Assembly (NCBI GenBank): GCA_048886685.1
Contig: JBHLKM010000003.1
Location: 64,001 to 128,000, forward strand
Direction of reading: 5' to 3'
Source: Candidatus Hodarchaeota archaeon
GTDB lineage: Archaea > Asgardarchaeota > Lokiarchaeia > Sigyniarchaeales > SOKP01
DNA: 64,000 bases
In this document: positions 1-64,000 of the stretch, one piece after another
How the letters are laid out: each line of letters starts with the position of its first letter
How positions within the stretch are numbered: the stretch's first letter is position 1
Notes under the pieces: model-generated
Seen by the model: only the letters and a program-made list of their open reading frames with translations
Database searches by the model: none
Told to the model about the DNA's origin: nothing
Made by a program: the position numbers and the translations under genes

Positions 1-1137
1 AATTTCTCGTTGAATCTCTGCTAAGTTAATTGTTTCAGGAGAGAATGAATATCCAACTTCAGCCATTTCTACTAACTCGGGATCCATTATTTCTCTGTTT
101 TTATTAATAGCTGATTTTAGAAAATATCCTAATCCGTATGTCCATAAAACCCACCAAGGCATACTGTAATTTAGTATTTTAACTTTTCCCCTAGCAAGTA
201 ATTCTTTAGGCGATAATAAATTTATGTTGCTTTTTTCAACAGACCAATCGAATTCCTCAAATTTTTCTACGGCATTTAATACCGATTTTTCAACTTCAGA
301 ATGGAGAACTTGTAAGTTACCTAAATCTAAAGTGTATCCTATTTTGAGTTGTTTAGGTTTTTCCTTTAGCATTTCATAAAAACTGTAAGTTGGTCTAGGT
401 AAAGAGTATCGATCTATGTCATCTGCTCCTATTAAAGCGTCTAACATTAATGCGGCATCTTTTACATTCCGAGTTAGAGGACCTTTATTGACAAGTGTGC
501 CAAGATTTCCTTCTATTTTCATGGAGGTGTGCGGAATCCGTCCAAAACTTGGTTTAATGCCATATAAACCACAAAAGCCACTTGGAATTCTTATAGATCC
601 GCCGCCATCCGATCCCAAAGTCAAAGGGCCTAATCCTGCAGCTACTGCTGCCGCACCGCCTCCTGTTGAGCCTCCACAGGTCCTTTCTAAGTGCCATGGA
701 TTTTTTGTTGCTCCAAAAATTAAGTTATCTGTCACCCCCTTGTATCCAAAAGCAGGCAGATTAGTTTTCCCTAGTATAACCACACCAGCTTCTTTTAATC
801 TTTTGACTGAGATATCATCTTTTACTGAGATGTAATCTTCGAATACTTTGCATCCGCAAGTAGTTCTATATCCTTTAACATCAACATTATCTTTGATAGA
901 GGTAGGTATACCATGTAATAATCCTAATTTTTCGCCTTTCCTTACTTTTTCATCTGCTTTTTTAGCCATTTCTCTTGCTAATTCGAATGTTGGAGTGCAG
1001 ATTGCATTAATGATTGGATTTACCTTTTCTATTCTCTCTATAATTATTTCAGTTATATCCACTGAAGTTAACTCTTGATTCTTAATTTTGTCCCTCATTT
1101 CCCATGCGGACATAAAACAAATATCATTTTCAACCAT
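1..1137 (-). CDS. Amidase-signature family protein (GatA-like amidase), 3' end runs off the window
   Basis: My translation from ATG at 1137 gives MVENDICFMSAWEMRDKIKNQELTS..., with GGSTGGAAAAVAAGLGPLTLGSDGGGSIRIPS (amidase signature). Close paralog of 1246..2703. Missing from the ORF track because no stop lies in the window. Confidence 0.9.
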   Translation of the reverse strand, partial: MVENDICFMSAWEMRDKIKNQELTSVDITEIIIERIEKVNPIINAICTPTFELAREMAKKADEKVRKGEKLGLLHGIPTSIKDNVDVKGYRTTCGCKVFEDYISVKDDISVKRLKEAGVVILGKTNLPAFGYKGVTDNLIFGATKNPWHLERTCGGSTGGGAAAVAAGLGPLTLGSDGGGSIRIPSGFCGLYGIKPSFGRIPHTSMKIEGNLGTLVNKGPLTRNVKDAALMLDALIGADDIDRYSLPRPTYSFYEMLKEKPKQLKIGYTLDLGNLQVLHSEVEKSVLNAVEKFEEFDWSVEKSNINLLSPKELLARGKVKILNYSMPWWVLWTYGLGYFLKSAINKNREIMDPELVEMAEVGYSFSPETINLAEIQREI

Positions 1138-1245
1138 TTTTTCAACCTTGAAATAAATTAGTTTTAAAAATTATACAGATCTTTAATTTATCTTTCTTTA
1201 AAAAGAACTTACTTATCTTTGAGAAGCTTTAAAAATTAAAAAAAA

Positions 1246-2703
1246 TTAGTTGAATTTTGGTTTTTTATCTTGCCAAGGAGCAACTTCTTCAAATGCTTTT
1301 GAAACTTGAAGAACAGTTAATTCATCGAATCTTTTTGCAACTATTTGCATACCAATAGGTAAACCATCACTCGACCAACCACATGGGATTGAGGCTGCTG
1401 GATGACCGCTCGCATTAAATGGATAAGTAAAAGGTAACCAACCTGTAGCTGTCATATTTTTGCCATCAATGATAACTCCTGTTTTCATAGTTTCTTCTTC
1501 GATTACTTCTGATTTACCGTGTTCAAAGGCGGGACACGCTAATGTTGGGGTTACTAAAATATCAAATTTTCTGAATACTTTACATATTTCTTCATAAATC
1601 ATTTCTCTCTGGATTTCTGCAATTTTTATTTCCTTTGTTGAAAATGTATAACCAATATTAATCATATCCACTAGACCAGGATCCATTTTAACTTTTCCCG
1701 TTTCAAAATAAGGTCCAAGAGAATAAGCGAATCCTGAGCACCAAATAGTTAAAAATGTAGATTCCGGATTCCTCAATCTTATTCTGCTTTTTTCAATCGA
1801 CCATCCGAATTCCTCAAATTTTTGAATCCCATTCAAAACAGATTTCTCAACCTCAGGATCAAGAGCTTCTGCAAATCCCAAGTCCAACGAGTATCCTATT
1901 TTTAATTTTGGTGGTTTCTCATCAAGCTTTTCTAAATAACTATAATTTGGCTTTGGAACTGAATATCTGTCAGAATCATCTTGACCAGCTATTATATCTA
2001 ATACTAAAGCAGCATCCTTTACATATCTCACAAGAGGACCTCGATGAACAAATGTACCAAGATAGCCCATTAATTTCATACCACTTTGGGGAACTCGACC
2101 AAAAGTAGATTTAAGACCATAAAGTCCACAAAAACAACTAGGTATCCTAATAGATCCTCCACCATCGGATCCTACACCGATAGGACCTAAACCCGAAGCG
2201 ACAGCACCTGCCGCTCCACCACTAGATCCTCCCGTAGTTCTTTCCAAATTCCATGGATTTTTTGTAACACCAAATATTAAATTATCTGTCTCACCCTTAT
2301 ATCCGAAAGCCGGAGTGTTGGTTTTACCCAAAATCACAATACCAGCATCTCTTAATCTTCTAACAAGAACCTCATCATTCCGAGGTACATTATTTTCAAA
2401 CAATTTACTACCAAAGGTAGTTCTAATTCCCTTTGTTTCAGTTTCATCCTTAATCGAAACTGGAACTCCATGTAATAATCCTAATTTTTCTCCTTTTTTA
2501 ATGGCTTCATCTGCTCTTTTTGCTGTTTCTCGAGCCAAGTCAAATGTAGGTGTACAATATGCGTTTATAATAGGATTAATCTTTTCTATCCTCTCAATAA
2601 TTATTTCAGTTATTTCTTCTGATGTGAGTTCTTGGTTCTTAATTTTATCTGCCATTTCACAAGCAGACATATAACAAATTTCTTCTTTTTTCATATCTAA
2701 CAT
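1246..2703 (-). CDS. Amidase-signature family protein
   Basis: GVPVSIKD (catalytic Lys) and GGSSGG...GSDGGGSIRIPS (Ser-cisSer-Lys triad motifs). Confidence 0.93.
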   Translation of the reverse strand: MLDMKKEEICYMSACEMADKIKNQELTSEEITEIIIERIEKINPIINAYCTPTFDLARETAKRADEAIKKGEKLGLLHGVPVSIKDETETKGIRTTFGSKLFENNVPRNDEVLVRRLRDAGIVILGKTNTPAFGYKGETDNLIFGVTKNPWNLERTTGGSSGGAAGAVASGLGPIGVGSDGGGSIRIPSCFCGLYGLKSTFGRVPQSGMKLMGYLGTFVHRGPLVRYVKDAALVLDIIAGQDDSDRYSVPKPNYSYLEKLDEKPPKLKIGYSLDLGFAEALDPEVEKSVLNGIQKFEEFGWSIEKSRIRLRNPESTFLTIWCSGFAYSLGPYFETGKVKMDPGLVDMINIGYTFSTKEIKIAEIQREMIYEEICKVFRKFDILVTPTLACPAFEHGKSEVIEEETMKTGVIIDGKNMTATGWLPFTYPFNASGHPAASIPCGWSSDGLPIGMQIVAKRFDELTVLQVSKAFEEVAPWQDKKPKFN

Positions 2704-2836
2704 AGTTAGGTCATTTAAATGTATGATTCATTTTTATTTTAGATTTTAGACATAATGAATGAATATTTAATATTAATACATGATTTTTTAAATCATATTA
2801 GAAATTTTGTTATACTAATTAAGTTGAGATTAATAA

Positions 2837-3142
2837 ATGTGTGAATTTAAAATTATTAGAAAAAATGACAATTCTCAGATATTAGAGGATGTTGTTATAC
2901 TATCTTACAATGAAAATAATGAATTAATTTTAAAGGATGTTATTGGAATGGGAGAAACACTAGAATCTGCCGTAATTTTAAGTGTTAATACTATTAATCA
3001 AAAATGTGTAGTACTTGAGAATCCATTAATTAAAGATTTTATAAGTTTGATTAATAATTTAAGTGAAAATAAGTCAAGCAAACTTGAAATTGATGTAATT
3101 ATTAGTAAATTGGAAAAAATAAAATCAGAACTCAAATCATAG
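2837..3142 (+). CDS. CooT-family nickel-binding small protein
   Basis: N-terminal MCE motif followed by ILEDV...LKDVIG pattern, typical of CooT. Confidence 0.65.
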   Translation: MCEFKIIRKNDNSQILEDVVILSYNENNELILKDVIGMGETLESAVILSVNTINQKCVVLENPLIKDFISLINNLSENKSSKLEIDVIISKLEKIKSELKS

Positions 3143-3189
3143 AAATTGACTTAAACCAATAGTCTTTTTAAAGAAAATATACTTCTTAG

Positions 3190-4056
3190 ATGAATATGGA
3201 AGTTAAATTTTTTGAAGATATAAATGAATTTTATGATTTAGCATATTCATTTCTACTAGAACGAGAAGTTGAAAATGGCCTACAGTTTTCTATTCTTAAC
3301 TCTTTAAAAAAAAATATTAATAGGTACGGTCAAGAAAATCCTTCTCTATGCGCAATATATGAAGATAAAAATCTTAAACTCATCTCTCTAAGAACACCAC
3401 CTTATAATCAGGTGTTATCTTATACAAGTGAGTTGAAAGCAATAGAATTTTTAGTTGAAGCATTACTTAAGCGAAAAATCGAATTACCGGGAGTTTTAGG
3501 ATTTAAGGAAGGAGTAGAAAAATTCATTATGTTATGGTGTAATAAAAGAAGGGTCAAATCTCAAATAATAAGAAATGAAAGAATCTACAAGTTAGAGCAT
3601 GTAGCAGAAGAAACTCTTGGAAAAAATAAAATTATTAAAGCTACAGCTATACATGAAAATATTGTACTCCAATGGGGAAAAGAGTTTATATTGGAAGCTT
3701 TTCCCGATAGAAATCCAGATATGGTTAAACATTCATTAAGTCGACTTAGAGATGATATATACGAGGGAAAAATTTTCTTGCTTTTGGACAATAATAAACC
3801 CGTTTCAATGGCACGGAAGGGAGGAAAAAGCCCCAATGGTGTTGTTATTAATAACGTTTATACGCCTCCTTCATTGAGGAGAAGAGGATATGCAACTGGG
3901 TGTGTTGTAGCATTGAGTAAACATCTTTTGAAAAAGGGATATAAATTTTGTTTCCTATTTACAGACTTGAGTAATCCAACTTCAAATAGTATTTATCAAA
4001 AAATAGGTTTTCGTCCTATAATTGACGTTGATGAATTTCAATTTATAAAGGGTTAA
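3190..4056 (+). CDS. GNAT-family N-acetyltransferase (C-terminal GNAT domain)
   Basis: VYTPPSLRRRGYA acetyl-CoA motif and LFTDLSNPTSNSIYQKIGF. Confidence 0.9.
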   Translation: MNMEVKFFEDINEFYDLAYSFLLEREVENGLQFSILNSLKKNINRYGQENPSLCAIYEDKNLKLISLRTPPYNQVLSYTSELKAIEFLVEALLKRKIELPGVLGFKEGVEKFIMLWCNKRRVKSQIIRNERIYKLEHVAEETLGKNKIIKATAIHENIVLQWGKEFILEAFPDRNPDMVKHSLSRLRDDIYEGKIFLLLDNNKPVSMARKGGKSPNGVVINNVYTPPSLRRRGYATGCVVALSKHLLKKGYKFCFLFTDLSNPTSNSIYQKIGFRPIIDVDEFQFIKG

Positions 4057-4077
4057 ACTTTTTAAAAATAATAAAAT

Positions 4078-4113
4078 AAAAAAAAAGAATCGAGAAAGTC
4101 TCCTGATTTTCTC
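4078..4113 (-). terminator. Hairpin plus U-tract terminator downstream of alba
   Basis: Minus-strand RNA GAGAAAAUC-AGGA-GACUUUCUC (9-position stem with one mismatch, 4092-4113) followed by a U-run (4078-4086), between convergent genes. Confidence 0.5.
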
Positions 4114-4141
4114 CTGAATATTTTTAGATTTTTATTAGGTC

Positions 4142-4423
4142 TTATTTTTTTGGCGGAAGAATTTCAATCTCTATGGAAGAGACATTATTATTTGTACCAT
4201 CTGTGTTTGTTATTGATTCTGTATCAATCAATATTTCTCCGTACTTGGCTCCTTTTACAAATTTATTTATTAGGATCTCTGCAACATCAACTGCTCGTGA
4301 AATAGATCGTCCTCGAGCAAGTAATCTTACTGGTTTTTCGTTTAAAACGACCATAGCAGCCATAACATAGTTTATTGATTTCTTTCTGCCAATAAAAACT
4401 TTTGTATCATCTTTTTTAGCCAA
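4142..4423 (-). CDS. albA: DNA/RNA-binding protein Alba
   Basis: VFIGRKK..NYV, ARGRSISRAVDVAE and VSSIEI motifs. TTG start 7 nt after a GGTG SD. Confidence 0.95.
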   Translation of the reverse strand: MAKKDDTKVFIGRKKSINYVMAAMVVLNEKPVRLLARGRSISRAVDVAEILINKFVKGAKYGEILIDTESITNTDGTNNNVSSIEIEILPPKK

Positions 4424-4774
4424 TTAATACCACCTTTACAATGTTTACGTTAGGAATCACTTATTTACACTTTTACTACGTTTGTGCTCCTTAACTTTGC
4501 TTAGCTTTTGGTAAATTATCAATATGTTGTTAAGTTTATTAGCTTTAGTTAGATTTTAAAATTTATCAATTTATGAATTTTCATAGATTTTTTTTCAAAA
4601 ACCTCTGATATAACGATCTTTAGCATCATAGTTATACAACATTAAAATCTAAATAATATAATGGTAAAACTCTCATTAATTTTCAATTAATAAAAAATAA
4701 TAATAGATTAGTTCAATTTAAGTGAATTATAAAATAATAATAATAAAGCCAACAAATTCAATAATTAATATTAA

Positions 4775-6859
4775 ATGCCCGTAAATATAACTGATTTTTT
4801 GAACAAGCAATCCAATCAATTAAAGAAAAGAGATCTAATTAAATCTCCGAACTTAAAAACAATCTTCAACGTTATTAATCAACATCTATATGGAAAACTA
4901 AAGTATACTGATACAGATACTAGGGCACGTTCGAAACAAATCATAAATCTTTTATTATGTAAGTTAGTGGATGAAGTTTCTAAAAAACCTGAAGAAGAAA
5001 TAGAATTCTGTATTAAAGACGGTGAATCTCCAGAAAACTTATACAGTAGAATCCAAAGATTTTTCGATAAGAATGTTCGACAAAAATACAAAGATATTCT
5101 TGACCAAGATGAACAAATTAAGCTAACCGAAGACCTTGTTTATTTAATCGTAAATGAATTACAGCATATTTCTCTACTTCGATCTTCTAAAGATATATTC
5201 AGTGATGCATTTGAAGTATTTGTTAGTAAAATTCTTAAGGATGAGGCAGGACAGTTTTTTACCCCTCCAAATATAGTGAAATTTATGGTACATTACTTAG
5301 AGCCAGGGCTTGAAACTAAAATTTTAGATCCTGCGTGTGGACATGGAGGATTCCTTCTTGAATGTAAAGATCTCTTATGGGGCAAATGCGAATTAGAAAC
5401 TGACAAAATTAATGCTATCTCTAACTTATATGGTATTGACAAAGATTTATTCTTGGCAAAAATAAGTCGATTATATCTTGATATCTTAAGTAATGGAAAA
5501 TCTAATATATTCTGCGAAGATTCATTGAATCCTAAAAATTTTAGAGCTCCAGCCAAGGAAATTATAAAAAATAACAATTTCGACTTTATTTTTACTAATC
5601 CCCCTTTTGGTGTTAAAATCCCAATTAATGATCATAGAGTTTTAGAAAATTATCAATTAGGCCATACATGGAAAAATGTTAGTGGAAAATGGCAAATGCA
5701 AAACAAAGTGGTAAAGCAGCAATCTCCACAAGTTCTTTTCATTGAACGCTGTGTTCAGTTGCTTAAAGACAGAGGTAAATTAGGGATTGTCTTACCAGAA
5801 GGAATATTTGGAAATCCTTCAGATCGTTATATTTGGGAGTATTTAATTTCTAATGGTCAAATTTTAGGTATCATTTCATTAGACCAGAATACTTTTCAGC
5901 CCTATACTTGCAATAAAACTAGCATCTTATTTTTTCAGAAATTGAAAAATCTTCCAAATGATTATCTAATAGATTTTGCTATTGTTGAGAATGTAGGGCA
6001 CGATAAGGATGGAAAGATTTTATACAAACTTAATAAAGATGGGAGTAAACAATTGGACTCTAATGGAGAAGCAATATTAAATGATGATTTACTTGATCTG
6101 CATTTAAGATTAAACCAAGCAGAGCAATTTAATTATTTGAAAGAACAAAAAATATTCAAAATAAGGTTCAGTCAAATAAAAAACAAAGTTTTTATTCCTC
6201 TCTATTATACAGGGGTAGAAAGAACTTTAAAGAAACTAGCGAATGATGAAAAATTTGAACCTTTATCAATTAAGGAATTAGCTGAAAAAAGGATTATTTA
6301 TACTAATAAAGGAGGTTATTTACCTCGAGGAGATGAAATCGGATCTCATCTGTATGGCTTAGGTGATATTCCCTTTATAAGGACTAGTGAAATTTCAAAT
6401 TGGGAAATAAATTTGGATTCATATAAGAAAACTAGTGAAGAAGTGTATGAACTATATAAAGGAAAACAAAATATTGAACCAGGAGATATTCTACTAGTTA
6501 AAGATGGTGGTCCAAATCTAATTGGTAAAACCGCTTATATCTCTGAAATGGATGTGAAGATAATTATACAAAGTCATATTTTTCAAATAAAAACTTTAGA
6601 AAACAATGAATTCATTGATTCCCATCTTCTATTATATCTATTAAATCTTGATATCGTGCAAAAACAGATTCAAGCGATTACTTTTGTTCAAGGAACTATA
6701 GCCACTATAGGAAATCGAATTATGGAAGTAATTTTGCCATTCCCTAAGGATACATCTAAAAGGAAAGACATCTCGAAATCAATTAAACAAATTATTGACC
6801 AAAAGACAGAAATAAGAACAAAAATCCAGAACCTTTCTTTAAATTCTTTTACAATATAA
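4775..6859 (+). CDS. N6-adenine DNA methyltransferase (HsdM/IIG-type) fused to a C-terminal target-recognition (HsdS-like) domain
   Basis: GQFFTP, DPACGHGGF (motif I), NPPFG (motif IV). C-terminal IPFIRTSEI...GDILLVKDG...IGK segment is TRD-like. Confidence 0.88.
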   Translation: MPVNITDFLNKQSNQLKKRDLIKSPNLKTIFNVINQHLYGKLKYTDTDTRARSKQIINLLLCKLVDEVSKKPEEEIEFCIKDGESPENLYSRIQRFFDKNVRQKYKDILDQDEQIKLTEDLVYLIVNELQHISLLRSSKDIFSDAFEVFVSKILKDEAGQFFTPPNIVKFMVHYLEPGLETKILDPACGHGGFLLECKDLLWGKCELETDKINAISNLYGIDKDLFLAKISRLYLDILSNGKSNIFCEDSLNPKNFRAPAKEIIKNNNFDFIFTNPPFGVKIPINDHRVLENYQLGHTWKNVSGKWQMQNKVVKQQSPQVLFIERCVQLLKDRGKLGIVLPEGIFGNPSDRYIWEYLISNGQILGIISLDQNTFQPYTCNKTSILFFQKLKNLPNDYLIDFAIVENVGHDKDGKILYKLNKDGSKQLDSNGEAILNDDLLDLHLRLNQAEQFNYLKEQKIFKIRFSQIKNKVFIPLYYTGVERTLKKLANDEKFEPLSIKELAEKRIIYTNKGGYLPRGDEIGSHLYGLGDIPFIRTSEISNWEINLDSYKKTSEEVYELYKGKQNIEPGDILLVKDGGPNLIGKTAYISEMDVKIIIQSHIFQIKTLENNEFIDSHLLLYLLNLDIVQKQIQAITFVQGTIATIGNRIMEVILPFPKDTSKRKDISKSIKQIIDQKTEIRTKIQNLSLNSFTI

Positions 6860-6902
6860 TAATAGAAAAATATTTACGATTTTATACTAATTACTTTTCA
6901 AG

Positions 6903-7340
6903 ATGAAGATTGAAAAATTTTCTATGAACTCATATAATCATGTGTTAAAGTTATGGAAGAAAGCAGGGATTGGTGTTGGATCCTCAGACTCGAAAGAAGA
7001 GATTGAGAGAATGTTAAAGCGAAATCCCAATCTATTCTTAATTGGAAAATTAAAAGGAGAAATTATTGCTGCAGTAATGGGTGGATTTGATGGTAGAAGA
7101 GGGTATGTCCATCATCTTGCTGTAGATCCAATTCATCAAAAAAAGGGATATGGAAAAAAATTGATGGATTATCTAATTAGTCAATTTCGAAGAATTGGTG
7201 TACATAAGATTCATCTATTTATAGAAAAACAGAATCAAGCTGTTGTAGATTTTTATAGTAATTTGAACTGGGAAATTAGAGATGATTTGATTATGATGAG
7301 TTATATACCTGATAAAACTTTGTATAAGATGCGGATCTAA
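6903..7340 (+). CDS. GNAT acetyltransferase (YpeA-like)
   Basis: MGGFDGRRGYVHHLAVDP..QKKGYGK motif. Confidence 0.88.
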   Translation: MKIEKFSMNSYNHVLKLWKKAGIGVGSSDSKEEIERMLKRNPNLFLIGKLKGEIIAAVMGGFDGRRGYVHHLAVDPIHQKKGYGKKLMDYLISQFRRIGVHKIHLFIEKQNQAVVDFYSNLNWEIRDDLIMMSYIPDKTLYKMRI

Positions 7341-7452
7341 GTTAGATTCATATCTTTAAAACTCTGATTTAAAGTACGCTAATCTTAAAGCTTTAAATAT
7401 TATTGAAATGAATACTATTTACATAAATAACATATTTTCAATTTGAAAGAAA

Positions 7453-9237
7453 ATGCAAATGGAAGATATACAGTATTGGGATAAAAAATGGCCTGAAGTA
7501 GTTCCAAAAAGTATAGATTATGATGAAATACCATTAGGAGAACTTCTGAAAAGGGCAGTTTATAAATACCCTGATTCTGAGGTGATATTTTTTGAGGGTT
7601 TTAGGATGACTTATAAGGAATTGGATGTATTGGTTGATCAGTTCGCTACAGGACTTATAAAATTGGGAATAAAAAAGGGTGATGTTGTAGCTATTGACTT
7701 GCCCAATGTTCCCCAATATGTAATTGGTCATTGGGCTATTCTTAGAATCGGAGCTGTTTCTAATCCAATCCTTCCTGTTAATCGGTATGTGGAAATTATT
7801 CATCAGATTAATGATTCAAAGGCTAATGCTTTAATCATTCTAGATTATTTATTTGAAGAATATCTTCATGGTAAGGATCTTACAAAAATGCCTACTCTCA
7901 AAAATATAATCTTAACCGCTACTACAGAATATCTACCTAAAATTAAGGCTAAGTTGGGAGTAGCTCTCCGTAAGATTCCTAGAATGAAAAAATGGCCTGA
8001 TAAAATAGGGAATATTACATTCAATGGGTTTCAAGAGATATTACAAATAGGGCAACCGATTAATATCCCTAAAATAGATATTGATGTTAAAAAAGAACCA
8101 GCAATCCTAATATATACAGGCGGGACAACAGGTGTACCTAAAGGTGTCATGACTTCTCATTATAATATGATTACAAATACTCAACAAATTGTAACTTGGG
8201 CATCAACACAACTCCCGGAAATGGCAAAAGTACAAGGAAAAGGAGGAATGTTATTAGTTGTACCACTAGCTCATTCCTATGGTAATATAGGAATGACTGT
8301 TTCCATAAATGAAGGGTGGAAATTAATATTACTACCACGGCCTCCAGAAAAGATATCAAAGATTTTAAACATTATTATTAAAGAGAAAGCTACATATATG
8401 CCCGCAGTTCCCACTCTTTTTATAAAAATTAATCAAGATCCTGAGTCATCCAAATATAAGGATAAGCTCACTTCACTACATGCTTGTATTAGCGGAGCTT
8501 CAGCATTACCTTTAGAAGTCAAAAATACGTTTGAAGAGCTTACCAGTGCGGTAATTGTTGAAGGATATGGAATGTCAGAATGCTCACCCATTTTAACTAT
8601 AAATCCATTTATTAAATCTCTTCAAAAAATAGGAACAGTTGGCTTTCCTTTATCAGACACCTTAATAAAAATTGTTGATATTGAAGAAGGAACAAACTTA
8701 CTACCACAATGTCCTAACGATAATTGTGAAAGTTGTGGAGCAGATGAGCTACAATATATTGGAGAAATATGTGGAACAGGACCACAAGTTATGTTAGGGT
8801 ATCTAGGAAGAAAAGAAGATACAGAATATGCTCTAAGAAAAGATTCTCAAGGTCAGATTTGGTACTATACGGCGGATATTGGTTGTATCGATAATGAAGG
8901 ATACCTTCATATAAAGGATCGAAAGAGAGATATGATAAAAAGGAAAGGACATGCTGTTTTCCCAGCAGAAGTAGAAGATTTAATTTATATGCATGAAGCT
9001 GTGAATGAAGTTGGAGTAATTGGGGTACCCGATCCAGAAACGGGTCAAGAAATAAAAGCATATATTTCTTTAAAACCAGATTATCAAGGAAAAGTGACTA
9101 AAGAACAACTCATAGAATGGTGTCAAACAAATATAAGTCTATACAAATATCCAAGAATAATTGAAATCGTTCCTGAATTACCCAAATCCGTAATTGGTAA
9201 AGTTCTCAGGCGTGAATTACGAAGAGAAGGTGAATAA
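7453..9237 (+). CDS. Long-chain fatty-acid--CoA ligase (FadD-like)
   Basis: YTGGTTGVPKG AMP-binding motif, EGYGMSE, YTADIG, DRKRDMI, LPKSVIGKV. Confidence 0.93.
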   Translation: MQMEDIQYWDKKWPEVVPKSIDYDEIPLGELLKRAVYKYPDSEVIFFEGFRMTYKELDVLVDQFATGLIKLGIKKGDVVAIDLPNVPQYVIGHWAILRIGAVSNPILPVNRYVEIIHQINDSKANALIILDYLFEEYLHGKDLTKMPTLKNIILTATTEYLPKIKAKLGVALRKIPRMKKWPDKIGNITFNGFQEILQIGQPINIPKIDIDVKKEPAILIYTGGTTGVPKGVMTSHYNMITNTQQIVTWASTQLPEMAKVQGKGGMLLVVPLAHSYGNIGMTVSINEGWKLILLPRPPEKISKILNIIIKEKATYMPAVPTLFIKINQDPESSKYKDKLTSLHACISGASALPLEVKNTFEELTSAVIVEGYGMSECSPILTINPFIKSLQKIGTVGFPLSDTLIKIVDIEEGTNLLPQCPNDNCESCGADELQYIGEICGTGPQVMLGYLGRKEDTEYALRKDSQGQIWYYTADIGCIDNEGYLHIKDRKRDMIKRKGHAVFPAEVEDLIYMHEAVNEVGVIGVPDPETGQEIKAYISLKPDYQGKVTKEQLIEWCQTNISLYKYPRIIEIVPELPKSVIGKVLRRELRREGE

Positions 9238-9315
9238 AGTTTTTTTATATTATTTTTTTTATTCATTACTATTAATAGAACTTATGAAAAAATAGAAAGG
9301 AAATAAAATTTTAAA

Positions 9316-9975
9316 TTAAAATTTTTGTCCACATTTTTTGCAAACATTTATTTTTCCATACATAGGAGAATGCCCAATATAACCTAAGACTTTAGACTTG
9401 TCTTCTTCAGTTCTTATATCTTTTCCTACTGCACCACAGTTAGGGCAAATTAATCTATCTTCACTCACATATTCCGTTGGTGCTGCTGGTTTTAATTCAG
9501 TCAGTTCGGCTTCAAATTTATTTAAGCTAGCTTTTTGTTCTTCAATCATTTTTTCTTTTTCAGAAAGCGCTTTAGAGAGTTCTTCTATTTTAAAGTCTTT
9601 TTCAGAAAGTGAATTTGTAAGTTCATCTATTTTAGAGTCTTTTTCAGATATGGAATTATTTAAATCTTCTGTTTTTTTAGATAAATCTTCAACCTGTAAT
9701 TTTAGATCTCCCGATTCAGCACTTAAATTGTCTTTTGAAGAAGCCAATTCTTTAAATTGAGTTTCTAACTCTGTTATTTTATTTTTCCCTTGTTCAAGCT
9801 CAGAATTTAAATTAGAAACTGTTTCTTCTAACCTTTTAATTTCTCCATCTTTTTTTGTCAAAGTAGCTTTAAGGTCATAAACTTCAGCTTCATATTCATT
9901 GATTTTGTTTTGTAATCCTTTTACAATTTTATGATCCAATCCTTCTGTTAGATCTTTCATTTCATCTTGAGAAAT
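9316..9975 (-). CDS. Coiled-coil protein with C-terminal Zn-ribbon
   Basis: Long heptad region with 14-aa repeats (LSEKDxKIxEL), CPNCG...CKKCG. ORF-track start is 9960; an SD-supported ATT start is possible at 9975. Confidence 0.8.
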   Translation of the reverse strand: MSQDEMKDLTEGLDHKIVKGLQNKINEYEAEVYDLKATLTKKDGEIKRLEETVSNLNSELEQGKNKITELETQFKELASSKDNLSAESGDLKLQVEDLSKKTEDLNNSISEKDSKIDELTNSLSEKDFKIEELSKALSEKEKMIEEQKASLNKFEAELTELKPAAPTEYVSEDRLICPNCGAVGKDIRTEEDKSKVLGYIGHSPMYGKINVCKKCGQKF

Positions 9976-10158
9976 AAAAATAACACCTCTATTTTCGTTT
10001 CCTTTTACTTAAGCCATTAATTCTATTATAATGAGAAAGTGAAATTTAAATAAATGAAATTTTAGCATTAACTAATTAAATCTTACAAGAATTTTATAAT
10101 AGAATTTATATTTAAGCTTTATTTTTAAGATTTTTTATGAGTAGGAAAAAAAATTTAA

Positions 10159-10335
10159 TTTGAAAATTCTATAGAAAATTATACGCTTTATGAAGGTGAT
10201 GTCGAATCAGGCGTTGTCCTACTAGGTCAGAGCATTGGTGTAATCGAAAGTATTGAAAGTCTGTCGGAGATTATCGAAAAATGCATAAAAGACGCAGAAG
10301 TGGTATTAAAAAGAGCATCTAATTACATAATATAA
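10159..10335 (+). pseudogene. C-terminal remnant of a nitronate monooxygenase/FabK-type (NPD family) flavoprotein
   Basis: Translates to ...LYEGDVESGVVLLGQSIGVIESIESLSEIIEKCIKDAE..., the typical NMO/FabK C-terminus. An in-frame TAA lies just upstream (10156) and the N-terminal part of the gene is absent. Confidence 0.7.
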
Positions 10336-10419
10336 ACAAAACACAAATTTATTTACTACACCGATTTTAGTTTAGATTAATATTAAATTAGTTCTATTAA
10401 ATTTTAAGAAAAAGATCGT

Positions 10420-11919
10420 TCATTCTATAGAGATAATCGTATTTCTTTTAATAGCTGAGTAATATTGAACTATACATGTTTTTCCAACTATTTCCTGAGT
10501 CTCGAAAGTTTTAAGCAATTCTGGTTTTATAACGAATGCAATACTACGACGCCCATTATCAAGAGTACCTATTACAACTCCTCTATAAAATTCCCCCGTT
10601 CGCTTATAAATAATAGAATAGCCATCAATAATGATTTTACCGTTTGCTTTTTCAACAGGTTCGGGCAAGATTTTCTTTAAAATTGATTCTTGTATTTCAG
10701 AGTCGTCCCGAACACCCCATTGTATCATAGGTGGTGTTTTACCATAGATCCCAATTGATTGTTTAGTGTTGTATCCACCATTTGCTATAACCATCACTTT
10801 TAAGGAAGGGTTGGCACGAATTGATTCAACAGTATTGACAATTGCATGTAAAGAATAATTACTCAATGGGGTGCCAAAAAATGGGAGGCCTCCTGTAAGT
10901 GTTAAATCACGTGGATCATCTTCTTCAATTCCAAGTTCCTTCATAAAGATCTCTACAACAGAAGGAAAACAACTATATAAGTCAAATTTATCAATATCAC
11001 TTAACTCTAAACCCGCTTGTTCTAAAGAAAGACGAACTCCTTCTCTTGCTGCTGGAGAATCATCAAGTCGTGGACGTCGATAGAGATCATCCACATTTTT
11101 GAATGTTGCCCCTCCCATTATATAAATCTGTTTATTTTTATCAATTTCAAGTGATTCTGCAATTTCTTCACTTGTAATTAAAATTGTCCCTGCTTGATCT
11201 ACAAAATTATTCGCGCACATACGTTTAGTATAAGGGTGTACTATAAGACGATTCTGAGGTGATGGTGTAATAATTTCTTCAGCGCTAAATTGCTTTTGAG
11301 TCCAGCTATAAGGATTTTTTGATGCAACCTTAGAAAAACGTTCAAAGAGTTTTCCCATATATTTGTTATGTTCTTCGATGCTGCGTCCAGATGAAGCTCT
11401 TAATGCTGTTTCTAAAATTGCATAGCTAGTTGTTGCAAAATATAATTGATAGTGTATACTTTCTTTCCCCAATGGCCATCTCTCCCCAATAATGTACTCT
11501 GGATCTTCTTTTTTCGGCCAATAATCAGGAGCATTCCCTTTAAATGTTTTTCTTAAAGAATAGGCAGCTTCTCCTCCTGTGATAAGAACGCAACGGTGTT
11601 TCCCAGTTGCAATTGCTTTAGCGGCTTGATTAACTAACATCTGAGGGCTTTGTCCTCCATCGGGTAAATATACTTTTTCTTTAGGAGAAATATTAAGCCT
11701 TTTCCCAAGTTCACCAGGAGCGTCTTTATATGACCATGAACTAATATTAACCATATATATAGCATCTATGAAATCACTAATGTTTTTAGCTTGTGTATCT
11801 TCTATTGCCTTTTGTCCGGTCTTTACCATTAAACTAAGGGAATCAAGAGGTTTGAGCGTATTTCTGCGTTGCGTATATTGAGCAACACCAATTATAACTG
11901 GAGTATTTTTATTATTCAT
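10420..11919 (-). CDS. Thiolase-like protein (acetyl-CoA acetyltransferase family with C-terminal extra domain)
   Basis: PVIIGVAQ, GGQSPQ, DLYSCFPS and TLTGGLPFFG motifs of the SCP2-thiolase-like group. Confidence 0.85.
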   Translation of the reverse strand: MNNKNTPVIIGVAQYTQRRNTLKPLDSLSLMVKTGQKAIEDTQAKNISDFIDAIYMVNISSWSYKDAPGELGKRLNISPKEKVYLPDGGQSPQMLVNQAAKAIATGKHRCVLITGGEAAYSLRKTFKGNAPDYWPKKEDPEYIIGERWPLGKESIHYQLYFATTSYAILETALRASSGRSIEEHNKYMGKLFERFSKVASKNPYSWTQKQFSAEEIITPSPQNRLIVHPYTKRMCANNFVDQAGTILITSEEIAESLEIDKNKQIYIMGGATFKNVDDLYRRPRLDDSPAAREGVRLSLEQAGLELSDIDKFDLYSCFPSVVEIFMKELGIEEDDPRDLTLTGGLPFFGTPLSNYSLHAIVNTVESIRANPSLKVMVIANGGYNTKQSIGIYGKTPPMIQWGVRDDSEIQESILKKILPEPVEKANGKIIIDGYSIIYKRTGEFYRGVVIGTLDNGRRSIAFVIKPELLKTFETQEIVGKTCIVQYYSAIKRNTIISIE

Positions 11920-12045
11920 AATAAAAACTGTTATATCTTATGTTTTGTAAAATTTCTAATTCATTTAAAAATTAATTAATTTTAATTATTCATATAGAAA
12001 AACTCAAAAATGTAAAACTAATAATCATAAGAAGGTGAAATTTGA

Positions 12046-13352
12046 TTGAAGAAAGTAGCAATAATAGGTATAGGCATTACACCTTTTCGAGCACGATATC
12101 TAGATAAAACATATTTCGAACTAGCATATGATGCTACAAGCCTAGCTCTCGAAGATGCCAATAAAAATGGTGCGGATATTACTCATAAGGATTTGCAGTC
12201 AACTGTCTACGGGATTTATAACGAACTATTTGAACGTCAATTCATGCCTGATATTTTTGTTAATAGCTATCTTGGCATGAATAATAAACCAGGAACACGT
12301 ATCGCTTCAGGAGGTGCAACTGGGGGATATACGGTTAGAATGGCTTATGCAGAAGTAGCTTCAGGACTTTCAGATTTATGTTTATGCATCGGAGTTGAGA
12401 AGTGTAATGATTGCTATGATGAACAAACTGGAGTGACTACTCCTGAAGTACTTAACGCCATTGCTTATAGTGCGGATATGACGTATATTATATAGTAACA
12501 TAATTACTATATGAGCGGAAGAATATCCGATGGGAAAATATTGTTTGGATGTCCCAACTATCCCCATTGATGGCAGCTTCATCATATGTTTCAATGGTTA
12601 ATGCTCACTTTGAGGAATTTGGAAATCCAACAGAAGAACAGATGGCATTAGTTTCAGTAAAAAATCATGGTAATGCAATTAATAATCCTAAAGCTCAATC
12701 GCCAATGAAAATTACAGTAGAAGATGTTATGAATTCAAGAATTATTTGTTATCCTTTTAAATTATTAGATTGCTGTCTTTATTCTGAGGCCTCTGCCGCC
12801 TTAATACTAGCCAATGAAGAAAAAGTTAAGGAATTAAAGATAGAAAAACCGATTTGGATTTCTGGAGTAGGTGCCGCTAATACAGACTGTTTTATAGGGA
12901 ATAGAGAAGATATGGGAAGGTTGTATTCAAATATTTATGCAGCAAAAGCAGCCTATAAAATGGCACAATTAGACTATGACAAAATCAAAAGTCAAATTGA
13001 TTTAGCAGAATTGCATGATGCTTTCTCTGGACAAGAGGTTATCTCCTACGAGGAATTAGGATTTGTAAAATTCGGAGAAGGCGGTAGTTGGATTGAATCA
13101 GGAGGACCACTAATGGATGGTGAATTACCATGTTGCCCTTCAGGAGGGCTTATTGGGTGTGGTCATGCTGTAGGGGCTACGGGGATTATGTCCACAGGAG
13201 AGGCAGCACTTCAATTGAGAGAAGATGCTGGAAAGCATCAAGTGAAGACAATTAAAAATGGAAGAGCTATTTCTCATTCAATTGGGGGTCCTGGTGCAGC
13301 TTATGCTGCGGTTATTGTGATGGAAAATGAGGAGGGGATTAGTAAAAAATGA
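12046..13352 (+). CDS. Thiolase-family (SCPx/Ltp-type) protein interrupted by two putative BHB-type introns; join(12046..12486,12521..12536,12568..13352), 413 aa
   Basis: The N-half (KKVAIIGIG...SGGATGG...GVEK) and C-half (VSVKNHGNA, DLAELHDAF, PSGGLIGCGHAVGATG) are in different frames. Removing 34+31 nt yields one ORF that restores the D-x-x-Y-E-x-P motif seen in paralogs. TTG start 8 nt after GGTG. Confidence 0.85.
12487..12520 (+). other. Putative archaeal BHB/BHL mRNA intron 1 (34 nt)
   Basis: 11-bp intron hairpin (12488-12498/12504-12514), 7-bp exon-exon stem CGGAUAU/AUAUCCG, central helix ACGU/GCGG, 3-nt bulges AU^A and AA^G at the frame-restoring junctions. Confidence 0.8.
12537..12567 (+). 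other. Putative archaeal BHB/BHL mRNA intron 2 (31 nt)
   Basis: Central helix UGGG/CCCC, bulges AA^A and AU^U, intron stem AUA/UAU plus GUU-GG/CC-AAC closing an AUGU loop. Removal restores the frame. The junction could sit 1 nt to the left (12536-12566), which would give Leu instead of Met. Confidence 0.7.
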
Positions 13353-13843
13353 GTAATGAATTTCAAGCTCATCAGATAAGAGATATAATTAAGATTAATT
13401 ATAAATATACCATGGGAGGTCAATCCAAATTTTTCCTAGAGTTAATGAAAAATAAGAAGATTTTAGGAGCAAAATGCTCTAAATGTGGGAAGATTTGGAT
13501 GCCCCCTAGAATTAATTGCTCAGATTGTTATGTACCTGCTGAATGGAAAGAAGTGAAACAAACTGGTATCATAGAAGTGAGTACAATTGTCTGGTTTACC
13601 ACCTCCGCTTTTATCAAAAATATTCCATATGCTACAGGATATATTAAATTAGACGGAGCTGATACAGCCCTATTGCAAGGAATTTTTTCAGATAATTTAG
13701 TGCCATCAAAAATTAAAAAAGGGAAACGTGTGAGAGCTGTATTTCAAAAAGAAAGAGAGGGAAAAATGACAGATTTCTTTTTTGTTCCTGAAGATGAGTA
13801 TGAGAATTGGATAAATAAACCAGAATACGAAGGAGGAGATTAG
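13349..13843 (+). CDS. DUF35 Zn-ribbon/OB-fold protein (thiolase partner)
   Basis: CSKCG..MPPR..CSDC and OB-fold IKLDGADTAL. Overlaps the thiolase stop (ATGA coupling). Confidence 0.92.
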   Translation: MSNEFQAHQIRDIIKINYKYTMGGQSKFFLELMKNKKILGAKCSKCGKIWMPPRINCSDCYVPAEWKEVKQTGIIEVSTIVWFTTSAFIKNIPYATGYIKLDGADTALLQGIFSDNLVPSKIKKGKRVRAVFQKEREGKMTDFFFVPEDEYENWINKPEYEGGD

Positions 13844-13845
13844 TA

Positions 13846-14217
13846 TTGGGAGTTGCGAGTGAAGCTTTAAAAAAAATTATTGAAAGGATGAATAAAATAT
13901 CTAAAGCTCAACAAGTGTTTGTTACGGATATTGGAGGGAATTCAGTAAATTGGAATATGGTATTTCAATTTAATTTAGATAATGAAGATCCATTTTATTT
14001 GGTAATTGAAAATCAAAAGGTAGATCTTAAACCTGGTACTGCACATGAAACAGAAATCGTAATGTCTGGAGATAATAATGCAATCGTAAAGATTTGCAAT
14101 GGTAAGGGGGATTTCACGCATGCTATCAGTCGTGAAGAAATAACAGTGGAAAAAGGTAAAGTTATAGATGTTATTAGATTAACTAGAGCAATAACAATTG
14201 TTTTAAAAGCAGAATAA
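13846..14217 (+). CDS. SCP2 sterol/lipid-binding domain protein
   Basis: FQFNL...FYLVI..QKV...G.DFTHAI....ITVEKG pattern; context downstream of thiolase and DUF35. Confidence 0.75.
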   Translation: MGVASEALKKIIERMNKISKAQQVFVTDIGGNSVNWNMVFQFNLDNEDPFYLVIENQKVDLKPGTAHETEIVMSGDNNAIVKICNGKGDFTHAISREEITVEKGKVIDVIRLTRAITIVLKAE

Positions 14218-14416
14218 AATATATTTGAGTTTTTTTTTATTTTCTTATTAATAACTTATTTTAGGAAATTTAGAATTTTCATATCATAGATAATTCAAAG
14301 TTTTTACAGATAGATAGAAATCTTTATATATGAGCTATTGAAATATATCTCAGTTTAATTTATCCAAAAATAACAATTAATATAATATTATAAAAATTTA
14401 AGAGGGAATTATATAA

Positions 14417-15211
14417 ATGAAAAGAGAACTTGCAGTAATAGGGATTATTGCTGGTATTGCAGTAGGATTCGGGCTTGGATGGTTTATACCTCCACTTCTC
14501 ACCCAACCAGAGGGTAAATCTTTAATAAATCAGATTAAGGACAGAGGTGAATTGATTGTCGGAACTAGCGCGGATTATCCCCCTTTTGAAAACTTTACCT
14601 GGCCTTATACAGGTGAGATCCAAGGTTTCGACGTCAATGTATCACAATGGATCGCTGATGAGTTGGGTGTTGATCTTGTAATGACTCACATAGATTTTAC
14701 TCAACTAATTTCTGCTTGTAAGGCTGGCACAATTGATATGGTTGCGGCCGCAATGACGTATACAGAAGAGCGTGCTGAAAGTTTGGCACCTTCCATAACC
14801 TATATTAATTCAAGCAATGTTGTCATGGTTAAGAATTCTTCATCGCTTACTACAATTACTGATTTAACAGAACTAGTAGGGGTAGGGACAATTGGCTGTC
14901 AATCAGGTACTGTATTTCAATGGGATTTGGAAGAAATTCCCGGTATATCTTTTGTTGCTTATCCTAGTGCTATCGTCCTTATGACAAATTTACTTGCTGA
15001 CAATGTTGTAGCAGCATATGTAGATAAGGCAACTTTTGAGTTCTATAATCGAACAGAAAACCTCAGGATTATTTATGATTCAGGAACTGAGCCTTTATCA
15101 TTATGGACTAGACATGGAGAACCAGAACTGCTATACGTTATAAACGAAGTCATTTTAGACGCCTATATTACCGGAACGATGTCTATCTTAATAGATGAAT
15201 GGTTTGGGTAA
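14417..15211 (+). CDS. Polar amino-acid ABC transporter substrate-binding protein (SBP family 3), N-terminal TM anchor
   Basis: IKDRGELIVGTSADYPPFE, GFDV, AMTYTEERA motifs. Confidence 0.92.
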   Translation: MKRELAVIGIIAGIAVGFGLGWFIPPLLTQPEGKSLINQIKDRGELIVGTSADYPPFENFTWPYTGEIQGFDVNVSQWIADELGVDLVMTHIDFTQLISACKAGTIDMVAAAMTYTEERAESLAPSITYINSSNVVMVKNSSSLTTITDLTELVGVGTIGCQSGTVFQWDLEEIPGISFVAYPSAIVLMTNLLADNVVAAYVDKATFEFYNRTENLRIIYDSGTEPLSLWTRHGEPELLYVINEVILDAYITGTMSILIDEWFG

Positions 15212-15343
15212 GTGATGTTCCAGATTTCCCCCAAATTATTCTAAATCAAGAAGGATTTACCCTAATACATTTCTGCTGTCTGTCCTATGTTTATTTTAAG
15301 GATTTTTTGGGGAAAATCCTAGACCAAATATTTTTTTTTTTTT
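15201..15343 (+). terminator. Long intercistronic stem-loop followed by a T13 tract
   Basis: GATTTCCCCCAAA (15223-15235) pairs with TTTGGGGAAAATC (15306-15318). GGTTTGGG (15201-15208) can pair with CCTAGACC (15318-15325). T-run at 15331-15343. Confidence 0.55.
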
Positions 15344-15442
15344 AACCATTTTTAAATCTTAAAATAAATAAACTTCTCGAATTTTCTAAATTAAAGTAAG
15401 GAAATTAATGATTACAAGTCTTATATTATGATCCAGAAATAA

Positions 15443-16570
15443 TTGAAAAAATTCAATAACCAGATGATAACTATGTTGTTTCAAACAGAATTAGATTTTG
15501 TAGGTATAGGAATTGCCATTTCAATAATTATCTTCCCAATTGGTATATTTCTACTGAGATGGTATGCTAAGAAAATTGATAGGCCTCCTACGGAGGTATG
15601 GGATACTTCTTTAAAGACTGCATATATAGTCAGTTTACTATTACTACTAATAAATATTCCAATTAGTATTTTAATAAATTTTTTACTTGCTGAAAATCTA
15701 TTTTTCTTTCTAATGATTCAGTATTTTAATTACATTTTTTTTGATTTCTTTATTGGCACTTTAATTGTTATGAGAATTTATAAAAAGAAATTTGGTGAAA
15801 GTGTTCAGTTTGTTATTGTCGTTCAGCTTATTCTTTTTGGAATAGTTCTCATTTTAGGTTATGTAATATCTATTCTCTTAGGTTATATTTTTCCAGAAAT
15901 TTCTGATGCAATTTTTTTTATTCTTGAATTTGGGTTGTTTAATACTTTGTTTATAACCGCTATAAGCCTACTTACAGGCTTTTTGATTGGAATATCGTTA
16001 GCACTGATGCGTGTCTATGGTGCAAAAGAACTTGAATGGATTTCAAACGGATACGAGAAGATATTTCGTGGTATTCCACTTCTGGTTCTGATCTTAATCA
16101 TCTCTGGTGGAATGCCTGGATTATTTTTTTACCTAGAACCACTTGATAGGCTACTTGCCGGTGTAATCTTGGCACTTGGTCTTCGTAGTGGCGCCTACCA
16201 ATCTCAAATTTTTCGCGGAGCTATTTTATCCGTGAAAGCAGGTCAAATGGAAGCTGGGCGTGCACTAGGTATGAGTGGGTTTCAAAGTTTTCGATATATT
16301 GTAATGCCCCAAGCTTTACGATTGGCTGTACCTAGCTGGTCTAATGAATATGCGGTTGTAATTAAGGATTCCTCATTTGCTGGTTACTACGGAACAATTG
16401 TTGAAATGACATTAGCCGCTTATATCTGGGGATTACGGACGTTAGAATTATTTACCTTATCTATGGGCGTTGTTGCGATTGTATACTTATTATTTACCTT
16501 TCCTGTTACACAAATATTTGGTGAACGACAAACCAAGAAACTTAAGAAATTGGGAATGGGAGGTGGTTAA
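15443..16570 (+). CDS. Amino-acid ABC transporter permease with an extra N-terminal membrane domain
   Basis: FRGIPLLV, SGAYQSQIFRG...GQMEAGRALGMS (EAA loop), IVMPQALR. The first ~150 aa are an additional hydrophobic domain. Confidence 0.88.
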   Translation: MKKFNNQMITMLFQTELDFVGIGIAISIIIFPIGIFLLRWYAKKIDRPPTEVWDTSLKTAYIVSLLLLLINIPISILINFLLAENLFFFLMIQYFNYIFFDFFIGTLIVMRIYKKKFGESVQFVIVVQLILFGIVLILGYVISILLGYIFPEISDAIFFILEFGLFNTLFITAISLLTGFLIGISLALMRVYGAKELEWISNGYEKIFRGIPLLVLILIISGGMPGLFFYLEPLDRLLAGVILALGLRSGAYQSQIFRGAILSVKAGQMEAGRALGMSGFQSFRYIVMPQALRLAVPSWSNEYAVVIKDSSFAGYYGTIVEMTLAAYIWGLRTLELFTLSMGVVAIVYLLFTFPVTQIFGERQTKKLKKLGMGGG

Positions 16571-16572
16571 AC

Positions 16573-17364
16573 TTGAGTGAACCTGTGCTACGGATAGTTG
16601 ATATATGGAAATCATATGAGGATTTACAAGTCCTTAGGGGAATCTCATTTGATGTAGCAGAGCAAGAGGTCAAAGTTATTTTTGGACCGAGTGGTTCTGG
16701 TAAAAGTACATTACTTCGTTGTATCAATATGTTAAATCCCCCTGAAAAAGGTGAAATATTCCTCCGTGGACAAAATTTTATGGAAAAAGGAGTTAATCTT
16801 AATGCGATGCGAGCAAGAATTGGCATGGTATTTCAACATTTTAATCTTTTTGCTCACCTCAAAGCGATTGATAATGTGAGCATTGGACTTCGCCGAGTAA
16901 AAGGCTTATCAAAAGAAGATGCTCGTAAGAAGGCACTCATTGCATTGGAGCGTGTTAAAATGGCAGAATGGGCCAATCACTATCCCGCACAATTATCAGG
17001 TGGTCAACAGCAGCGTGTAGGTATTGCCCGTGCCTTGGCTATGGATCCTGATGTGATTTTATTTGATGAACCTACTTCTGCTTTGGACCCTGAGTTAATT
17101 GGTGAAGTACTTCAAGTAATGTTGGATCTTGCTAAAGCAGGAACTACAATGGTAGTAGTCACACACGAATTAGGATTTGCAAGAGCTGTTGCATCAGAAA
17201 TGATCTTTCTCGGTGAAGGTGTAATCTTAGAGCGTGGAACTCCCCAACATTTCTTCACTTCACCTAAATCCGAACGTGTAAAAACATTCTTGAACCAGCT
17301 TGAAATTTTATACGGAACACACGAAAAGCTTCTGGAGTTGCCAAATGAGGAGGAAAATAAATGA
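16573..17364 (+). CDS. Amino-acid ABC transporter ATP-binding protein (GlnQ-like)
   Basis: GPSGSGKST, LSGGQQQRV, FDEPTSALDPE, VTHE. Confidence 0.95.
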   Translation: MSEPVLRIVDIWKSYEDLQVLRGISFDVAEQEVKVIFGPSGSGKSTLLRCINMLNPPEKGEIFLRGQNFMEKGVNLNAMRARIGMVFQHFNLFAHLKAIDNVSIGLRRVKGLSKEDARKKALIALERVKMAEWANHYPAQLSGGQQQRVGIARALAMDPDVILFDEPTSALDPELIGEVLQVMLDLAKAGTTMVVVTHELGFARAVASEMIFLGEGVILERGTPQHFFTSPKSERVKTFLNQLEILYGTHEKLLELPNEEENK

Positions 17365-18107
17365 TTATACAAACAACCCAAAATCCAATTTTAGAACTTA
17401 TTGAAGTGTTGAAATCTTGGGAGCTATTATTATCAGGTTTCTTGTTAACGATGTGGTTATATGTATGGGCACTTTTAATTGGTTTTTTTCTCGGTCTTCT
17501 CCTTAGTATCCTTCGTCAGTATGGAGGACTAATTTCCTCCCGTATTGCAGTTGTATACATCGAGATTATTCGTGGTACGCCTTTACTTGCACAATTATAT
17601 TTCATTTATTTCCTCCCCAACAGCCTAGGTATTACCATTGATATTCCAATCATTAAAACTAGCTTTAAAATCGGTCAGAACCCATTGATACTTATGGATT
17701 ACTCGATATTTGTTGGTATCCTTACATTAGCTCTCAATAGTGCAGCTTATCAAGCTGAATACCTCCGTGGAGCTATAATTTCCGTTGGGACTGAACAATT
17801 AGAAGCTGCACGATCGTTGGGTATGTCTCGCTTGACCGGTATTCAACGGGTTGTATTACCGCAAGCTTTACGCCGTGTTATTCCTGCCTGGTCTAATGAG
17901 GCTGCTTATCTTCCGAAATATACAGTACTTGTCTACTTTATTGGAGGGGTACAGGAAATTTTTTATCAAGCAGATATAATTGCTCATAGGACATTTTTTA
18001 TACTTACTACATACGTCGTTATCGCTGTTATCTTCCTAGTTACAATCACAATTATATCTAGAGGTTTGGATATTCTCCACAAGCGAACAATGATTCCGGG
18101 GCTGTAG
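17361..18107 (+). CDS. Amino-acid ABC transporter permease
   Basis: IIRGTPLLAQL, NSAAYQAEYLRG, EAARSLGM, LPQALR. Confidence 0.93.
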   Translation: MIIQTTQNPILELIEVLKSWELLLSGFLLTMWLYVWALLIGFFLGLLLSILRQYGGLISSRIAVVYIEIIRGTPLLAQLYFIYFLPNSLGITIDIPIIKTSFKIGQNPLILMDYSIFVGILTLALNSAAYQAEYLRGAIISVGTEQLEAARSLGMSRLTGIQRVVLPQALRRVIPAWSNEAAYLPKYTVLVYFIGGVQEIFYQADIIAHRTFFILTTYVVIAVIFLVTITIISRGLDILHKRTMIPGL

Positions 18108-18199
18108 ACTTTTTAAGTATAAATAAAACTTTTAATTTTTTTTTCATTTTTTTATTTACTTCTGATAATTCACAATTTCAATCTTTATATCTTATTTAA

Positions 18200-19051
18200 T
18201 TGTTTAAAAATATGAAAACAAAAGTATATGTAATAAAAAGAAAATCTGATGAAACGACGCAAAACGTTGTTTTACGAGTCCTCAAATCGATCCCCTTAAG
18301 GGATATTATTACTAGCTCGGAAAAAAAAATATTAATAAATCCAAATTGGGTAACTTCAGATCATTTTAGTACTGGAAATGTGACCTCGACTGATACTTTA
18401 GAAGGAATTGTTGATTATCTTATTTACGAATCTAAAATAAACCCAGAAAAAATAATCATTGCAGATGGAGGATCTTTTGGAACATCAGAAAGATTCTTTA
18501 AATTAAATGAAGTTTATCGGTTAGAAGACTATGGAATCAAAATTATGAATTTAAATAATGATGAGATTGTAAATGAGATTGAAATACCAAATCCTTTATC
18601 TTTAAAAAGAGTAAACATTGCCAAAACGGCACTAGACGCGAGCTGCATCATATCTGTACCCTCATTAAAGACACATAATATGGCTATAACGACATTAAGT
18701 ATGAAGAACATGATGGGAACGATTTATCCGAAAAGTATTATGCACTCTAATTTACACAAAAAGATAGCCGATTTAGTATCTGTGTTGCGTTCTAAAATGA
18801 AATTTCAAATAATCGATGGAATAATTGGTTCAAATGGATGGGAACTAGGAGGACAACCTATTCAAATGGATTTAATTATTGCTGGAGAAGATCCTGTTGC
18901 TGTTGACCGAGTTGGCAGTGAGATTATCGGCTTTGGGTTAAATAAAGTAAAATACTTAAAATTTGGGATGGAAAAGAACCTTGGAACAGCAAATTTTGAA
19001 GATATTGAAATCATTGGAAAACCAATAAGCGAAGTATCTTACAAATTTTAG
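18200..19051 (+). CDS. DUF362 domain protein
   Basis: ILINPN, IADG, SVPSLKTH...TLSMKN.MG, IIDGIIG..G, DPVAVD. Confidence 0.85.
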   Translation: MFKNMKTKVYVIKRKSDETTQNVVLRVLKSIPLRDIITSSEKKILINPNWVTSDHFSTGNVTSTDTLEGIVDYLIYESKINPEKIIIADGGSFGTSERFFKLNEVYRLEDYGIKIMNLNNDEIVNEIEIPNPLSLKRVNIAKTALDASCIISVPSLKTHNMAITTLSMKNMMGTIYPKSIMHSNLHKKIADLVSVLRSKMKFQIIDGIIGSNGWELGGQPIQMDLIIAGEDPVAVDRVGSEIIGFGLNKVKYLKFGMEKNLGTANFEDIEIIGKPISEVSYKF

Positions 19052-19159
19052 TGTTATCCAATAATCCTAAAGAATTATTATCTTATCTCTTCTTTATTCA
19101 AACTATTTATTATTTATCTGATTTATAATCACAATTTAAAAAATTAATTTATACTCACA

Positions 19160-20209
19160 ATGAAAGTTGTTGATTTAAGATCTGATACAGTTACCAAACC
19201 ATCACCGGAAATGTGGGAAATCGTTAAATCAATGGACAATTCTAAACTTGGAGATGATGTTCTCGGAGAAGATCCTACTGTTAATGAACTAGAAAACAAA
19301 GCAGCAAAAGTTATTGGAAAAGAAGCATCTTTATTAGTAACCTCAGGTACTCAAGGAAATCTCGTTTCACTTCTCTCACAAACTAATCCTGGGGATGAAA
19401 TCCTATTAGAAGAACAATGTCATATTATTGGACATGAAGTTGGGAGTGCTGCACGTATTGGAGGTTTGATGATTAATACTTTTTCTTCGGATAGAGGAAC
19501 TCCATCGATCGAGCAACTTCAAGATTTAATTCGGAATAAAGAAGATATACATGAGCCAGCAACCACATTAATATGTGCAGAAGATACACACAATTTTCAT
19601 GGTGGTGCGATAGTGAAACCAGAAATCCTGAGAGATTTGAATGATTTTGCTAGGAAAAATGGATTGAAATTTCATTTAGATGGTGCCAGAGTTTTTAATG
19701 CTGCTGTAGCATCAAATCTACCTGTAATCGAATTTACTAAGCATGTGGATAGTATAATGTTCTGCTTATCAAAAGGTCTATCATGTCCAGTAGGATCCAT
19801 TGTTGCTGGCTCTAAAGAATTTATTTCAAAAGCTAGGAAATTTCGCAAAATGGTTGGAGGAGGAATGCGCCAAGCAGGAATAATCGCATCCTTTGGTTTA
19901 GTAGCACTTGAACCAAAATGGATTAGAAGATTGGAAGAAGATCATAAAAATGCTAAAACCCTCGCCGACGGTTTAGAATCTTTTGACTTACCTATTAAAG
20001 TTAACATACCTGATACAAATATAGTTATCATGGAGTTCCTAAATAAGATTAGGATATTTAAAGTTATTACAGAGTTAGGGAAAGAAGGTGTCTTAGCATT
20101 TAATATTAGTAAAGATAAAATTCGTTTCGTTACTCATTATGAGATTCAAGAAAATGACATTGAATTTAGTATAGAAATAATTGGGAAAGTTTTACAAAGA
20201 TTTACCTAA
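19160..20209 (+). CDS. ltaE: Low-specificity L-threonine aldolase
   Basis: DLRSDTVT.P, GDDV.GEDPTV, SGTQGN, HLDGAR.FNA, CLSKGL (PLP Lys), GGGMRQAG. Confidence 0.93.
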   Translation: MKVVDLRSDTVTKPSPEMWEIVKSMDNSKLGDDVLGEDPTVNELENKAAKVIGKEASLLVTSGTQGNLVSLLSQTNPGDEILLEEQCHIIGHEVGSAARIGGLMINTFSSDRGTPSIEQLQDLIRNKEDIHEPATTLICAEDTHNFHGGAIVKPEILRDLNDFARKNGLKFHLDGARVFNAAVASNLPVIEFTKHVDSIMFCLSKGLSCPVGSIVAGSKEFISKARKFRKMVGGGMRQAGIIASFGLVALEPKWIRRLEEDHKNAKTLADGLESFDLPIKVNIPDTNIVIMEFLNKIRIFKVITELGKEGVLAFNISKDKIRFVTHYEIQENDIEFSIEIIGKVLQRFT

Positions 20210-20247
20210 AATTTAGAATTATATCATAAAAAAGGGAAAAAAAGATA

Positions 20248-20778
20248 TTAATCTTCACTTACATCTAAGTCTTTTGAGTCATCTTCAATTAAATCATAAT
20301 ATTCTATATCCTTTAAATTACCATTTGTGGATTCTGCCCAATGTACTTTAATTGGCATTCCAATATACGTATTTTTAAAATCTATATCTGGCTGTAATTC
20401 TGCCATATAATTGGTGTTGCAATTATCTTGTTGTACCATTACTACTGGTTTTTCAAGCACATCTCCCGTTTCTGGATCTTTTAAATATACTATTGTATAT
20501 GTAGAAACTTGACCTGTATCTCTTAAATCAACCCACTGATCCGGCTTAACAAGACATTTTCCACATACAAATCGAGGAGGAAAAAAGACTCTATTACATG
20601 CAGAACATTTATTAGCCACCAATTTTTTATCTTTTAGCTTTTTTAAGAATGGCTGATGATGTGTAATGTTGAATTTGTACTGATAACTTGATAAATACCA
20701 ATTACCTGGCATTGTACGGGTTTCTACATGATCTTTTTTAACATAATCCAATGATTTTCTTAAAGTTCTCTTTGACAT
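20248..20778 (-). CDS. DUF35 Zn-ribbon/OB-fold protein
   Basis: CSAC..VFFPPR.VCGKC; G.VSTYT. Confidence 0.9.
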   Translation of the reverse strand: MSKRTLRKSLDYVKKDHVETRTMPGNWYLSSYQYKFNITHHQPFLKKLKDKKLVANKCSACNRVFFPPRFVCGKCLVKPDQWVDLRDTGQVSTYTIVYLKDPETGDVLEKPVVMVQQDNCNTNYMAELQPDIDFKNTYIGMPIKVHWAESTNGNLKDIEYYDLIEDDSKDLDVSED

Positions 20779-20785
20779 CTTATTT

Positions 20786-22033
20786 TTACCTCCATTTTCT
20801 TTGTTGTTGATCAGATAAAACCATCATAGTACATAGATTAAGCATACCACCCCATCCATGCCCAATTGCTGTATGTACTGTTTTAGGTACTTGATTACTT
20901 GCTTTTCCCATAATTTGGAGTGCTGCCACAGCAGGTCGTTCCAATGCTGATGCTCCAATAGCATTAGTTGCATTAACTCCTCCAGAACAGCAAATTGGTA
21001 ATTCGCCATTTAAAGAGGTTACTCCATTCTTATACATCTGTGGTGCAGTATTTTCTTCAAATAATCCCAGTTTTTCAACCCACATTAGTTCTTGATTCGG
21101 AAATGGAGAATATACTTCTGCATAATCAATCTCTTTTCTTGGAAAAGAAATTCCAGCTTGATTGTAAGCCATTTCTGATGATATCATAGCACCTAACTGT
21201 TCTGAAGGATCCAATTGTGCTGATCCATTTCCATCATAACCTATAACTACGGATTCATGTGCTACACTGGATACTCCATTTACATATACAGGAATATCAC
21301 ATAAATCTTTAGCTTTTTCTTCTGTTGTAAATAATACTGCACATGCACCATCTGATGCGGGACAAACCATACCATATCTTAAAGGATAAGATATATAAGG
21401 TGTGTCTAATACCTCTTCTATCGTTAAATTTGGCATTTTTAAATGACTCCACCAAGTTTTTGCTGCATTTCTTCTATTCTGTACTACAACTCTAGCCAAA
21501 TCTTCCTCTCTAATTTTTGATTTATTCATATAATTTGCTGCTTGATAAGATGCAAGACCAATTGCTCCACCAGCAGACATTATTCTAGTTAAATATTCAT
21601 AGGGAAGACCTAAAGTATTTAAAACAGAAATTTCTCCTAAGGCAACACTTGATAATCCAATACTCGTATCACCTTGAGATTGTTGTTCAAAGGCTACAGC
21701 TAGGACCGTGTCAATCCCAGGTAAGCCAGCAGCAACAGAATAATAACCAGCAATACCAACAGAACCACCTGTTGTACCACCTGTTGTGACTCTAAGTAAT
21801 GGCTTATTTCTTGCCCCCAACCAATCTGTCATCCATAATTCAGGAAGATTAGCTCCTTCGAATGCTGGCATATTACCATTTACATAAGCATCAATATCCT
21901 TAATAGAGAGAGAAGGAACTTTCTTTAAACAGTCGTTTACAGCTTCATTGACTAATTCTGCCATATTTACATCAGAGCGTTTTGAAGCATGTTCACTAAA
22001 ACCAGCTGAAATAATTGCTACTTGTCTTCCCAC
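20786..22033 (-). CDS. Thiolase-family protein, Ltp3-like (no nucleophilic Cys)
   Basis: KPLLRVTTGGTTGG, CPASDGACA, AEVYSPF, SGGV...NAIGA. Probable GTG start at 22033, 6 nt after GGAGGTG (ORF track 22042). Confidence 0.88.
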   Translation of the reverse strand: MGRQVAIISAGFSEHASKRSDVNMAELVNEAVNDCLKKVPSLSIKDIDAYVNGNMPAFEGANLPELWMTDWLGARNKPLLRVTTGGTTGGSVGIAGYYSVAAGLPGIDTVLAVAFEQQSQGDTSIGLSSVALGEISVLNTLGLPYEYLTRIMSAGGAIGLASYQAANYMNKSKIREEDLARVVVQNRRNAAKTWWSHLKMPNLTIEEVLDTPYISYPLRYGMVCPASDGACAVLFTTEEKAKDLCDIPVYVNGVSSVAHESVVIGYDGNGSAQLDPSEQLGAMISSEMAYNQAGISFPRKEIDYAEVYSPFPNQELMWVEKLGLFEENTAPQMYKNGVTSLNGELPICCSGGVNATNAIGASALERPAVAALQIMGKASNQVPKTVHTAIGHGWGGMLNLCTMMVLSDQQQRKWR

Positions 22034-22034
22034 T

Positions 22035-23177
22035 TTAATCACCTCCCTCTAATACATACACTATATTATTCTGAGCACACATCCCTATTTGACCTGATGC
22101 AACTGCTTTCTTAGCTCCTTTGACTTGATAACCATTAGCTTCACCTTTTAGTTGTTTTGCAGCTTCAATAATTCTTATTAAACCTGTTGCACATGGTGGA
22201 TTGCCTCCCAAAGCTCCACCAGAAGGATTTATTGGAAGATCACCATTAATATCTGAACGTAAATCTGATCCTTTACCTTTTTCAGCCAATCCTAAAGCTT
22301 CAGTAAATATTAATTCTTCATGAGCATAAGCTTCAAATAACTCAGCAACATTAATTTCATTTACTGGATCTTTTATACCGGCAGCCTCAAACGCCATCTT
22401 ACCTGCTGATGCCATAGAATTACTTGTGGATAAATCCCTATCTCCTAAATAATATGTTTCTTGATTGTATCCTACCCCAATAATCCATACAGGATTATCC
22501 GTAATTTTTAAGGCTTGTTTTTCAGGAGCTAATAACAATGCTGCAACTCCATCACAAGGTAGGGCAACCATTAACTCCCTTACCGGATCAGCATAAATAT
22601 CTGACTCTAATACATCATTGACGGATAAATTAGCATTCTGGGCTTCTTTTAACGCCAAAGGATTTTTTGAAGCATTTCTTCTATTTTTAACAGCTACTTC
22701 CGCTATATCTTCAATATTTACATTATATTTTTCCATATATGCTCTCATCTGGAAACCTGCTGCTGTAATATCATTAACATACGAAGCAGGTCTTTCCCAA
22801 GTTGGATCAGTTTCATATAGACGAGTACTATGATAAGGAAAGCATGATGCCATACTCCCACCCCAAATAACCGCTAACTTATGATTACCTGATAAAATTC
22901 TCATCAGTCCATATAAAACAGCATGAGCACCATCCATTTCTACTTTACTTTCATCTTCTAGATATGCGCCCCCTACTTCTACAGTAAAAGCATTTGAAAT
23001 TGTCCTTCCATCATAATAATCATTTGTACAAGACACAACCGTTGTAATATCTTTCTTTTTTAATCCAGCATTGTCAAGAGCACCTCGTACAGCTTCAAAA
23101 ATCATTTCATACCGCCCATAATTCGCATCTGAATACAATTTAACTTGATTATAACCAACAATTCCTACTTTTTCCAT
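22035..23177 (-). CDS. Thiolase-family protein, Ltp4-like (no nucleophilic Cys)
   Basis: NDYYDGR, ESKVEMDGAHA, AELF...HEE, INPSGGAL. Probable ATG at 23177 (ORF track 23189). Confidence 0.88.
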   Translation of the reverse strand: MEKVGIVGYNQVKLYSDANYGRYEMIFEAVRGALDNAGLKKKDITTVVSCTNDYYDGRTISNAFTVEVGGAYLEDESKVEMDGAHAVLYGLMRILSGNHKLAVIWGGSMASCFPYHSTRLYETDPTWERPASYVNDITAAGFQMRAYMEKYNVNIEDIAEVAVKNRRNASKNPLALKEAQNANLSVNDVLESDIYADPVRELMVALPCDGVAALLLAPEKQALKITDNPVWIIGVGYNQETYYLGDRDLSTSNSMASAGKMAFEAAGIKDPVNEINVAELFEAYAHEELIFTEALGLAEKGKGSDLRSDINGDLPINPSGGALGGNPPCATGLIRIIEAAKQLKGEANGYQVKGAKKAVASGQIGMCAQNNIVYVLEGGD

Positions 23178-23192
23178 CTTTTTTATCACCTT

Positions 23193-23654
23193 TCACATTT
23201 TAACAAATCCTTTAATATCAGCAGGGTTTCCTGCTGGTTTTTCTTCCCATTCAGCCTTAACTTTCATCCCAAGTGATATTTCTTCTGGTTTCATTTCCAA
23301 AAGTCGGTATATCAAAGCTGTATCACTCCCCTCAATTTGTATCATTCCAATTGTTTGAGGCTTTTTGACTTTTCTACTCCCTCTGTCATTAACTCTATAA
23401 TGCGTTATCGTATAATTTAATAGAGTACCTGTATCTGGTAAGTTCACCCAATTTTTATCAAAAGCGATTTCTTCATAACATTCTCCGCATATTTTTCTTG
23501 GTGGGACGAAAACTTTGTCACATTTAGGACATTTATTACCTATAATTTTCTTACCTTCAAATGCATTGTAAAACTTGTCCATATAACGTCCAACCCAAAA
23601 GGAGAATTCTGCTCTCACAAAACCTTTATTAGCAACTATTATTTTTTCGCTCAT
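23193..23654 (-). CDS. DUF35 Zn-ribbon/OB-fold protein
   Basis: CPKC.KVFVPPRKICGEC. Probable start MSEKII at 23654 (ORF track 23711). Confidence 0.9.
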   Translation of the reverse strand: MSEKIIVANKGFVRAEFSFWVGRYMDKFYNAFEGKKIIGNKCPKCDKVFVPPRKICGECYEEIAFDKNWVNLPDTGTLLNYTITHYRVNDRGSRKVKKPQTIGMIQIEGSDTALIYRLLEMKPEEISLGMKVKAEWEEKPAGNPADIKGFVKM

Positions 23655-23752
23655 AATTTGAATTCCTCTTTTTATTTTTGAGATTTGAATATGATTACTA
23701 TTATGATTCACATCTTTATAACATTAATTTGAAAAAAGAAAAAGAAAAAAAA

Positions 23753-24628
23753 TTATCTTTTATATTTGAGCATAAACTCAATTAGGTCCATGTTTTTCCT
23801 GAAAACCTTTAAATGATTCTTTGTAAGATTTTCAGCTGCTAATTCTTTAAGTTCCGTTAATTCAAACTCTTTTTCGCCAATTTTTTTACTTAAAATTGGG
23901 AGAAAATCACATATAGCATGTATTTCTAACACTCTACCGTTATATTTCTTCAAGGCTAAATCACTAGCAAGAAATAGATATGCTGGTGAAATGAACTCGG
24001 GTGGGACTGTCTTATCCATATGTTGGCCCCAATTTCTTAAATCATCAGCCATTTTAGTTTCTACTCCTGCAGGCGTAAGAACGTTAACATTAATATTGTA
24101 AGGTTTTAATTCTATACTTAAGGATCTCCCCATCGCAGATACAGCTGCTTTTGAACTCGCGTATGCTACTTTTTTTTGCGCAAAATATACATTACCCATA
24201 ACTGAAGATGTCATAACAATACTTCCGCTCTTTTGCTCTATCATTTTAGGTAAAACCTCTTTAATCAAGGCAAAATAACTCAAGATGTTGAGATTAAATA
24301 ATTTTTGCGCATATTCAATAGGAGTATCAACTACAGAAGAAACATGAGTCATCCCTGCATTATTAATTAATATGTTAATTGTATCAAAGGCTTCAAAATA
24401 TTGTTTTGCACAGGTCCTTACTCCATCTAGAGTTGATAAATCTACAGCTATAGCAATTCCCTTAACTCCAAATTTCTCAATTTCTTGAACAGTATTATCT
24501 AATTGTTCTTTAGTTCGAGCAGATACAGCTACATTTGCCCCATTATTGGCAAGATCAAGAGCTACCTCTCTACCAATACCTCGTCCACCTCCAGTCACTA
24601 AAGCGTTCTTACCTTCGAGCAATTTCAT
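23753..24628 (-). CDS. Short-chain dehydrogenase/reductase (SDR)
   Basis: TGGGRGIG, NNAG, YASSK. Start at 24628 or 24640. Confidence 0.93.
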   Translation of the reverse strand: MKLLEGKNALVTGGGRGIGREVALDLANNGANVAVSARTKEQLDNTVQEIEKFGVKGIAIAVDLSTLDGVRTCAKQYFEAFDTINILINNAGMTHVSSVVDTPIEYAQKLFNLNILSYFALIKEVLPKMIEQKSGSIVMTSSVMGNVYFAQKKVAYASSKAAVSAMGRSLSIELKPYNINVNVLTPAGVETKMADDLRNWGQHMDKTVPPEFISPAYLFLASDLALKKYNGRVLEIHAICDFLPILSKKIGEKEFELTELKELAAENLTKNHLKVFRKNMDLIEFMLKYKR

Positions 24629-24802
24629 AAATGTTCTCACTTTTAGATTAATTCATGTAAAAATAAATAGATTATACTTATTGTTGTACCCTTGTTAAAA
24701 AATTTTTTTTTAGTTCCCAAATTTCTCTTTCTTTGAGATAAATTTTAGTAAAAAACATTATTTAAAAAATATATAACATGATAAAGAAGAAGTGACTTCA
24801 TA

Positions 24803-25678
24803 ATGGTAGAAGAATTATCAAATAAATTAGTGATAAGTGCTGCTTTAGCAGGATCTTGGCCTTCAAAACAACAAAATCCTGCTATTCCGTATACTCCTCA
24901 AGAGTTTGGAGTTGAGGCTAAAAAATGTTTGGATGCAGGCGCATCAACAGTTCATATCCACGCAAGAGATCCTGAAACAGGATACCCTACATCTGAATTA
25001 GAAAAGATTAAAGCTATCATAGATAATATAAACGAACAAGCTCCAGAAATCATAATTAATATAACTACCTCAGTAGGAAGTACGCTCGAGCAGAGAATTG
25101 CTCCTACTCAGTCATTTAAACCAGCAATATCTTCATTAAATACAAATTCAATGAACTTCAGTATGGGTAATTATAAAACTGGTGAAATTATTGCAAACGC
25201 TGATGGGGTATTTAGAAATACGTTTTATATAATCCAGAACCTTGCTAAAGCAATGAAAGAAGCTAAGACAAAACCAGAACTAGAAGTATATGACTTTGGA
25301 GGTATGTATAATATACTATTTCTCGATAAACAAGAAGGATTATTTGAACATCCTCTTCATTTTCAGTTTGTATTTGGAACATTGGGAGGAGTTCCTTTTT
25401 CATTTCAGAATCTAGCAGGTTTTCTCAATTTAATGCCCTCTGGATGTTCATGGAGTGTATGTGGAGTTGCAAAAGATCAATTTAGGGCAGGCTTATGTGC
25501 AGCAGCAATGGGAGGACACATCCGAGTAGGTTTAGAAGATAATATTCGTGTACCAGATGGTCGTCTAGCAAAAGGTTCATGGGAACAAGTAGAATGGGCT
25601 GCAAAAGTGGCAAAACTAGCAGGAAGAGAAGTAGCAACTCCAGACGAGGCACGTAAAATCTTTAATCTGCTACAATAA
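24803..25678 (+). CDS. Beta-keto acid cleavage enzyme (BKACE / Kce, DUF849)
   Basis: VHIHARDP, PELEVYD.G, GGHIRVGLEDN, GREVATPDEAR. Confidence 0.92.
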   Translation: MVEELSNKLVISAALAGSWPSKQQNPAIPYTPQEFGVEAKKCLDAGASTVHIHARDPETGYPTSELEKIKAIIDNINEQAPEIIINITTSVGSTLEQRIAPTQSFKPAISSLNTNSMNFSMGNYKTGEIIANADGVFRNTFYIIQNLAKAMKEAKTKPELEVYDFGGMYNILFLDKQEGLFEHPLHFQFVFGTLGGVPFSFQNLAGFLNLMPSGCSWSVCGVAKDQFRAGLCAAAMGGHIRVGLEDNIRVPDGRLAKGSWEQVEWAAKVAKLAGREVATPDEARKIFNLLQ

Positions 25679-25749
25679 GCTGTAATAAATAATTTAACTA
25701 ATTATTACTTTTTATGTTAGTAAAAAAGAATAAAAAAAAGAATTAGTTA

Positions 25750-26229
25750 TTAAATTTCTTCAAAGTACAAAATATCTTTTATTGTTCCTTCTCGCTTATC
25801 TTTTGATTTTAAAACTGCTTTGACTTTTACTCCTGTGAAGTCCTTTTTAACATCATTTGACGCAATTATCCCTAACATTACACTATCAGTTCCATCGATA
25901 TCAATTAAAGCCATTACTTTAGGATTAGCCAATTTTTTGCCATGTGCGTTGAGTTTTGCTACGGTGTATAATTTTACCTCCCCTACTGGTGGTACTTCCT
26001 TCCAATTATTATCAGGAATCTCTTCAAAACAATCTTCACAATATAAACGAGGTGGGCAATATACTTTGACGCACTTCGCACATTTGCAAACTAAAAATGT
26101 ATCATTTTTCATAAGATGTTTGAAAAATCTATCACCAGCAACTCCACTTGGATAAAAATAATCTGCTTGCATATCCCCGCGCCAATGCATGGGAGACGTT
26201 GGATCGGTTTGCTTTTCTAAGAATCCCAT
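25750..26229 (-). CDS. DUF35 Zn-ribbon/OB-fold protein
   Basis: CAKC..VYCPPRLYCEDC. Confidence 0.9.
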   Translation of the reverse strand: MGFLEKQTDPTSPMHWRGDMQADYFYPSGVAGDRFFKHLMKNDTFLVCKCAKCVKVYCPPRLYCEDCFEEIPDNNWKEVPPVGEVKLYTVAKLNAHGKKLANPKVMALIDIDGTDSVMLGIIASNDVKKDFTGVKVKAVLKSKDKREGTIKDILYFEEI

Positions 26230-26768
26230 TAGGATTCACCTCCTTTTAAGGGTTTGAAATATTTAATATCTGTAATAGATCCTTCCCTTTCATTTTCCGG
26301 CTTCCAAACTGCTTTTACTTTCATTCCGATCCTAATCTCGTCTTTTGTCATTTCTCCGAAATAATGCATAAATCCATGATGTGGGGGTGTTCCGTCAAGA
26401 TCAACAACTCCAACAAGAATAGGTTCTTCTATTCTCCTTGCATCGGGATCTAGATACGAGATTGAGAAGGTTTCAATAATTCCTGTATCTGGTAACTCAA
26501 CCCATTCTTCAGTGGGACCATAACAATATTCACAAAACATCCTTGGTGGCACAATGATTCGTTTACAGCTTTTACAATGAATTCCAAAAATCTTTCCTTC
26601 TTTTAATCCTTGAAGGAATTTGCTCATTGCTTGACCCAAAGACCAACTATATTGTACTTCTGGCTCCCACCAAGTATATGTGATTTTTTTATCTCGAATG
26701 TCACTTTCTCTCACGTAAGTGCCAGGAGCATGTGGTGGCCATTCTTTATACTTTTTTTTCTCTACCAT
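26229..26768 (-). CDS. DUF35 Zn-ribbon/OB-fold protein
   Basis: CKSC.RIIVPPRMFCEYC; GMKVKAVW..EREGSITDI.YF. Confidence 0.92.
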   Translation of the reverse strand: MVEKKKYKEWPPHAPGTYVRESDIRDKKITYTWWEPEVQYSWSLGQAMSKFLQGLKEGKIFGIHCKSCKRIIVPPRMFCEYCYGPTEEWVELPDTGIIETFSISYLDPDARRIEEPILVGVVDLDGTPPHHGFMHYFGEMTKDEIRIGMKVKAVWKPENEREGSITDIKYFKPLKGGES

Positions 26769-26772
26769 TTTT

Positions 26773-27936
26773 TTATCCCCTCCGTAGAATCATTACAGTG
26801 CCCATCTGCATGATATCGCCCCAAGCTTGCCCAATTCCCATTCTTGGGTCGCCTGGGATTTGCCTTTTCCCTGCCATTCCTTTTAATTGCCAATATAGTT
26901 CACAAACCTTTTGTCCCATTGTTGCCGCTATTGGATTCCCTACTCCTAATAAACCTCCAGAAGGACATACAGGAAGGTCGCCATCTCTCTGAGTTACTCC
27001 CTCTCTTGTGAGAATAGGTGCCTCTCCTTTTTTACATAGTAAAAGGCCTTCTAAATGATGTAATTCCTTATAAGAAAATGGATCATAAGGTTCAGCAAAA
27101 TCAATTTCTTTGCGAGGATTCTTTATTCCTGCCATTTTATAAGCCATCTTAGCGGCTTGAGCTACATATTGAGGAAAATATAAATCTCTATTAGTCCACA
27201 TCGTACTATCAATACTCCATCCTGTTCCAGCAACATATATAGGATCATCAGTGAATCTATATACAATATCTTTATTACAAAAGATTAACGCGGCAGCACC
27301 ATCACTTGGTGGACTAACATCTAATCTATTAACAGGCCAAGCCATAATTTCAGAGTTTAAAACATCTTCCACTGTGATATTAGGATCTGCTAATTGAGCA
27401 CATGGATGACCCACGGCATTTCTTTTATTCTTCACTGAAACCAAAGCGATGTCTTCTTTCTTAATTCCATGAACCGTCATGTAACGATTCATTTCCATAG
27501 CAAATAACCATACTAGATTAGGTGTAAGAGGTCTATCTAAGATTGGATCCCATATATGTCTAAAGGCGGTTTGTGGATGGGGATAAACATTTCCCATTTT
27601 TTCTTCACATACCACAAGACAGATATCAGCGACCCCTGAAGCCACATGCCACCATCCAGCAATTGGTGCAAATACTCCGGTTCCACCGCCATTAAAAACT
27701 CTCACATATGGTTTCCCTACGGCTGCAGCTCCATCCAATAGATTTTCTCCTTTCATATGTATACCATCAAAAGCATCAGGAGCACTCCCCATAACTACCA
27801 TATCAATATCATCTTTCTCTATACCAGCATCTTCCATTGCCATTTTTGTAGCTAAATATGAAAGTTCTTTTCCTGTTTCTAATAAATGTCTACGAAAAAG
27901 TGTCATACCTCCACCAATAACTGCTACTTCTTTCAT
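26773..27936 (-). CDS. Thiolase-family protein (SCPx/Ltp-type, no nucleophilic Cys)
   Basis: GSAPDAFDG, RVFNGGGTG, SVKNKRNA, AEPYDPF, PSGGLLGVGNP. Confidence 0.92.
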   Translation of the reverse strand: MKEVAVIGGGMTLFRRHLLETGKELSYLATKMAMEDAGIEKDDIDMVVMGSAPDAFDGIHMKGENLLDGAAAVGKPYVRVFNGGGTGVFAPIAGWWHVASGVADICLVVCEEKMGNVYPHPQTAFRHIWDPILDRPLTPNLVWLFAMEMNRYMTVHGIKKEDIALVSVKNKRNAVGHPCAQLADPNITVEDVLNSEIMAWPVNRLDVSPPSDGAAALIFCNKDIVYRFTDDPIYVAGTGWSIDSTMWTNRDLYFPQYVAQAAKMAYKMAGIKNPRKEIDFAEPYDPFSYKELHHLEGLLLCKKGEAPILTREGVTQRDGDLPVCPSGGLLGVGNPIAATMGQKVCELYWQLKGMAGKRQIPGDPRMGIGQAWGDIMQMGTVMILRRG

Positions 27937-27951
27937 TTTTTTTCCACCTCC

Positions 27952-29196
27952 TTATCCCCTCCTAAAAATTGCTACTGCTCCAGTTCCAGAAGGAATTCCA
28001 CGCCATGATTGTGCAAGTCCCACTTCAACATCTGGTACTTGTCTCTTACCAGCATGCCCACGCAATTGAGTTACTATTTCTAAAGATTTTTGCATTCCAG
28101 TAGCTTCAAGACAATTACCAACTCCTAATGAACCACCCGATGTGTTGGTTGGAAGTGACCCATTGATTTCTAGTGCACCCTCTTCAATCAAATGCCCAGC
28201 TTCACCAGGTCTGGCAAAACCTAGTGCTTCTAGGTGTTGGAGCTCCTTATAAGAAAATCTATCATCAACTTCAGCAATACCAATCTCATTTTTGGGTTCT
28301 ATTATTTTAGCCATTTTATAGGCCATTTTAGCGGCGATTCTCGCATAATCAGCATCCATTCCTCTTGTTGAGAGCCATGGTGTTTCTGATCCATAGCCGA
28401 AACCTTCTAAATAGATTAGTTCGGTGCCTAAACTCTTCGCGGTCTTATCATCTGCAAGTACAAAACATATAGCACCATCAACTAATGGAGCAATATCTAA
28501 ACTTTTAACCGGCTTAAAAAGATATTCCGATTTCATTACATCTTCAACTTCTATCTTTGCTTCATAATCAGAATAAGGATTAAAAAAAGCGTTTCTTTTA
28601 TTTTTCACAACTACAGCTGCACATTGTTCTTCTGTTGTACCAGTTTTTTTAAGATAATGTTGCATTTCTAGTCCTGCTAAAAAGTAGGGATGTATTCTTT
28701 CCTTTTCATCAGATCTACCTATTAAGTGCTTAGGATTTTCAGGAGGATATTCAGGACTTCCTGCATAATTTGGTCGTTCAACAGGACCACTAATAGGTTT
28801 TTCAAATCTTGGATCAAACGCATGAAGAACAATATCTCCGTAAGTTAATAAATCAGAAGCTTTACTATGCGCTTCAACAGCAACCACATCAAGATATCCA
28901 GTTTTTATTTGCATATAGGCATTTCCGAGTCCTTGTATTCCATCTCCACTTACAGTGCAACATGGCCTTAATAATGCTCCTATTTGGTCTGGAACAAATT
29001 CATCAAAAATACTAAATCCTTCCCAAAAATCTTCTGCACAAGTTATAAAACTATCGACGTCTTTCCTCACATCAATACCCGCATCAACATAAGCTTTTTT
29101 ACAAGCTTCATACATTATATCTTTCCATTGCATATCTGGCGTCATTGAATTGAAATCTGTATGTCCAATTCCAATGACACACACTTTTCTACTCAT
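27952..29196 (-). CDS. Thiolase-family protein (SCPx/Ltp-type, no nucleophilic Cys) with a 31-aa loop insertion
   Basis: EDFWEG.SIFDE, SGDGIQG, VKNKRNA, AEVDDRFSYKE, NTSGGSLG. Probable start MSRKV at 29196 (ORF track 29229). Confidence 0.9.
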   Translation of the reverse strand: MSRKVCVIGIGHTDFNSMTPDMQWKDIMYEACKKAYVDAGIDVRKDVDSFITCAEDFWEGFSIFDEFVPDQIGALLRPCCTVSGDGIQGLGNAYMQIKTGYLDVVAVEAHSKASDLLTYGDIVLHAFDPRFEKPISGPVERPNYAGSPEYPPENPKHLIGRSDEKERIHPYFLAGLEMQHYLKKTGTTEEQCAAVVVKNKRNAFFNPYSDYEAKIEVEDVMKSEYLFKPVKSLDIAPLVDGAICFVLADDKTAKSLGTELIYLEGFGYGSETPWLSTRGMDADYARIAAKMAYKMAKIIEPKNEIGIAEVDDRFSYKELQHLEALGFARPGEAGHLIEEGALEINGSLPTNTSGGSLGVGNCLEATGMQKSLEIVTQLRGHAGKRQVPDVEVGLAQSWRGIPSGTGAVAIFRRG

Positions 29197-29511
29197 AAAA
29201 GTACCTTTTTCATTTTTTTTGAATTTCAAATATTTCTGCTAAAAGATTTTATTTTTATAATATATTCGATAATTTATTGTTAGGTTTCATTTTGATTAAA
29301 AGATTTCTAATTAAGGCAGATGAAAACGAGTGGGAAAAATTTCCTATTCTATATAAATCAATAATCTCTAAACAATGCCCTTAAGTGTTTTCTATTACTT
29401 AAAGAGTTTAAATTAAAGATTTGATACACAAGGTAAATCTTTATTTTTAATTCATTTTTAAATAATATTGTAAAAAATTCATTAATGTTAAAAATGAATT
29501 GATGATAAGTT

Positions 29512-30846
29512 ATGGATACGAGAATAAGTGAGTTTGAGCCTATTCGAATCCAGCGATATGTTCCTGAGTTGGATTTATTGAGCAATCCAGTTCTGAATGC
29601 TAAAGAAAAGGAATTTTTGGCAGATCTATATGATTTCATGGAGAAAGAACTCGATCCTGAGTTAAGAAAACTAGAGAATCTTAATTACTATGTAGAGGAA
29701 CCGACCCAAGATAAAAAGAAAGAAATAGTAGTTAGTATAATGAAAATGTTAGCAGATAAGGGATATTACTCTACAATACTTAATGCTGAGGATTTTGAGG
29801 TTGGTAGAATTACAAGAAATGCTCTTATAGCATTTGCTATATGTGGGGGACGGTGGAGTGAATATAGTGAAAAATATATTGCCGGAAATTATAGCATTGA
29901 AATGGGAAGACTATCGGGAGGAACACTCTATTGTAACCCCGTTAATTATGCTTCTGACGAGACGCAAAAAGAACGATTTTTAGTACCAGTTGCTATTGAT
30001 GGTCAAATTGGAGCTTCAGCAATGACAGAATTTAACGCTGGTTCAGATATTTTTAGTATGGAACTAAGATTGCACGAAAGAGATAATAATTTAATTGCCA
30101 AAGGTAAGAAATTGTTTATTACAAATGGGATGATCGCTGACTATATAGTTCTTTATGGGCGATTAGATAATGGACAATTAGGTGCTGTGGTAGTTGATAC
30201 GGAACATCAGAAGCTAAAGAACTTCAGAAGCACCAGGGTTCGAACTTATGGAATGACTGATGCTTTTGTAAGTCGTTTAATCTTTGATAGAGTAGAGATC
30301 CCAAAAGAAAATATGCTTCACGGTAATGGACTTGATATTGCATTTCACCAATTGACTGAGGAGAGATTAGTCATTAGCGCTGAGGCGCTTGGAGATGCCA
30401 TGAAAAAACTTCTTTATTCACATGCTTATGCTCTTCAACGTATGCAATTTGAAAAAAGACTACACCAATATCAAGTTATTCGATTTCCCATTTCTAAAAA
30501 AATCCGAGAGCTAAACCTAATGTTTTCAGCATTAATACAATACGCACGACAGATGGATGAACATCCAGAATTGGGAGATTCTAAATTAATGGCTGCTAAT
30601 GCTATGGGGTTAAAAATCAGCGCAACTGAGTTGGGATTTGAGAGTGCTATCCATTGCTTCAGAACTCTGGGAGGACGTGGATTCACACGTCAATATGCAA
30701 ATGAAATAGGATTGTTAGATCCATATTGTATGCTCCACGGGGGAGGCAGTAATTATGTTTTAGAGGATAGTGAATCACGAAGATTCTTTAAACATAAACC
30801 TACAAGACGAGAAGTTGAGGATATTATTCCAAAAATAGACTATTAA
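29512..30846 (+). CDS. Acyl-CoA dehydrogenase family protein
   Basis: SAMTEFNAGSD, GKKLFITNG, LTEERL, R.QF...L..YQ, LGGRGF. Confidence 0.92.
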   Translation: MDTRISEFEPIRIQRYVPELDLLSNPVLNAKEKEFLADLYDFMEKELDPELRKLENLNYYVEEPTQDKKKEIVVSIMKMLADKGYYSTILNAEDFEVGRITRNALIAFAICGGRWSEYSEKYIAGNYSIEMGRLSGGTLYCNPVNYASDETQKERFLVPVAIDGQIGASAMTEFNAGSDIFSMELRLHERDNNLIAKGKKLFITNGMIADYIVLYGRLDNGQLGAVVVDTEHQKLKNFRSTRVRTYGMTDAFVSRLIFDRVEIPKENMLHGNGLDIAFHQLTEERLVISAEALGDAMKKLLYSHAYALQRMQFEKRLHQYQVIRFPISKKIRELNLMFSALIQYARQMDEHPELGDSKLMAANAMGLKISATELGFESAIHCFRTLGGRGFTRQYANEIGLLDPYCMLHGGGSNYVLEDSESRRFFKHKPTRREVEDIIPKIDY

Positions 30847-30975
30847 TAATATTCTCTTGAAGGTTAAATAGATTTTCTTGAAAGCTTAAACACCAATATT
30901 CCAAAGTTATTTTAGTTTTATTATAAATCTTAAGAGAATAAATTATTAAATATCTTGACCTAATTATTTTAGATA

Positions 30976-31950
30976 ATGGTTTCTTACGATACCCAAAGCT
31001 TTGATATCACCCATTTAGTAAAACAATATCGAGGAAAGAAATTAGAAGAATTATATCAAGAAAATCATCATATAATTAGGAATAAAATGGGTGAATTCAT
31101 GGAATTAATTTGGAAGGAAAATGACTTTCCATGTGATTTAAAGCTTCATCTAACTAGAAAAAAGTTATTGTATAATCTAAAAACGGTCCATTACATTGGA
31201 GAATTTATAGAAAACAGATTAAAGAGTAGAGGCATAAAAACCCTAAAGGACTTGAGATTTTTAAATTTAAGATATAGACGGTCTGCTAATTTTATTTTAG
31301 AATTAATAGAGAAAAAAGACTATAAAAATCTTAAGGAAAATAAATATATTGATGATTTAGATGTAATTTTTTGCTTTAAAATTGAGGATCTACTTTTTCT
31401 TGATATTGAAACCTTAGGATTGTTTGATAATGCTATAATTATTGTAGGAATTGGATTTTTTAGAGATAAGAAATATGAGATCCATTTATTTTTTGCTCGT
31501 AGCTTAGAAGAGGAAATTGCCATTTGTGAACACTTAAAAACGGAAATACTTCCTAAATTTAAATGTTTTATTACTTATAATGGAAAACGGTTCGATATTC
31601 CTTACATCGCTAATCGTTTCCTGTATTATTTTGATGAAAATCCCATGATTTCTGATAAGGAAATTACCTATGAAACTAGTAATACTAATTTTCATCATAT
31701 AGATCTTTATCATGTCTGTCGTCGAAGATTTAGGGGATTGTTCAAAAGATACACCCTCACAAATATTGAAGAGCAATTATTAGAAATGAAAAGACAAAAT
31801 GAGCTCCCAAGTAATATGGTTCCTATGTTTTATAAAAAATATCGATCAAATCCTAAAAGATATATTGGATTAATCAAAGAATGCATTGAACATAATTACT
31901 ATGATGTTTATTCTATGCCTCTTATCCTAAATAAGTTACTAAAAGCTTAA
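30976..31950 (+). CDS. YprB-like RNase H-fold exonuclease domain protein
   Basis: LFLDIETLGL, ITYNGKRFDIP, HHIDL, HNYYDV (DEDD-type motifs). Confidence 0.85.
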   Translation: MVSYDTQSFDITHLVKQYRGKKLEELYQENHHIIRNKMGEFMELIWKENDFPCDLKLHLTRKKLLYNLKTVHYIGEFIENRLKSRGIKTLKDLRFLNLRYRRSANFILELIEKKDYKNLKENKYIDDLDVIFCFKIEDLLFLDIETLGLFDNAIIIVGIGFFRDKKYEIHLFFARSLEEEIAICEHLKTEILPKFKCFITYNGKRFDIPYIANRFLYYFDENPMISDKEITYETSNTNFHHIDLYHVCRRRFRGLFKRYTLTNIEEQLLEMKRQNELPSNMVPMFYKKYRSNPKRYIGLIKECIEHNYYDVYSMPLILNKLLKA

Positions 31951-31985
31951 ATAAAAGGTATATTAATTTTAAGAAAAGTAGAGGA

Positions 31986-32366
31986 TTATTTCTTATTTTT
32001 TTTTAATAATCGTTCAATACTTTTGTAAATATCATCGTCTTTGAACGGCTTTTTAATATAATCTTTTGCTCCTTTTTCAGTAGCTTCCAAAATCGATAAT
32101 TCTTGTCCCATTGCACTAACAACGACTATGTTTGCGGCTTTATCAAATTTCATTATTTCTTCAATTGCTTGGAGTCCGTCATAATTAGGCATAACTAAAT
32201 CCATGGTTACTAAGTCTGGCTTCAAATCTTTATATAATCCTACTGCATCTTCTCCATTAGAAGCTTCCCCTATAACTTCCGCAAAATCCATATTCCCTAT
32301 AATTTTTTTAATTCGATTTCTTACAAATGTTGCATCATCAACTATCAATATTTTTGATTTCTTAAT
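31986..32366 (-). CDS. cheY: Single-domain response regulator (CheY-like)
   Basis: IVDD, VTMDLVMP, VSAMGQ, GAKDYIKKPF. The full beta-1 strand (KILIVDD) needs an ATT start at 32366 (ORF track 32348). Confidence 0.85.
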   Translation of the reverse strand: MKKSKILIVDDATFVRNRIKKIIGNMDFAEVIGEASNGEDAVGLYKDLKPDLVTMDLVMPNYDGLQAIEEIMKFDKAANIVVVSAMGQELSILEATEKGAKDYIKKPFKDDDIYKSIERLLKKNKK

Positions 32367-32613
32367 TTAACTCACTTTTTTTAATGGTTTATTATAGGTG
32401 TTTTATGACTCTAAATTAGTAAAAGAACTTTATTATAAAGTTATCCGATACTGCCTAATTTCGTTATCATTAATAGTACATCAAGTGACAAGTTTGTTTC
32501 TACGATGTTAAAATAGACGACAAAACAATATGCTAAAAAAAGTATCGAAACTTTGAAAAAAACAATCAAAGAAACTTTAATTACTTAATAATCACTTTAA
32601 AATTTTGATATAA

Positions 32614-34296
32614 ATGACTGAATTAGTAGAGAAACTATTTACTCAAAACTGGAATTATAAAAATCGTCAAGAAGTTATTAAAAGATTACAGAAAAATCAT
32701 TATGATATTATCGTAATAGGAGCAGGTATCACTGGAGCGGGTGTTGCAAGAGAAGCTTCTATGAGAAACTTAAAAGTTGCCGTTGTAGATAAACAAGATT
32801 TTGCCGCTGGAACCTCTTCACGGAGTTCAAAACTAGCACATGGAGGTATAAGATATTTAGGTCTAGGGGAAATGGATCTTGTTCGAGAATCAACAACAGA
32901 AAGAAATTGGATGAGAGTCCATATCCCACATTTAGTAAGACCAATACCATTTCTGTTTATTGCATTAAAAGGGGGTAAATATAAGAAGCGAGACATAATT
33001 GGGGCATGTAGAATTTATGATTTTTTAGGTAATGACAAATCTGATTTTAAGAATTATAAAAATCACAGTTGGTATTTACCAGAAGAAATTTTTAAGATGG
33101 AACCTGAGTTTATTAGGGAAGGAAATATTGGTGGTGCTGTGTATTATGATAATAATGTTGATGATGCTAGACTAACCATTGAAACCTTAAAAGAAGCCAT
33201 TGTTAGAGGTGCAGATGTAGTAAATTATTGCAAAGTAATTGGTTATATTAAAGATAACGCCAAAATCTTGGGAGTAAAATGCACAGATTTAGAAAATGAA
33301 TCAGATTTTGAAATAAAGGGGACTTTAGTAATAAATGCTACAGGAATTTGGACTGATGAATTATTAGAGACTTATCCTGAACATATTCCAAAACCATTAA
33401 TTCGCCCTACAAAAGGAGTTCATTTACAATTTAAAAGGGAACATGTTAAAAATAATATGGCTACGATTATTCGCTCAATTCATGACGATAGAGCTTTTTT
33501 TGTATTACCCCGAAATGATAATTTTACTATAATTGGAACTACTGATACAGATTATAAAGCTAATTTAGAAAATCCATTTTGTAATAAAGATGATGCTGAT
33601 TATTTATTAAAATCTGTAAAACATTATTTTCCCAATGCGGAGTTAGAATATGATAACATTTTATCCACATATGCCGGGATAAGACCTTTAGTTATGCAAA
33701 AAGGCAAATCTGAAAGTGAAATTTCCCGAAAACACATTATTTTTTTCTCAAATGATGGATTATTAACAATAACGGGTGGGAAATTAACAGCATTTAGGAG
33801 TATGGCTGAAGATTTATTTAAAAAAATTGAAGAAAAAGAGATATTTCCTGCTATTGCAAGAAAGGATAATTTTTCAAAACAAAAATATTTAATTAGCTTA
33901 GATAAACACGAATGGCTTGAAATCTTGAAAAATTCAGACATTCAATTAGATGAAGATATAACTGAACATATTTATCAGCAATATGGAAAAGGAACCTTAA
34001 AAATTCTTGAGATTATCAAAGAAAATGAAACTCTTAAAGAGAAAATTCTAAAAGAAAATTATTTTATTAAAGCAGAAATAGTTTATTGTCTGAGATATGA
34101 AATGACACAACATTTAATGGATTTGTTTTGTCGTCGAACAGAGATGTCTCTCTGGATTGGTCATAAAAATGCGATTAAAGCAGCTGAAATAGTCGCTGAC
34201 ATCATGGCAAGAGAATATGATTGGAATGAAGAGAAGAAAAAGCAAGAAATAAATGCCTACATTGAATATGTTAAAAAAACAGTTTCTTTTATCTAA
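32614..34296 (+). CDS. glpD: FAD-dependent glycerol-3-phosphate dehydrogenase/oxidase
   Basis: IGAGITGAG, GTSSRSSKLAHGGIRYL, DDARL, IGTTDT, GGKLTAFR. Confidence 0.92.
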   Translation: MTELVEKLFTQNWNYKNRQEVIKRLQKNHYDIIVIGAGITGAGVAREASMRNLKVAVVDKQDFAAGTSSRSSKLAHGGIRYLGLGEMDLVRESTTERNWMRVHIPHLVRPIPFLFIALKGGKYKKRDIIGACRIYDFLGNDKSDFKNYKNHSWYLPEEIFKMEPEFIREGNIGGAVYYDNNVDDARLTIETLKEAIVRGADVVNYCKVIGYIKDNAKILGVKCTDLENESDFEIKGTLVINATGIWTDELLETYPEHIPKPLIRPTKGVHLQFKREHVKNNMATIIRSIHDDRAFFVLPRNDNFTIIGTTDTDYKANLENPFCNKDDADYLLKSVKHYFPNAELEYDNILSTYAGIRPLVMQKGKSESEISRKHIIFFSNDGLLTITGGKLTAFRSMAEDLFKKIEEKEIFPAIARKDNFSKQKYLISLDKHEWLEILKNSDIQLDEDITEHIYQQYGKGTLKILEIIKENETLKEKILKENYFIKAEIVYCLRYEMTQHLMDLFCRRTEMSLWIGHKNAIKAAEIVADIMAREYDWNEEKKKQEINAYIEYVKKTVSFI

Positions 34297-34398
34297 ATAT
34301 TTACTTTCTTTTTTTTTTTGAAATATTGGACTATATATTTTTAATAAATATTATTTTATATATTCATTATAATAATATATCCAAAATTAAATTAAAGC

Positions 34399-35079
34399 GT
34401 GATTAAATTGATTTTTGAGTGGGACTTTACAGACAATTTTTTAAAACCCCTTGGAGAATTTGGTGGTTTTTTCATGATAATTCTAGGGATAATCTGGGTA
34501 ATTTTCGTGGCATACGAAACACGAAGAAGAAAATCTTTTAAAAAAAGGAAAGTGGAAGAGTGGGATTTTGATGTAACGAAATTCTTGAAGATTTTAACGT
34601 ATCTGGGATTTTTAATTGGACTATTTAGCATTTTAACTGGAGCTGCAGAATTAATGTTTGATATACCACCAACGAATAGATTTGAAGATGTAAATGGCGA
34701 TGCTACTAGTGTTTTTACAGCAATTATGTTGATTATATTAGGAATTTTAACATTTGTTAAACCTGGAAATGATCTTCCGATTGCAAGCATGTTTGGTATT
34801 TTTGCAGCTTCAGCAGTTATAATTATTATTACACTCGTTCTCCCACCAGAAGTTGAACAAGTGATTGGTGCTTTTATAAACTTTCGATTATTCTTGTTCA
34901 TTGTTTTTATAATTATTTTCGCGATAATCGCTCTTATCGTGAAATTTTATACATCTGGCTTCATGGCTGTTTCTAAAGCACTCTCGTGGCCACCTTTGGC
35001 AGTTATTGTTGCTGCATTCTGTTTTATACAAGGATTTTTGTTACTGGTGTTTGGAGTTTCAATTACAGGTGTATTTTAA
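34399..35079 (+). CDS. Multi-pass membrane protein of unknown function
   Basis: 226-aa ORF with about six hydrophobic segments. Confidence 0.75.
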   Translation: MIKLIFEWDFTDNFLKPLGEFGGFFMIILGIIWVIFVAYETRRRKSFKKRKVEEWDFDVTKFLKILTYLGFLIGLFSILTGAAELMFDIPPTNRFEDVNGDATSVFTAIMLIILGILTFVKPGNDLPIASMFGIFAASAVIIIITLVLPPEVEQVIGAFINFRLFLFIVFIIIFAIIALIVKFYTSGFMAVSKALSWPPLAVIVAAFCFIQGFLLLVFGVSITGVF

Positions 35080-35152
35080 ATCTTAATTTATTTTTTATTT
35101 TTATCTTTAAAAGATTTAAAAATTTCATTTGTTTCATTCAAATTTAATACTT

Positions 35153-36265
35153 TCAATAGAAACTAAATCTATGTGAGAGATTTTTATTAATTTCTCCAAT
35201 AATATCATTATTTAGCTTATAGGCACATTTTGGGCATTTTTTTTCATTTGTAACATCTATTTTCTTAAAACTATATCCTCTTCTTTCAAATAATAAATGT
35301 CCACAATTTGGACAATATGTATTACTCCCTTGCTCATGGTTTATATTGCCTACATAGGGAAAATATAATCCCACATCCTTTGCAACTTTATATGCCATAT
35401 CTAAAGTTGCATAGGGTGTTCTTTTATTAGAAGGAGCTTTGAAATCAGGATGATATGCAGAAAAATGTGTAGGAGTATCTTTTCCTAAATTATCTACAAT
35501 CCAATTACATAATTTTTCAATATCTTCTTTACTATCATTTAGATCTGGAATGATCAAATTTGTAATCTCAACATGCATACCATTTGTTTTAAAATATTTA
35601 GCTGTTTCTAGTACGGGTTGTACAGATTTAACTCCACAAATTTTTTTATAAAAATCATCTTTCATTGCTTTAATATCGACATTAGCCGCATCAATACCCG
35701 CTTGTACGAGCTCCTTAGAAGCTTCTGGTGTAGAATATCCATTTGTAACTAAAATAGTTTTAATATCTTTCTCTTTAAGTAATCTTGCTGTATCTAATAT
35801 CCATTCATGCCAAATTAAAGGTTCGTTATATGTATATGCTAAGGTTTTTGCCCCACTCTTAACAACTTTTTTAACTAGCTGGTCAGGAGTCATTTCTACT
35901 AAAGACATTCCTCGTCCCTGATAGCCCTCAAGATCATAAAATCCATTTTTTCCATTATCTGTTGGGTTAGCTTGAGATATAGACCAATTTTGACAATTCT
36001 GACACTTAAAAGAACATCCTATTGATGCTATTGAGTAAGCTGTGGCGCCTGGCCAAAAATTGTAGAGTGGTTTTTTTTCAATAGGATCAAGACTTCCAGC
36101 AGAAATATGGGATCCATAAATTAAAGTGAATAATTCTCCATCAAAATTTTTTCTCGTTCGACATATACCCACTTTTTCAGGTAAAATAATACATTCATTT
36201 GCACAAATATGACATTGAACTTTATTGTTATCTAGGCTATTCCATAACCTTGCTTTTACTTTCAT
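35153..36265 (-). CDS. amrS: AmmeMemoRadiSam system radical SAM enzyme
   Basis: C..C...C N-terminal Zn motif, DPIEKKPLY.F.PG, GCSFKCQNCQNW, YTYNEP, TYCPNCG. Confidence 0.92.
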   Translation of the reverse strand: MKVKARLWNSLDNNKVQCHICANECIILPEKVGICRTRKNFDGELFTLIYGSHISAGSLDPIEKKPLYNFWPGATAYSIASIGCSFKCQNCQNWSISQANPTDNGKNGFYDLEGYQGRGMSLVEMTPDQLVKKVVKSGAKTLAYTYNEPLIWHEWILDTARLLKEKDIKTILVTNGYSTPEASKELVQAGIDAANVDIKAMKDDFYKKICGVKSVQPVLETAKYFKTNGMHVEITNLIIPDLNDSKEDIEKLCNWIVDNLGKDTPTHFSAYHPDFKAPSNKRTPYATLDMAYKVAKDVGLYFPYVGNINHEQGSNTYCPNCGHLLFERRGYSFKKIDVTNEKKCPKCAYKLNNDIIGEINKNLSHRFSFY

Positions 36266-36388
36266 AATAATCCACTTACTTTATTTGATTTTCATTGAGA
36301 TTATTCTCTAAATATATAATAGATAGGTAATTTTATATTTCTTATAGATTTAAAATATTATTTTCAAAACATTAGGCAGGTATTCGAA

Positions 36389-36826
36389 ATGTCAAGGGTA
36401 GAAAAAGCTGTTTCTTCTTTTAGAGGAGATTTTAATTGTGCTCAATCCATATTGAGCACATATGGTATTCAATATGGACTAAATCGAGATACAGCTTTAA
36501 AATTAGCTACAGGTTTTGGCGGGGGCATGGCAAGATTTGGGAGAACATGTGGTGCCATTTCTGCGGCTTTTATGGTCATTGGCTTAAAATATGGTATGGG
36601 AATAAATGGGAAAATAAAATTAAAAGAAAAGACATATCAGCTTATTAGAGAATTTTCTAGCCAATTTCAAGGAATTCATGGCTCTTTAATTTGTAGGGAA
36701 TTACTCGAGTGTGATATTAATACACCAGAAGGTAAGAACTATTACTCTCAAAATGAATTATTTGAAAAGAAATGTCTGCAATATGTAAAGAACTCAGCAG
36801 AAATTTTAGAAAAAATATTAGAATGA
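36389..36826 (+). CDS. C-GCAxxG-C-C family putative redox protein
   Basis: FNCAQS, GFGGGM..TCGA, ICRELL, KC..YV. Confidence 0.9.
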   Translation: MSRVEKAVSSFRGDFNCAQSILSTYGIQYGLNRDTALKLATGFGGGMARFGRTCGAISAAFMVIGLKYGMGINGKIKLKEKTYQLIREFSSQFQGIHGSLICRELLECDINTPEGKNYYSQNELFEKKCLQYVKNSAEILEKILE

Positions 36827-36862
36827 GATTAAGTAAAACAATTAGTTTTAATTTGAATTTTT

Positions 36863-37780
36863 ATGACAAATAATGAAACAGATCTCAATAAAGAGGAATT
36901 GCAAGGTTTATTAAATAGAAAGCAGGAAAATATTGCAGAGTTAGAAAAAATCGGTAAAAATTCAAATTATATTAAAGAATTAAGTGATATCGCTTTAATT
37001 CAACTGCAATTAGAACAATATAATGACTCAGAGAAAAATCTTTTAATTTGTTTAAAGCATTTTGAGAAACAAAAAGATAGATTAGGACAAGCTTCTGTTT
37101 ATGGAATATTAGGAACCTTGTTCTATAAAAAAGGTGATTATCTAATATCTATTGAGTATTATGAAAAAGCATATGAGATATATGAGGAATTAATACAAAT
37201 TCAAGAAAAGATCACCTGTTTAAAAGGAATAGGTAATAGTTTAATAAAATTAAACAAATTGGACGAAGCTTGTGATATTTTTTTAGATTGTAGTGCTATT
37301 TGTTCTGATAATAATGATATCTACAATTTATTAGACTGTCTAGGAAATTTAATTTATATTTATGAAACAAATGAAACATGGGATGTAGTTTTTGAACTTT
37401 ATAAAAAAACTTTAAAAGCTTTTAAACAAATAAATGATTCTAAAGGAATAATTACATCATATTATAACTTAGGAATCCTTGAAAAAAATAATCATAATAT
37501 GAGAGAGGCACTACGATATTTTAAGAAAGGCACTAATAAAGCAATTGATTCTAACTATACTGAGTTAATTATTAAAGGTTTAGGCTATGTTGGAGAGAGT
37601 TTGTTTTATTTAGGAGAAATTAAAGACGCTAAAAATCAATTTATAAAAGCATTACACTTAGCAAATCAAATTAAAGCCGAGAATGCTAAACTTCAATTCC
37701 ATGTCTTGCTCCAATCACTTGGGTTAAAAGATCAACAAATTATAGATGAATTAAGGATGTATAAATATAGTTTGAAATGA
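36863..37780 (+). CDS. Tetratricopeptide-repeat protein
   Basis: Repeated A..Y..LG..Y...G.Y..A..YY helical units. Confidence 0.88.
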   Translation: MTNNETDLNKEELQGLLNRKQENIAELEKIGKNSNYIKELSDIALIQLQLEQYNDSEKNLLICLKHFEKQKDRLGQASVYGILGTLFYKKGDYLISIEYYEKAYEIYEELIQIQEKITCLKGIGNSLIKLNKLDEACDIFLDCSAICSDNNDIYNLLDCLGNLIYIYETNETWDVVFELYKKTLKAFKQINDSKGIITSYYNLGILEKNNHNMREALRYFKKGTNKAIDSNYTELIIKGLGYVGESLFYLGEIKDAKNQFIKALHLANQIKAENAKLQFHVLLQSLGLKDQQIIDELRMYKYSLK

Positions 37781-37784
37781 AATT

Positions 37785-38555
37785 TCATGAAAATTTAGAA
37801 AAATCTGGTTTTCTTTTTTCAAAAAATGCTTTAAAAGCTTCTTGAGCTTCAGGAGATCTCTGTCTTCTTACAAATTCGGCTCCTTCTTCTGGCATTAGTT
37901 TTTCAAGAACTCCAGTGTAGTACTTTTTTATGTATGCTTTTGTTTGTCGTAAAGCCTCTGGAGGTTTTTCAGCTAAGTTTTCTGCTAAAAGAGTTACTTC
38001 TTTGATTAACTCACTTTCTGGAAAAATTTTATTTATGATTCCAATCTCATTAGCTTCTTCAGCGCTAAACCAATCTCCAAAGAAGAATAATTCATTAGCA
38101 CGTTGACGTCCTATTAATTCTGGTAGATTAAATGTACTCCCAAATTCAGGGATTAATCCCAAATTAACAAACGGAAATTGAAATCTGGTATCCTTTGCGG
38201 CATAGACTAAATCAAAGTGTAATAACATAGTAACTCCAACACCAATTGCATATCCATGAACAGCAGCTAATATAGGTTTCTTTGCTTCTAAAATCCATTG
38301 TGTCCAACTTCTTGATGGTCTAGAACCTGATGCCCAATTAAGATCCTGAAAATCTTTTAAATCATTCCCGGCACAAAAACATTTTCCATTACCATATAGT
38401 AAAATAACTTTAATATTTGGATCATTTTCAGCCTTCTCTATACCTTCAGCAATTCCAGCATACATAACTCTTGTAAGTGCATTCCTTTTCTCCGCTCTGT
38501 TAAAGATAATATGAAAAACTCCATTTTCAGATTTAAATATTATTTGATCACTCAT
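37785..38555 (-). CDS. Enoyl-CoA hydratase/isomerase (crotonase family)
   Basis: FNRAEKRNAL, FCAGNDL, AIGVGVT, LGLIPEFGS. Probable start MSDQII at 38555 (ORF track 38591). Confidence 0.92.
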   Translation of the reverse strand: MSDQIIFKSENGVFHIIFNRAEKRNALTRVMYAGIAEGIEKAENDPNIKVILLYGNGKCFCAGNDLKDFQDLNWASGSRPSRSWTQWILEAKKPILAAVHGYAIGVGVTMLLHFDLVYAAKDTRFQFPFVNLGLIPEFGSTFNLPELIGRQRANELFFFGDWFSAEEANEIGIINKIFPESELIKEVTLLAENLAEKPPEALRQTKAYIKKYYTGVLEKLMPEEGAEFVRRQRSPEAQEAFKAFFEKRKPDFSKFS

Positions 38556-38939
38556 TTTTTCACTTACGATCTGATATTTTCTTAATAACAATTAATATCT
38601 CATCATTTTAAAGAAGAAAGGTTTTAAAAAAATAAGTTAAAAAATTACGAAGAATGTTTATGCAAAGTTTATAATCCAAAACTATTTCACATTTTTTATT
38701 GCTTTTTCTTGATAAAAATAGAATACTATAGATGCTTTTAGAATAACAAATCCTAAAAACTTTTTGTGAGAAAAATAGTTGGGTTAAGGTTTAATCAAGT
38801 ATATTGGTTATTAAGAGTGTTTAACTTTCCATTTTAGACAACTAACTTAATGAAATTTGATTTAAATAATTATAAATAAATTAATTTTTATTTTTTAATA
38901 AAGAGATTCTAGTAATAATCAAAATATGTTTTTATATCT

Positions 38940-40364
38940 ATGAAGATCTGTCCTTATTGCAAACAACTTATTGCAGATGAACAATCATATTGCCCTAATT
39001 GTAATAAACCTTTAATTTCAAATCTGGGAAATCTCGTAAGTAATAATTTAACATCTGGATTTGACGAACCTGCAGTTTTTTCTTCAATTATGGAAGAAGA
39101 AGATGAATATTATGAAGATACAATCATAAATGATAGAGAAATAGAACTTGAAATAAAAAAATTAGATGAAGAGTTGGAGAGAAAAGAACTACTAGGAGAT
39201 CCAATTCCAGGGTCGCTATTATTAGAAAAATCGAGTTTGTATTATAAAAAGAGAGATTTACCTAATGCTATAAAAAGTCTTGAGTTAGCATTAAGAAATT
39301 TTGAAAAGGAAAATGATTTGTTTAATGTGGCAATATGTCATAATGAAATTGGTCTCATTCAAGAAGATATTGGATTTTTTGATCAAGCAATTTATCACTT
39401 TAATAGATCTCTTGAAATACTTAAGGATGTAAATGATAATCAAAAAATAATCAAAGTTTTAAACAATCTAGGAAATATATATTATTCGATTAAAGATTTA
39501 GAACAATCCTATAAATATTATCAAGAGGCCTTGGATTTATCTAAACGAGACAAGTTAAGCTATGACGAAATAAAAACAGCTAACAATTTAGTAGAAGTTC
39601 TTTACTTACTGAAAGAATATGAAAGGATTAAAAGAATTTTATCGAGAAATTCAGAATTTTTCAAGCATAATGAAGATGCCTATGGAATGATTCAAGTCCA
39701 TATAAAATATGGGAAATTATATTATTTTATTGGTGAAGATTACAATCAAGCATATGAGAGTTTAAATAGTGCATTACAATTAATTGAGAGAATAAGTGAA
39801 AAACTTTCTATTTATATGAGAGCAAAATTAGAATGGGAATGTTTCCTATATCTTGGAAAATTATACTTATTATGGGGTAATCTAGTTGATGCTGAAATAT
39901 ATTTTTTAAAAAGTCTTGAAGCGGTCCGTATTTTCGAAATTGGGGAAAATATTAATCAAGGAAATATATTGGAAAGTTTAGCTGAGCTATATGATATAAA
40001 AGGAGAAAAAGACAAAACAATAGAATATTATATTTTAGCTTGTGAAATTTACTATAAATATGGGGATAATACGAAATGCGCTCAGATTAAATATAAAATT
40101 GGGAAAATATATTTGGAGGATGAAAAGGATACATCTAATTCAATACAATTTTTTGAAGAAGCATTAGATTTGTATGAGGATCTACAATATATGAAAGAAG
40201 CCGCTGATGTTCTTCATAAGTTGGGAGATATCTATATTGATATTAGAATGCCTGATATAGCTAAAGAAAATTTTGAAAAAGCACGAAATTATTATAAGGA
40301 GCTTCAAGATGATTATAATTTTAATTTAATAGAGGAAAAAATCAGATCTTTATATAATGTCTAA
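38940..40364 (+). CDS. Zn-ribbon plus TPR protein
   Basis: N-terminal CPYC...CPNC, acidic linker, multiple TPRs. Confidence 0.88.
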   Translation: MKICPYCKQLIADEQSYCPNCNKPLISNLGNLVSNNLTSGFDEPAVFSSIMEEEDEYYEDTIINDREIELEIKKLDEELERKELLGDPIPGSLLLEKSSLYYKKRDLPNAIKSLELALRNFEKENDLFNVAICHNEIGLIQEDIGFFDQAIYHFNRSLEILKDVNDNQKIIKVLNNLGNIYYSIKDLEQSYKYYQEALDLSKRDKLSYDEIKTANNLVEVLYLLKEYERIKRILSRNSEFFKHNEDAYGMIQVHIKYGKLYYFIGEDYNQAYESLNSALQLIERISEKLSIYMRAKLEWECFLYLGKLYLLWGNLVDAEIYFLKSLEAVRIFEIGENINQGNILESLAELYDIKGEKDKTIEYYILACEIYYKYGDNTKCAQIKYKIGKIYLEDEKDTSNSIQFFEEALDLYEDLQYMKEAADVLHKLGDIYIDIRMPDIAKENFEKARNYYKELQDDYNFNLIEEKIRSLYNV

Positions 40365-41044
40365 TCATCCTCAATTTCAAAATCTTCTTTTTTGTAAACT
40401 CTTCTCTCATATTCCTCAAATCCAATTCCTTTAATAAAAGCATATGATACTATATTATCTTTATACACTTCACATCTAAGTTCTTTTACATGAGGGTAGT
40501 GTTCTTTTAAATAGTTCCATGCCGCCATTCCCAGTATAGTTCCAACGCCCCTCCTTTGAAATCTAGGAATGACTGCTAAGGCTGCAATTACAGCATATTC
40601 ATTATTCTCACCCTCAAAATCTAATAATACAAATGCGGCATCAATACCATAAATTTTTCCAATGAGGAATACAGTGTCTGGATGTTTGAGAATTGTTAAT
40701 AAATCAGTTTTAGTAATTGGTCTAAAAGGAGTATTACTCGTTAACCAAGCTCGATTATATATATTTTTGAGAGTATCAAGATCTTCTTTTATTGCCTCTC
40801 TGATTTTCGCTTGGATGATATTATGTTCAATTTTTTCTAATAATTGATCTTCAAATCCTTTAGTTATTTTTTCTACAGGAAGTCTCATCTGAATGTATAC
40901 CATACCATCTAGGTAAAGTTCTTCTGTAGATCTGTCTACTACTTCTTTTCGCTTCCTCTTAGTTTCTATAGAAAGAAATAGTGCTCTCATTCTTCTCTTT
41001 TTAAGATCGACTCTTTCTTTACGTTCTAATTTAGATCTTGGCAT
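40361..41044 (-). CDS. GNAT-family acetyltransferase
   Basis: LAVIPRFQRRGVG; N.VSYAFIKGIGF. Confidence 0.85.
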   Translation of the reverse strand: MPRSKLERKERVDLKKRRMRALFLSIETKRKRKEVVDRSTEELYLDGMVYIQMRLPVEKITKGFEDQLLEKIEHNIIQAKIREAIKEDLDTLKNIYNRAWLTSNTPFRPITKTDLLTILKHPDTVFLIGKIYGIDAAFVLLDFEGENNEYAVIAALAVIPRFQRRGVGTILGMAAWNYLKEHYPHVKELRCEVYKDNIVSYAFIKGIGFEEYERRVYKKEDFEIEDD

Positions 41045-41065
41045 AATAAAATAGACATATTAAAA

Positions 41066-42700
41066 TTAGGGTAATAAATTAAGATTTTCCCGAATAATTC
41101 CTTCAATATTTTCATTAATTAGAACTTTTTCTTTTAATTTTGAAACACCAAGCTGAATCTTTTTCTTTAAATTCACATCTTTGATCAAGTTTTTTCTTTC
41201 GGATGAAAATTCAAAGTTTGATCTTACTGCCATATCATCTTCAATTCTCTCAATTAGAAGATTTTGTAATTTCATTAAAGGATCGGAGATATATTCATAA
41301 ATATTATTTGGATCATTTGTAATATATCCTGGAAATAAAATATTCATACGTTCTTCCATATTCTCTTCATTTTCGATAAATATGACGTAAACGGGCATAT
41401 AAATCCATTGTATGGGTCTTGAAAACAATTCTGATTGATTGTCACTTAATGACGTTCTGACTAGTTCTTGAGCTTCTTGTATGCATTTATTTTGCTTTAA
41501 CTCTATGATTTCTTTAATGTTATTAAACATAGTCGTTATCTTTTCTTCCAGACTTTTTAAGCTCGTAATTTTTTCTTCTTTTTCACTTTCAAATTCTGAG
41601 AGTAATTTGTCTCTATCTTTTAATTTTAAATTCTGTGATTCCCTAAACGTATCTAATTTTATTTTAGCTTCTTCATCTATTTTAAGTGCTCTTTCCTTTA
41701 ATTCGACATATCTTTGGTTAAGTCCTTCAAGAGATTCTAAAAATTTCTTACCTTCTTCTTTCAAATAATTAAAGTGATTCTCAAAATGGGGCAAAATATC
41801 TTCATAAACCCTAGTTTTTAAGGAATCATCACTGGTAAAAAATTTATTTTTCTTAATCATTTCTTCAAGATTTCTCTCAGATGTTTTAAACAATGTTGAG
41901 ATACCCTCAATTATTTTTTTTTTCTCCTCTACAATCCATTGGTCGATTTTATCTTGTTCTAATTTCACTTGGTGGTCTATCTGGGTTGGATCTATTGTTG
42001 ATGATGCTTTATTCATCTGACTAGAATATCTCATATCAAGGTCTTTAATTTGTACGTTTAGATCAATAAGCCATTTCTCTACTTCTTTTTCTATCAACTC
42101 TATTTGAGTTTTCCATCTATAAGCATTCCCCTTCATTATATCTATTATGTTACGATAATTTTCGGATATATTTAAGGCGTTATCAGTGGTAATACTATGA
42201 TCTAATACAGTATAATCAATTATTGGTTTGTATTCTATTAATGGAATTATCGTGATCAATGTTTGGAGAAACTCAGGATTTATCAAACCATTTATTTCAA
42301 GTGTTTGATATTCAGATTCTTCACCTTCCCCTATTTCTTCTGCTTCTGTGTCTTTATAAGTCAAAATCTCTATTAGTTTATTCAATTCATCTATTTTTGT
42401 TCGATTTTCAATGTTTCTTAGAATATGACCGACCAGTGGTTGACGTGGGGGATTTGAAAATCTATCTCTTTTAGTAAAGATGCCTAATCCATCTATCATT
42501 ATGTGAGTGCCAATAGTTCCTTGTATACTTAAAAAAGGCCAAAGTAGTCTCGAAAATGAAAGAATTCTTTCATTTTTACTTAAATCTCTCGTTAAAAGAT
42601 AAAAAGCGAGGGATAATTCATCATTTCCTTGAATAACAGGTCCTCTTGTAATTTTATCAATAAAAAAAGGCAATAGATATTGGTTACCATGTACAGACAA
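41066..42700 (-). CDS. Hypothetical coiled-coil protein
   Basis: 544-aa ORF with a central heptad region. TTG start 7 nt after GGTG. Confidence 0.8.
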   Translation of the reverse strand: MSVHGNQYLLPFFIDKITRGPVIQGNDELSLAFYLLTRDLSKNERILSFSRLLWPFLSIQGTIGTHIMIDGLGIFTKRDRFSNPPRQPLVGHILRNIENRTKIDELNKLIEILTYKDTEAEEIGEGEESEYQTLEINGLINPEFLQTLITIIPLIEYKPIIDYTVLDHSITTDNALNISENYRNIIDIMKGNAYRWKTQIELIEKEVEKWLIDLNVQIKDLDMRYSSQMNKASSTIDPTQIDHQVKLEQDKIDQWIVEEKKKIIEGISTLFKTSERNLEEMIKKNKFFTSDDSLKTRVYEDILPHFENHFNYLKEEGKKFLESLEGLNQRYVELKERALKIDEEAKIKLDTFRESQNLKLKDRDKLLSEFESEKEEKITSLKSLEEKITTMFNNIKEIIELKQNKCIQEAQELVRTSLSDNQSELFSRPIQWIYMPVYVIFIENEENMEERMNILFPGYITNDPNNIYEYISDPLMKLQNLLIERIEDDMAVRSNFEFSSERKNLIKDVNLKKKIQLGVSKLKEKVLINENIEGIIRENLNLLP

Positions 42701-42886
42701 GGATTTTCACCTACTTTTTAATTTCTTTATATTAAAATAATTCTGAATATATTAAATTTAAAGCGATTCAGTTTTAAAATTTTAATCTTTTTGAAAAAGA
42801 TAGTAAAAAACTTAGAGTCTAAATATTACAATAATTAATTATGAAATGAATTATGAAATGAAATTTAGAGTTTAAAAGGCACAAAA

Positions 42887-43759
42887 TCATTTGAGCTGTT
42901 CATAGTTATTAGCTATTACCATTATAAGGAGTGCTAATAATATTATCAATGGTGGTACTATTGCTCTTACATGAGGTAAATCAGCTACGTCAAGTGCCCC
43001 TTGTAATATTCTTCCTCCAATAAAATATAAGAGGAACCCAATAGCGTTTAAGGCATATGATTTTCTTAATACTCCAAAAGTTTTCCAGGCAAGATATAGA
43101 AATATAAATGGGATTAACGCCAGGAACAATGGCATAAAAATGAAATTAAATAAAAATCTCCCAATAGGATATTCCCAAGATCCTATTTTTATTAATTTTA
43201 TATCACCTGATATACTATATTGACTTGGAAAATCTGGATCCATGAAAAGCCATTCTGATAGAGTTAAAGAGAGAAAACCTATTATGACAGGAACAACAAT
43301 TAAACCAAGACGAATCAGTAATTTGATGTTATTTTTATTATTGAACCAATCTCTAATTGATTTACCCTTCTCTTCCTCTTTTTCTGCCCCTGCCTCCGGA
43401 GGAAACAGTAAAATTCCCAATACTCCTACAGCACAAGCAGTTCCCAACCAAGTAAAAAATGTAGCAAAACGGTAATTAAACATTAAAAAATCTACAACTT
43501 CTGCGCCATTTCCAGGGGGTGGAGAAGATTCATAAAGTTCTGGAGCGTAAAAATAATATATTATAAAAAATACCCGTGCAATACCAAAACATAGAAAAAA
43601 TAAGCTAAAAAATAACCAATATAATTTCTTAGAAGTTCGAAATCTTATAAATAGGAAGTAGAAAAACAATAAAAAGAAATAGCCTACAATGACATAGTAA
43701 AGACCCATTTCAATAGCATCCCAAAACCCAAAATATTGATAAATATCTTGAAACAACAT
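42887..43759 (-). CDS. Multi-pass (about 7 TM) membrane protein of unknown function
   Basis: Seven hydrophobic stretches by inspection. Confidence 0.8.
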   Translation of the reverse strand: MLFQDIYQYFGFWDAIEMGLYYVIVGYFFLLFFYFLFIRFRTSKKLYWLFFSLFFLCFGIARVFFIIYYFYAPELYESSPPPGNGAEVVDFLMFNYRFATFFTWLGTACAVGVLGILLFPPEAGAEKEEEKGKSIRDWFNNKNNIKLLIRLGLIVVPVIIGFLSLTLSEWLFMDPDFPSQYSISGDIKLIKIGSWEYPIGRFLFNFIFMPLFLALIPFIFLYLAWKTFGVLRKSYALNAIGFLLYFIGGRILQGALDVADLPHVRAIVPPLIILLALLIMVIANNYEQLK

Positions 43760-43878
43760 AATAAGTTAATTTTTTTTATTACTTTGAATAATATTATTAT
43801 CTTTTAGTTGTATAAAAATTTATTTCAATTTGAGTAATTCTTAAAATACAAATATTATCAATTACTTTAAAAATCTAT

Positions 43879-45372
43879 ATGAAAATCGAGAATAACATTG
43901 AAACGTTTAACTCATTAATAAAACGTCGCGGGTTCATTTGGGGCCCATCACCAGAAATTTATGGTGGTTTTGCTGGTTTTTACTCCTATGGTCCGGCAGG
44001 GATGGCTCTTAAAAACAATATATTAGAACTTTTTAGACGAGAATGTCGTTTTTTTGGTTTTGGGGAAGTTGAGTGCCCAACAATAATGCCAAGTATCGTT
44101 TGGGAAGCTTCAGGGCACTTAGAAAGATTTATTGACCCAGTGATGAGATGTAATAAATGTAACACATTATATAGAGCAGATAAATTACTTCAAGAAAATC
44201 TTCCTGATCTTATGATTGATGGCTTATCATTTGATGAAATGGAGAATTTAGTTAAGAAACATGAATTATCTTGCCCTAAATGTGGATATAAATTTCAAAA
44301 AATCGAAGAATATAATTTAATGCTAAAAACTTCTGTAGGAAACAATGTCACAGCTTATTTACGCCCTGAAACGGCAACTACAACATATCTACTTTTCAAT
44401 CGTTTAAACCAAGATGCACGTAGACAATATCCTATTAAAATATATCAATTTGGTAAAGCATATAGGAATGAAATCTCACCTAGACAAGGAGTTCTACGAA
44501 TGAGGTCTTTTGATCAATTTGAACTTCAAATATTTATCAGTCGAGAACAAGAAATGGATTACGAGGATTATGAAGATGTAAAACTGAACAAATTACCACT
44601 TTTAGATTGGAAATTACAAGAAAAAGGTATTAGTAAACCTAATATAATTTCACTTGATAAAGCTATAAAAGATAAAACTCTTAAAAAACCAGCTTATGCT
44701 TATTGCCTTTATGTGGCATACTATTTAACAAAAATTCTAGGTATCCCAGAAGAATTAATCAGATTTAGACAACATTCAATAAATGAACGGGCTCATTACG
44801 CTGACGATGCGTGGGATTTAGAAATTAAAACAAGACAATTTGATTGGGTAGAAATATGCGGAATTCATGATAGAACTGATTATGATCTGAAAAGGCACGC
44901 TGAATATTCAAAACAAAACTTTGAGATTAATATGGGAACTGACCCAAGTATTAAGGAAATTCCACAAGTTCTTGAAATTGCCTTTGGAATTGATAGAATT
45001 ATTTACACACTACTCGAAACTACCTTTAATATTGATGAAGGAAGAATTATACTCAAACTTAAACCAACTTTAGCACCAAATACAGTAGCAGTATTTCCTC
45101 TCGTTAGAAATAAAGAAAATATTAGAAAACTCGCATTAAAGATTCACAGAGACTTGTTGGAAAATCGTATAAGCTCTTTTTATGATGCAGCCGGTTCTAT
45201 AGGGAAGAGATATCGAAGGCAAGACGAGCTAGGTACTAAATGGTGTATAACTATAGATTATGAATCATTAGATGACAATTCTATTACACTTAGAGACCGT
45301 GATTCAATGGAACAAATACGAATTAATATTTCAAATCTTTCTGAAACTATAAAAAAGAAACAACAAGAGTAA
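43879..45372 (+). CDS. glyS: Glycine--tRNA ligase (archaeal/eukaryotic homodimeric type)
   Basis: KRRGF, YLRPETA, GKAYRNEISPRQG.LR, ERAHYA, GSIGKRYRRQDE.G. Confidence 0.96.
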   Translation: MKIENNIETFNSLIKRRGFIWGPSPEIYGGFAGFYSYGPAGMALKNNILELFRRECRFFGFGEVECPTIMPSIVWEASGHLERFIDPVMRCNKCNTLYRADKLLQENLPDLMIDGLSFDEMENLVKKHELSCPKCGYKFQKIEEYNLMLKTSVGNNVTAYLRPETATTTYLLFNRLNQDARRQYPIKIYQFGKAYRNEISPRQGVLRMRSFDQFELQIFISREQEMDYEDYEDVKLNKLPLLDWKLQEKGISKPNIISLDKAIKDKTLKKPAYAYCLYVAYYLTKILGIPEELIRFRQHSINERAHYADDAWDLEIKTRQFDWVEICGIHDRTDYDLKRHAEYSKQNFEINMGTDPSIKEIPQVLEIAFGIDRIIYTLLETTFNIDEGRIILKLKPTLAPNTVAVFPLVRNKENIRKLALKIHRDLLENRISSFYDAAGSIGKRYRRQDELGTKWCITIDYESLDDNSITLRDRDSMEQIRINISNLSETIKKKQQE

Positions 45373-45503
45373 TTTCTTACATTTTTGCTTAATATTTTGA
45401 TCTTTTTGATTCTTTCAGAAAAAATTTTAAAGAGAAGCATTTTTTAAAAATATAAATTGAAAATTATACCATTATTACAAATATCAATCTTATTCAATCT
45501 GAT

Positions 45504-48299
45504 ATGAGTTTTTTTAAATTCTATACTATAGGAAAGAAACATAGGCAAAAAAAACAATATATTAAAATATTAATCTGTATTTTCTTTGCTTTACTCTTTA
45601 CATTAAACTTTTTCGATCATTTATCTTTAAACCAAGTAAATGGTCCTATTAAAGATTTTAATAGCGAGAATAAAGATCTTTTCAATTTTGATAAATCTGA
45701 TTTAGATATCACTACAGATCTTTCTATGCTTGAAAATCCTTTTACTGAAAATTTTGATTTACTACGAATTTTTTTTGACACTAAGTATAAATCCAGTTTA
45801 GATCTTGATATCTTTCTATATTATAGAGAGGGAGATACAAATGGAATAATCACAGATGACACGATTTATTCAGAGGATAATCTGCTAATGTACAATTCAT
45901 TAATGAAAACGGAATTAGACTCAACTGAAATTTTTAATACTTATTTAAAGTTGAAATCAACTCCTTTATGGTATGAGGATGATAATGGGCAATTCAATTA
46001 CGGTTTTGTAAGGTCAGTTGATAACTCTACTGGTGAAGTGAAGGATGATAATAGATATTTAATTGATAACGTGTTACCAATTTTTTTACTGATTGAAACT
46101 ATTGGCGAAGACATCGATGATATTTCAATAAATGGCGAATTTCCTAAAGATTCAATTGAAGAAATGTTTTCTCTTATAAATTCTACTAATTTTTGGGATG
46201 AAACTTATGATGGATTTTTTAATTCTAATTCCACATCAAATAAATACTCTGAAAGCAACTTTTATAGTATTTTGGCAAATCTACTAATCCATCGGACATA
46301 TCATCAACAAAATATAGGTAATAATATAAAAGATAGAGCATATGAATTAGCAGATAAGACAATGGATGCTATTATAAATAATATGTGGGATTCAACTGGT
46401 AAAGCTTTTTATTATAATGCAGATATAGATTGGGACACTTCAACTGCAGGACAAAAATATTATCACTTAGATGTGAATGCTTTAGGAATCATAGCTTTAT
46501 TAGAATATTGGGTTGGATCTGGAATGGAAAGTGATTCACCCTTTTTTATAAAAGCAGTAAACCTTTACAATAGCTTAGATAGTAACTTATGGAATTCAAT
46601 TGATAAACTCTATCACAAAGTTGCTCAACCTAATTGGAATATTATCAATTTTGATTATGACCTTGCTGCGAATGCTCTAATGCTAGAAGCGTGTATACGC
46701 TTATTCCAGCTTACAGGAAATATAACCTATTACGATAGAGCTATTGAAATTTTCAATTCATTTGAAAATAATTTATTTGATAGCACAAATAATGCATATA
46801 ATTATGCTTTAGCAGATACTAGCAAGAATTTTAACTCCAACTTAAAGTTATTTGATGCTTATCTGAGAGCATCTAACACTTTTAGTAGTACAATATTAGA
46901 TGCAAACTATAATCTGACTGCTACAGTCCCTAATTTTGTTTTTAATCAAGATATTATGAATTTAACATCATATTTTGCATTTGAGAATATAGAATACTAT
47001 TACAACCTTTCAATTGATTCCTATGTTCCTTTTACTACAAAACATAATATTACTGATGCCGATATAAATTATATCTTTAAATATCCAAATGGGACATTTT
47101 TAGACCAATTTAATCATCAAATTATTAGTCCAGATGAGTCTCATACTCTCATATACGATATCGAAGAAACCCTTCCGATAGGAGAAGGTTATTATATTTA
47201 TATTTGGGCGAATAAAACATATTTTAATCTGGCTGACACTATTAAACGCTTCAATGTCAATTCTGGGCTAATAAATGAAACAATTGAGGGCCTAGTTAGT
47301 TTTCTCTATCAAGGACCACTCTTAAATATAACACTTCCCATTAATTATACTAGAAAAGACAATTTAACACTAACCGCGTCTTTGGAGGGTAATGATATAA
47401 TTAATTTTACGGCACAAGAAATTAATTTTACCGCAAGTACTGAATTGGATGAACTCACTTATATTGAATTTAATCTTACTGCTAGACTTGGAGCTATTCC
47501 TGGTCCTAGTGTAATTGTATTTAAAATAACTCAAGGAAATATATTATATCTTGAAATAAAAAAAATAATAGAAATTGGGTATTCATTTGATTATGAAAAT
47601 CTATTATATCAAAGTAGGGTTGTTAGTGGTGAAAATATTGAAATTTTTATGAACTTGATCAATTACTTACCAAATGCTACACAATTATTGAATGTGAGTT
47701 TTACAGGAAAAACAAAAAATTCAATTGAACCTTATATTCAAGAAGAAACTTTAGATGAAAAAGAGATAAGAACAGTTTCTTACAATCTAAAAACTCTTGA
47801 AAATATTGAAAATGATATTATTAGAATCGAAATGGCTATAAAACAAAATACAACAACATATTACACTGAAGAATTGACTATAGAAATTATACCTAGATTT
47901 GAAATTATAAGTGTCTCATTCCCAAAAACAGTCACTCAAGGAGCAGCAGCTTACTTTATAGCTGTATTAAAAAATAACTTAGATCATCCAGAAGGAATTT
48001 CTTTATTTTTTAATGGAGAATTAGTGCAATCTAACATTGAAGAACTTATCCCTGGTGAGAACAGGATTGAAAAAAAAATCATCCCTGCTACAAATCCATA
48101 TGAGTTTGGAACTAAGACTTATAGGGTAATCCTAAAAGATAGTGAAAATAATGAAATTGCAAGATTCTTTTTTGAAATTACATTAGAACTCTCAACATTT
48201 AATTTAATAATTTTCTATGTCGTCCCTGTTATCATTCCGATTGGTATTATTTTATACTTTTTACATAAACAGTTAAAATATAAAAAATTGAGAAGATGA
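45504..48299 (+). CDS. Membrane-anchored surface protein: six-hairpin-glycosidase-like domain plus Ig-like domains
   Basis: N-terminal hydrophobic segment, repeated WD...GF/AF helical-hairpin units, beta-rich C-half with many NxS/T sequons, C-terminal TM and basic tail. Confidence 0.7.
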   Translation: MSFFKFYTIGKKHRQKKQYIKILICIFFALLFTLNFFDHLSLNQVNGPIKDFNSENKDLFNFDKSDLDITTDLSMLENPFTENFDLLRIFFDTKYKSSLDLDIFLYYREGDTNGIITDDTIYSEDNLLMYNSLMKTELDSTEIFNTYLKLKSTPLWYEDDNGQFNYGFVRSVDNSTGEVKDDNRYLIDNVLPIFLLIETIGEDIDDISINGEFPKDSIEEMFSLINSTNFWDETYDGFFNSNSTSNKYSESNFYSILANLLIHRTYHQQNIGNNIKDRAYELADKTMDAIINNMWDSTGKAFYYNADIDWDTSTAGQKYYHLDVNALGIIALLEYWVGSGMESDSPFFIKAVNLYNSLDSNLWNSIDKLYHKVAQPNWNIINFDYDLAANALMLEACIRLFQLTGNITYYDRAIEIFNSFENNLFDSTNNAYNYALADTSKNFNSNLKLFDAYLRASNTFSSTILDANYNLTATVPNFVFNQDIMNLTSYFAFENIEYYYNLSIDSYVPFTTKHNITDADINYIFKYPNGTFLDQFNHQIISPDESHTLIYDIEETLPIGEGYYIYIWANKTYFNLADTIKRFNVNSGLINETIEGLVSFLYQGPLLNITLPINYTRKDNLTLTASLEGNDIINFTAQEINFTASTELDELTYIEFNLTARLGAIPGPSVIVFKITQGNILYLEIKKIIEIGYSFDYENLLYQSRVVSGENIEIFMNLINYLPNATQLLNVSFTGKTKNSIEPYIQEETLDEKEIRTVSYNLKTLENIENDIIRIEMAIKQNTTTYYTEELTIEIIPRFEIISVSFPKTVTQGAAAYFIAVLKNNLDHPEGISLFFNGELVQSNIEELIPGENRIEKKIIPATNPYEFGTKTYRVILKDSENNEIARFFFEITLELSTFNLIIFYVVPVIIPIGIILYFLHKQLKYKKLRR

Positions 48300-48305
48300 A
48301 AACTA

Positions 48306-49979
48306 TTGAGAAATAGAAAACATATCAGTATTGCTTTAATTCTTTTTATTGTATTTAGTACTTTTTTTAGTGTTGCTTTATTTTCCTTTAGCGAAGCCCC
48401 AATTTCAGATATAGATAATGAAAAAAGATCTTTCAAACCCAAATTAGCAGATGGCCCTCCCTTACCTTATTATGCGATAAATCGAAGTGCTGAAAGCATT
48501 TATCGACTTTTTGAGTCTGTTAATTTCACAATTGACACCTTCGGATATAGCGACGTTGATCATGCGGATATGCGAATAGATTTTTCTAATGGCTCTACTA
48601 TAGATTATAATATGCAAAATGTTGCGCCTAATAGATATTCCTATGAGTATAAACCAAGGTATGATGCACATTTAGGACTTCAGAATGTAAGTTTTCTTAT
48701 TTACAATATTACCAATACACTATTAAATGCACATACAACTTATACAAATTTTACAATTAAAACTAACTACTTAGCAACCAATATTAATTCTGAATATTAC
48801 ATTGGAGATGAATTAAATCCGAATTTTCTTATTACAAATTGTTCAAAATGGAATCTTACCATTGTAGATAGTACAGTTGAATCGGTACAGCGCAATATAA
48901 CTAACTTTGAATATAATTCTTTTCAATTTACTTATCGAATTAACAACGAAACTTTTTATAACTTTTTAGATCAAACTTTTTTTATTAAACTCAATATGAC
49001 AAATACAGACTTTGGGATTAAAGGCGCTGCATATTTTCCATTTAAAGTTTTAAATACGAATCCCATAATAAATATTGCTTCAATTACATTTACTCCAGAA
49101 GAACCATACAGGGATGAAGATTGTGAGATTACTCTAAATGTGACTGATTTAGAAGACCTCTCAGAAAATCTGAAAGTAATTGTGTCTATTGAAGATCCTA
49201 ACGGGCTCTTACTTAAAACGATTGTATTAAGTCATGATGCTAATATCACTTTTTCAGGGGATTTTTCTGTTCCTACGGAAAGGCCTGTTGGAAGATATAA
49301 GGCTGATATTAGAGCAGAAGACCTAGTTGATGGAACTGAATCTATAACTGTATATTTCATGGTCAAAAATAACCTACCTGAAATTCACAGCTATAAGATT
49401 AATGGAAGATCAGGGGATCAAGGATTGTCAATATTATATGGTAAAAATTTGATCTTTTCTTTTAATGTTTCGGATGTAGAAGGAGTTGCTTACGTTAAAG
49501 TCGCTCTTTTAGATGAAAATTATGAATGGTATAATATAACTCGAGATTATATCGGGATTGATACAGAAATAACTATCCGGACTATTGATTTAATAACTGG
49601 TGTCTGGTATGTCTATATTTATGTTATAGATTCTGACGGAGTAATCATAAGCCTTATAGATGATTATGATAAAGCACCTCAAGCAATAACTATTATTCCT
49701 GATCGATTAAGTGATTACTTACCCTGGATAATTTTTTTTCTGGGATTAATCTTAGGTATTTTAATAAGTGTTGGGCTTGTTTACAGACATTTTAAATCAA
49801 AAATGATTGATTCAAAAGCTGTACTTCCCAAAAAGAAAGAAATATCACCAAAAAAACCGTCAGAAAAGAAAAAAGTGGAACAAGTTAAAGAAATTGTTGA
49901 AGAAAAAGACACAATAGAAAAAACGCCAGAACAAAAAGAAGAGAGGGTGCCTAAACGTAGAATAAAAAGAAGATTATAA
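48306..49979 (+). CDS. Membrane-anchored surface protein with Ig-like repeats
   Basis: Signal-like N-terminus, N..P.I...NV(T/S)D.E repeats, TM near the C-end, Lys/Glu-rich tail. Confidence 0.75.
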   Translation: MRNRKHISIALILFIVFSTFFSVALFSFSEAPISDIDNEKRSFKPKLADGPPLPYYAINRSAESIYRLFESVNFTIDTFGYSDVDHADMRIDFSNGSTIDYNMQNVAPNRYSYEYKPRYDAHLGLQNVSFLIYNITNTLLNAHTTYTNFTIKTNYLATNINSEYYIGDELNPNFLITNCSKWNLTIVDSTVESVQRNITNFEYNSFQFTYRINNETFYNFLDQTFFIKLNMTNTDFGIKGAAYFPFKVLNTNPIINIASITFTPEEPYRDEDCEITLNVTDLEDLSENLKVIVSIEDPNGLLLKTIVLSHDANITFSGDFSVPTERPVGRYKADIRAEDLVDGTESITVYFMVKNNLPEIHSYKINGRSGDQGLSILYGKNLIFSFNVSDVEGVAYVKVALLDENYEWYNITRDYIGIDTEITIRTIDLITGVWYVYIYVIDSDGVIISLIDDYDKAPQAITIIPDRLSDYLPWIIFFLGLILGILISVGLVYRHFKSKMIDSKAVLPKKKEISPKKPSEKKKVEQVKEIVEEKDTIEKTPEQKEERVPKRRIKRRL

Positions 49980-50033
49980 ATGTATAAAATTTCTCTGTTA
50001 TTTTCTTCTTTATAAAATCACTATTTTAATTTA

Positions 50034-50945
50034 TTATTGTAAGATATCGTAAAGCTTATATTGAAATTTCCCAAGTTTACCTCCAAAATTACCTGCAGAG
50101 ATTCTATTTATACCAGAAACTTTTACCGCTGCTTCAATTCCTAGTTTCATCGCAGTTTTTATCGATTTTTCTGTAGCTCCATCTAAGATTATCTCATAAA
50201 CACAGTTATCTCCTTCACGCAAATCTGAATTTTCAATTTTATTTTTAAGAGTTGGACAGAGTGGATCATTAGTGGATGCATTCAAAAAACTATATTTTGA
50301 TCCTACTTTTGATCCAGATCGTGCTATACCACCAGGGAATGGAGCTATCACGTTGGGCACATCTTTTATTGCATCTATTGCCTTTTCGGCAGCTTCAAGG
50401 GCAAGATCTTGATTTTCTCCAATTATTAAGAAATTTCCTCCCGCAATTCCCTTCCCTACTTTCGCCATACTTTGGACTATAAATTCTCCTTCCATAACTG
50501 GTATTGACCACGCCTCAAAGGGGAACTTACCTTCAATCTTCTCTTGAAACCCATCACCAAAAAATTTAAGATTTGCGCCTATTTTTATTTCAAATTCTTT
50601 TTCAGGGTCTAATGATTCATCTAATGCATCATAACAAGCAGTGGTGGGGCATGTCAAGACACATTGTCCCAGTCGATTCATTACAACGTTACTCACCTGA
50701 TCCTTTTTTGTTTTAAAAAACATTACTATCACTCCCGGACGATTATCTGGGGTTCTATCTGAAGGGACAAAGATATCTATTCCTGCTTCAGCATCACAAT
50801 GAATTGTTGATGTTCCATAACCTGTTGAAACTAATGCAGCAATTTTCGCCCACTTTTCATTCTTAGCAGTAATTAGTATTCGTGTAAAGAAACCACCAAA
50901 AGCTTCACAGAAGGTATCTTCAATTTCTACACCATTTAAATCCAT
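50034..50945 (-). CDS. ftr: Formylmethanofuran--tetrahydromethanopterin N-formyltransferase
   Basis: NGVEIEDTFCEAF, TPDNRPG, GQCVLTCPTTA, PFPGGIARSGSKVGSKY, AGNFGGKLG. Confidence 0.96.
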   Translation of the reverse strand: MDLNGVEIEDTFCEAFGGFFTRILITAKNEKWAKIAALVSTGYGTSTIHCDAEAGIDIFVPSDRTPDNRPGVIVMFFKTKKDQVSNVVMNRLGQCVLTCPTTACYDALDESLDPEKEFEIKIGANLKFFGDGFQEKIEGKFPFEAWSIPVMEGEFIVQSMAKVGKGIAGGNFLIIGENQDLALEAAEKAIDAIKDVPNVIAPFPGGIARSGSKVGSKYSFLNASTNDPLCPTLKNKIENSDLREGDNCVYEIILDGATEKSIKTAMKLGIEAAVKVSGINRISAGNFGGKLGKFQYKLYDILQ

Positions 50946-51118
50946 TTTGAGTATTACTCCTTCTAATTTATTATTTTCAAAATATAATTTTTAATTATTG
51001 TATGAACTAATAGCATTCTATTTTATATAAAATTTTAAAAAAAAAATAAAAACATTGAACAATTGTATGGAATTATATTTTCAAATTAAAATTGAAATTA
51101 CTAACTATGCTGTAAAAA

Positions 51119-51955
51119 ATGAGTGAAAGAGTACTTAAGATTGGAATATTAAAGAATGGAACTATTGGATCATCTCTATTACTTGCTTTCTTAATGGATG
51201 AGCGTGCTGAAGCTACGCGGATTAATGTATACGAAGTTACATCTGGTGCAAAAATGCACCCTCCCGAAATGTGCACAAAAACTATGGAAGATCTACTAAA
51301 ATGGAATCCTGAACTAATTGTTATGTCAAGTCCTAATGCTGCTTTACCAGGACCAAAATCGGCCAGAGAAATGGCAGGAGATATTCCTACAATAGTTATT
51401 TCAGATGCACCGGCTAAAAAAGCGGTTGATGAAATTAAAGAAAAGAACATGGGTTATATTTTAGTAAATTGTGACAGTATGATTGGAGCACGCAGACCCT
51501 TCCTCGACCCGATCGAGATGAGTATTTACAATTCTGACTTATTAAAGGTTCTTGCAATAACTGGAGCACTTCAAGTAATTACTGAAGAATTAAATAAAGT
51601 TATTATGGACATGTTAGAGGGAAGAGCACCTACTTTACCACAAATAATCGTGGACTCGAATAAAGCTACAGCAGCTGCGAATTTCTCTAATCCATATGCA
51701 AGAGCAAAAGCTATTGCTGCTTTTGAATTAGCGGCATCTGTTTCAAATATTACAGGAAAGGCATGTTTTCAGTTAAAAGAGAGATCTGAATATATGCCAT
51801 TACTTGCAACTGCCCATGAGATGATGAGAACTGCTGCTCTAATGTGTGATGAAGCAAGAGAAATTGAGAAAGCTAATGATACGGTAATAAGAAGACCGCA
51901 TCACGCTAAGCAGCAGCTCCTCACAAAAATAGGATTATATGATAAAGAACAGTGA
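51119..51955 (+). CDS. mtd: F420-dependent methylene-H4MPT dehydrogenase
   Basis: DERA, SGAKM, SPNAALPGP, DSMIGARR.FLDP.EM, FSNPYARAKA, AHEMMR.AA, RRPH. Confidence 0.95.
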   Translation: MSERVLKIGILKNGTIGSSLLLAFLMDERAEATRINVYEVTSGAKMHPPEMCTKTMEDLLKWNPELIVMSSPNAALPGPKSAREMAGDIPTIVISDAPAKKAVDEIKEKNMGYILVNCDSMIGARRPFLDPIEMSIYNSDLLKVLAITGALQVITEELNKVIMDMLEGRAPTLPQIIVDSNKATAAANFSNPYARAKAIAAFELAASVSNITGKACFQLKERSEYMPLLATAHEMMRTAALMCDEAREIEKANDTVIRRPHHAKQQLLTKIGLYDKEQ

Positions 51956-52025
51956 TTACTCAATCAGAAAGGAAATAGTCTTCAATATTTTCTTTTTTAT
52001 TTTAAATATTTTTTTTCTAAATAAG

Positions 52026-52982
52026 CTAAAATTCAGAAGATTTTAAATATATTTTTAAATTATTGAAAGCCTCTCCATTGAGAGCACCCATTACTCCTGC
52101 AAAAACTTCGGGTCGCTTACTTCTTGTAACAGCCATTAAAACGGCTCCATTAATAACTTCTTTTACTAATATCCAACAATCTTCTGATTCGTAAACTACA
52201 GTTGATAATTTTAATGGAGATAAATTCGAGATATTTTGAAATTCCATGATTTGTTGATAAATACCATAGATATTAGAATCTAGCGTTCCAATCTCAAATT
52301 TCATAAATTGTAAAGGCTTAGATTCAAATTTACCAAATGTTGATGTAATTAATAAGCCATCAGGCTGGTTGAATAAGAGGTATTCTGATAAAGTATTAAT
52401 CTTTAATTCATCCAGTAAATGACGAATCTTTCCTAAACGTTGTAGGGATAAAGTATTTTTCTGGATCTCAAAATCTAAAATTTCTATTAACCTATGTTGA
52501 GCACTTCCTTCTTTTACGGACACAGGAGTGAACGAAATCTTATCAAGTAATTTCCCGTTTAGCCCTTTAGATAATACCTCGTAATATTCATCTTCTTTTG
52601 ATTCTTGTAAATCAATTTTATTTAACAATACATATGCTTGATCTATTTCAGGAGAAAATTCGAACAAATATTTCAAGAAATTATCAAAAATATCACGTAC
52701 TCCCGCGTCTACTAGAGCAGAATCCACCATAAAAACTGCAGTAGTGACTTCTGAAAATATAAGTCCTCGCTGAGATTCGGAGAAATATCTTTCTAAATAT
52801 CGCTCTTGACCACCTAAATCCCAAATTGATAACTCTAAAATTCCTCTAAAAATAAAATTTTCTCTTGAAACACCTTTAGTAGGTTTTAAATTGAGAACTT
52901 TCATAAAATTGTATCCTAGACAGGTAGTTCTCATTAAGCTTGTCTTTCCTGCACCAGCAGGTCCAAATAAAAGAACTTTCAT
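52026..52982 (-). CDS. RagA/Gtr1-like small GTPase with C-terminal roadblock/longin-like domain (eukaryotic signature protein)
   Basis: GPAGAGKTS (G1), PT (G2), IWDLGGQERYLERYFSESQR..IF (Rag-type G3 region), NKID (G4), C-terminal ~130-aa alpha/beta domain. Confidence 0.85.
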   Translation of the reverse strand: MKVLLFGPAGAGKTSLMRTTCLGYNFMKVLNLKPTKGVSRENFIFRGILELSIWDLGGQERYLERYFSESQRGLIFSEVTTAVFMVDSALVDAGVRDIFDNFLKYLFEFSPEIDQAYVLLNKIDLQESKEDEYYEVLSKGLNGKLLDKISFTPVSVKEGSAQHRLIEILDFEIQKNTLSLQRLGKIRHLLDELKINTLSEYLLFNQPDGLLITSTFGKFESKPLQFMKFEIGTLDSNIYGIYQQIMEFQNISNLSPLKLSTVVYESEDCWILVKEVINGAVLMAVTRSKRPEVFAGVMGALNGEAFNNLKIYLKSSEF

Positions 52983-53221
52983 CGTGATTTAATTTTTTTT
53001 TAGAATATAATTAAGAAATCAATACATTAATATTATTTTCTATGAAATTAATTGATTTTATATAATCTTTATAATTTTATCTTTATTTAATTTTTTCTAA
53101 TTCTTAAAAAGAGAATTTAGATTAAAATTAAATTGATGAAATGACGATCCAATTAAATATAATTTTTAATTTAATTAAATACGATATAAATATAATCATA
53201 AAAAAAAGGATCAAAAATAAA

Positions 53222-53749
53222 ATGGACCTTTTAAAATATATACGCAATGTACCTGATTTTCCAGTTAAAGGAATCCAATTCAAGGACATTACTACTTTGG
53301 CTAAACTTCACGCACCTTTTAAAGATTCTTGCGACCAAATAATAAATCACTTCAGAGATAAAGGTATAACTAAAGTCACTGCAATTGAAGCAAGAGGGTA
53401 CGTTTGGGGGGGAGTTATAGCATACCAATTAGGAGCTGGGTTTGTTTTAATTAGAAAGCCAGGAAAATTACCTGCTCAGACGATTAGTGAGACATATGAA
53501 CTTGAATATGGCACAGATTCTATTGAAATGCACCGTGATGCTATTGAAGAAGGAGAGAAAGTATTAGTTTTTGATGACTTACTAGCAACTGGTGGCACAG
53601 CGAAAGCAGCATGCAATCTAGTTGAGAAAGCAGGGGGAGTAGTTGTTGGGGTTGCTTTTATAATTGAGTTAACGGGAAGTTTACATGGTAGAGATAAATT
53701 AAAGGGTTATAATACCATTTCTTTAATAGAGATTCCAGTTGAAGAATAA
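53222..53749 (+). CDS. apt: Adenine phosphoribosyltransferase
   Basis: PDFPVKGIQFKDITT, IEARG, RKPGKLP, YELEYG, DDLLATGGT. Probable ATG at 53222 (ORF track 53141). Confidence 0.96.
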   Translation: MDLLKYIRNVPDFPVKGIQFKDITTLAKLHAPFKDSCDQIINHFRDKGITKVTAIEARGYVWGGVIAYQLGAGFVLIRKPGKLPAQTISETYELEYGTDSIEMHRDAIEEGEKVLVFDDLLATGGTAKAACNLVEKAGGVVVGVAFIIELTGSLHGRDKLKGYNTISLIEIPVEE

Positions 53750-53784
53750 AATAATATGTAAAGATATTTAATCAAGTCTTTTTT

Positions 53785-54783
53785 TTAAATTCCATCCAAC
53801 TCGGCAGGAATATATCCAAAGGTAATAAAAAATCTCTTTTTTACTTGCTCTAAATTAAAAACTTGTGTTTGTGCCCCTGTAGTTTCAACCACAAATGAGC
53901 CAATAATAGCTCCTAGTCGACATGAATCTAATAGAGTCATATTTAATATTAAACCAGTTAATATTCCAGCACGATATCCATCTCCTGCCCCAGTAGTGTC
54001 TTTAATTTCTTTAGGAGTAGCAATTGGGATATTAATCTCAAATATTTTATTACCATCATCCTTATAGATCAATTCAGATCCTTCAGATCCTTTAGTTATA
54101 ATTATTGCCTTAACATGTTCAAGTATCTGTTCCTCATCCAACTCAGATTTTTCTTTTATTTGATTAATTTCATAATTATTTCCAATTAAAATTTCTGATT
54201 TATTGAGAATCTCTATTAAGCTTCCTTTTCGGAATAGTGGAGTTACTTGACCAGGATCAAATATTGTAGGAATTTTTAAATCATATAATTGGATAGAAAA
54301 ATTTGTCATAGCTTCAATACTCTGTGTTGAATTTATTGCATAAATATATTCTTCTGGATTTGATATCTTTTCTCTTAAATCAATCTCCTTACACTTATCT
54401 AAAGCACCACCATGGAAAATGATCATTTGATTAGATTTTATATCGTTAACTATATAACACGCAGCTGTGAAAAGATTTTCATGTTCATCAATTAATAATT
54501 CTATATTGTTAAACCTTTTTATATGATCCTTATATCCTAATCTTTCAAAATCATTTCCAACTGAACCAAATAAAGAAACATTCGCAATATTTAAGATTCC
54601 TAGATTATATGCAATATTCCCTGCTGTTCCACCAAAATATTGATGACGAGTGTCTGCTGTAACAGTGCTTTGATATTCTTCCTTATCATGGTCAATCGAT
54701 ACTGCATTAATAAAATTTTCTTTAAACCCCATTATATAATCAAAAGCTAGTGATCCAAGAACAAGAACTTTGGTTTTTTGCAT
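53785..54783 (-). CDS. PfkB-family nucleoside (adenosine-type) kinase
   Basis: GSLAFD.I, FGGTAGNIAY, FDPGQ, DTTGAGDGYRAG. Confidence 0.9.
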   Translation of the reverse strand: MQKTKVLVLGSLAFDYIMGFKENFINAVSIDHDKEEYQSTVTADTRHQYFGGTAGNIAYNLGILNIANVSLFGSVGNDFERLGYKDHIKRFNNIELLIDEHENLFTAACYIVNDIKSNQMIIFHGGALDKCKEIDLREKISNPEEYIYAINSTQSIEAMTNFSIQLYDLKIPTIFDPGQVTPLFRKGSLIEILNKSEILIGNNYEINQIKEKSELDEEQILEHVKAIIITKGSEGSELIYKDDGNKIFEINIPIATPKEIKDTTGAGDGYRAGILTGLILNMTLLDSCRLGAIIGSFVVETTGAQTQVFNLEQVKKRFFITFGYIPAELDGI

Positions 54784-54949
54784 GAGATTCTAAATTAAAA
54801 TTATGAAATAAATTCTATAATAATCTTTTCAATATTAAACCTTAATAGGTATAGCTATTCTGTTAAACTTTTTCATTAACTACTTGGGTTAAATATAATT
54901 TATTAAATTTCAAATATTATAATTTAAAAAACTTCAAAAGGGAAAAAAA

Positions 54950-55705
54950 ATGGGACAACAAAAAATTGGTATAATTGGTGGTTCTGGATTGGATGATCCG
55001 GACATTTTAAAGGATGCTAAAGATATAAATGTCGATACATTATATGGAAAACCTTCCTCACCTCTAAAAATTGGAAAAATTCATGATGTTGATGTAGTTC
55101 TTATAGCAAGACATGGAAGAGAGCATACTATTCCACCAACGCAAATAAATTATAGAGCTAACATACAAGCTTTAAAAGATCAGGGTTGTACTCATATATT
55201 AGCAACGACAGCTTGTGGGAGCTTGAGAGAAGAAATAGGGCGAGGTGATTTTGTCATTCTTGATCAGTTTATTGATTTCACTAGGCTGAGAAAAGTATCT
55301 TTTTTTGAAGAGTTTGCTCCCGGGGATATGAAACACACTCCAATGGCTCATCCTTATTCAGAAGAGTTAAGAAACATCCTTATTGAAACAGCAAAGGAGC
55401 TTAATCTTAAATATCATGAAAAAGGGACTGTGGTTACTATAGAAGGACCAAGATTCTCAACAAGGGCTGAATCAGAAATGTTTAGGATATGGGGGGCAGA
55501 TGTGATTAACATGAGTATCGCTTCTGAAACAATTTTGGCTAATGAAGCAGGTATCCCGTATGCCGCTGTAGCTATGTCAACAGATTATGATTGCTGGAAA
55601 GATGACGAAGTTCCAGTTACATGGGAAGAGATCTTGGATATTTTTGGGAAAAACGTTGATAATGTTATTGCTCTACTAACTAATAGTATAAAAAAGATAA
55701 GTTAA
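54950..55705 (+). CDS. mtnP: S-methyl-5'-thioadenosine phosphorylase
   Basis: IGIIGGSG, ARHG..H.IPP..INYRAN, TIEGPRFSTRAES, TDYDCW. Confidence 0.95.
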   Translation: MGQQKIGIIGGSGLDDPDILKDAKDINVDTLYGKPSSPLKIGKIHDVDVVLIARHGREHTIPPTQINYRANIQALKDQGCTHILATTACGSLREEIGRGDFVILDQFIDFTRLRKVSFFEEFAPGDMKHTPMAHPYSEELRNILIETAKELNLKYHEKGTVVTIEGPRFSTRAESEMFRIWGADVINMSIASETILANEAGIPYAAVAMSTDYDCWKDDEVPVTWEEILDIFGKNVDNVIALLTNSIKKIS

Positions 55706-55874
55706 TTTTTTGGTTTCTTGATTATTACTTTTTTTTATAATCTTTAGAATAAAAAGAATTGATAATTACAGAAATCCAAATCTTCTTGAATTTAATAAAA
55801 TTATTATTTTTTTACATATTAATTTTATATAAAAAATGTTTTCACGCTTATAAAATTCTTAGGGACTTTCAAAA

Positions 55875-57179
55875 ATGGTGAGTATTTCTTTTCTCGGAGG
55901 TTGTAGGGAAATTGGGAGAAGCGCTGTATTAGTGGAATCTAAAAGCGGTATTAAGTGCATGTTAGATTATGGGATTCGATTCCGAGGAGAAGAAAGACTT
56001 CCTATGAGTACCAACATCGAAAATCTAAAAGCAATCGCTTTAACTCATAGTCACATTGATCATTCTGGAGGATTACCTTTATTATATAAAACGGAGAAGG
56101 TACCATTCTTTACAAATTCCATTTCTCTTGCATTAACTGAAATTTTAGTAAAAGATATGATAAAAATATCAAATTATCCATATCCCTTTGGATATAGAGA
56201 ATTAGACTTATTAAAACAAAATTCATTTTTCCTTAAAAACGGGACAAGACAAAAAATAGCTGATGATTTCTTTATTACATTCATCGATGCAGGCCATATT
56301 CCGGGGAGTGTATCTATTTTGCTCGAAGTAGATCATAAAACTATTTTGTATTCTGGTGATATTAACACACAGAATACTAATTTAATTCGTTCCGCAAGCT
56401 ATTTGGATATCCCTAAGATAGATACATTAATTATTGAATCTACTTATGCTCTCCGAGAACATCCTCCAAGAGAGCAACTTGAGAAAGAATTTATAGAGAA
56501 AATACAGAATATTACCAATAATGGTGGAACAGTACTAATTCCCGCTTTCGGTGTAGCTCGTTCACAAGAAGCTCTACTTATTTTGGAGAAATATAACTAT
56601 AATGGAAAAATCTTCATCGACGGCTTGGCAAGAAAAATATCAAAATTATGTTTAGATTATCCAGATTATATCAAAAACATTAAAGTATTTAGGAATGCTT
56701 TGAAAAAAGCACATTTTGTATCGAAACCAAAAACTAGGGCACGTATAAAAAAATCTAGTGGAGTTATAATTTCTCCATCTGGTATGTTGAAGGGGGGGGC
56801 TGCAATAGATTATATTCAATCAATATTGTTGGATCCTTTATCAGCAATTTATCTTGTAGGTTATCAAGTGGAAGGAACACCTGGTAGAAATTTATTAGAT
56901 GAGGGAATTTTCGAGTTAAAAGAATCTCGAAAAAATAAACCTAATTTTAATCTAAAAATTGAAGCTCAATGCGATTACGATTATTTCGACTTTTCAAGTC
57001 ATTCTGATAGTATTCATATTCATGATTACATTGAAAACCTGACATTCAAAAAAAATACTAATAGTGATATTTTCTGTATTCATGGGGATAATAAATCAAC
57101 AACCAGCCTAGCTAGCGAATTAGTGAACAAAAATTATAACTCAGTTGCTCCTGAAATAGGAGAGATTTATCAAGTTTAG
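55875..57179 (+). CDS. Metallo-beta-lactamase/beta-CASP ribonuclease (aCPSF2-like)
   Basis: FLGG..EIGRS, THSHIDHSG, AGHIPGS, ESTYA, GYQVEGTPG, FSSH, IHGD. Confidence 0.92.
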   Translation: MVSISFLGGCREIGRSAVLVESKSGIKCMLDYGIRFRGEERLPMSTNIENLKAIALTHSHIDHSGGLPLLYKTEKVPFFTNSISLALTEILVKDMIKISNYPYPFGYRELDLLKQNSFFLKNGTRQKIADDFFITFIDAGHIPGSVSILLEVDHKTILYSGDINTQNTNLIRSASYLDIPKIDTLIIESTYALREHPPREQLEKEFIEKIQNITNNGGTVLIPAFGVARSQEALLILEKYNYNGKIFIDGLARKISKLCLDYPDYIKNIKVFRNALKKAHFVSKPKTRARIKKSSGVIISPSGMLKGGAAIDYIQSILLDPLSAIYLVGYQVEGTPGRNLLDEGIFELKESRKNKPNFNLKIEAQCDYDYFDFSSHSDSIHIHDYIENLTFKKNTNSDIFCIHGDNKSTTSLASELVNKNYNSVAPEIGEIYQV

Positions 57180-57190
57180 ACATAGGGTTT

Positions 57191-58723
57191 TCAAAATGTA
57201 ATCCTATTTTTTCTTAATTGATTTCGAACTGCTATATTACACTTTTCCAGAAATAATTCAACTTTCTCAATAGGGATTTTTGTTCCCGCTGCTGGTGGAT
57301 GTCCTCCTCCTAATACATCTAAATTTGATTGTTTACATGCATCTCTAATCGCTTCTGAGAGATTTATACCTTGATTTACAATCACTTCATCTGCTCTTCC
57401 TGAAACTTTATATACATCCTCATCAGTTCTCTTCGCTAATCCAAATATTGGTTTTGATTTATCTATACCTTTAATATTTTCGTAGATTAACATTGAAGTA
57501 ATCGTTCCTATAATACTTTCAGGAATTACATCCTCCCCAAAAAAATATTGAATCGAGTCTTTTTCTTGAATTTTTTCATTTTCTTGAATCCAAGAAAGGC
57601 TCTCAACCAAAGACTTTCTGTAATTTTTTAAAACTTCCTTAGATCGCTGGTAAACTTCCTTTCTATTTCCCATTGCAATGGCTATCCCTAACGATGAATT
57701 ATGAGTTCGACCACATGCATTTAGTAGATTGGAAAATTCTTTAGCATCATGAAGTTCTGAGCCAACGGGTTCCTTTTTTAATATATATCGATTCACAATT
57801 AATTTTTTAATTATTTTTTTAGGTTCTAAATCTAGTTTAAGTGATGCATATTCAATAATAGCTGACGAAATTTTTTGTTTCTCATCTTGGTTTAATTCAT
57901 TCAACGTTTTTACATTACCTTCAGAATTTTCCATTAAAATTCCTTGAGTTTTCAAGAAAATCAAAGATCTATTTGCATCCTTCGATAATCCAGGTAAAAA
58001 AATTTCTGTTGAATAAGCAATTGCTTCATTTAAAGGTTTTAGACTAGGAAAATTTAAATCATTTACAACTTCGATTAATTCTAAATTCATCGCATCTTCT
58101 AAAATTAACTTGTTTAGTCCTATAAAAGATTTGTTTAATCCCTGATTTTGAATATCCCCAATTGCCCCAACAATAGCGATTGGTGATAAGTCTGAATTTT
58201 CTTGATTCAAACATTTCGCGAAATAATAGCATAATCCAGCACCAGAAATTTGATTACTACCGTCAATGTCATAAAAATAAGGATTAATGTGCCATTTTTT
58301 TGTTTTTTCATAAATTTCTTCAATTTTTTTAATTTCTTCTTTATTGGAAACATTCTGGGGTATGTGATGATCCAGAATTAGAAAAGAATTAAAATCTGCT
58401 TCATGAATTAATTTTGATTGTATTTCTAAATACTGTCCACTTCCAAAATCAGAAAAGATTAAAAAATTCTTAAATTCTTGAACTTTTTTTAATATCTTCT
58501 CAATTTCTTTTTTTTCTAATTGTCTCAGTACAGTAATTTGAAATGGTATTTCTTCTCGATATAAAGCTTTGCCGAGAATTGCACCCGAGCTTAATCCATC
58601 TGCATCCAGATGGGTATATATATGAACAGGAGTGTTCATTGTATTGATACACTTCAGTAAGTTATTCTTTACAACCTCAAGATTGATAAGCAATTTAGCT
58701 AATTTTTCTTTATCTTTGTCCAT
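57191..58723 (-). CDS. DHH-family phosphoesterase (RecJ/GAN-like)
   Basis: HLDADG, SDFGSG, LDHH, GAIGD.Q, LLNACGR, GGGHPPAAG. Confidence 0.92.
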   Translation of the reverse strand: MDKDKEKLAKLLINLEVVKNNLLKCINTMNTPVHIYTHLDADGLSSGAILGKALYREEIPFQITVLRQLEKKEIEKILKKVQEFKNFLIFSDFGSGQYLEIQSKLIHEADFNSFLILDHHIPQNVSNKEEIKKIEEIYEKTKKWHINPYFYDIDGSNQISGAGLCYYFAKCLNQENSDLSPIAIVGAIGDIQNQGLNKSFIGLNKLILEDAMNLELIEVVNDLNFPSLKPLNEAIAYSTEIFLPGLSKDANRSLIFLKTQGILMENSEGNVKTLNELNQDEKQKISSAIIEYASLKLDLEPKKIIKKLIVNRYILKKEPVGSELHDAKEFSNLLNACGRTHNSSLGIAIAMGNRKEVYQRSKEVLKNYRKSLVESLSWIQENEKIQEKDSIQYFFGEDVIPESIIGTITSMLIYENIKGIDKSKPIFGLAKRTDEDVYKVSGRADEVIVNQGINLSEAIRDACKQSNLDVLGGGHPPAAGTKIPIEKVELFLEKCNIAVRNQLRKNRITF

Positions 58724-58827
58724 TTTAGATAATCATAAATTCAAAATTGAAACTATAATATAATAAGATATCAAAATTATAATAAATACCTCATTTAAAA
58801 AAAGTAAATTTACTAAAGTGAAAATAA

Positions 58828-59823
58828 ATGCATCATGTAAAAATAAATGAACTAGCAGAAAAAATTGTAGAGAAAATAATCAGTAGTAAAGAAATCTATA
58901 AAGTCAATATAAATAAATTATCTAATAATTCTACTATTTTAGATATGACAAATGCTTCATGGAAAGGAGGCAAATTGGTAGGAGAAATATGTATGGGTGG
59001 TTTGGGATATGTAAAATTTTCACACTATAATTTAGATGGACATTTCATACCAAGTGTCATTGTTCATACTTCAGAACCGTTACTATCATGCATGGCTTCT
59101 CAATTAGCAGGTTGGAACGTAAAATTAAAGAAAGAAGTAGAAAAAAATGGGCAGATGAAAAAGAAAGTGGTTTTCCAATCATTAGGTTCAGGGCCTGCTC
59201 GAGCTAAAAGCAAACTCGAAAAGATATTTGATGAAATTGATTACACAGATATATCTGATTGTGCTGTGATTGTTTTTGAAACACCTAAACTACCAAATGA
59301 AGAAGTTATGAATATAGTCGCCGAAAAATGTGGTGTTGATACAAGCAAAACTTATGCCGTTTGCGCTCCAACGGCTTGTTTAACAGGATCTATTCAAGTA
59401 GCGGCAAGAATTGTTGAGACAGGTATTCACAAATTGCATGAAATTAATTTCCCAATTGAATTAATCAAAGATGGATATGGAACAACAACGATTGCTCCAA
59501 TTGCGAAAGATGATTTAGGAGCAATGGGGCGCACTAATGATTCTATAAGCGCAGGTGGTATGACGTACTATACTATCGACATTGAGAAAGAAAAAGAAGA
59601 AGAACTATTTGAACTTATTAGAAAAGGTCCTGCGAACACATCCTCCAGTTATGGAAAACCATTTATAGAAACTTTTAAAGCAGTAAATTATAACTTTTAC
59701 GACATCGATCCTGGATTATTCGCTCCAGCAACATACACTTTAACAAACGTTAGAACAGGAAAAAGTTTAAGTGTTGGAAAAGTAAATCATGAACTTTTAA
59801 AACAATCTTATGGATTAAACTAG
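58828..59823 (+). CDS. mch: Methenyltetrahydromethanopterin cyclohydrolase
   Basis: EICMGGLG, SQLAGW, GSGPARA, GSIQVAAR.VETG.HK, MGRTND, FYDIDPGLFAPA. Confidence 0.96.
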   Translation: MHHVKINELAEKIVEKIISSKEIYKVNINKLSNNSTILDMTNASWKGGKLVGEICMGGLGYVKFSHYNLDGHFIPSVIVHTSEPLLSCMASQLAGWNVKLKKEVEKNGQMKKKVVFQSLGSGPARAKSKLEKIFDEIDYTDISDCAVIVFETPKLPNEEVMNIVAEKCGVDTSKTYAVCAPTACLTGSIQVAARIVETGIHKLHEINFPIELIKDGYGTTTIAPIAKDDLGAMGRTNDSISAGGMTYYTIDIEKEKEEELFELIRKGPANTSSSYGKPFIETFKAVNYNFYDIDPGLFAPATYTLTNVRTGKSLSVGKVNHELLKQSYGLN

Positions 59824-59879
59824 TTGAAAATAAAAAAATTCTATAACTATTTATTTTTTTAAATTTATAAAAAGAGAAG

Positions 59880-60950
59880 CTAAATATTAGTTAATTCTTC
59901 TTGATACTTTAAAATTTCATTTACAGAAATGTCTCTATCGAAATTTATTTTCTTATGTATCCCTAAGTATGCACATGCAAGGTTAGCAGCAGCAGCAATT
60001 TCAGCTTTTTTAAGAGTTTTGGAATATTCATCCTGCGTGAGTTGTTCTTCTTGGTAAGTACTTTCTTGATGCTGACGTTCTTTAAAGTTAGTAGCTCTTT
60101 CACTTTTCATATGATACAACAAAGATGCCATTTTATCAGCCACCTTAAAAGGTAACTGGTTCCTAACAATTAAACGAATTATATTGTTTACGTCAAAATA
60201 ATTCAAGGTTTCATATTTAGCACGCAGGAAACTTTTAAGATTTTCAGAATCTTTTTCACATTCTATTTCTGTCCAATCATGGATAGCTAGTTTTCTTCTA
60301 AAAAATATCAGTTCCCAATCAATTCCCAGTTCTTTTAGAAATTCAAGTAGTTTTAAATCATTAGCTTTTCTTGATTCAATAATTATATAAAGTTGAAGAC
60401 CATAATATTTATGTTCTTGTTGAAGAAAAAAGCCTCTTTGTTGCATAGATGCAAGAATTAATAGCTTTATTGAGAGGACATTTTCGGAAACATTCTTTTT
60501 GCTACAATTTAGGTAGATTACATTTCCCTCTTCACTCACATATTCACAATCTAAAAATCCTAAAATGCTTTCTTTATTTTCCTTAATAAATTTGTTTAGT
60601 CCATTTAAAGTAGGTTTTACGTCAAAACGTATTAAATCCTCTTGACCTATAGTAACATAATCGTTATAATTGCTACCAACTGCAAGTTTAATCGCGTTTA
60701 ATTTAAATTCTTTATCAATTCCAAATACTTTCTGAAAAGCTTCATTTATAGGAAAAACTTCATCTTCGAGAATCTTAACATCTGCCATAGAACTCTCATA
60801 TGGTTCCTGTTCATTTAACATTTTGTTTAATATAGGTGCTTCTGAAGCCTCTACTTCAATTTCATATGATTTTGCTAAGTCTCTTCTAATAATGCAGACA
60901 GATCTCTTTTTTTTATTAAAAATTGAAAGCGAATTATTATTATCAATCAC
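59880..60950 (-). CDS. Hypothetical protein (true start uncertain; frame is open to 61019)
   Basis: 356-aa ORF with normal composition and no recognised motif. Confidence 0.75.
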   Translation of the reverse strand: MIDNNNSLSIFNKKKRSVCIIRRDLAKSYEIEVEASEAPILNKMLNEQEPYESSMADVKILEDEVFPINEAFQKVFGIDKEFKLNAIKLAVGSNYNDYVTIGQEDLIRFDVKPTLNGLNKFIKENKESILGFLDCEYVSEEGNVIYLNCSKKNVSENVLSIKLLILASMQQRGFFLQQEHKYYGLQLYIIIESRKANDLKLLEFLKELGIDWELIFFRRKLAIHDWTEIECEKDSENLKSFLRAKYETLNYFDVNNIIRLIVRNQLPFKVADKMASLLYHMKSERATNFKERQHQESTYQEEQLTQDEYSKTLKKAEIAAAANLACAYLGIHKKINFDRDISVNEILKYQEELTNI

Positions 60951-61199
60951 TGCTCGAAATTTCTCAGTGAATTTATCTTCTGCGTTCTCTGAACCTACTC
61001 TTCTTCTTCGAATTTTTAATCAACTAATTATTTTTGAAAATTGATCTTAGTTAATTTATTTATACAATTTTTATCTTAAATTCTTATCTAAAAGAAATTA
61101 TTAATCTTAAATTTATATTAAATTGAAAAAGGGACAGCCTTAAAATTAAATAATTTATGAATGGATACTATTATTTTATCATAACCCAAAATAAATGTA

Positions 61200-61379
61200 T
61201 TATTCTATCTCATCTTCTAAGAAATAATCGTTGTTTTTTTTTATATAAACAGTTGTAGAACCAAAATTATTACGAATAGTATATTTATCTCCTTGAACAT
61301 CTAATATTTCTATAGAATATGATAATTTCCTTTTATTTAAGATATCTTCGACTATTTTTTTCTCTTCTTTAGAATCCAT
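61200..61379 (-). CDS. Small hypothetical protein (59 aa), below the ORF-track cutoff
   Basis: ATG at 61379 to TAA at 61200: MDSKEEKKIVEDILNKRKLSYSIEILDVQGDKYTIRNNFGSTTVYIKKNNDYFLEDEIE. Confidence 0.65.
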   Translation of the reverse strand: MDSKEEKKIVEDILNKRKLSYSIEILDVQGDKYTIRNNFGSTTVYIKKNNDYFLEDEIE

Positions 61380-61736
61380 ATTTTAGTTTTATATTTCAAA
61401 TCAAAAAAAATTTACTGTTTTTTCTAATATTTAGATAGTAAAATCATAGATAATAAGCTCTTCTTCTTACATTATTAAGATCTTATATAATCTTATTATA
61501 TTGTAAAGTATAAACTTAGAATAAGGTTTCGATTGAATTAAAAAAGCGGAATTTTATTTCCTAAATAAAAATTTGAGGTATTTCTAGCGATTTTTATCCC
61601 AATAGGTGCAATTCCATGATTTTATTAAAAATCGGAGTTTTTTTTAATAATCAGTTTAATAAATAAATGAGTATTTCATTAAAATATCTACATAGTAAAA
61701 TTATAAAGATAATCGATCTCTCGTCTCTGAAGTGAT

Positions 61737-62987
61737 ATGGTTCAACAGAAACTTGACATTGGATTCTTTACCAGTATGTATAGCCAAACTAATGGTACAG
61801 CCCATGCTGTGCGATTTCTATCCGAGGCAATCGCAAAACATACAAGTCATACAGTTCATGTTTATGCACCAGGAATTCAGAAACCGAAAAACATTCCAAA
61901 AAATCTTTATCTTCATAATTTCTTTGGTGCTAAAATAGCACCTAAAACGGGTTTTGTTCTAAGTTTTCCGATTCATAAATATTTTTTCTGCCAAAAAGAT
62001 TATTTAGATATTGCTCATATTCATACACATGCAACATTTGGCAGTATGGCAATAAATTGGGCAAAATATATCGGGATTCCAATGGTAGGAACTCATAATT
62101 CACCCCTTTCCTTTTACACATCGCAATATATACCTATAGTGGGAGGTCTTTTGTCTAAAATGGATTGGGTTTGGCGATATGAAAGACATATCTTAGATAA
62201 ATATGATCTTGTATCAGTACCAACAAAATCTAAGAAAGAGCTGCTTAGGAAGCAAAGATTTAAAGAACCTATTGTCTGCCTTTCCAATGGGATTCATGAT
62301 AGCTATTTCACAGATGTTAAAGAAAACGGTGTTCGGGATAAATATAACCTAGATAATAAAAAGATTCTCCTTTATGCTTCAAGACTTTCTCCTGAAAAAC
62401 ATCAATTAAGTATTATTAAAATATTTAAAAAAATACATAAAGAGGTACCCAATTCACAATTAGTACTTGTAGGCAGCGATGGACCATTAACTTCACATGT
62501 TCTAAAACTTATTAAAAAGAAGCATTATAAAGATTTTGTCTCGTATTTAGGTAGAGTCCCATTCAACGATCTATTGAAACTTTATAATACTGCTGATTTA
62601 TCTTGCCTATGGTCTTGGATAGAAGCAGAAGGGTTGGTACTTCTGGAAAGTATGGCTCAAGGAACACCATGTATAGGTTCTAACAGTATTGGAATTTCAG
62701 ATGTGATAAGGCACGGTCATACTGGATATTTAAGTCAAGATTTAAATGATTTTAAGGAGAGAATAATAAATCTATTTAAAGATGATGATCTTCGACTTGA
62801 AATGGGTAAAAATGCCAGAAAAGTTGCTGAAAATTATAGGATAAGCAATGTAGCAAAAACCTGGGTAGAATTATATAAGTTTTTAATTAATGAACTTTAC
62901 CCGCTTAGGTATTACAAAAAAGAGCGGAAAGAAAGGGTAACGTTGGTAAAGGAGTTTGTACATAAATTGCCAATAGTTAGTTTTTAA
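61737..62987 (+). CDS. Glycosyltransferase family 4 (GT-B)
   Basis: FTSMY..TNG, HIHT, SNGI, SRLSPEK, EAEGLVLLESMAQGTP. Confidence 0.92.
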   Translation: MVQQKLDIGFFTSMYSQTNGTAHAVRFLSEAIAKHTSHTVHVYAPGIQKPKNIPKNLYLHNFFGAKIAPKTGFVLSFPIHKYFFCQKDYLDIAHIHTHATFGSMAINWAKYIGIPMVGTHNSPLSFYTSQYIPIVGGLLSKMDWVWRYERHILDKYDLVSVPTKSKKELLRKQRFKEPIVCLSNGIHDSYFTDVKENGVRDKYNLDNKKILLYASRLSPEKHQLSIIKIFKKIHKEVPNSQLVLVGSDGPLTSHVLKLIKKKHYKDFVSYLGRVPFNDLLKLYNTADLSCLWSWIEAEGLVLLESMAQGTPCIGSNSIGISDVIRHGHTGYLSQDLNDFKERIINLFKDDDLRLEMGKNARKVAENYRISNVAKTWVELYKFLINELYPLRYYKKERKERVTLVKEFVHKLPIVSF

Positions 62988-63000
62988 GTTGAGACTTGTA

Positions 63001-63747
63001 TTAGAAATTGAAATTTTTTCTAATTTCACTTAATTTTATTTTACAGATATCACATAATTCATATGATTTCTTATCAATTTCATCAACGTCTTTAGAAAAC
63101 CTCATAACACATGAATTTTCCTCACAATGAGCAGATCCTATAAAAATATGTCCAATTTCATGAATTATTTCCTTAATAACTCTTTGTTCAAATAGTTCAC
63201 TATCTTTTCGTCTATCATAATATTGCTCTTTTAGTTTAAGAGTAGAGACTACGCTGCACCGATGTTTTAAATGAGTTTCTCCAAATAAAAATAGAATATT
63301 GTTGTCGCTACTGGAATAGATAGGAAGATCTGTGAGTGCAATTATCATCCCAAGTTTTTCCCTCGTTCTAATATTAATTAATGATTGATAAAATTTATTA
63401 GTGGGGTGAATATTTAATTTATGATTAATTCCTTTCATTTCTTTATACTCTTTTTTTACACCTTTAGAGAGAAGTTCTTTTGAAAAATAAAATTGCCCCA
63501 AATTTCTAACTTCAAAAAAGTAGGAATCATAAACCTGATTTAAGTAAAATTTGATCTTGTTAAATAAGTTAGGATCAAACTCGGCATAAAACAAAATTCC
63601 CAAATAACAAGGCAATATTAATCTTTGTAGTTCATCATCCACTAGTTCAAATTCTTCCGAATAAAAAATTCCAATTCTGGTGACAAGTTTTTTTAACTTC
63701 TCTTTGTATTTGCGTATTTTCTGCTCATATTTTTGAAATTTAGGCAT
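63001..63747 (-). CDS. Archaemetzincin-family Zn metalloprotease (peptidase M54)
   Basis: KEIIHEIGH.....HC....CVM.FS....EID.K...LC..C. Confidence 0.88.
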   Translation of the reverse strand: MPKFQKYEQKIRKYKEKLKKLVTRIGIFYSEEFELVDDELQRLILPCYLGILFYAEFDPNLFNKIKFYLNQVYDSYFFEVRNLGQFYFSKELLSKGVKKEYKEMKGINHKLNIHPTNKFYQSLINIRTREKLGMIIALTDLPIYSSSDNNILFLFGETHLKHRCSVVSTLKLKEQYYDRRKDSELFEQRVIKEIIHEIGHIFIGSAHCEENSCVMRFSKDVDEIDKKSYELCDICKIKLSEIRKNFNF

Positions 63748-63895
63748 TATCTATCAAAACAAAATTTTAGATTATCTAAAATAATCATTCTCTTAAAATA
63801 AAATTAGTTTAAAATCATTAATAATAGGTATTTAAATCATTAATTATATTATAAAATAAAATATTTCAATTTGGTTGAAAATTAAACGTAGGATT

Positions 63896-64000
63896 ATGGT
63901 TGAAAATTCAAAAAGCTCAGATGATTTGGAGCATAAGGGAGAAGATATTGAACGTATCTCAAAAAGTTTTAATACAAATGAAAAAATTATCGAAAAGGAT
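63896..64000 (+). CDS. N-terminus of a CDS running off the window
   Basis: ATG at 63896, open to the window edge (MVENSKSSDDLEHKGEDIERISK...), after an AT-rich spacer. Confidence 0.5.
   Translation, partial: MVENSKSSDDLEHKGEDIERISKSFNTNEKIIEKD

What the first reader, a model, noticed from the sequence alone, without database searches (positions are those of the whole stretch)
12473..12529. Intron 1 (34 nt): near-canonical BHB/BHL structure
Seen: exon-exon stem CGGAUAU(12473-79)/AUAUCCG(12523-29), a perfect 7 bp, then a G12480/A12522 mismatch. Central helix ACGU(12481-84)/GCGG(12515-18) has U-G, G-C and C-G pairs plus an A/G mismatch. The 5' bulge is AU^A (12485-87) and the 3' bulge is AA^G (12519-21). 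The intron stem is 11 bp, UUAUAUAGUAA/UUACUAUAUGA, with loop CAUAA. The intron carries in-frame TAG TAA, so unspliced mRNA gives a truncated 149-aa product. Cut sites predicted from structure alone match those required by protein homology. Inference: this relaxed motif (3 of 4 helix pairs, internal loop) suggests a broad-specificity EndA, as known for the (alpha-beta)2 and epsilon2 types.
Basis: partly seen in the sequence, partly recalled or inferred. Interest (0 to 1): 0.88.

Follow-up and report, generated by a model that had tools for sequence, protein, structure and literature searches.

The report
tRNA-type intron in Asgard thiolase gene
A 34-base insert that breaks a thiolase-family gene of a Loki-type Asgard archaeon has the shape that the archaeal tRNA-splicing enzyme cuts, and related genomes indicate that it must be removed from the messenger RNA, which papers report for only one other archaeal protein gene (cbf5).

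Summary
Ninety-five uninterrupted copies of the same gene junction in 86 related genomes show that 12487-12520 is an exact 34-nt insertion. Its ends are the two cut sites predicted by the bulge-helix-bulge (BHB) geometry.

The same insert sits at the same site in five other genomes of three other genera and in two metagenome contigs. Its hairpin keeps pairing through five compensatory double changes. All 8 third-codon positions in the exon parts of the motif are frozen in intron-bearing alleles but vary freely in intronless ones. The interrupted genes are the only copies found, have dN/dS of 0.02-0.05, and give 413-418-aa proteins only once the inserts are removed.

The genome encodes a catalytic EndA subunit with the crenarchaeal specificity loop (Lys/Arg kept), a His-less second subunit, and RtcB. 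About 200 bp around the introns in this genome matches alleles of another genus, so the introns arrived by recombination.

No RNA data were available, so splicing itself is inferred. This scan's earlier AI notes report similar mini-introns elsewhere in this genome and in other archaea. The papers I could search show such introns only for cbf5.

The parts
12046..12486 (+). Exon 1 of the thiolase-family gene (TTG start; ends ...AYSADMTY)
   Evidence: ORF list and Pfam Thiolase_N. Aligns to orthologs up to the TAT codon at 12484-86.
12473..12479 (+). 5' strand of the outer (exon-exon) helix h, CGGAUAU
   Evidence: Pairs with 12523-29 in the MFE and RNAalifold structures. Invariant in 6 alleles.
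12481..12484 (+). 5' (exon) strand of the central helix H, ACGU. The last three bases pair; A12481 never does.
   Evidence: H scored |||x.
12485..12487 (+). 5' bulge AUA; predicted cut after U12486
   Evidence: Unpaired in the MFE and consensus folds. The insertion starts at 12487.
12487..12520 (+). Intron 1, 34 nt, phase 0, with in-frame TAG TAA
   Evidence: Exact insertion relative to 17 aligned orthologs and 95 intronless junctions. Homologous inserts of 28-35 nt sit at the same site in 5 genomes and 2 metagenome contigs.
12488..12514 (+). Intron hairpin h': 11 bp (12488-98 with 12504-14) and loop CAUAA
   Evidence: Five pairs have compensatory double changes; 95% of cells are paired.
12515..12518 (+). 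3' (intron) strand of the central helix H, GCGG
12519..12521 (+). 3' bulge AAG inside a 2x5 internal loop (BHL-like); predicted cut after A12520
   Evidence: The insertion ends at 12520.
12523..12529 (+). 3' strand of the outer helix h, AUAUCCG, inside the micro-exon
12521..12536 (+). 16-nt micro-exon (EYPMG plus the first base of a Met codon)
   Evidence: Orthologs have exactly 16 nt between the two insertion points.
12537..12567 (+). Intron 2, 31 nt, phase 1. It has a 5' bulge AA^A, a 3-bp GGG/CCC helix and a weak outer helix.
   Evidence: Exact insertion against orthologs. Present in 4 of the 5 other intron-1 genomes. All paired columns are invariant and the changes fall in unpaired columns.
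12568..13352 (+). Exon 3 (thiolase C-terminal domain)
   Evidence: Pfam Thiolase_C_1. The spliced ORF is 413 aa.
12450..12660 (+). Recombinant patch: the exon sequence around both introns resembles intron-bearing alleles of another genus
   Evidence: Identity to L026 is 142/156 inside the patch against 783/1020 outside (p 1e-5). Informative sites switch from the own-genus state to the other-genus state. The patch tree and the rest-of-gene tree disagree.

Best explanation
Positions 12487-12520 are an archaeal endonuclease-type (BHB/BHL) intron inside the coding sequence of a thiolase-family gene.

Proposed mechanism: in the pre-mRNA, the end of exon 1 pairs with the following micro-exon (7 bp). 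It also pairs with the 3' end of the intron (3 bp plus a purine-purine mismatch). This presents U12486|A12487 in a 3-nt bulge and A12520|G12521 in an internal loop, on opposite sides of the short central helix. The (alpha-beta)2 splicing endonuclease of this genome, whose catalytic subunit carries the crenarchaeal specificity loop, cuts after the second nucleotide of each bulge, and RtcB joins the exons. With the neighbouring 31-nt intron 2 removed in the same way, a 413-aa protein is made. Unspliced mRNA stops after 149 aa.

Shown here: the geometry, the exact boundaries, conservation and covariation, purifying selection on the interrupted genes, and the presence of the enzymes.

Inferred: cleavage and ligation themselves, and the cut-after-second-bulge-base rule, which I take from established knowledge of EndA.

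Origin: the intron pair reached this genome by homologous recombination of a patch of about 200 bp from an allele of another genus.
For: - Geometry and fold.
- Boundaries: the insert is exact against 17 aligned orthologs and 95 intronless junctions in 86 genomes.
- Recurrence: the same site is occupied by 28-35-nt homologous inserts in 5 genomes of 3 other genera and in 2 metagenome contigs.
- Covariation: the intron stem has 5 double compensatory changes and 93% of cells paired, against 27-50% when the partners are slid.
- Exon constraint: 8 of 8 third-codon positions in the exon parts of the motif are invariant among 5 distinct intron-bearing alleles, against 68/400 elsewhere (p 1e-6). Only 2/8 are invariant among 18 intronless alleles. 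None of the 95 intronless junctions has the synonymous combination that all intron-bearing alleles share.
- Selection: dN/dS is 0.02-0.05 with pS 0.7-0.8 among intron-bearing alleles. Spliced ORFs are 413-418 aa and every unspliced reading stops at aa 149.
- Sole copy: the intronless-junction pattern was not found in any of the six intron-bearing genomes.
- Enzymes: an EndA alpha with Tyr/His/Lys and the specificity-loop Lys/Arg, a His-less second subunit, and an intact RtcB.
- Chance: the rate of such a motif at a pre-specified site is about 7e-7.
Against: - There are no RNA data. No spliced junction with this allele's synonymous signature was found in the metagenome collection or among the database proteins.
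- The central helix has only three standard pairs, and the 3' site lies in a 2x5 internal loop, so a strict BHB is not met.
- The outer and central helices never vary among the six alleles. The covariation evidence therefore comes from the intron hairpin only, which a DNA-level palindrome could also keep.
- The intron-bearing alleles probably share one origin and are not independent.
- My genome-wide motif scan found as many hits in reversed-sequence controls as in the real genome, so the motif alone is not diagnostic.
Confidence: 0.85

Rival explanations
1. The insert is a disabling insertion. The gene is a pseudogene in this genome, and the hairpin is a small inserted palindrome that is never removed.
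For: The unspliced reading stops at aa 149. There is no RNA evidence. Hairpin motifs of similar quality are as frequent in the real genome as in reversed-sequence controls.
Against: Interrupted alleles persist in four genera with saturated synonymous change but dN/dS of 0.02-0.05, and with no further stops or frameshifts. In all six genomes the intronless-junction pattern found no second copy. Exon synonymous sites that pair in the motif are frozen only in intron-bearing alleles. The insert is single-copy in the genome.
Confidence: 0.04
2. The insert is skipped by the ribosome (programmed translational bypassing, as in T4 gene 60 or the byp elements of yeast mitochondria) rather than spliced.
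For: The insert is a short hairpin with a stop codon soon after the take-off point, as in known bypass elements (this comparison is from my own knowledge).
Against: Bypassing needs matching take-off and landing codons. Here the take-off codon would be UAU (12484-86), but the triplet before the resumption codon GAA is GAA (12518-20), which does not match. Intron 2 splits a codon (A|TG, phase 1), which bypassing cannot do. The exact BHB register at both ends is not explained by this reading.
Confidence: 0.03
3. The insert is removed from the RNA, but by some other activity than EndA/RtcB (another endonuclease, or self-cleavage).
For: Removal is supported only indirectly. The 3' site departs from a strict bulge.
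Against: The geometry and cut positions are those of EndA substrates. The 30-nt intron in G023 fits the same register with a 4/4 central helix, and the 5' half of intron 2 fits it too. So do clear tRNA introns called by ARAGORN in this genome. There is no Rfam ribozyme or other family match. At 34 nt the insert is far too short for a group I or II intron.
Confidence: 0.06
4. Assembly or binning artefact: a chimeric contig that joins reads of two organisms inside the gene.
For: The genome bin is rated 8.4% contaminated. The 200-bp patch resembles alleles of another genus.
Against: The patch is only 90-91% identical to the nearest other-genus alleles and is not a copy of any of them. The same two inserts occur in independent assemblies and metagenome contigs.
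Confidence: 0.01

Closest known systems
BHB intron of the cbf5 (pseudouridine synthase) pre-mRNA in Desulfurococcales and Sulfolobales (Watanabe 2002; Yoshinari 2006; Yokobori 2009, PMC2738675)
   Same: A short endonuclease-type intron inside a protein-coding sequence. The cleavage motif is often relaxed. The host has a hetero-oligomeric EndA. The intron is present in some lineages and absent in others.
   Different: A different gene (thiolase family) and a different phylum (Asgard/Promethearchaeia). Two introns lie 16 nt apart, leaving a micro-exon. There is evidence here for transfer between genera in a short recombination patch, and for selection on exon synonymous sites. Splicing is not shown experimentally here, whereas it is for cbf5.
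Archaeal tRNA/rRNA BHB and BHL introns cut by (alpha-beta)2 EndA with the crenarchaeal specificity loop (Hirata 2011, PMC3241643; Kaneta 2018, PMC5829648)
   Same: The layout is helix, 3-nt bulge, short helix, bulge or loop, helix. Cuts fall at symmetric positions. The enzyme set is the same. Asgard tRNA genes are known to be heavily interrupted (PMC11291895; bioRxiv 10.64898/2026.10.13.758758).
   Different: The outer helix and half of the central helix are made of coding sequence, not of a tRNA body. The motif therefore constrains codon choice.
Translational bypass elements (T4 gene 60; byp elements of Magnusiomyces mitochondria; from my own knowledge)
   Same: Short hairpin inserts in coding sequences, carrying stop codons, that do not prevent synthesis of the full protein.
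   Different: Those need matched take-off and landing codons and cannot split a codon. Neither condition fits here.

Membership tests
Archaeal BHB intron, strict hBHBh' form | Two 3-nt bulges on opposite strands, separated by a 4-bp helix | tested here: not met
   The 5' bulge is 3 nt. The central helix has 3 standard pairs plus an A.G (A.A in two alleles) that never pairs in any of 6 alleles. The 3' AAG lies in a 2x5 internal loop.
Archaeal relaxed BHB/BHL intron (substrate of broad-specificity EndA) | At least one proper bulge next to a central helix, the second site in a bulge or loop at the symmetric distance, and flanking helices h and h' | tested here: met
   h is 7 bp, h' is 11 bp and H is 3 bp. 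Both cut sites fall after the second unpaired base, on either side of the central helix.
Archaeal relaxed BHB/BHL intron | Structure-predicted cut sites equal the true exon-intron borders | tested here: met
   The borders are set independently by 17 aligned orthologs and 95 intronless junctions.
Archaeal relaxed BHB/BHL intron | The structure is conserved, with compensatory change, in related sequences | tested here: met
   Five double changes in h'. h and H are invariant, with their synonymous sites frozen.
Archaeal relaxed BHB/BHL intron | The host encodes a splicing endonuclease of a broad-specificity type and an RNA ligase | tested here: met
   An alpha subunit with the catalytic triad and specificity-loop Lys56/Arg58, which align with A. 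pernix K44/R46. A second subunit with His replaced by Thr. An intact RtcB. That the two subunits assemble was not tested.
Archaeal relaxed BHB/BHL intron | Cleavage by EndA and ligation of the exons in RNA | not testable with these tools
   No transcript data.
cbf5-type pre-mRNA intron (BHB intron within a coding sequence) | It interrupts a conserved ORF, and removal restores a full-length conserved protein | tested here: met
   The spliced ORF is 413 aa and collinear with orthologs. The unspliced reading stops at aa 149.
Translational bypass element | Matching take-off and landing codons flanking the skipped stretch | tested here: not met
   UAU at take-off against GAA at the landing position. 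Intron 2 splits a codon.
Repeated mobile insertion (MITE-like) | Several copies in the genome and a target-site duplication | tested here: not met
   blastn-short finds only the element itself plus chance 11-15-nt matches. There is no duplication at the borders.

The most novel reading that the evidence does not exclude
In this family of Loki-type Asgard archaea, the tRNA-splicing enzymes act as a general mRNA-splicing system. Mini-introns of about 30 nt occupy several sites of one ordinary metabolic gene: at least four insertion regions were seen here in this thiolase across relatives. They can lie 16 nt apart. They move between genera in recombination patches of about 200 bp. They force the surrounding codons to keep an RNA shape. 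That would be a spliceosome-independent case of intron gain, spread and exon constraint in the closest prokaryotic relatives of eukaryotes.
Probability: 0.55. Interest if true: 0.85.

Novelty: new member of a known kind. Interest (0 to 1): 0.72.

Why it matters
The papers I could search document endonuclease-type introns inside archaeal coding sequences for cbf5 only, and in Crenarchaeota. This case sits in an Asgard archaeon and comes with population-style evidence:

- presence and absence of the intron among 159 related genomes;
- compensatory changes in the intron stem;
- codon choice frozen by the RNA motif;
- a recombination patch that shows how the intron arrived.

Together these make three questions directly testable: how such introns are gained, how they constrain coding sequence, and how broad the substrate range of the Asgard splicing endonuclease is.

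Tried and rejected
1. A genome-wide search for BHB motifs that join two open frames. With a 16-pair score the true register gave no more hits than registers slid by 1-3 nt. With a 22-pair score the real genome and the reversed genome gave 264 and 262 hits. After adding an open-frame filter the counts were 18 against 4. This is suggestive but underpowered. It cannot see intron 1 itself, because the micro-exon is too short. I therefore make no claim of my own about how many such introns the genome holds.
2. blastn-short of both introns against the genome found no other copy.
3. Rfam gave no match in 12300-12750.
4. The search for a spliced junction in metagenome contigs found only two more intron-bearing alleles. 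Database proteins are at most 95% identical to any intron-bearing allele, so no transcript-derived product could be recognised.
6. Explanations considered and rejected: translational bypass, frameshift, intein, group I/II intron, and assembly chimera (see the rival explanations).
7. ARAGORN handles the multi-intron tRNA genes of this genome poorly: it tRNAs, 21 of them with a called intron. A proper comparison with the tRNA intron motifs was therefore not made.

Full report
**What is there.** The window is contig C3:64001-128000 of a 4.4-Mb genome bin with 31% G+C. Sources name its closest protein relatives Promethearchaeota/Promethearchaeia, that is, Loki-type Asgard archaea.

A thiolase-family gene starts at 12046 and is followed by a DUF35/OB-fold gene. 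Its reading frame stops at TAG 12493-95, after 149 codons. The C-terminal domain continues in another frame. Between the two halves, a third frame reads EYPMG.

**Checking the observation.** Each element in the finding is present:
- the 7-bp exon-exon stem 12473-79/12523-29;
- the unpaired G12480/A12522;
- the three pairs C12482-G12517, G12483-C12516 and U12484.G12515, next to an unpaired A12481/G12518;
- the AUA bulge 12485-87;
- an 11-bp intron stem with loop CAUAA.

In the minimum-energy fold the 3' AAG lies in a 2x5 internal loop rather than a clean bulge. The fold has -19.0 kcal/mol against -10.2 (sd 2.6) for shuffles (z -3.4).

**Independent definition of the borders.** Eighteen orthologous genes were fetched from relatives: 17 from the same genus and one from another family of the order. 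They are 86-93% identical in protein. Seventeen of them were aligned across this region.

In that DNA alignment the window has exactly 34 extra bases between ...ACG TAT and GAA TAT CC..., and exactly 31 extra bases between ATGGGAA and TGATGGC. The orthologs have exactly 16 nt between the two points. A pattern search found 95 such uninterrupted junctions in 86 of 159 genomes of the class.

The insertion is thus 12487-12520. This is what one gets by cutting after the second base of each bulge of the proposed motif. That cleavage rule is established knowledge of EndA, which I recall rather than tested. Clear tRNA introns of this genome fit the same register.

Shifting the junction by one base either creates a stop or replaces a conserved Glu. 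Removing both inserts gives a 413-aa ORF that is collinear with homologs.

**Chance.** I scored 22 pairs: 4 central, 8 outer and 10 inner. Intron 1 has two defects. Across the genome, both strands and lengths 20-60, such a score occurs 264 times in 3.6e8 tests, which is 7e-7 per test. It is equally common in reversed sequence.

So the motif cannot be used to discover introns in this A+T-rich genome. A hit at one pre-specified pair of borders is nevertheless very unlikely by chance.

**Related genomes.** A pattern allowing any synonymous codon found an insert at the same site in five more genomes. All belong to other genera of the same family: G134, G150, G151, G155 and G068. Two metagenome contigs also carry it.

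The inserts are 28-35 nt and clearly homologous. Four of the five genomes also carry intron 2. None of the other 50 genomes of the window's own genus has intron 1.

On the six-sequence alignment the proposed structure has 93% of cells paired, against 27-50% when partners are slid. Five pairs of the intron stem show changes on both sides that keep pairing. RNAalifold predicts the same structure on its own.

The outer helix and the three central pairs never vary. The fourth 'pair' of the central helix is never a standard pair, so the relaxed feature is itself conserved.

**Selection on the exon part of the motif.** The outer helix and half of the central helix are coding sequence.

Among five distinct intron-bearing alleles, synonymous sites elsewhere are nearly saturated (pS 0.7-0.8). 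Yet all 8 third-codon positions inside the motif are invariant. Seven of these are synonymous and one belongs to a Met codon. The comparison figures are 68/400 elsewhere in the gene (p 1e-6) and 16/64 within 12400-12700 (p 6e-5). Among 18 intronless alleles only 2 of the 8 are invariant.

All intron-bearing alleles read GAT ATG ACG TAT / GAA TAT CCG. Among the 95 intronless junctions, ACG occurs 6 times, CCG 5 times, and the full combination never.

A DNA palindrome or a dead gene would not produce this pattern. It is what a required RNA structure predicts.

**The interrupted genes are functional.**
- dN/dS between intron-bearing alleles is 0.02-0.05, the same as between intronless ones.
- After removal of the inserts every complete allele gives one ORF of 413-418 aa. 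Unspliced, all stop at codon 149.
- None of the six intron-bearing genomes has the intronless junction elsewhere.
- The other thiolase paralogs of this genome are at most 42% identical.

**Enzymes.** The genome has two EndA-family genes.
- The 198-aa product is most like the catalytic alpha subunit of Aeropyrum pernix EndA (E 5e-34). It keeps Tyr, His and Lys. It aligns without a gap through the crenarchaeal specificity loop, with Lys56 and Arg58 at the places of K44 and R46. That loop and that lysine were shown to confer cleavage of BHL and off-position introns (PMC3241643).
- The 200-aa product has Thr in place of the catalytic His, as expected of a structural beta subunit.
- Kaneta et al. 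(PMC5829648) report the (alpha-beta)2 type with this loop for Asgard archaea.
- RtcB is present and intact.
- ARAGORN finds only 35 tRNA genes, 21 with a called intron. This agrees with reports of heavily interrupted Asgard tRNA genes.

**How the intron got here.** Outside 12400-12690 the window's gene is closest to a same-genus ortholog: L005, 86% identity, sister in the tree with SH-aLRT 97. It is about 76-77% identical to the intron-bearing alleles.

Between about 12450 and 12660 this reverses. Exon identity is 142/156 to L026 against 783/1020 elsewhere (p 1e-5). Informative sites switch to the other-genus state, and the patch tree places the window with the g22 intron-bearing alleles. Intron 1 of G134 is identical to the window's.

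The pair of introns therefore entered this lineage by homologous recombination of a short patch. The agent is unknown. The introns are too small to encode anything, and they are single-copy in the genome.

**Rivals.** I considered a dead gene, ribosomal bypassing, removal by another activity, and an assembly chimera. Each is contradicted by at least one tested feature (see the rival explanations).

The main gap is the absence of RNA evidence. The metagenome collection held no spliced junction with this allele's signature. No database protein was close enough to be a transcript product.

**Comparison with what is known.** The closest precedent is the cbf5 pre-mRNA intron of Crenarchaeota (PMC2738675). 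A 2025 paper on these enzymes still cites only the cbf5 work for mRNA introns. My full-text searches found no report for Asgard protein genes.

The mechanism proposed here is the same as for cbf5. The differences are:
- the gene and the phylum;
- the tandem arrangement with a 16-nt micro-exon;
- the evidence for exon constraint;
- the evidence for lateral transfer.

Earlier AI notes of this scan report similar mini-introns at other places in this genome and in other archaea, and short-patch exchange in another gene. I used them as leads. The patch exchange I tested for this gene. The genome-wide count I could not reproduce with my own crude scan.

**Verdict.** This is very probably a spliced BHB/BHL intron (0.85). 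It is a new member of the cbf5 kind, with unusually good comparative support.

Noticed in passing
L004:2361-2390 (G023, minus strand of the locus): The ortholog in a same-genus genome lacks introns 1 and 2 but has a different 30-nt insert about 75 nt upstream (GATGAA|...|CAAACA), with an in-frame TAA. Of the three border placements the alignment allows, only one gives a BHB. That one has a perfect 4-bp central helix and an AAA 5' bulge.
   Followed up: partly
L032-L037 (G084, G110, G111, G112, G120, G121); proteins P0117-P0121: Nine genomes of the family (8 of genus g22, 1 of g1) carry 29-30-nt inserts in the same gene at the HDAFSGQ|EV motif, and G111 carries one at a slightly different point. 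Five database protein clusters end at exactly this place. These inserts were not folded or checked for BHB geometry.
   Followed up: partly
window 12316-12336 (SGGATGG): The position where thiolases carry the nucleophilic Cys reads Gly/Ala-rich sequence without a Cys, here and in homologs. The protein may therefore not be a true thiolase. Earlier first-reader notes say the same.
   Followed up: no
own genome: C5:160588-160639(-), C8:150348-150389(+), C1:386845-386898(+), C19:37570-37623(+) and 13 more: Long-stem BHB-like motifs whose removal joins two open frames of 50 or more codons. There are 18 hits at 17 distinct places in the genome against 4 hits in the reversed control. One is a false register at intron 1 itself. 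The others were not examined.
   Followed up: no
whole genome: ARAGORN finds only 35 tRNA genes, 21 with a called intron, several of them odd calls such as 'tRNA-Stop' with very long introns. The tRNA set is evidently heavily interrupted and poorly handled by this program.
   Followed up: no
L016 (G036, another family of the order); tree: The gene tree does not follow the genus labels. g22 alleles nest among g1 alleles, and a genome of another family has an 86%-identical copy. This suggests the gene itself is exchanged between lineages.
   Followed up: no
window 12527-12529 with 12473-75 or 12571-73: The CCG of the micro-exon is needed both by the outer helix of intron 1 and by the only (3-bp) outer helix I could find for intron 2. 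The two motifs may therefore not form at the same time, and ordered splicing is possible.
   Followed up: no

What the first reader, a model, noticed from the sequence alone, without database searches (positions are those of the whole stretch)
12527..12587. Intron 2 (31 nt) and possible ordered splicing through the micro-exon
Seen: helix UGGG(12531-34)/CCCC(12562-65) has three G-C pairs and a mismatch at the exon-proximal position, as in intron 1. Bulges are AA^A (12535-37) and AU^U (12566-68). The intron stem is AUA/UAU, then GUU.GG/CC.AAC around loop AUGU. Both introns start with A. Cutting here gives ATG GGA A|TG ATG (M-G-M-M). The micro-exon is used by intron 1's exon stem, so intron 2's exon stem is weak in the precursor. 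After intron 1 is removed, the new junction AUGAA can pair with UUCAU (12578-82), and AUAUGA (12476-81) can pair with UCAUAU (12582-87). Inference: splicing may be sequential, intron 1 first, acting as a two-step post-transcriptional switch on the operon's first enzyme.
Basis: inference. Interest (0 to 1): 0.75.

Follow-up and report, generated by a model that had tools for sequence, protein, structure and literature searches.

The report
Paired tRNA-type mini-introns in Asgard gene
A 31-base insert in a lipid-metabolism gene of an uncultured Asgard archaeon is very probably a real tRNA-type intron. It travels between species together with a neighbouring intron 16 bases away, but the proposed 'intron 1 must go first' switch is not supported.

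Summary
The intron is real at the DNA level. Removing 12487-12520 and 12537-12567 gives a 413-aa thiolase-fold ORF colinear with about 100 intron-less orthologous alleles. The junction codon is Met, never Leu, and both halves of the gene show dN/dS of 0.03-0.05. The genome encodes a two-subunit EndA with the broad-specificity loop, and RtcB.

The same intron pair occurs in four other Promethearchaeota species from two further genera. These alleles are not a clade (AU p=0.0001) but share a flanking exon tract of up to about 130 nt, which points to horizontal spread with co-conversion. This one gene family holds 45 distinct 28-35-nt BHB-shaped inserts at 11 sites.

Obligate ordered splicing is not supported. 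Intron 1's exon stem persists after its removal, and the folding cost of BHB2 does not fall in any of five lineages. The proposed new pairings cost +7.6 kcal/mol or more and are poorly conserved. Lone introns with equally weak exon stems are common. Intron 1 may still be cut faster, as the better-folded substrate. Splicing itself was not observed.

The scan noted this intron class before in other Asgard genomes. The papers I could search confirm only cbf5 inside a coding sequence.

The parts
12046..12486 (+). Exon 1 of a Cys-less thiolase-fold gene (TTG start, 147 codons); first gene of a thiolase-DUF35-SCP2 operon
   Evidence: dN/dS 0.026-0.045
12487..12520 (+). Intron 1, 34 nt, BHB with 11-bp intron stem, 3/4 central helix and 7-bp exon stem; dominant fold (p about 0.5-0.65)
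   Evidence: one two-sided and two one-sided pair-keeping changes across five lineages
12521..12536 (+). 16-nt micro-exon (E-Y-P-M-G plus 1 nt); 12523-29 form intron 1's exon stem, 12531-36 form intron 2's central helix strand and bulge
   Evidence: invariant in all five carriers, including codon CCG found in 6% of intron-free alleles
12537..12567 (+). Intron 2, 31 nt, relaxed BHB; length invariant in five lineages; changes confined to a 5'-arm bulge, the loop, position 22 and the 3' end
12531..12534 (+). Exon strand of intron 2's central helix, pairs with 12562-12565 (three G-C pairs invariant; outer pair U.C, U.U or U-G)
12545..12557 (+). Conserved inner hairpin of intron 2: 12545-48 with 12554-57, 5-nt variable loop
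   Evidence: 4 pairs, 100% paired in 5 lineages
12537..12558 (+). Cryptic 22-nt alternative BHB (helix 12531-34/12553-56), same 5' cut, in frame, would add 3 residues (G-I-S-P-L-M); favoured by folding only in this genome
12473..12479 (+). 5' strand of intron 1's exon stem (pairs with 12523-12529); persists as a hairpin after intron 1 removal
12457..12463 (+). Candidate long-range exon-exon helix with 12568-12574 (7 bp) that brackets both introns and can form with intron 1 present; probability strongly window-dependent
   Evidence: 7/7 in all five carriers; 44 of 125 intron-free alleles
12445..12640 (+). Approximate tract (exons plus both introns) shared with distant carriers: putative co-conversion tract
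   Evidence: third-position identity to G148 40/43 inside against 135/250 outside
12568..13352 (+). Exon 3 of the thiolase-fold gene
   Evidence: dN/dS 0.031-0.039
13349..13843 (+). DUF35/ChsH2-like zinc-ribbon plus OB-fold gene (operon gene 2)
   Evidence: hits just under Pfam cut-offs
13846..14217 (+). SCP2 sterol-carrier domain gene (operon gene 3)

Best explanation
12537-12567 is a short, protein-free, tRNA-type (relaxed bulge-helix-bulge) intron in an mRNA. The host's two-subunit EndA cuts after 12536 and 12567 and RtcB joins the exons (inferred). With intron 1 also removed, this gives the 413-aa enzyme. The two motifs are adjacent but structurally independent. Intron 1 folds readily and is probably cut first on average; intron 2 is a weaker substrate whose folding does not depend on intron 1 leaving. 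The micro-exon stays tethered to exon 1 by the 7-bp stem throughout, which should guard against skipping. The pair behaves as a nearly neutral mobile passenger that has moved between species as a DNA cassette with flanking exon sequence. Shown: insert boundaries, frame restoration, purifying selection, conserved pairing, enzymes encoded, patchy non-clade distribution with shared flanks. Inferred: splicing in vivo, order of cuts, mechanism of transfer.
For: Exact 34- and 31-nt gaps against orthologs, Met junction. dN/dS 0.03-0.05 on both sides. The DNA is not an assembly artefact: a contig from another study covers 12403-12559 with no difference. The same pair occurs in G148, G132, G149 and G153 with 96% of structure cells paired. 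An unrelated 30-nt intron with a 4/4 helix occupies exactly the intron 2 site, without intron 1, in two lineages; intron 1 occurs alone in G078. All 23 inserts of 30 nt carry in-frame stops, and splicing restores a stop-free frame in 30 of 32 intron-bearing alleles. The EndA alpha subunit aligns to A. pernix EndA with Tyr125/His133/Lys164 and loop Lys44/Arg46 kept; a second, His-less subunit is present. That loop confers cleavage of relaxed motifs (PMC3241643). RtcB is present. BHB2 cost is unchanged by intron 1 removal and lies within the range of lone introns. Carriers are not a clade outside the tract (AU p=0.00012) yet share it. Order set by motif free energy among independent BHBs has precedent in C. 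merolae pre-tRNAs (PMC3978253).
Against: ViennaRNA gives BHB2 a cost of 5-8 kcal/mol in this genome, at the weak end of the family, and prefers a cryptic 22-nt register. The 31-nt intron family was never seen without intron 1 (5 of 5 lineages), which linkage over 16 nt explains but dependence would also explain. Nearest-neighbour folding ignores protein binding, ribosome traffic and co-transcriptional folding. Five carriers give little covariation power (177 of 500 shuffles reach the paired percentage). Part of the shared flank is also under structural constraint, so selection contributes to the apparent tract.
Confidence: 0.72

Rival explanations
1. Obligate ordered splicing: intron 1 must be removed so that a new exon-exon pairing forms and licenses intron 2, giving a two-step regulatory switch.
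For: The micro-exon bases 12527-29 are shared between intron 1's exon stem and a displaced 3-bp exon stem for intron 2. The 31-nt family always co-occurs with intron 1. [quoted passage not shown]
Against: These introns are tandem, not nested: both strands of each central helix exist in the precursor. The exon stem survives ligation; no drop in BHB2 cost in five lineages. The proposed pairings cost +7.6 to +13.6 kcal/mol and are imperfect in other carriers. Many lone introns lack an exon stem. 108 of 140 alleles are intron-free.
Confidence: 0.12
2. In this genome intron 2 is cut mainly at a cryptic 3' site after 12558 (22-nt intron), giving an in-frame protein with three extra residues, either alone or as an alternative splice form.
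For: Perfect 4-bp helix and 5-bp intron stem; lowest-cost in-register motif (about 1.5-2.8 kcal/mol against 6-8). Three of the four differences from the G148 intron add pairs to it.
Against: The stem is broken in the other four carriers (cost 4-13 kcal/mol). The insert relative to orthologs is 31 nt. No ortholog has an indel here, and the region aligns without gaps to solved thiolases 6esq and 7yvy. Three pair-forming changes could arise by chance (about 0.15 by simple counting, post hoc).
Confidence: 0.1
3. The inserts are unspliced lesions and the gene is a recent pseudogene, or is expressed as two halves (149 aa plus a restart at 12549 or 12570).
For: An open frame of 267 aa starts at ATG 12549 inside intron 2, and the genome has many thiolase paralogs.
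Against: No other lesion; dN/dS 0.03-0.05. The same interrupted state is kept in five species at 76-85% DNA identity. Up to four such inserts per allele, all BHB-shaped in register. The internal ATG is absent from the four other carriers' introns.
Confidence: 0.04
4. Both introns are ancestral to the family and were lost many times; the shared flanks reflect selection on RNA structure, not transfer. This rival concerns origin only.
For: Bases needed for BHB1 (codons GCG, ACG, CCG) are invariant in all six intron 1 carriers.
Against: Identity with G148 runs for 68 consecutive exon bases, starting 42 nt upstream of intron 1, and continues well past any paired region. G132 has an intron 1 identical to this genome's at 77% gene identity. 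Other sites (922, 378) show similar patchy sharing with local runs of identity. It would need dozens of precise losses.
Confidence: 0.15

Closest known systems
BHB intron in the cbf5 pre-mRNA of Desulfurococcales/Sulfolobales (Watanabe 2002; Yoshinari 2006; Yokobori 2009, PMC2738675)
   Same: Short intron inside a coding sequence, relaxed BHB, cut after the second bulge base, needs a hetero-oligomeric EndA.
   Different: cbf5 has one intron at one site in one gene, and spliced cDNA was shown. Here: two introns around a 16-nt exon, 11 occupied sites and up to four introns per allele in a metabolic gene family, in Asgard archaea, with signs of horizontal spread; splicing not shown.
Multi-intron archaeal pre-tRNAs with nested, obligately ordered introns (Sugahara 2007; Tocchini-Valentini 2009, as cited in PMC3978253)
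   Same: Several BHB motifs within a few tens of bases, processed by a heterotetrameric EndA.
   Different: There the last motif forms only after the others are removed. Here both motifs can be drawn in the precursor and computed folding shows no dependence; the substrate is mRNA.
Independent BHB motifs removed in order of free energy in Cyanidioschyzon merolae pre-tRNAs (Soma 2013, as cited in PMC3978253)
   Same: Best precedent for the likely behaviour: preferred but not structurally forced order.
   Different: Eukaryotic enzyme and tRNA substrate.
[quoted passage not shown]
   Same: Same group of organisms, repeated gains of short BHB inserts, two-subunit EndA, arrival route open.
   Different: Covers tRNA genes only ('mRNA' occurs 0 times in the text); found no general route of arrival, whereas this locus shows shared flanking tracts.
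EndA-cleaved BHB element in the 5' UTR of Haloferax HVO_1309 (PMC7714728)
   Same: mRNA substrate of EndA.
   Different: In a UTR, single, does not interrupt a reading frame.
Homing of ORF-less introns with co-conversion of flanking exon (own knowledge: group I and archaeal rRNA introns, free-standing homing endonucleases)
   Same: Patchy distribution and two-sided shared flanks.
   Different: No endonuclease gene in the introns or seen in the flanks examined; the driver is unidentified, and ordinary homologous recombination could suffice.

Membership tests
Archaeal BHB (EndA-type) intron | 4-bp central helix between exon 5' strand and intron 3' end | tested here: met
   3 of 4 pairs here (all G-C, invariant); 4/4 in G153 and in the unrelated intron at the same site: relaxed form
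Archaeal BHB (EndA-type) intron | Two 3-nt bulges on opposite strands, cuts after the second base coincide with insert boundaries | tested here: met
   Homology gap matches the BHB cuts and gives Met as in orthologs. The 3' bulge is closed only by a displaced or long-range exon helix.
Archaeal BHB (EndA-type) intron | Intron-side helix next to the 5' bulge | tested here: met
   3 pairs invariant plus 4 invariant inner pairs
Archaeal BHB (EndA-type) intron | Exon-side helix in canonical register (strict hBHBh' form) | tested here: not met
   First three exon pairs mismatched at this site in all 7 distinct introns; so relaxed HBh'/BHL-like, not strict
Archaeal BHB (EndA-type) intron | Host encodes broad-specificity EndA and a ligase | tested here: met
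   Two EndA subunits, catalytic triad and loop Lys/Arg in one; RtcB
Archaeal BHB (EndA-type) intron | Excision and exon ligation in RNA | not testable with these tools
   Needs RNA data or an in vitro assay
Nested, obligately ordered multi-intron substrate | Second BHB cannot form until the first intron is removed | tested here: not met
   Both motifs are compatible in the precursor, and cost is unchanged after removal
Nested, obligately ordered multi-intron substrate | Conserved pairing created by the first ligation | tested here: not met
   AUGAA/UUCAU perfect in 1 of 5 carriers, +7.6 kcal/mol
Homing intron | Patchy distribution with co-converted flanks | tested here: met
Homing intron | Site-specific endonuclease encoded in or next to the intron | tested here: not met
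   The introns are too short; no such ORF was seen in the flanks examined. The LAGLIDADG matches of this genome lie on other contigs; action in trans is untested.
Self-splicing group I/II or spliceosomal intron | Ribozyme core of hundreds of bases, or GU-AG ends | tested here: not met
   31 nt, ends A...AU

The most novel reading that the evidence does not exclude
Lokiarchaeia-type Asgard archaea carry a population of about 30-nt, ORF-less, EndA-spliced mRNA introns that colonise many sites of ordinary metabolic genes, create exons as short as 16 nt, and spread between species and genera at the DNA level with two-sided co-conversion of flanking exon sequence, possibly driven in trans by free-standing homing endonucleases. 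This two-intron cassette is one such travelling unit.
Probability: 0.6. Interest if true: 0.85.

Novelty: new variant of a known kind. Interest (0 to 1): 0.7.

Why it matters
Archaeal protein genes are regarded as essentially intron-free; the papers I could search confirm one BHB intron inside a coding sequence (cbf5). Here a single metabolic gene family in the closest prokaryotic relatives of eukaryotes holds 45 distinct inserts at 11 sites, with multi-intron messages and a 16-nt exon. That makes EndA/RtcB a general mRNA-splicing system in this lineage, if confirmed, and means standard annotation splits or miscalls such genes. The shared flanking tract offers a testable route of intron spread, which a 2026 preprint on Asgard tRNA introns lists as open. 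A 140-nt transcript and recombinant EndA would test both splicing and order.

Tried and rejected
No RNA holder was listed for this region; this is no evidence on expression or splicing, and the intermediates could not be counted. Laying four DNA runs gave contigs only; no joined form could be assessed.

De novo genome-wide BHB scans gave as many hits in shifted-cut nulls as in the real register, so no genome-wide count is claimed. A comparison with an 800-kb sample of relative G005 (about 585 genes) recovered both introns here plus one more convincing 30-nt insert in this genome, and none in G005.

An AlphaFold model of an intron-less ortholog had pLDDT below 50 over the junction region and could not test tolerance of a 3-residue insert. 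No source for either intron was found elsewhere in this genome (best other match 9 mismatches). No large or ORF-bearing insert was seen at these sites in the loci held. G024's contig start at exon 3 is an ordinary break; its other contig reads through without introns.

The Leu junction was rejected. The long-range exon helix 12457-63/12568-74 is kept only as a candidate: its probability ranged 0.0-0.99 with window and species, and it is partly forced by the amino-acid sequence. Tocchini-Valentini 2009 could not be read and is cited second-hand. Seven of my eight literature searches concerned mRNA introns or multi-intron order; none found a paper on BHB introns in Asgard mRNAs, but subscription journals are mostly not covered.

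Full report
Setting. The window lies in a 4.4-Mb Asgard genome. Relatives that carry the same feature are labelled Promethearchaeota. The locus is the first gene of a thiolase-fold, DUF35/ChsH2-like, SCP2 operon. The enzyme lacks the nucleophilic Cys where solved thiolase 6esq has it. As called, the gene is split into ORFs of 149 and 267 aa in different frames.

Observation. Removing 12487-12520 (34 nt) and 12537-12567 (31 nt) yields one 413-aa frame. Each single removal, and skipping of the 16-nt exon, ends at a nearby stop. Twenty-eight intron-less orthologous loci align with gaps of exactly these sizes and places. The residue at the intron 2 junction is Met in 98 of 105 loci and never Leu, which settles the register in favour of the BHB cut. 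Both halves are under strong purifying selection (dN/dS 0.026-0.045). A contig from an independent study reproduces 12403-12559 without a difference, and one other run has an extra base in intron 1's loop.

Machinery. The genome has two EndA subunits. One aligns to Aeropyrum pernix EndA with the catalytic Tyr, His and Lys and with the Lys44/Arg46 loop that confers cleavage of relaxed motifs (PMC3241643). The other lacks the catalytic His. RtcB is present.

The gene family. Searches of genomes and metagenomes gave 165 loci and 140 distinct alleles, 32 of them interrupted. They hold 45 distinct inserts of 28-35 nt at 11 sites, up to four per allele; 42 start with A and all 23 of 30 nt contain an in-frame stop. 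Removing them gives a stop-free frame in 30 of 32 alleles. The BHB core is present in 42 of 45 at the called register and in 0-4 when slid. This is partly circular, though 39 of 45 calls are also the best homology register.

The pair at this locus recurs in G148, G132, G149 (one genus) and G153 (another genus). Intron 1 occurs alone in G078. An unrelated 30-nt intron with a perfect helix sits at the intron 2 site, without intron 1, in two further lineages. Across the five double carriers intron 2 is always 31 nt. Its three G-C helix pairs, the three proximal stem pairs and a 4-bp inner hairpin never vary, while changes fall in the loop, a 5'-arm bulge and the 3' end. With five sequences covariation has little power.

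Is splicing ordered? But that stem is exon-exon, so it survives ligation as a 7-bp hairpin. BHB1 is the dominant fold whether or not intron 2 is present (0.2-0.9 kcal/mol). BHB2 costs 3.8-6.9 kcal/mol on average in the precursor and 3.8-6.8 after intron 1 removal, with no lineage clearly improving. The proposed AUGAA/UUCAU pairing costs +7.6 kcal/mol alone and +13.6 with BHB2; the second proposed pairing with BHB2 costs +12.4. The first is perfect only in this genome. Lone introns at sites 381, 444 and 917 have exon stems as poor as intron 2's, and lone-intron costs span 0.3-7.7 kcal/mol, with one outlier at site 911. A weak exon stem therefore needs no special release.

A 7-bp long-range exon helix or a local exon 3 hairpin can close the motif with intron 1 still in place, though their probabilities are unstable. 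Obligate order is known for nested tRNA introns; order by motif stability is known for independent motifs (PMC3978253). This locus resembles the second case. A regulatory role is doubtful because most alleles lack both introns. These conclusions rest on nearest-neighbour folding and comparison, not on RNA data.

A complication. In this genome only, a 22-nt register sharing the 5' cut (3' cut after 12558) folds more cheaply than the 31-nt one and stays in frame, adding three residues. It is broken in the other four carriers, and the site tolerates no indel among orthologs, so I treat it as a minor rival.

Origin. Outside the intron region the carriers are 76-85% identical and do not form a clade (AU p=0.00012 for four of them, p=0.0003 for this genome with G148; G132 was left out because its contig is short). 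Inside a tract of about 130 exon bases this genome matches G148 at 40 of 43 third codon positions against 135 of 250 outside, with a 68-base identical run and a sharp left edge near 12445. G132 matches at 37 of 43 and shares an identical intron 1. My first test of the tract (p=0.00013) used boundaries chosen after looking, so it is descriptive. Similar patchy sharing is seen at sites 378 and 922. The simplest reading is DNA-level transfer with two-sided co-conversion. Donor and driver are unknown; no endonuclease gene was seen next to the locus, and the genome's LAGLIDADG genes lie elsewhere.

Comparison with the record. The papers found confirm one BHB intron in an archaeal coding sequence (cbf5, PMC2738675) and one in a 5' UTR (PMC7714728). 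A 2026 preprint documents repeated gains in Asgard tRNAs but does not treat mRNAs. The element meets the relaxed, not the strict, BHB definition, and fails the test for an obligately ordered substrate. Earlier notes of this scan report the same intron class in other Asgard genomes; they are leads only and I scored on my own tests.

Verdict. A real, very probably EndA-spliced mRNA intron in a mobile two-intron cassette: a new variant of a known kind, interest 0.7. The ordered-switch inference gets about 0.12.

Noticed in passing
G000 C16:73912-74364 (+), L213: Free-standing 336-aa ORF with two LAGLIDADG matches directly after a tRNA cluster that has a very strong 30-nt BHB insert near C16:73643; candidate trans-acting driver.
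   Followed up: no
G000 C40:3422-3451 (+); C6 near 98861 (+); C18 near 88180 (+): Further 30-34-nt BHB-shaped inserts that break coding genes in this genome, seen against paralogs or G005.
   Followed up: partly
window 12537-12558: Genome-specific cryptic in-frame 22-nt BHB inside intron 2; a possible alternative splice form with three extra residues.
   Followed up: yes
L194 (G108), L199 (G089), L196 (G130), L185 (G110), L189 (G094): Orthologs with three or four BHB inserts in the same gene; a separate intron family sits at site 444, only 3 nt from the intron 1 site.
   Followed up: partly
L190 / L157 (G132): Intron 1 is identical to this genome's while intron 2 differs at several positions and the gene is 77% identical outside: very recent exchange, or recombination within the 16-nt exon.
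   Followed up: partly
window 12498: One contig of run X5 has an extra T in intron 1's loop (depth 8), a frame-changing indel that is harmless only if the segment is spliced out.
   Followed up: no
window 12046-14217: The thiolase-fold protein lacks the nucleophilic Cys and is coupled to DUF35 and SCP2 genes, resembling Ltp2/ChsH2-type aldolase modules (resemblance from own knowledge).
   Followed up: partly
L122, L117, L119, L194 (site 922): A near-identical 30-nt intron at another site is scattered over several subclades with local runs of exon identity of up to 76 nt.
   Followed up: partly
window 12501-12570: The exon 3 frame is open upstream through intron 2 and the micro-exon, so gene callers will report a false N-terminus starting at ATG 12549.
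   Followed up: yes
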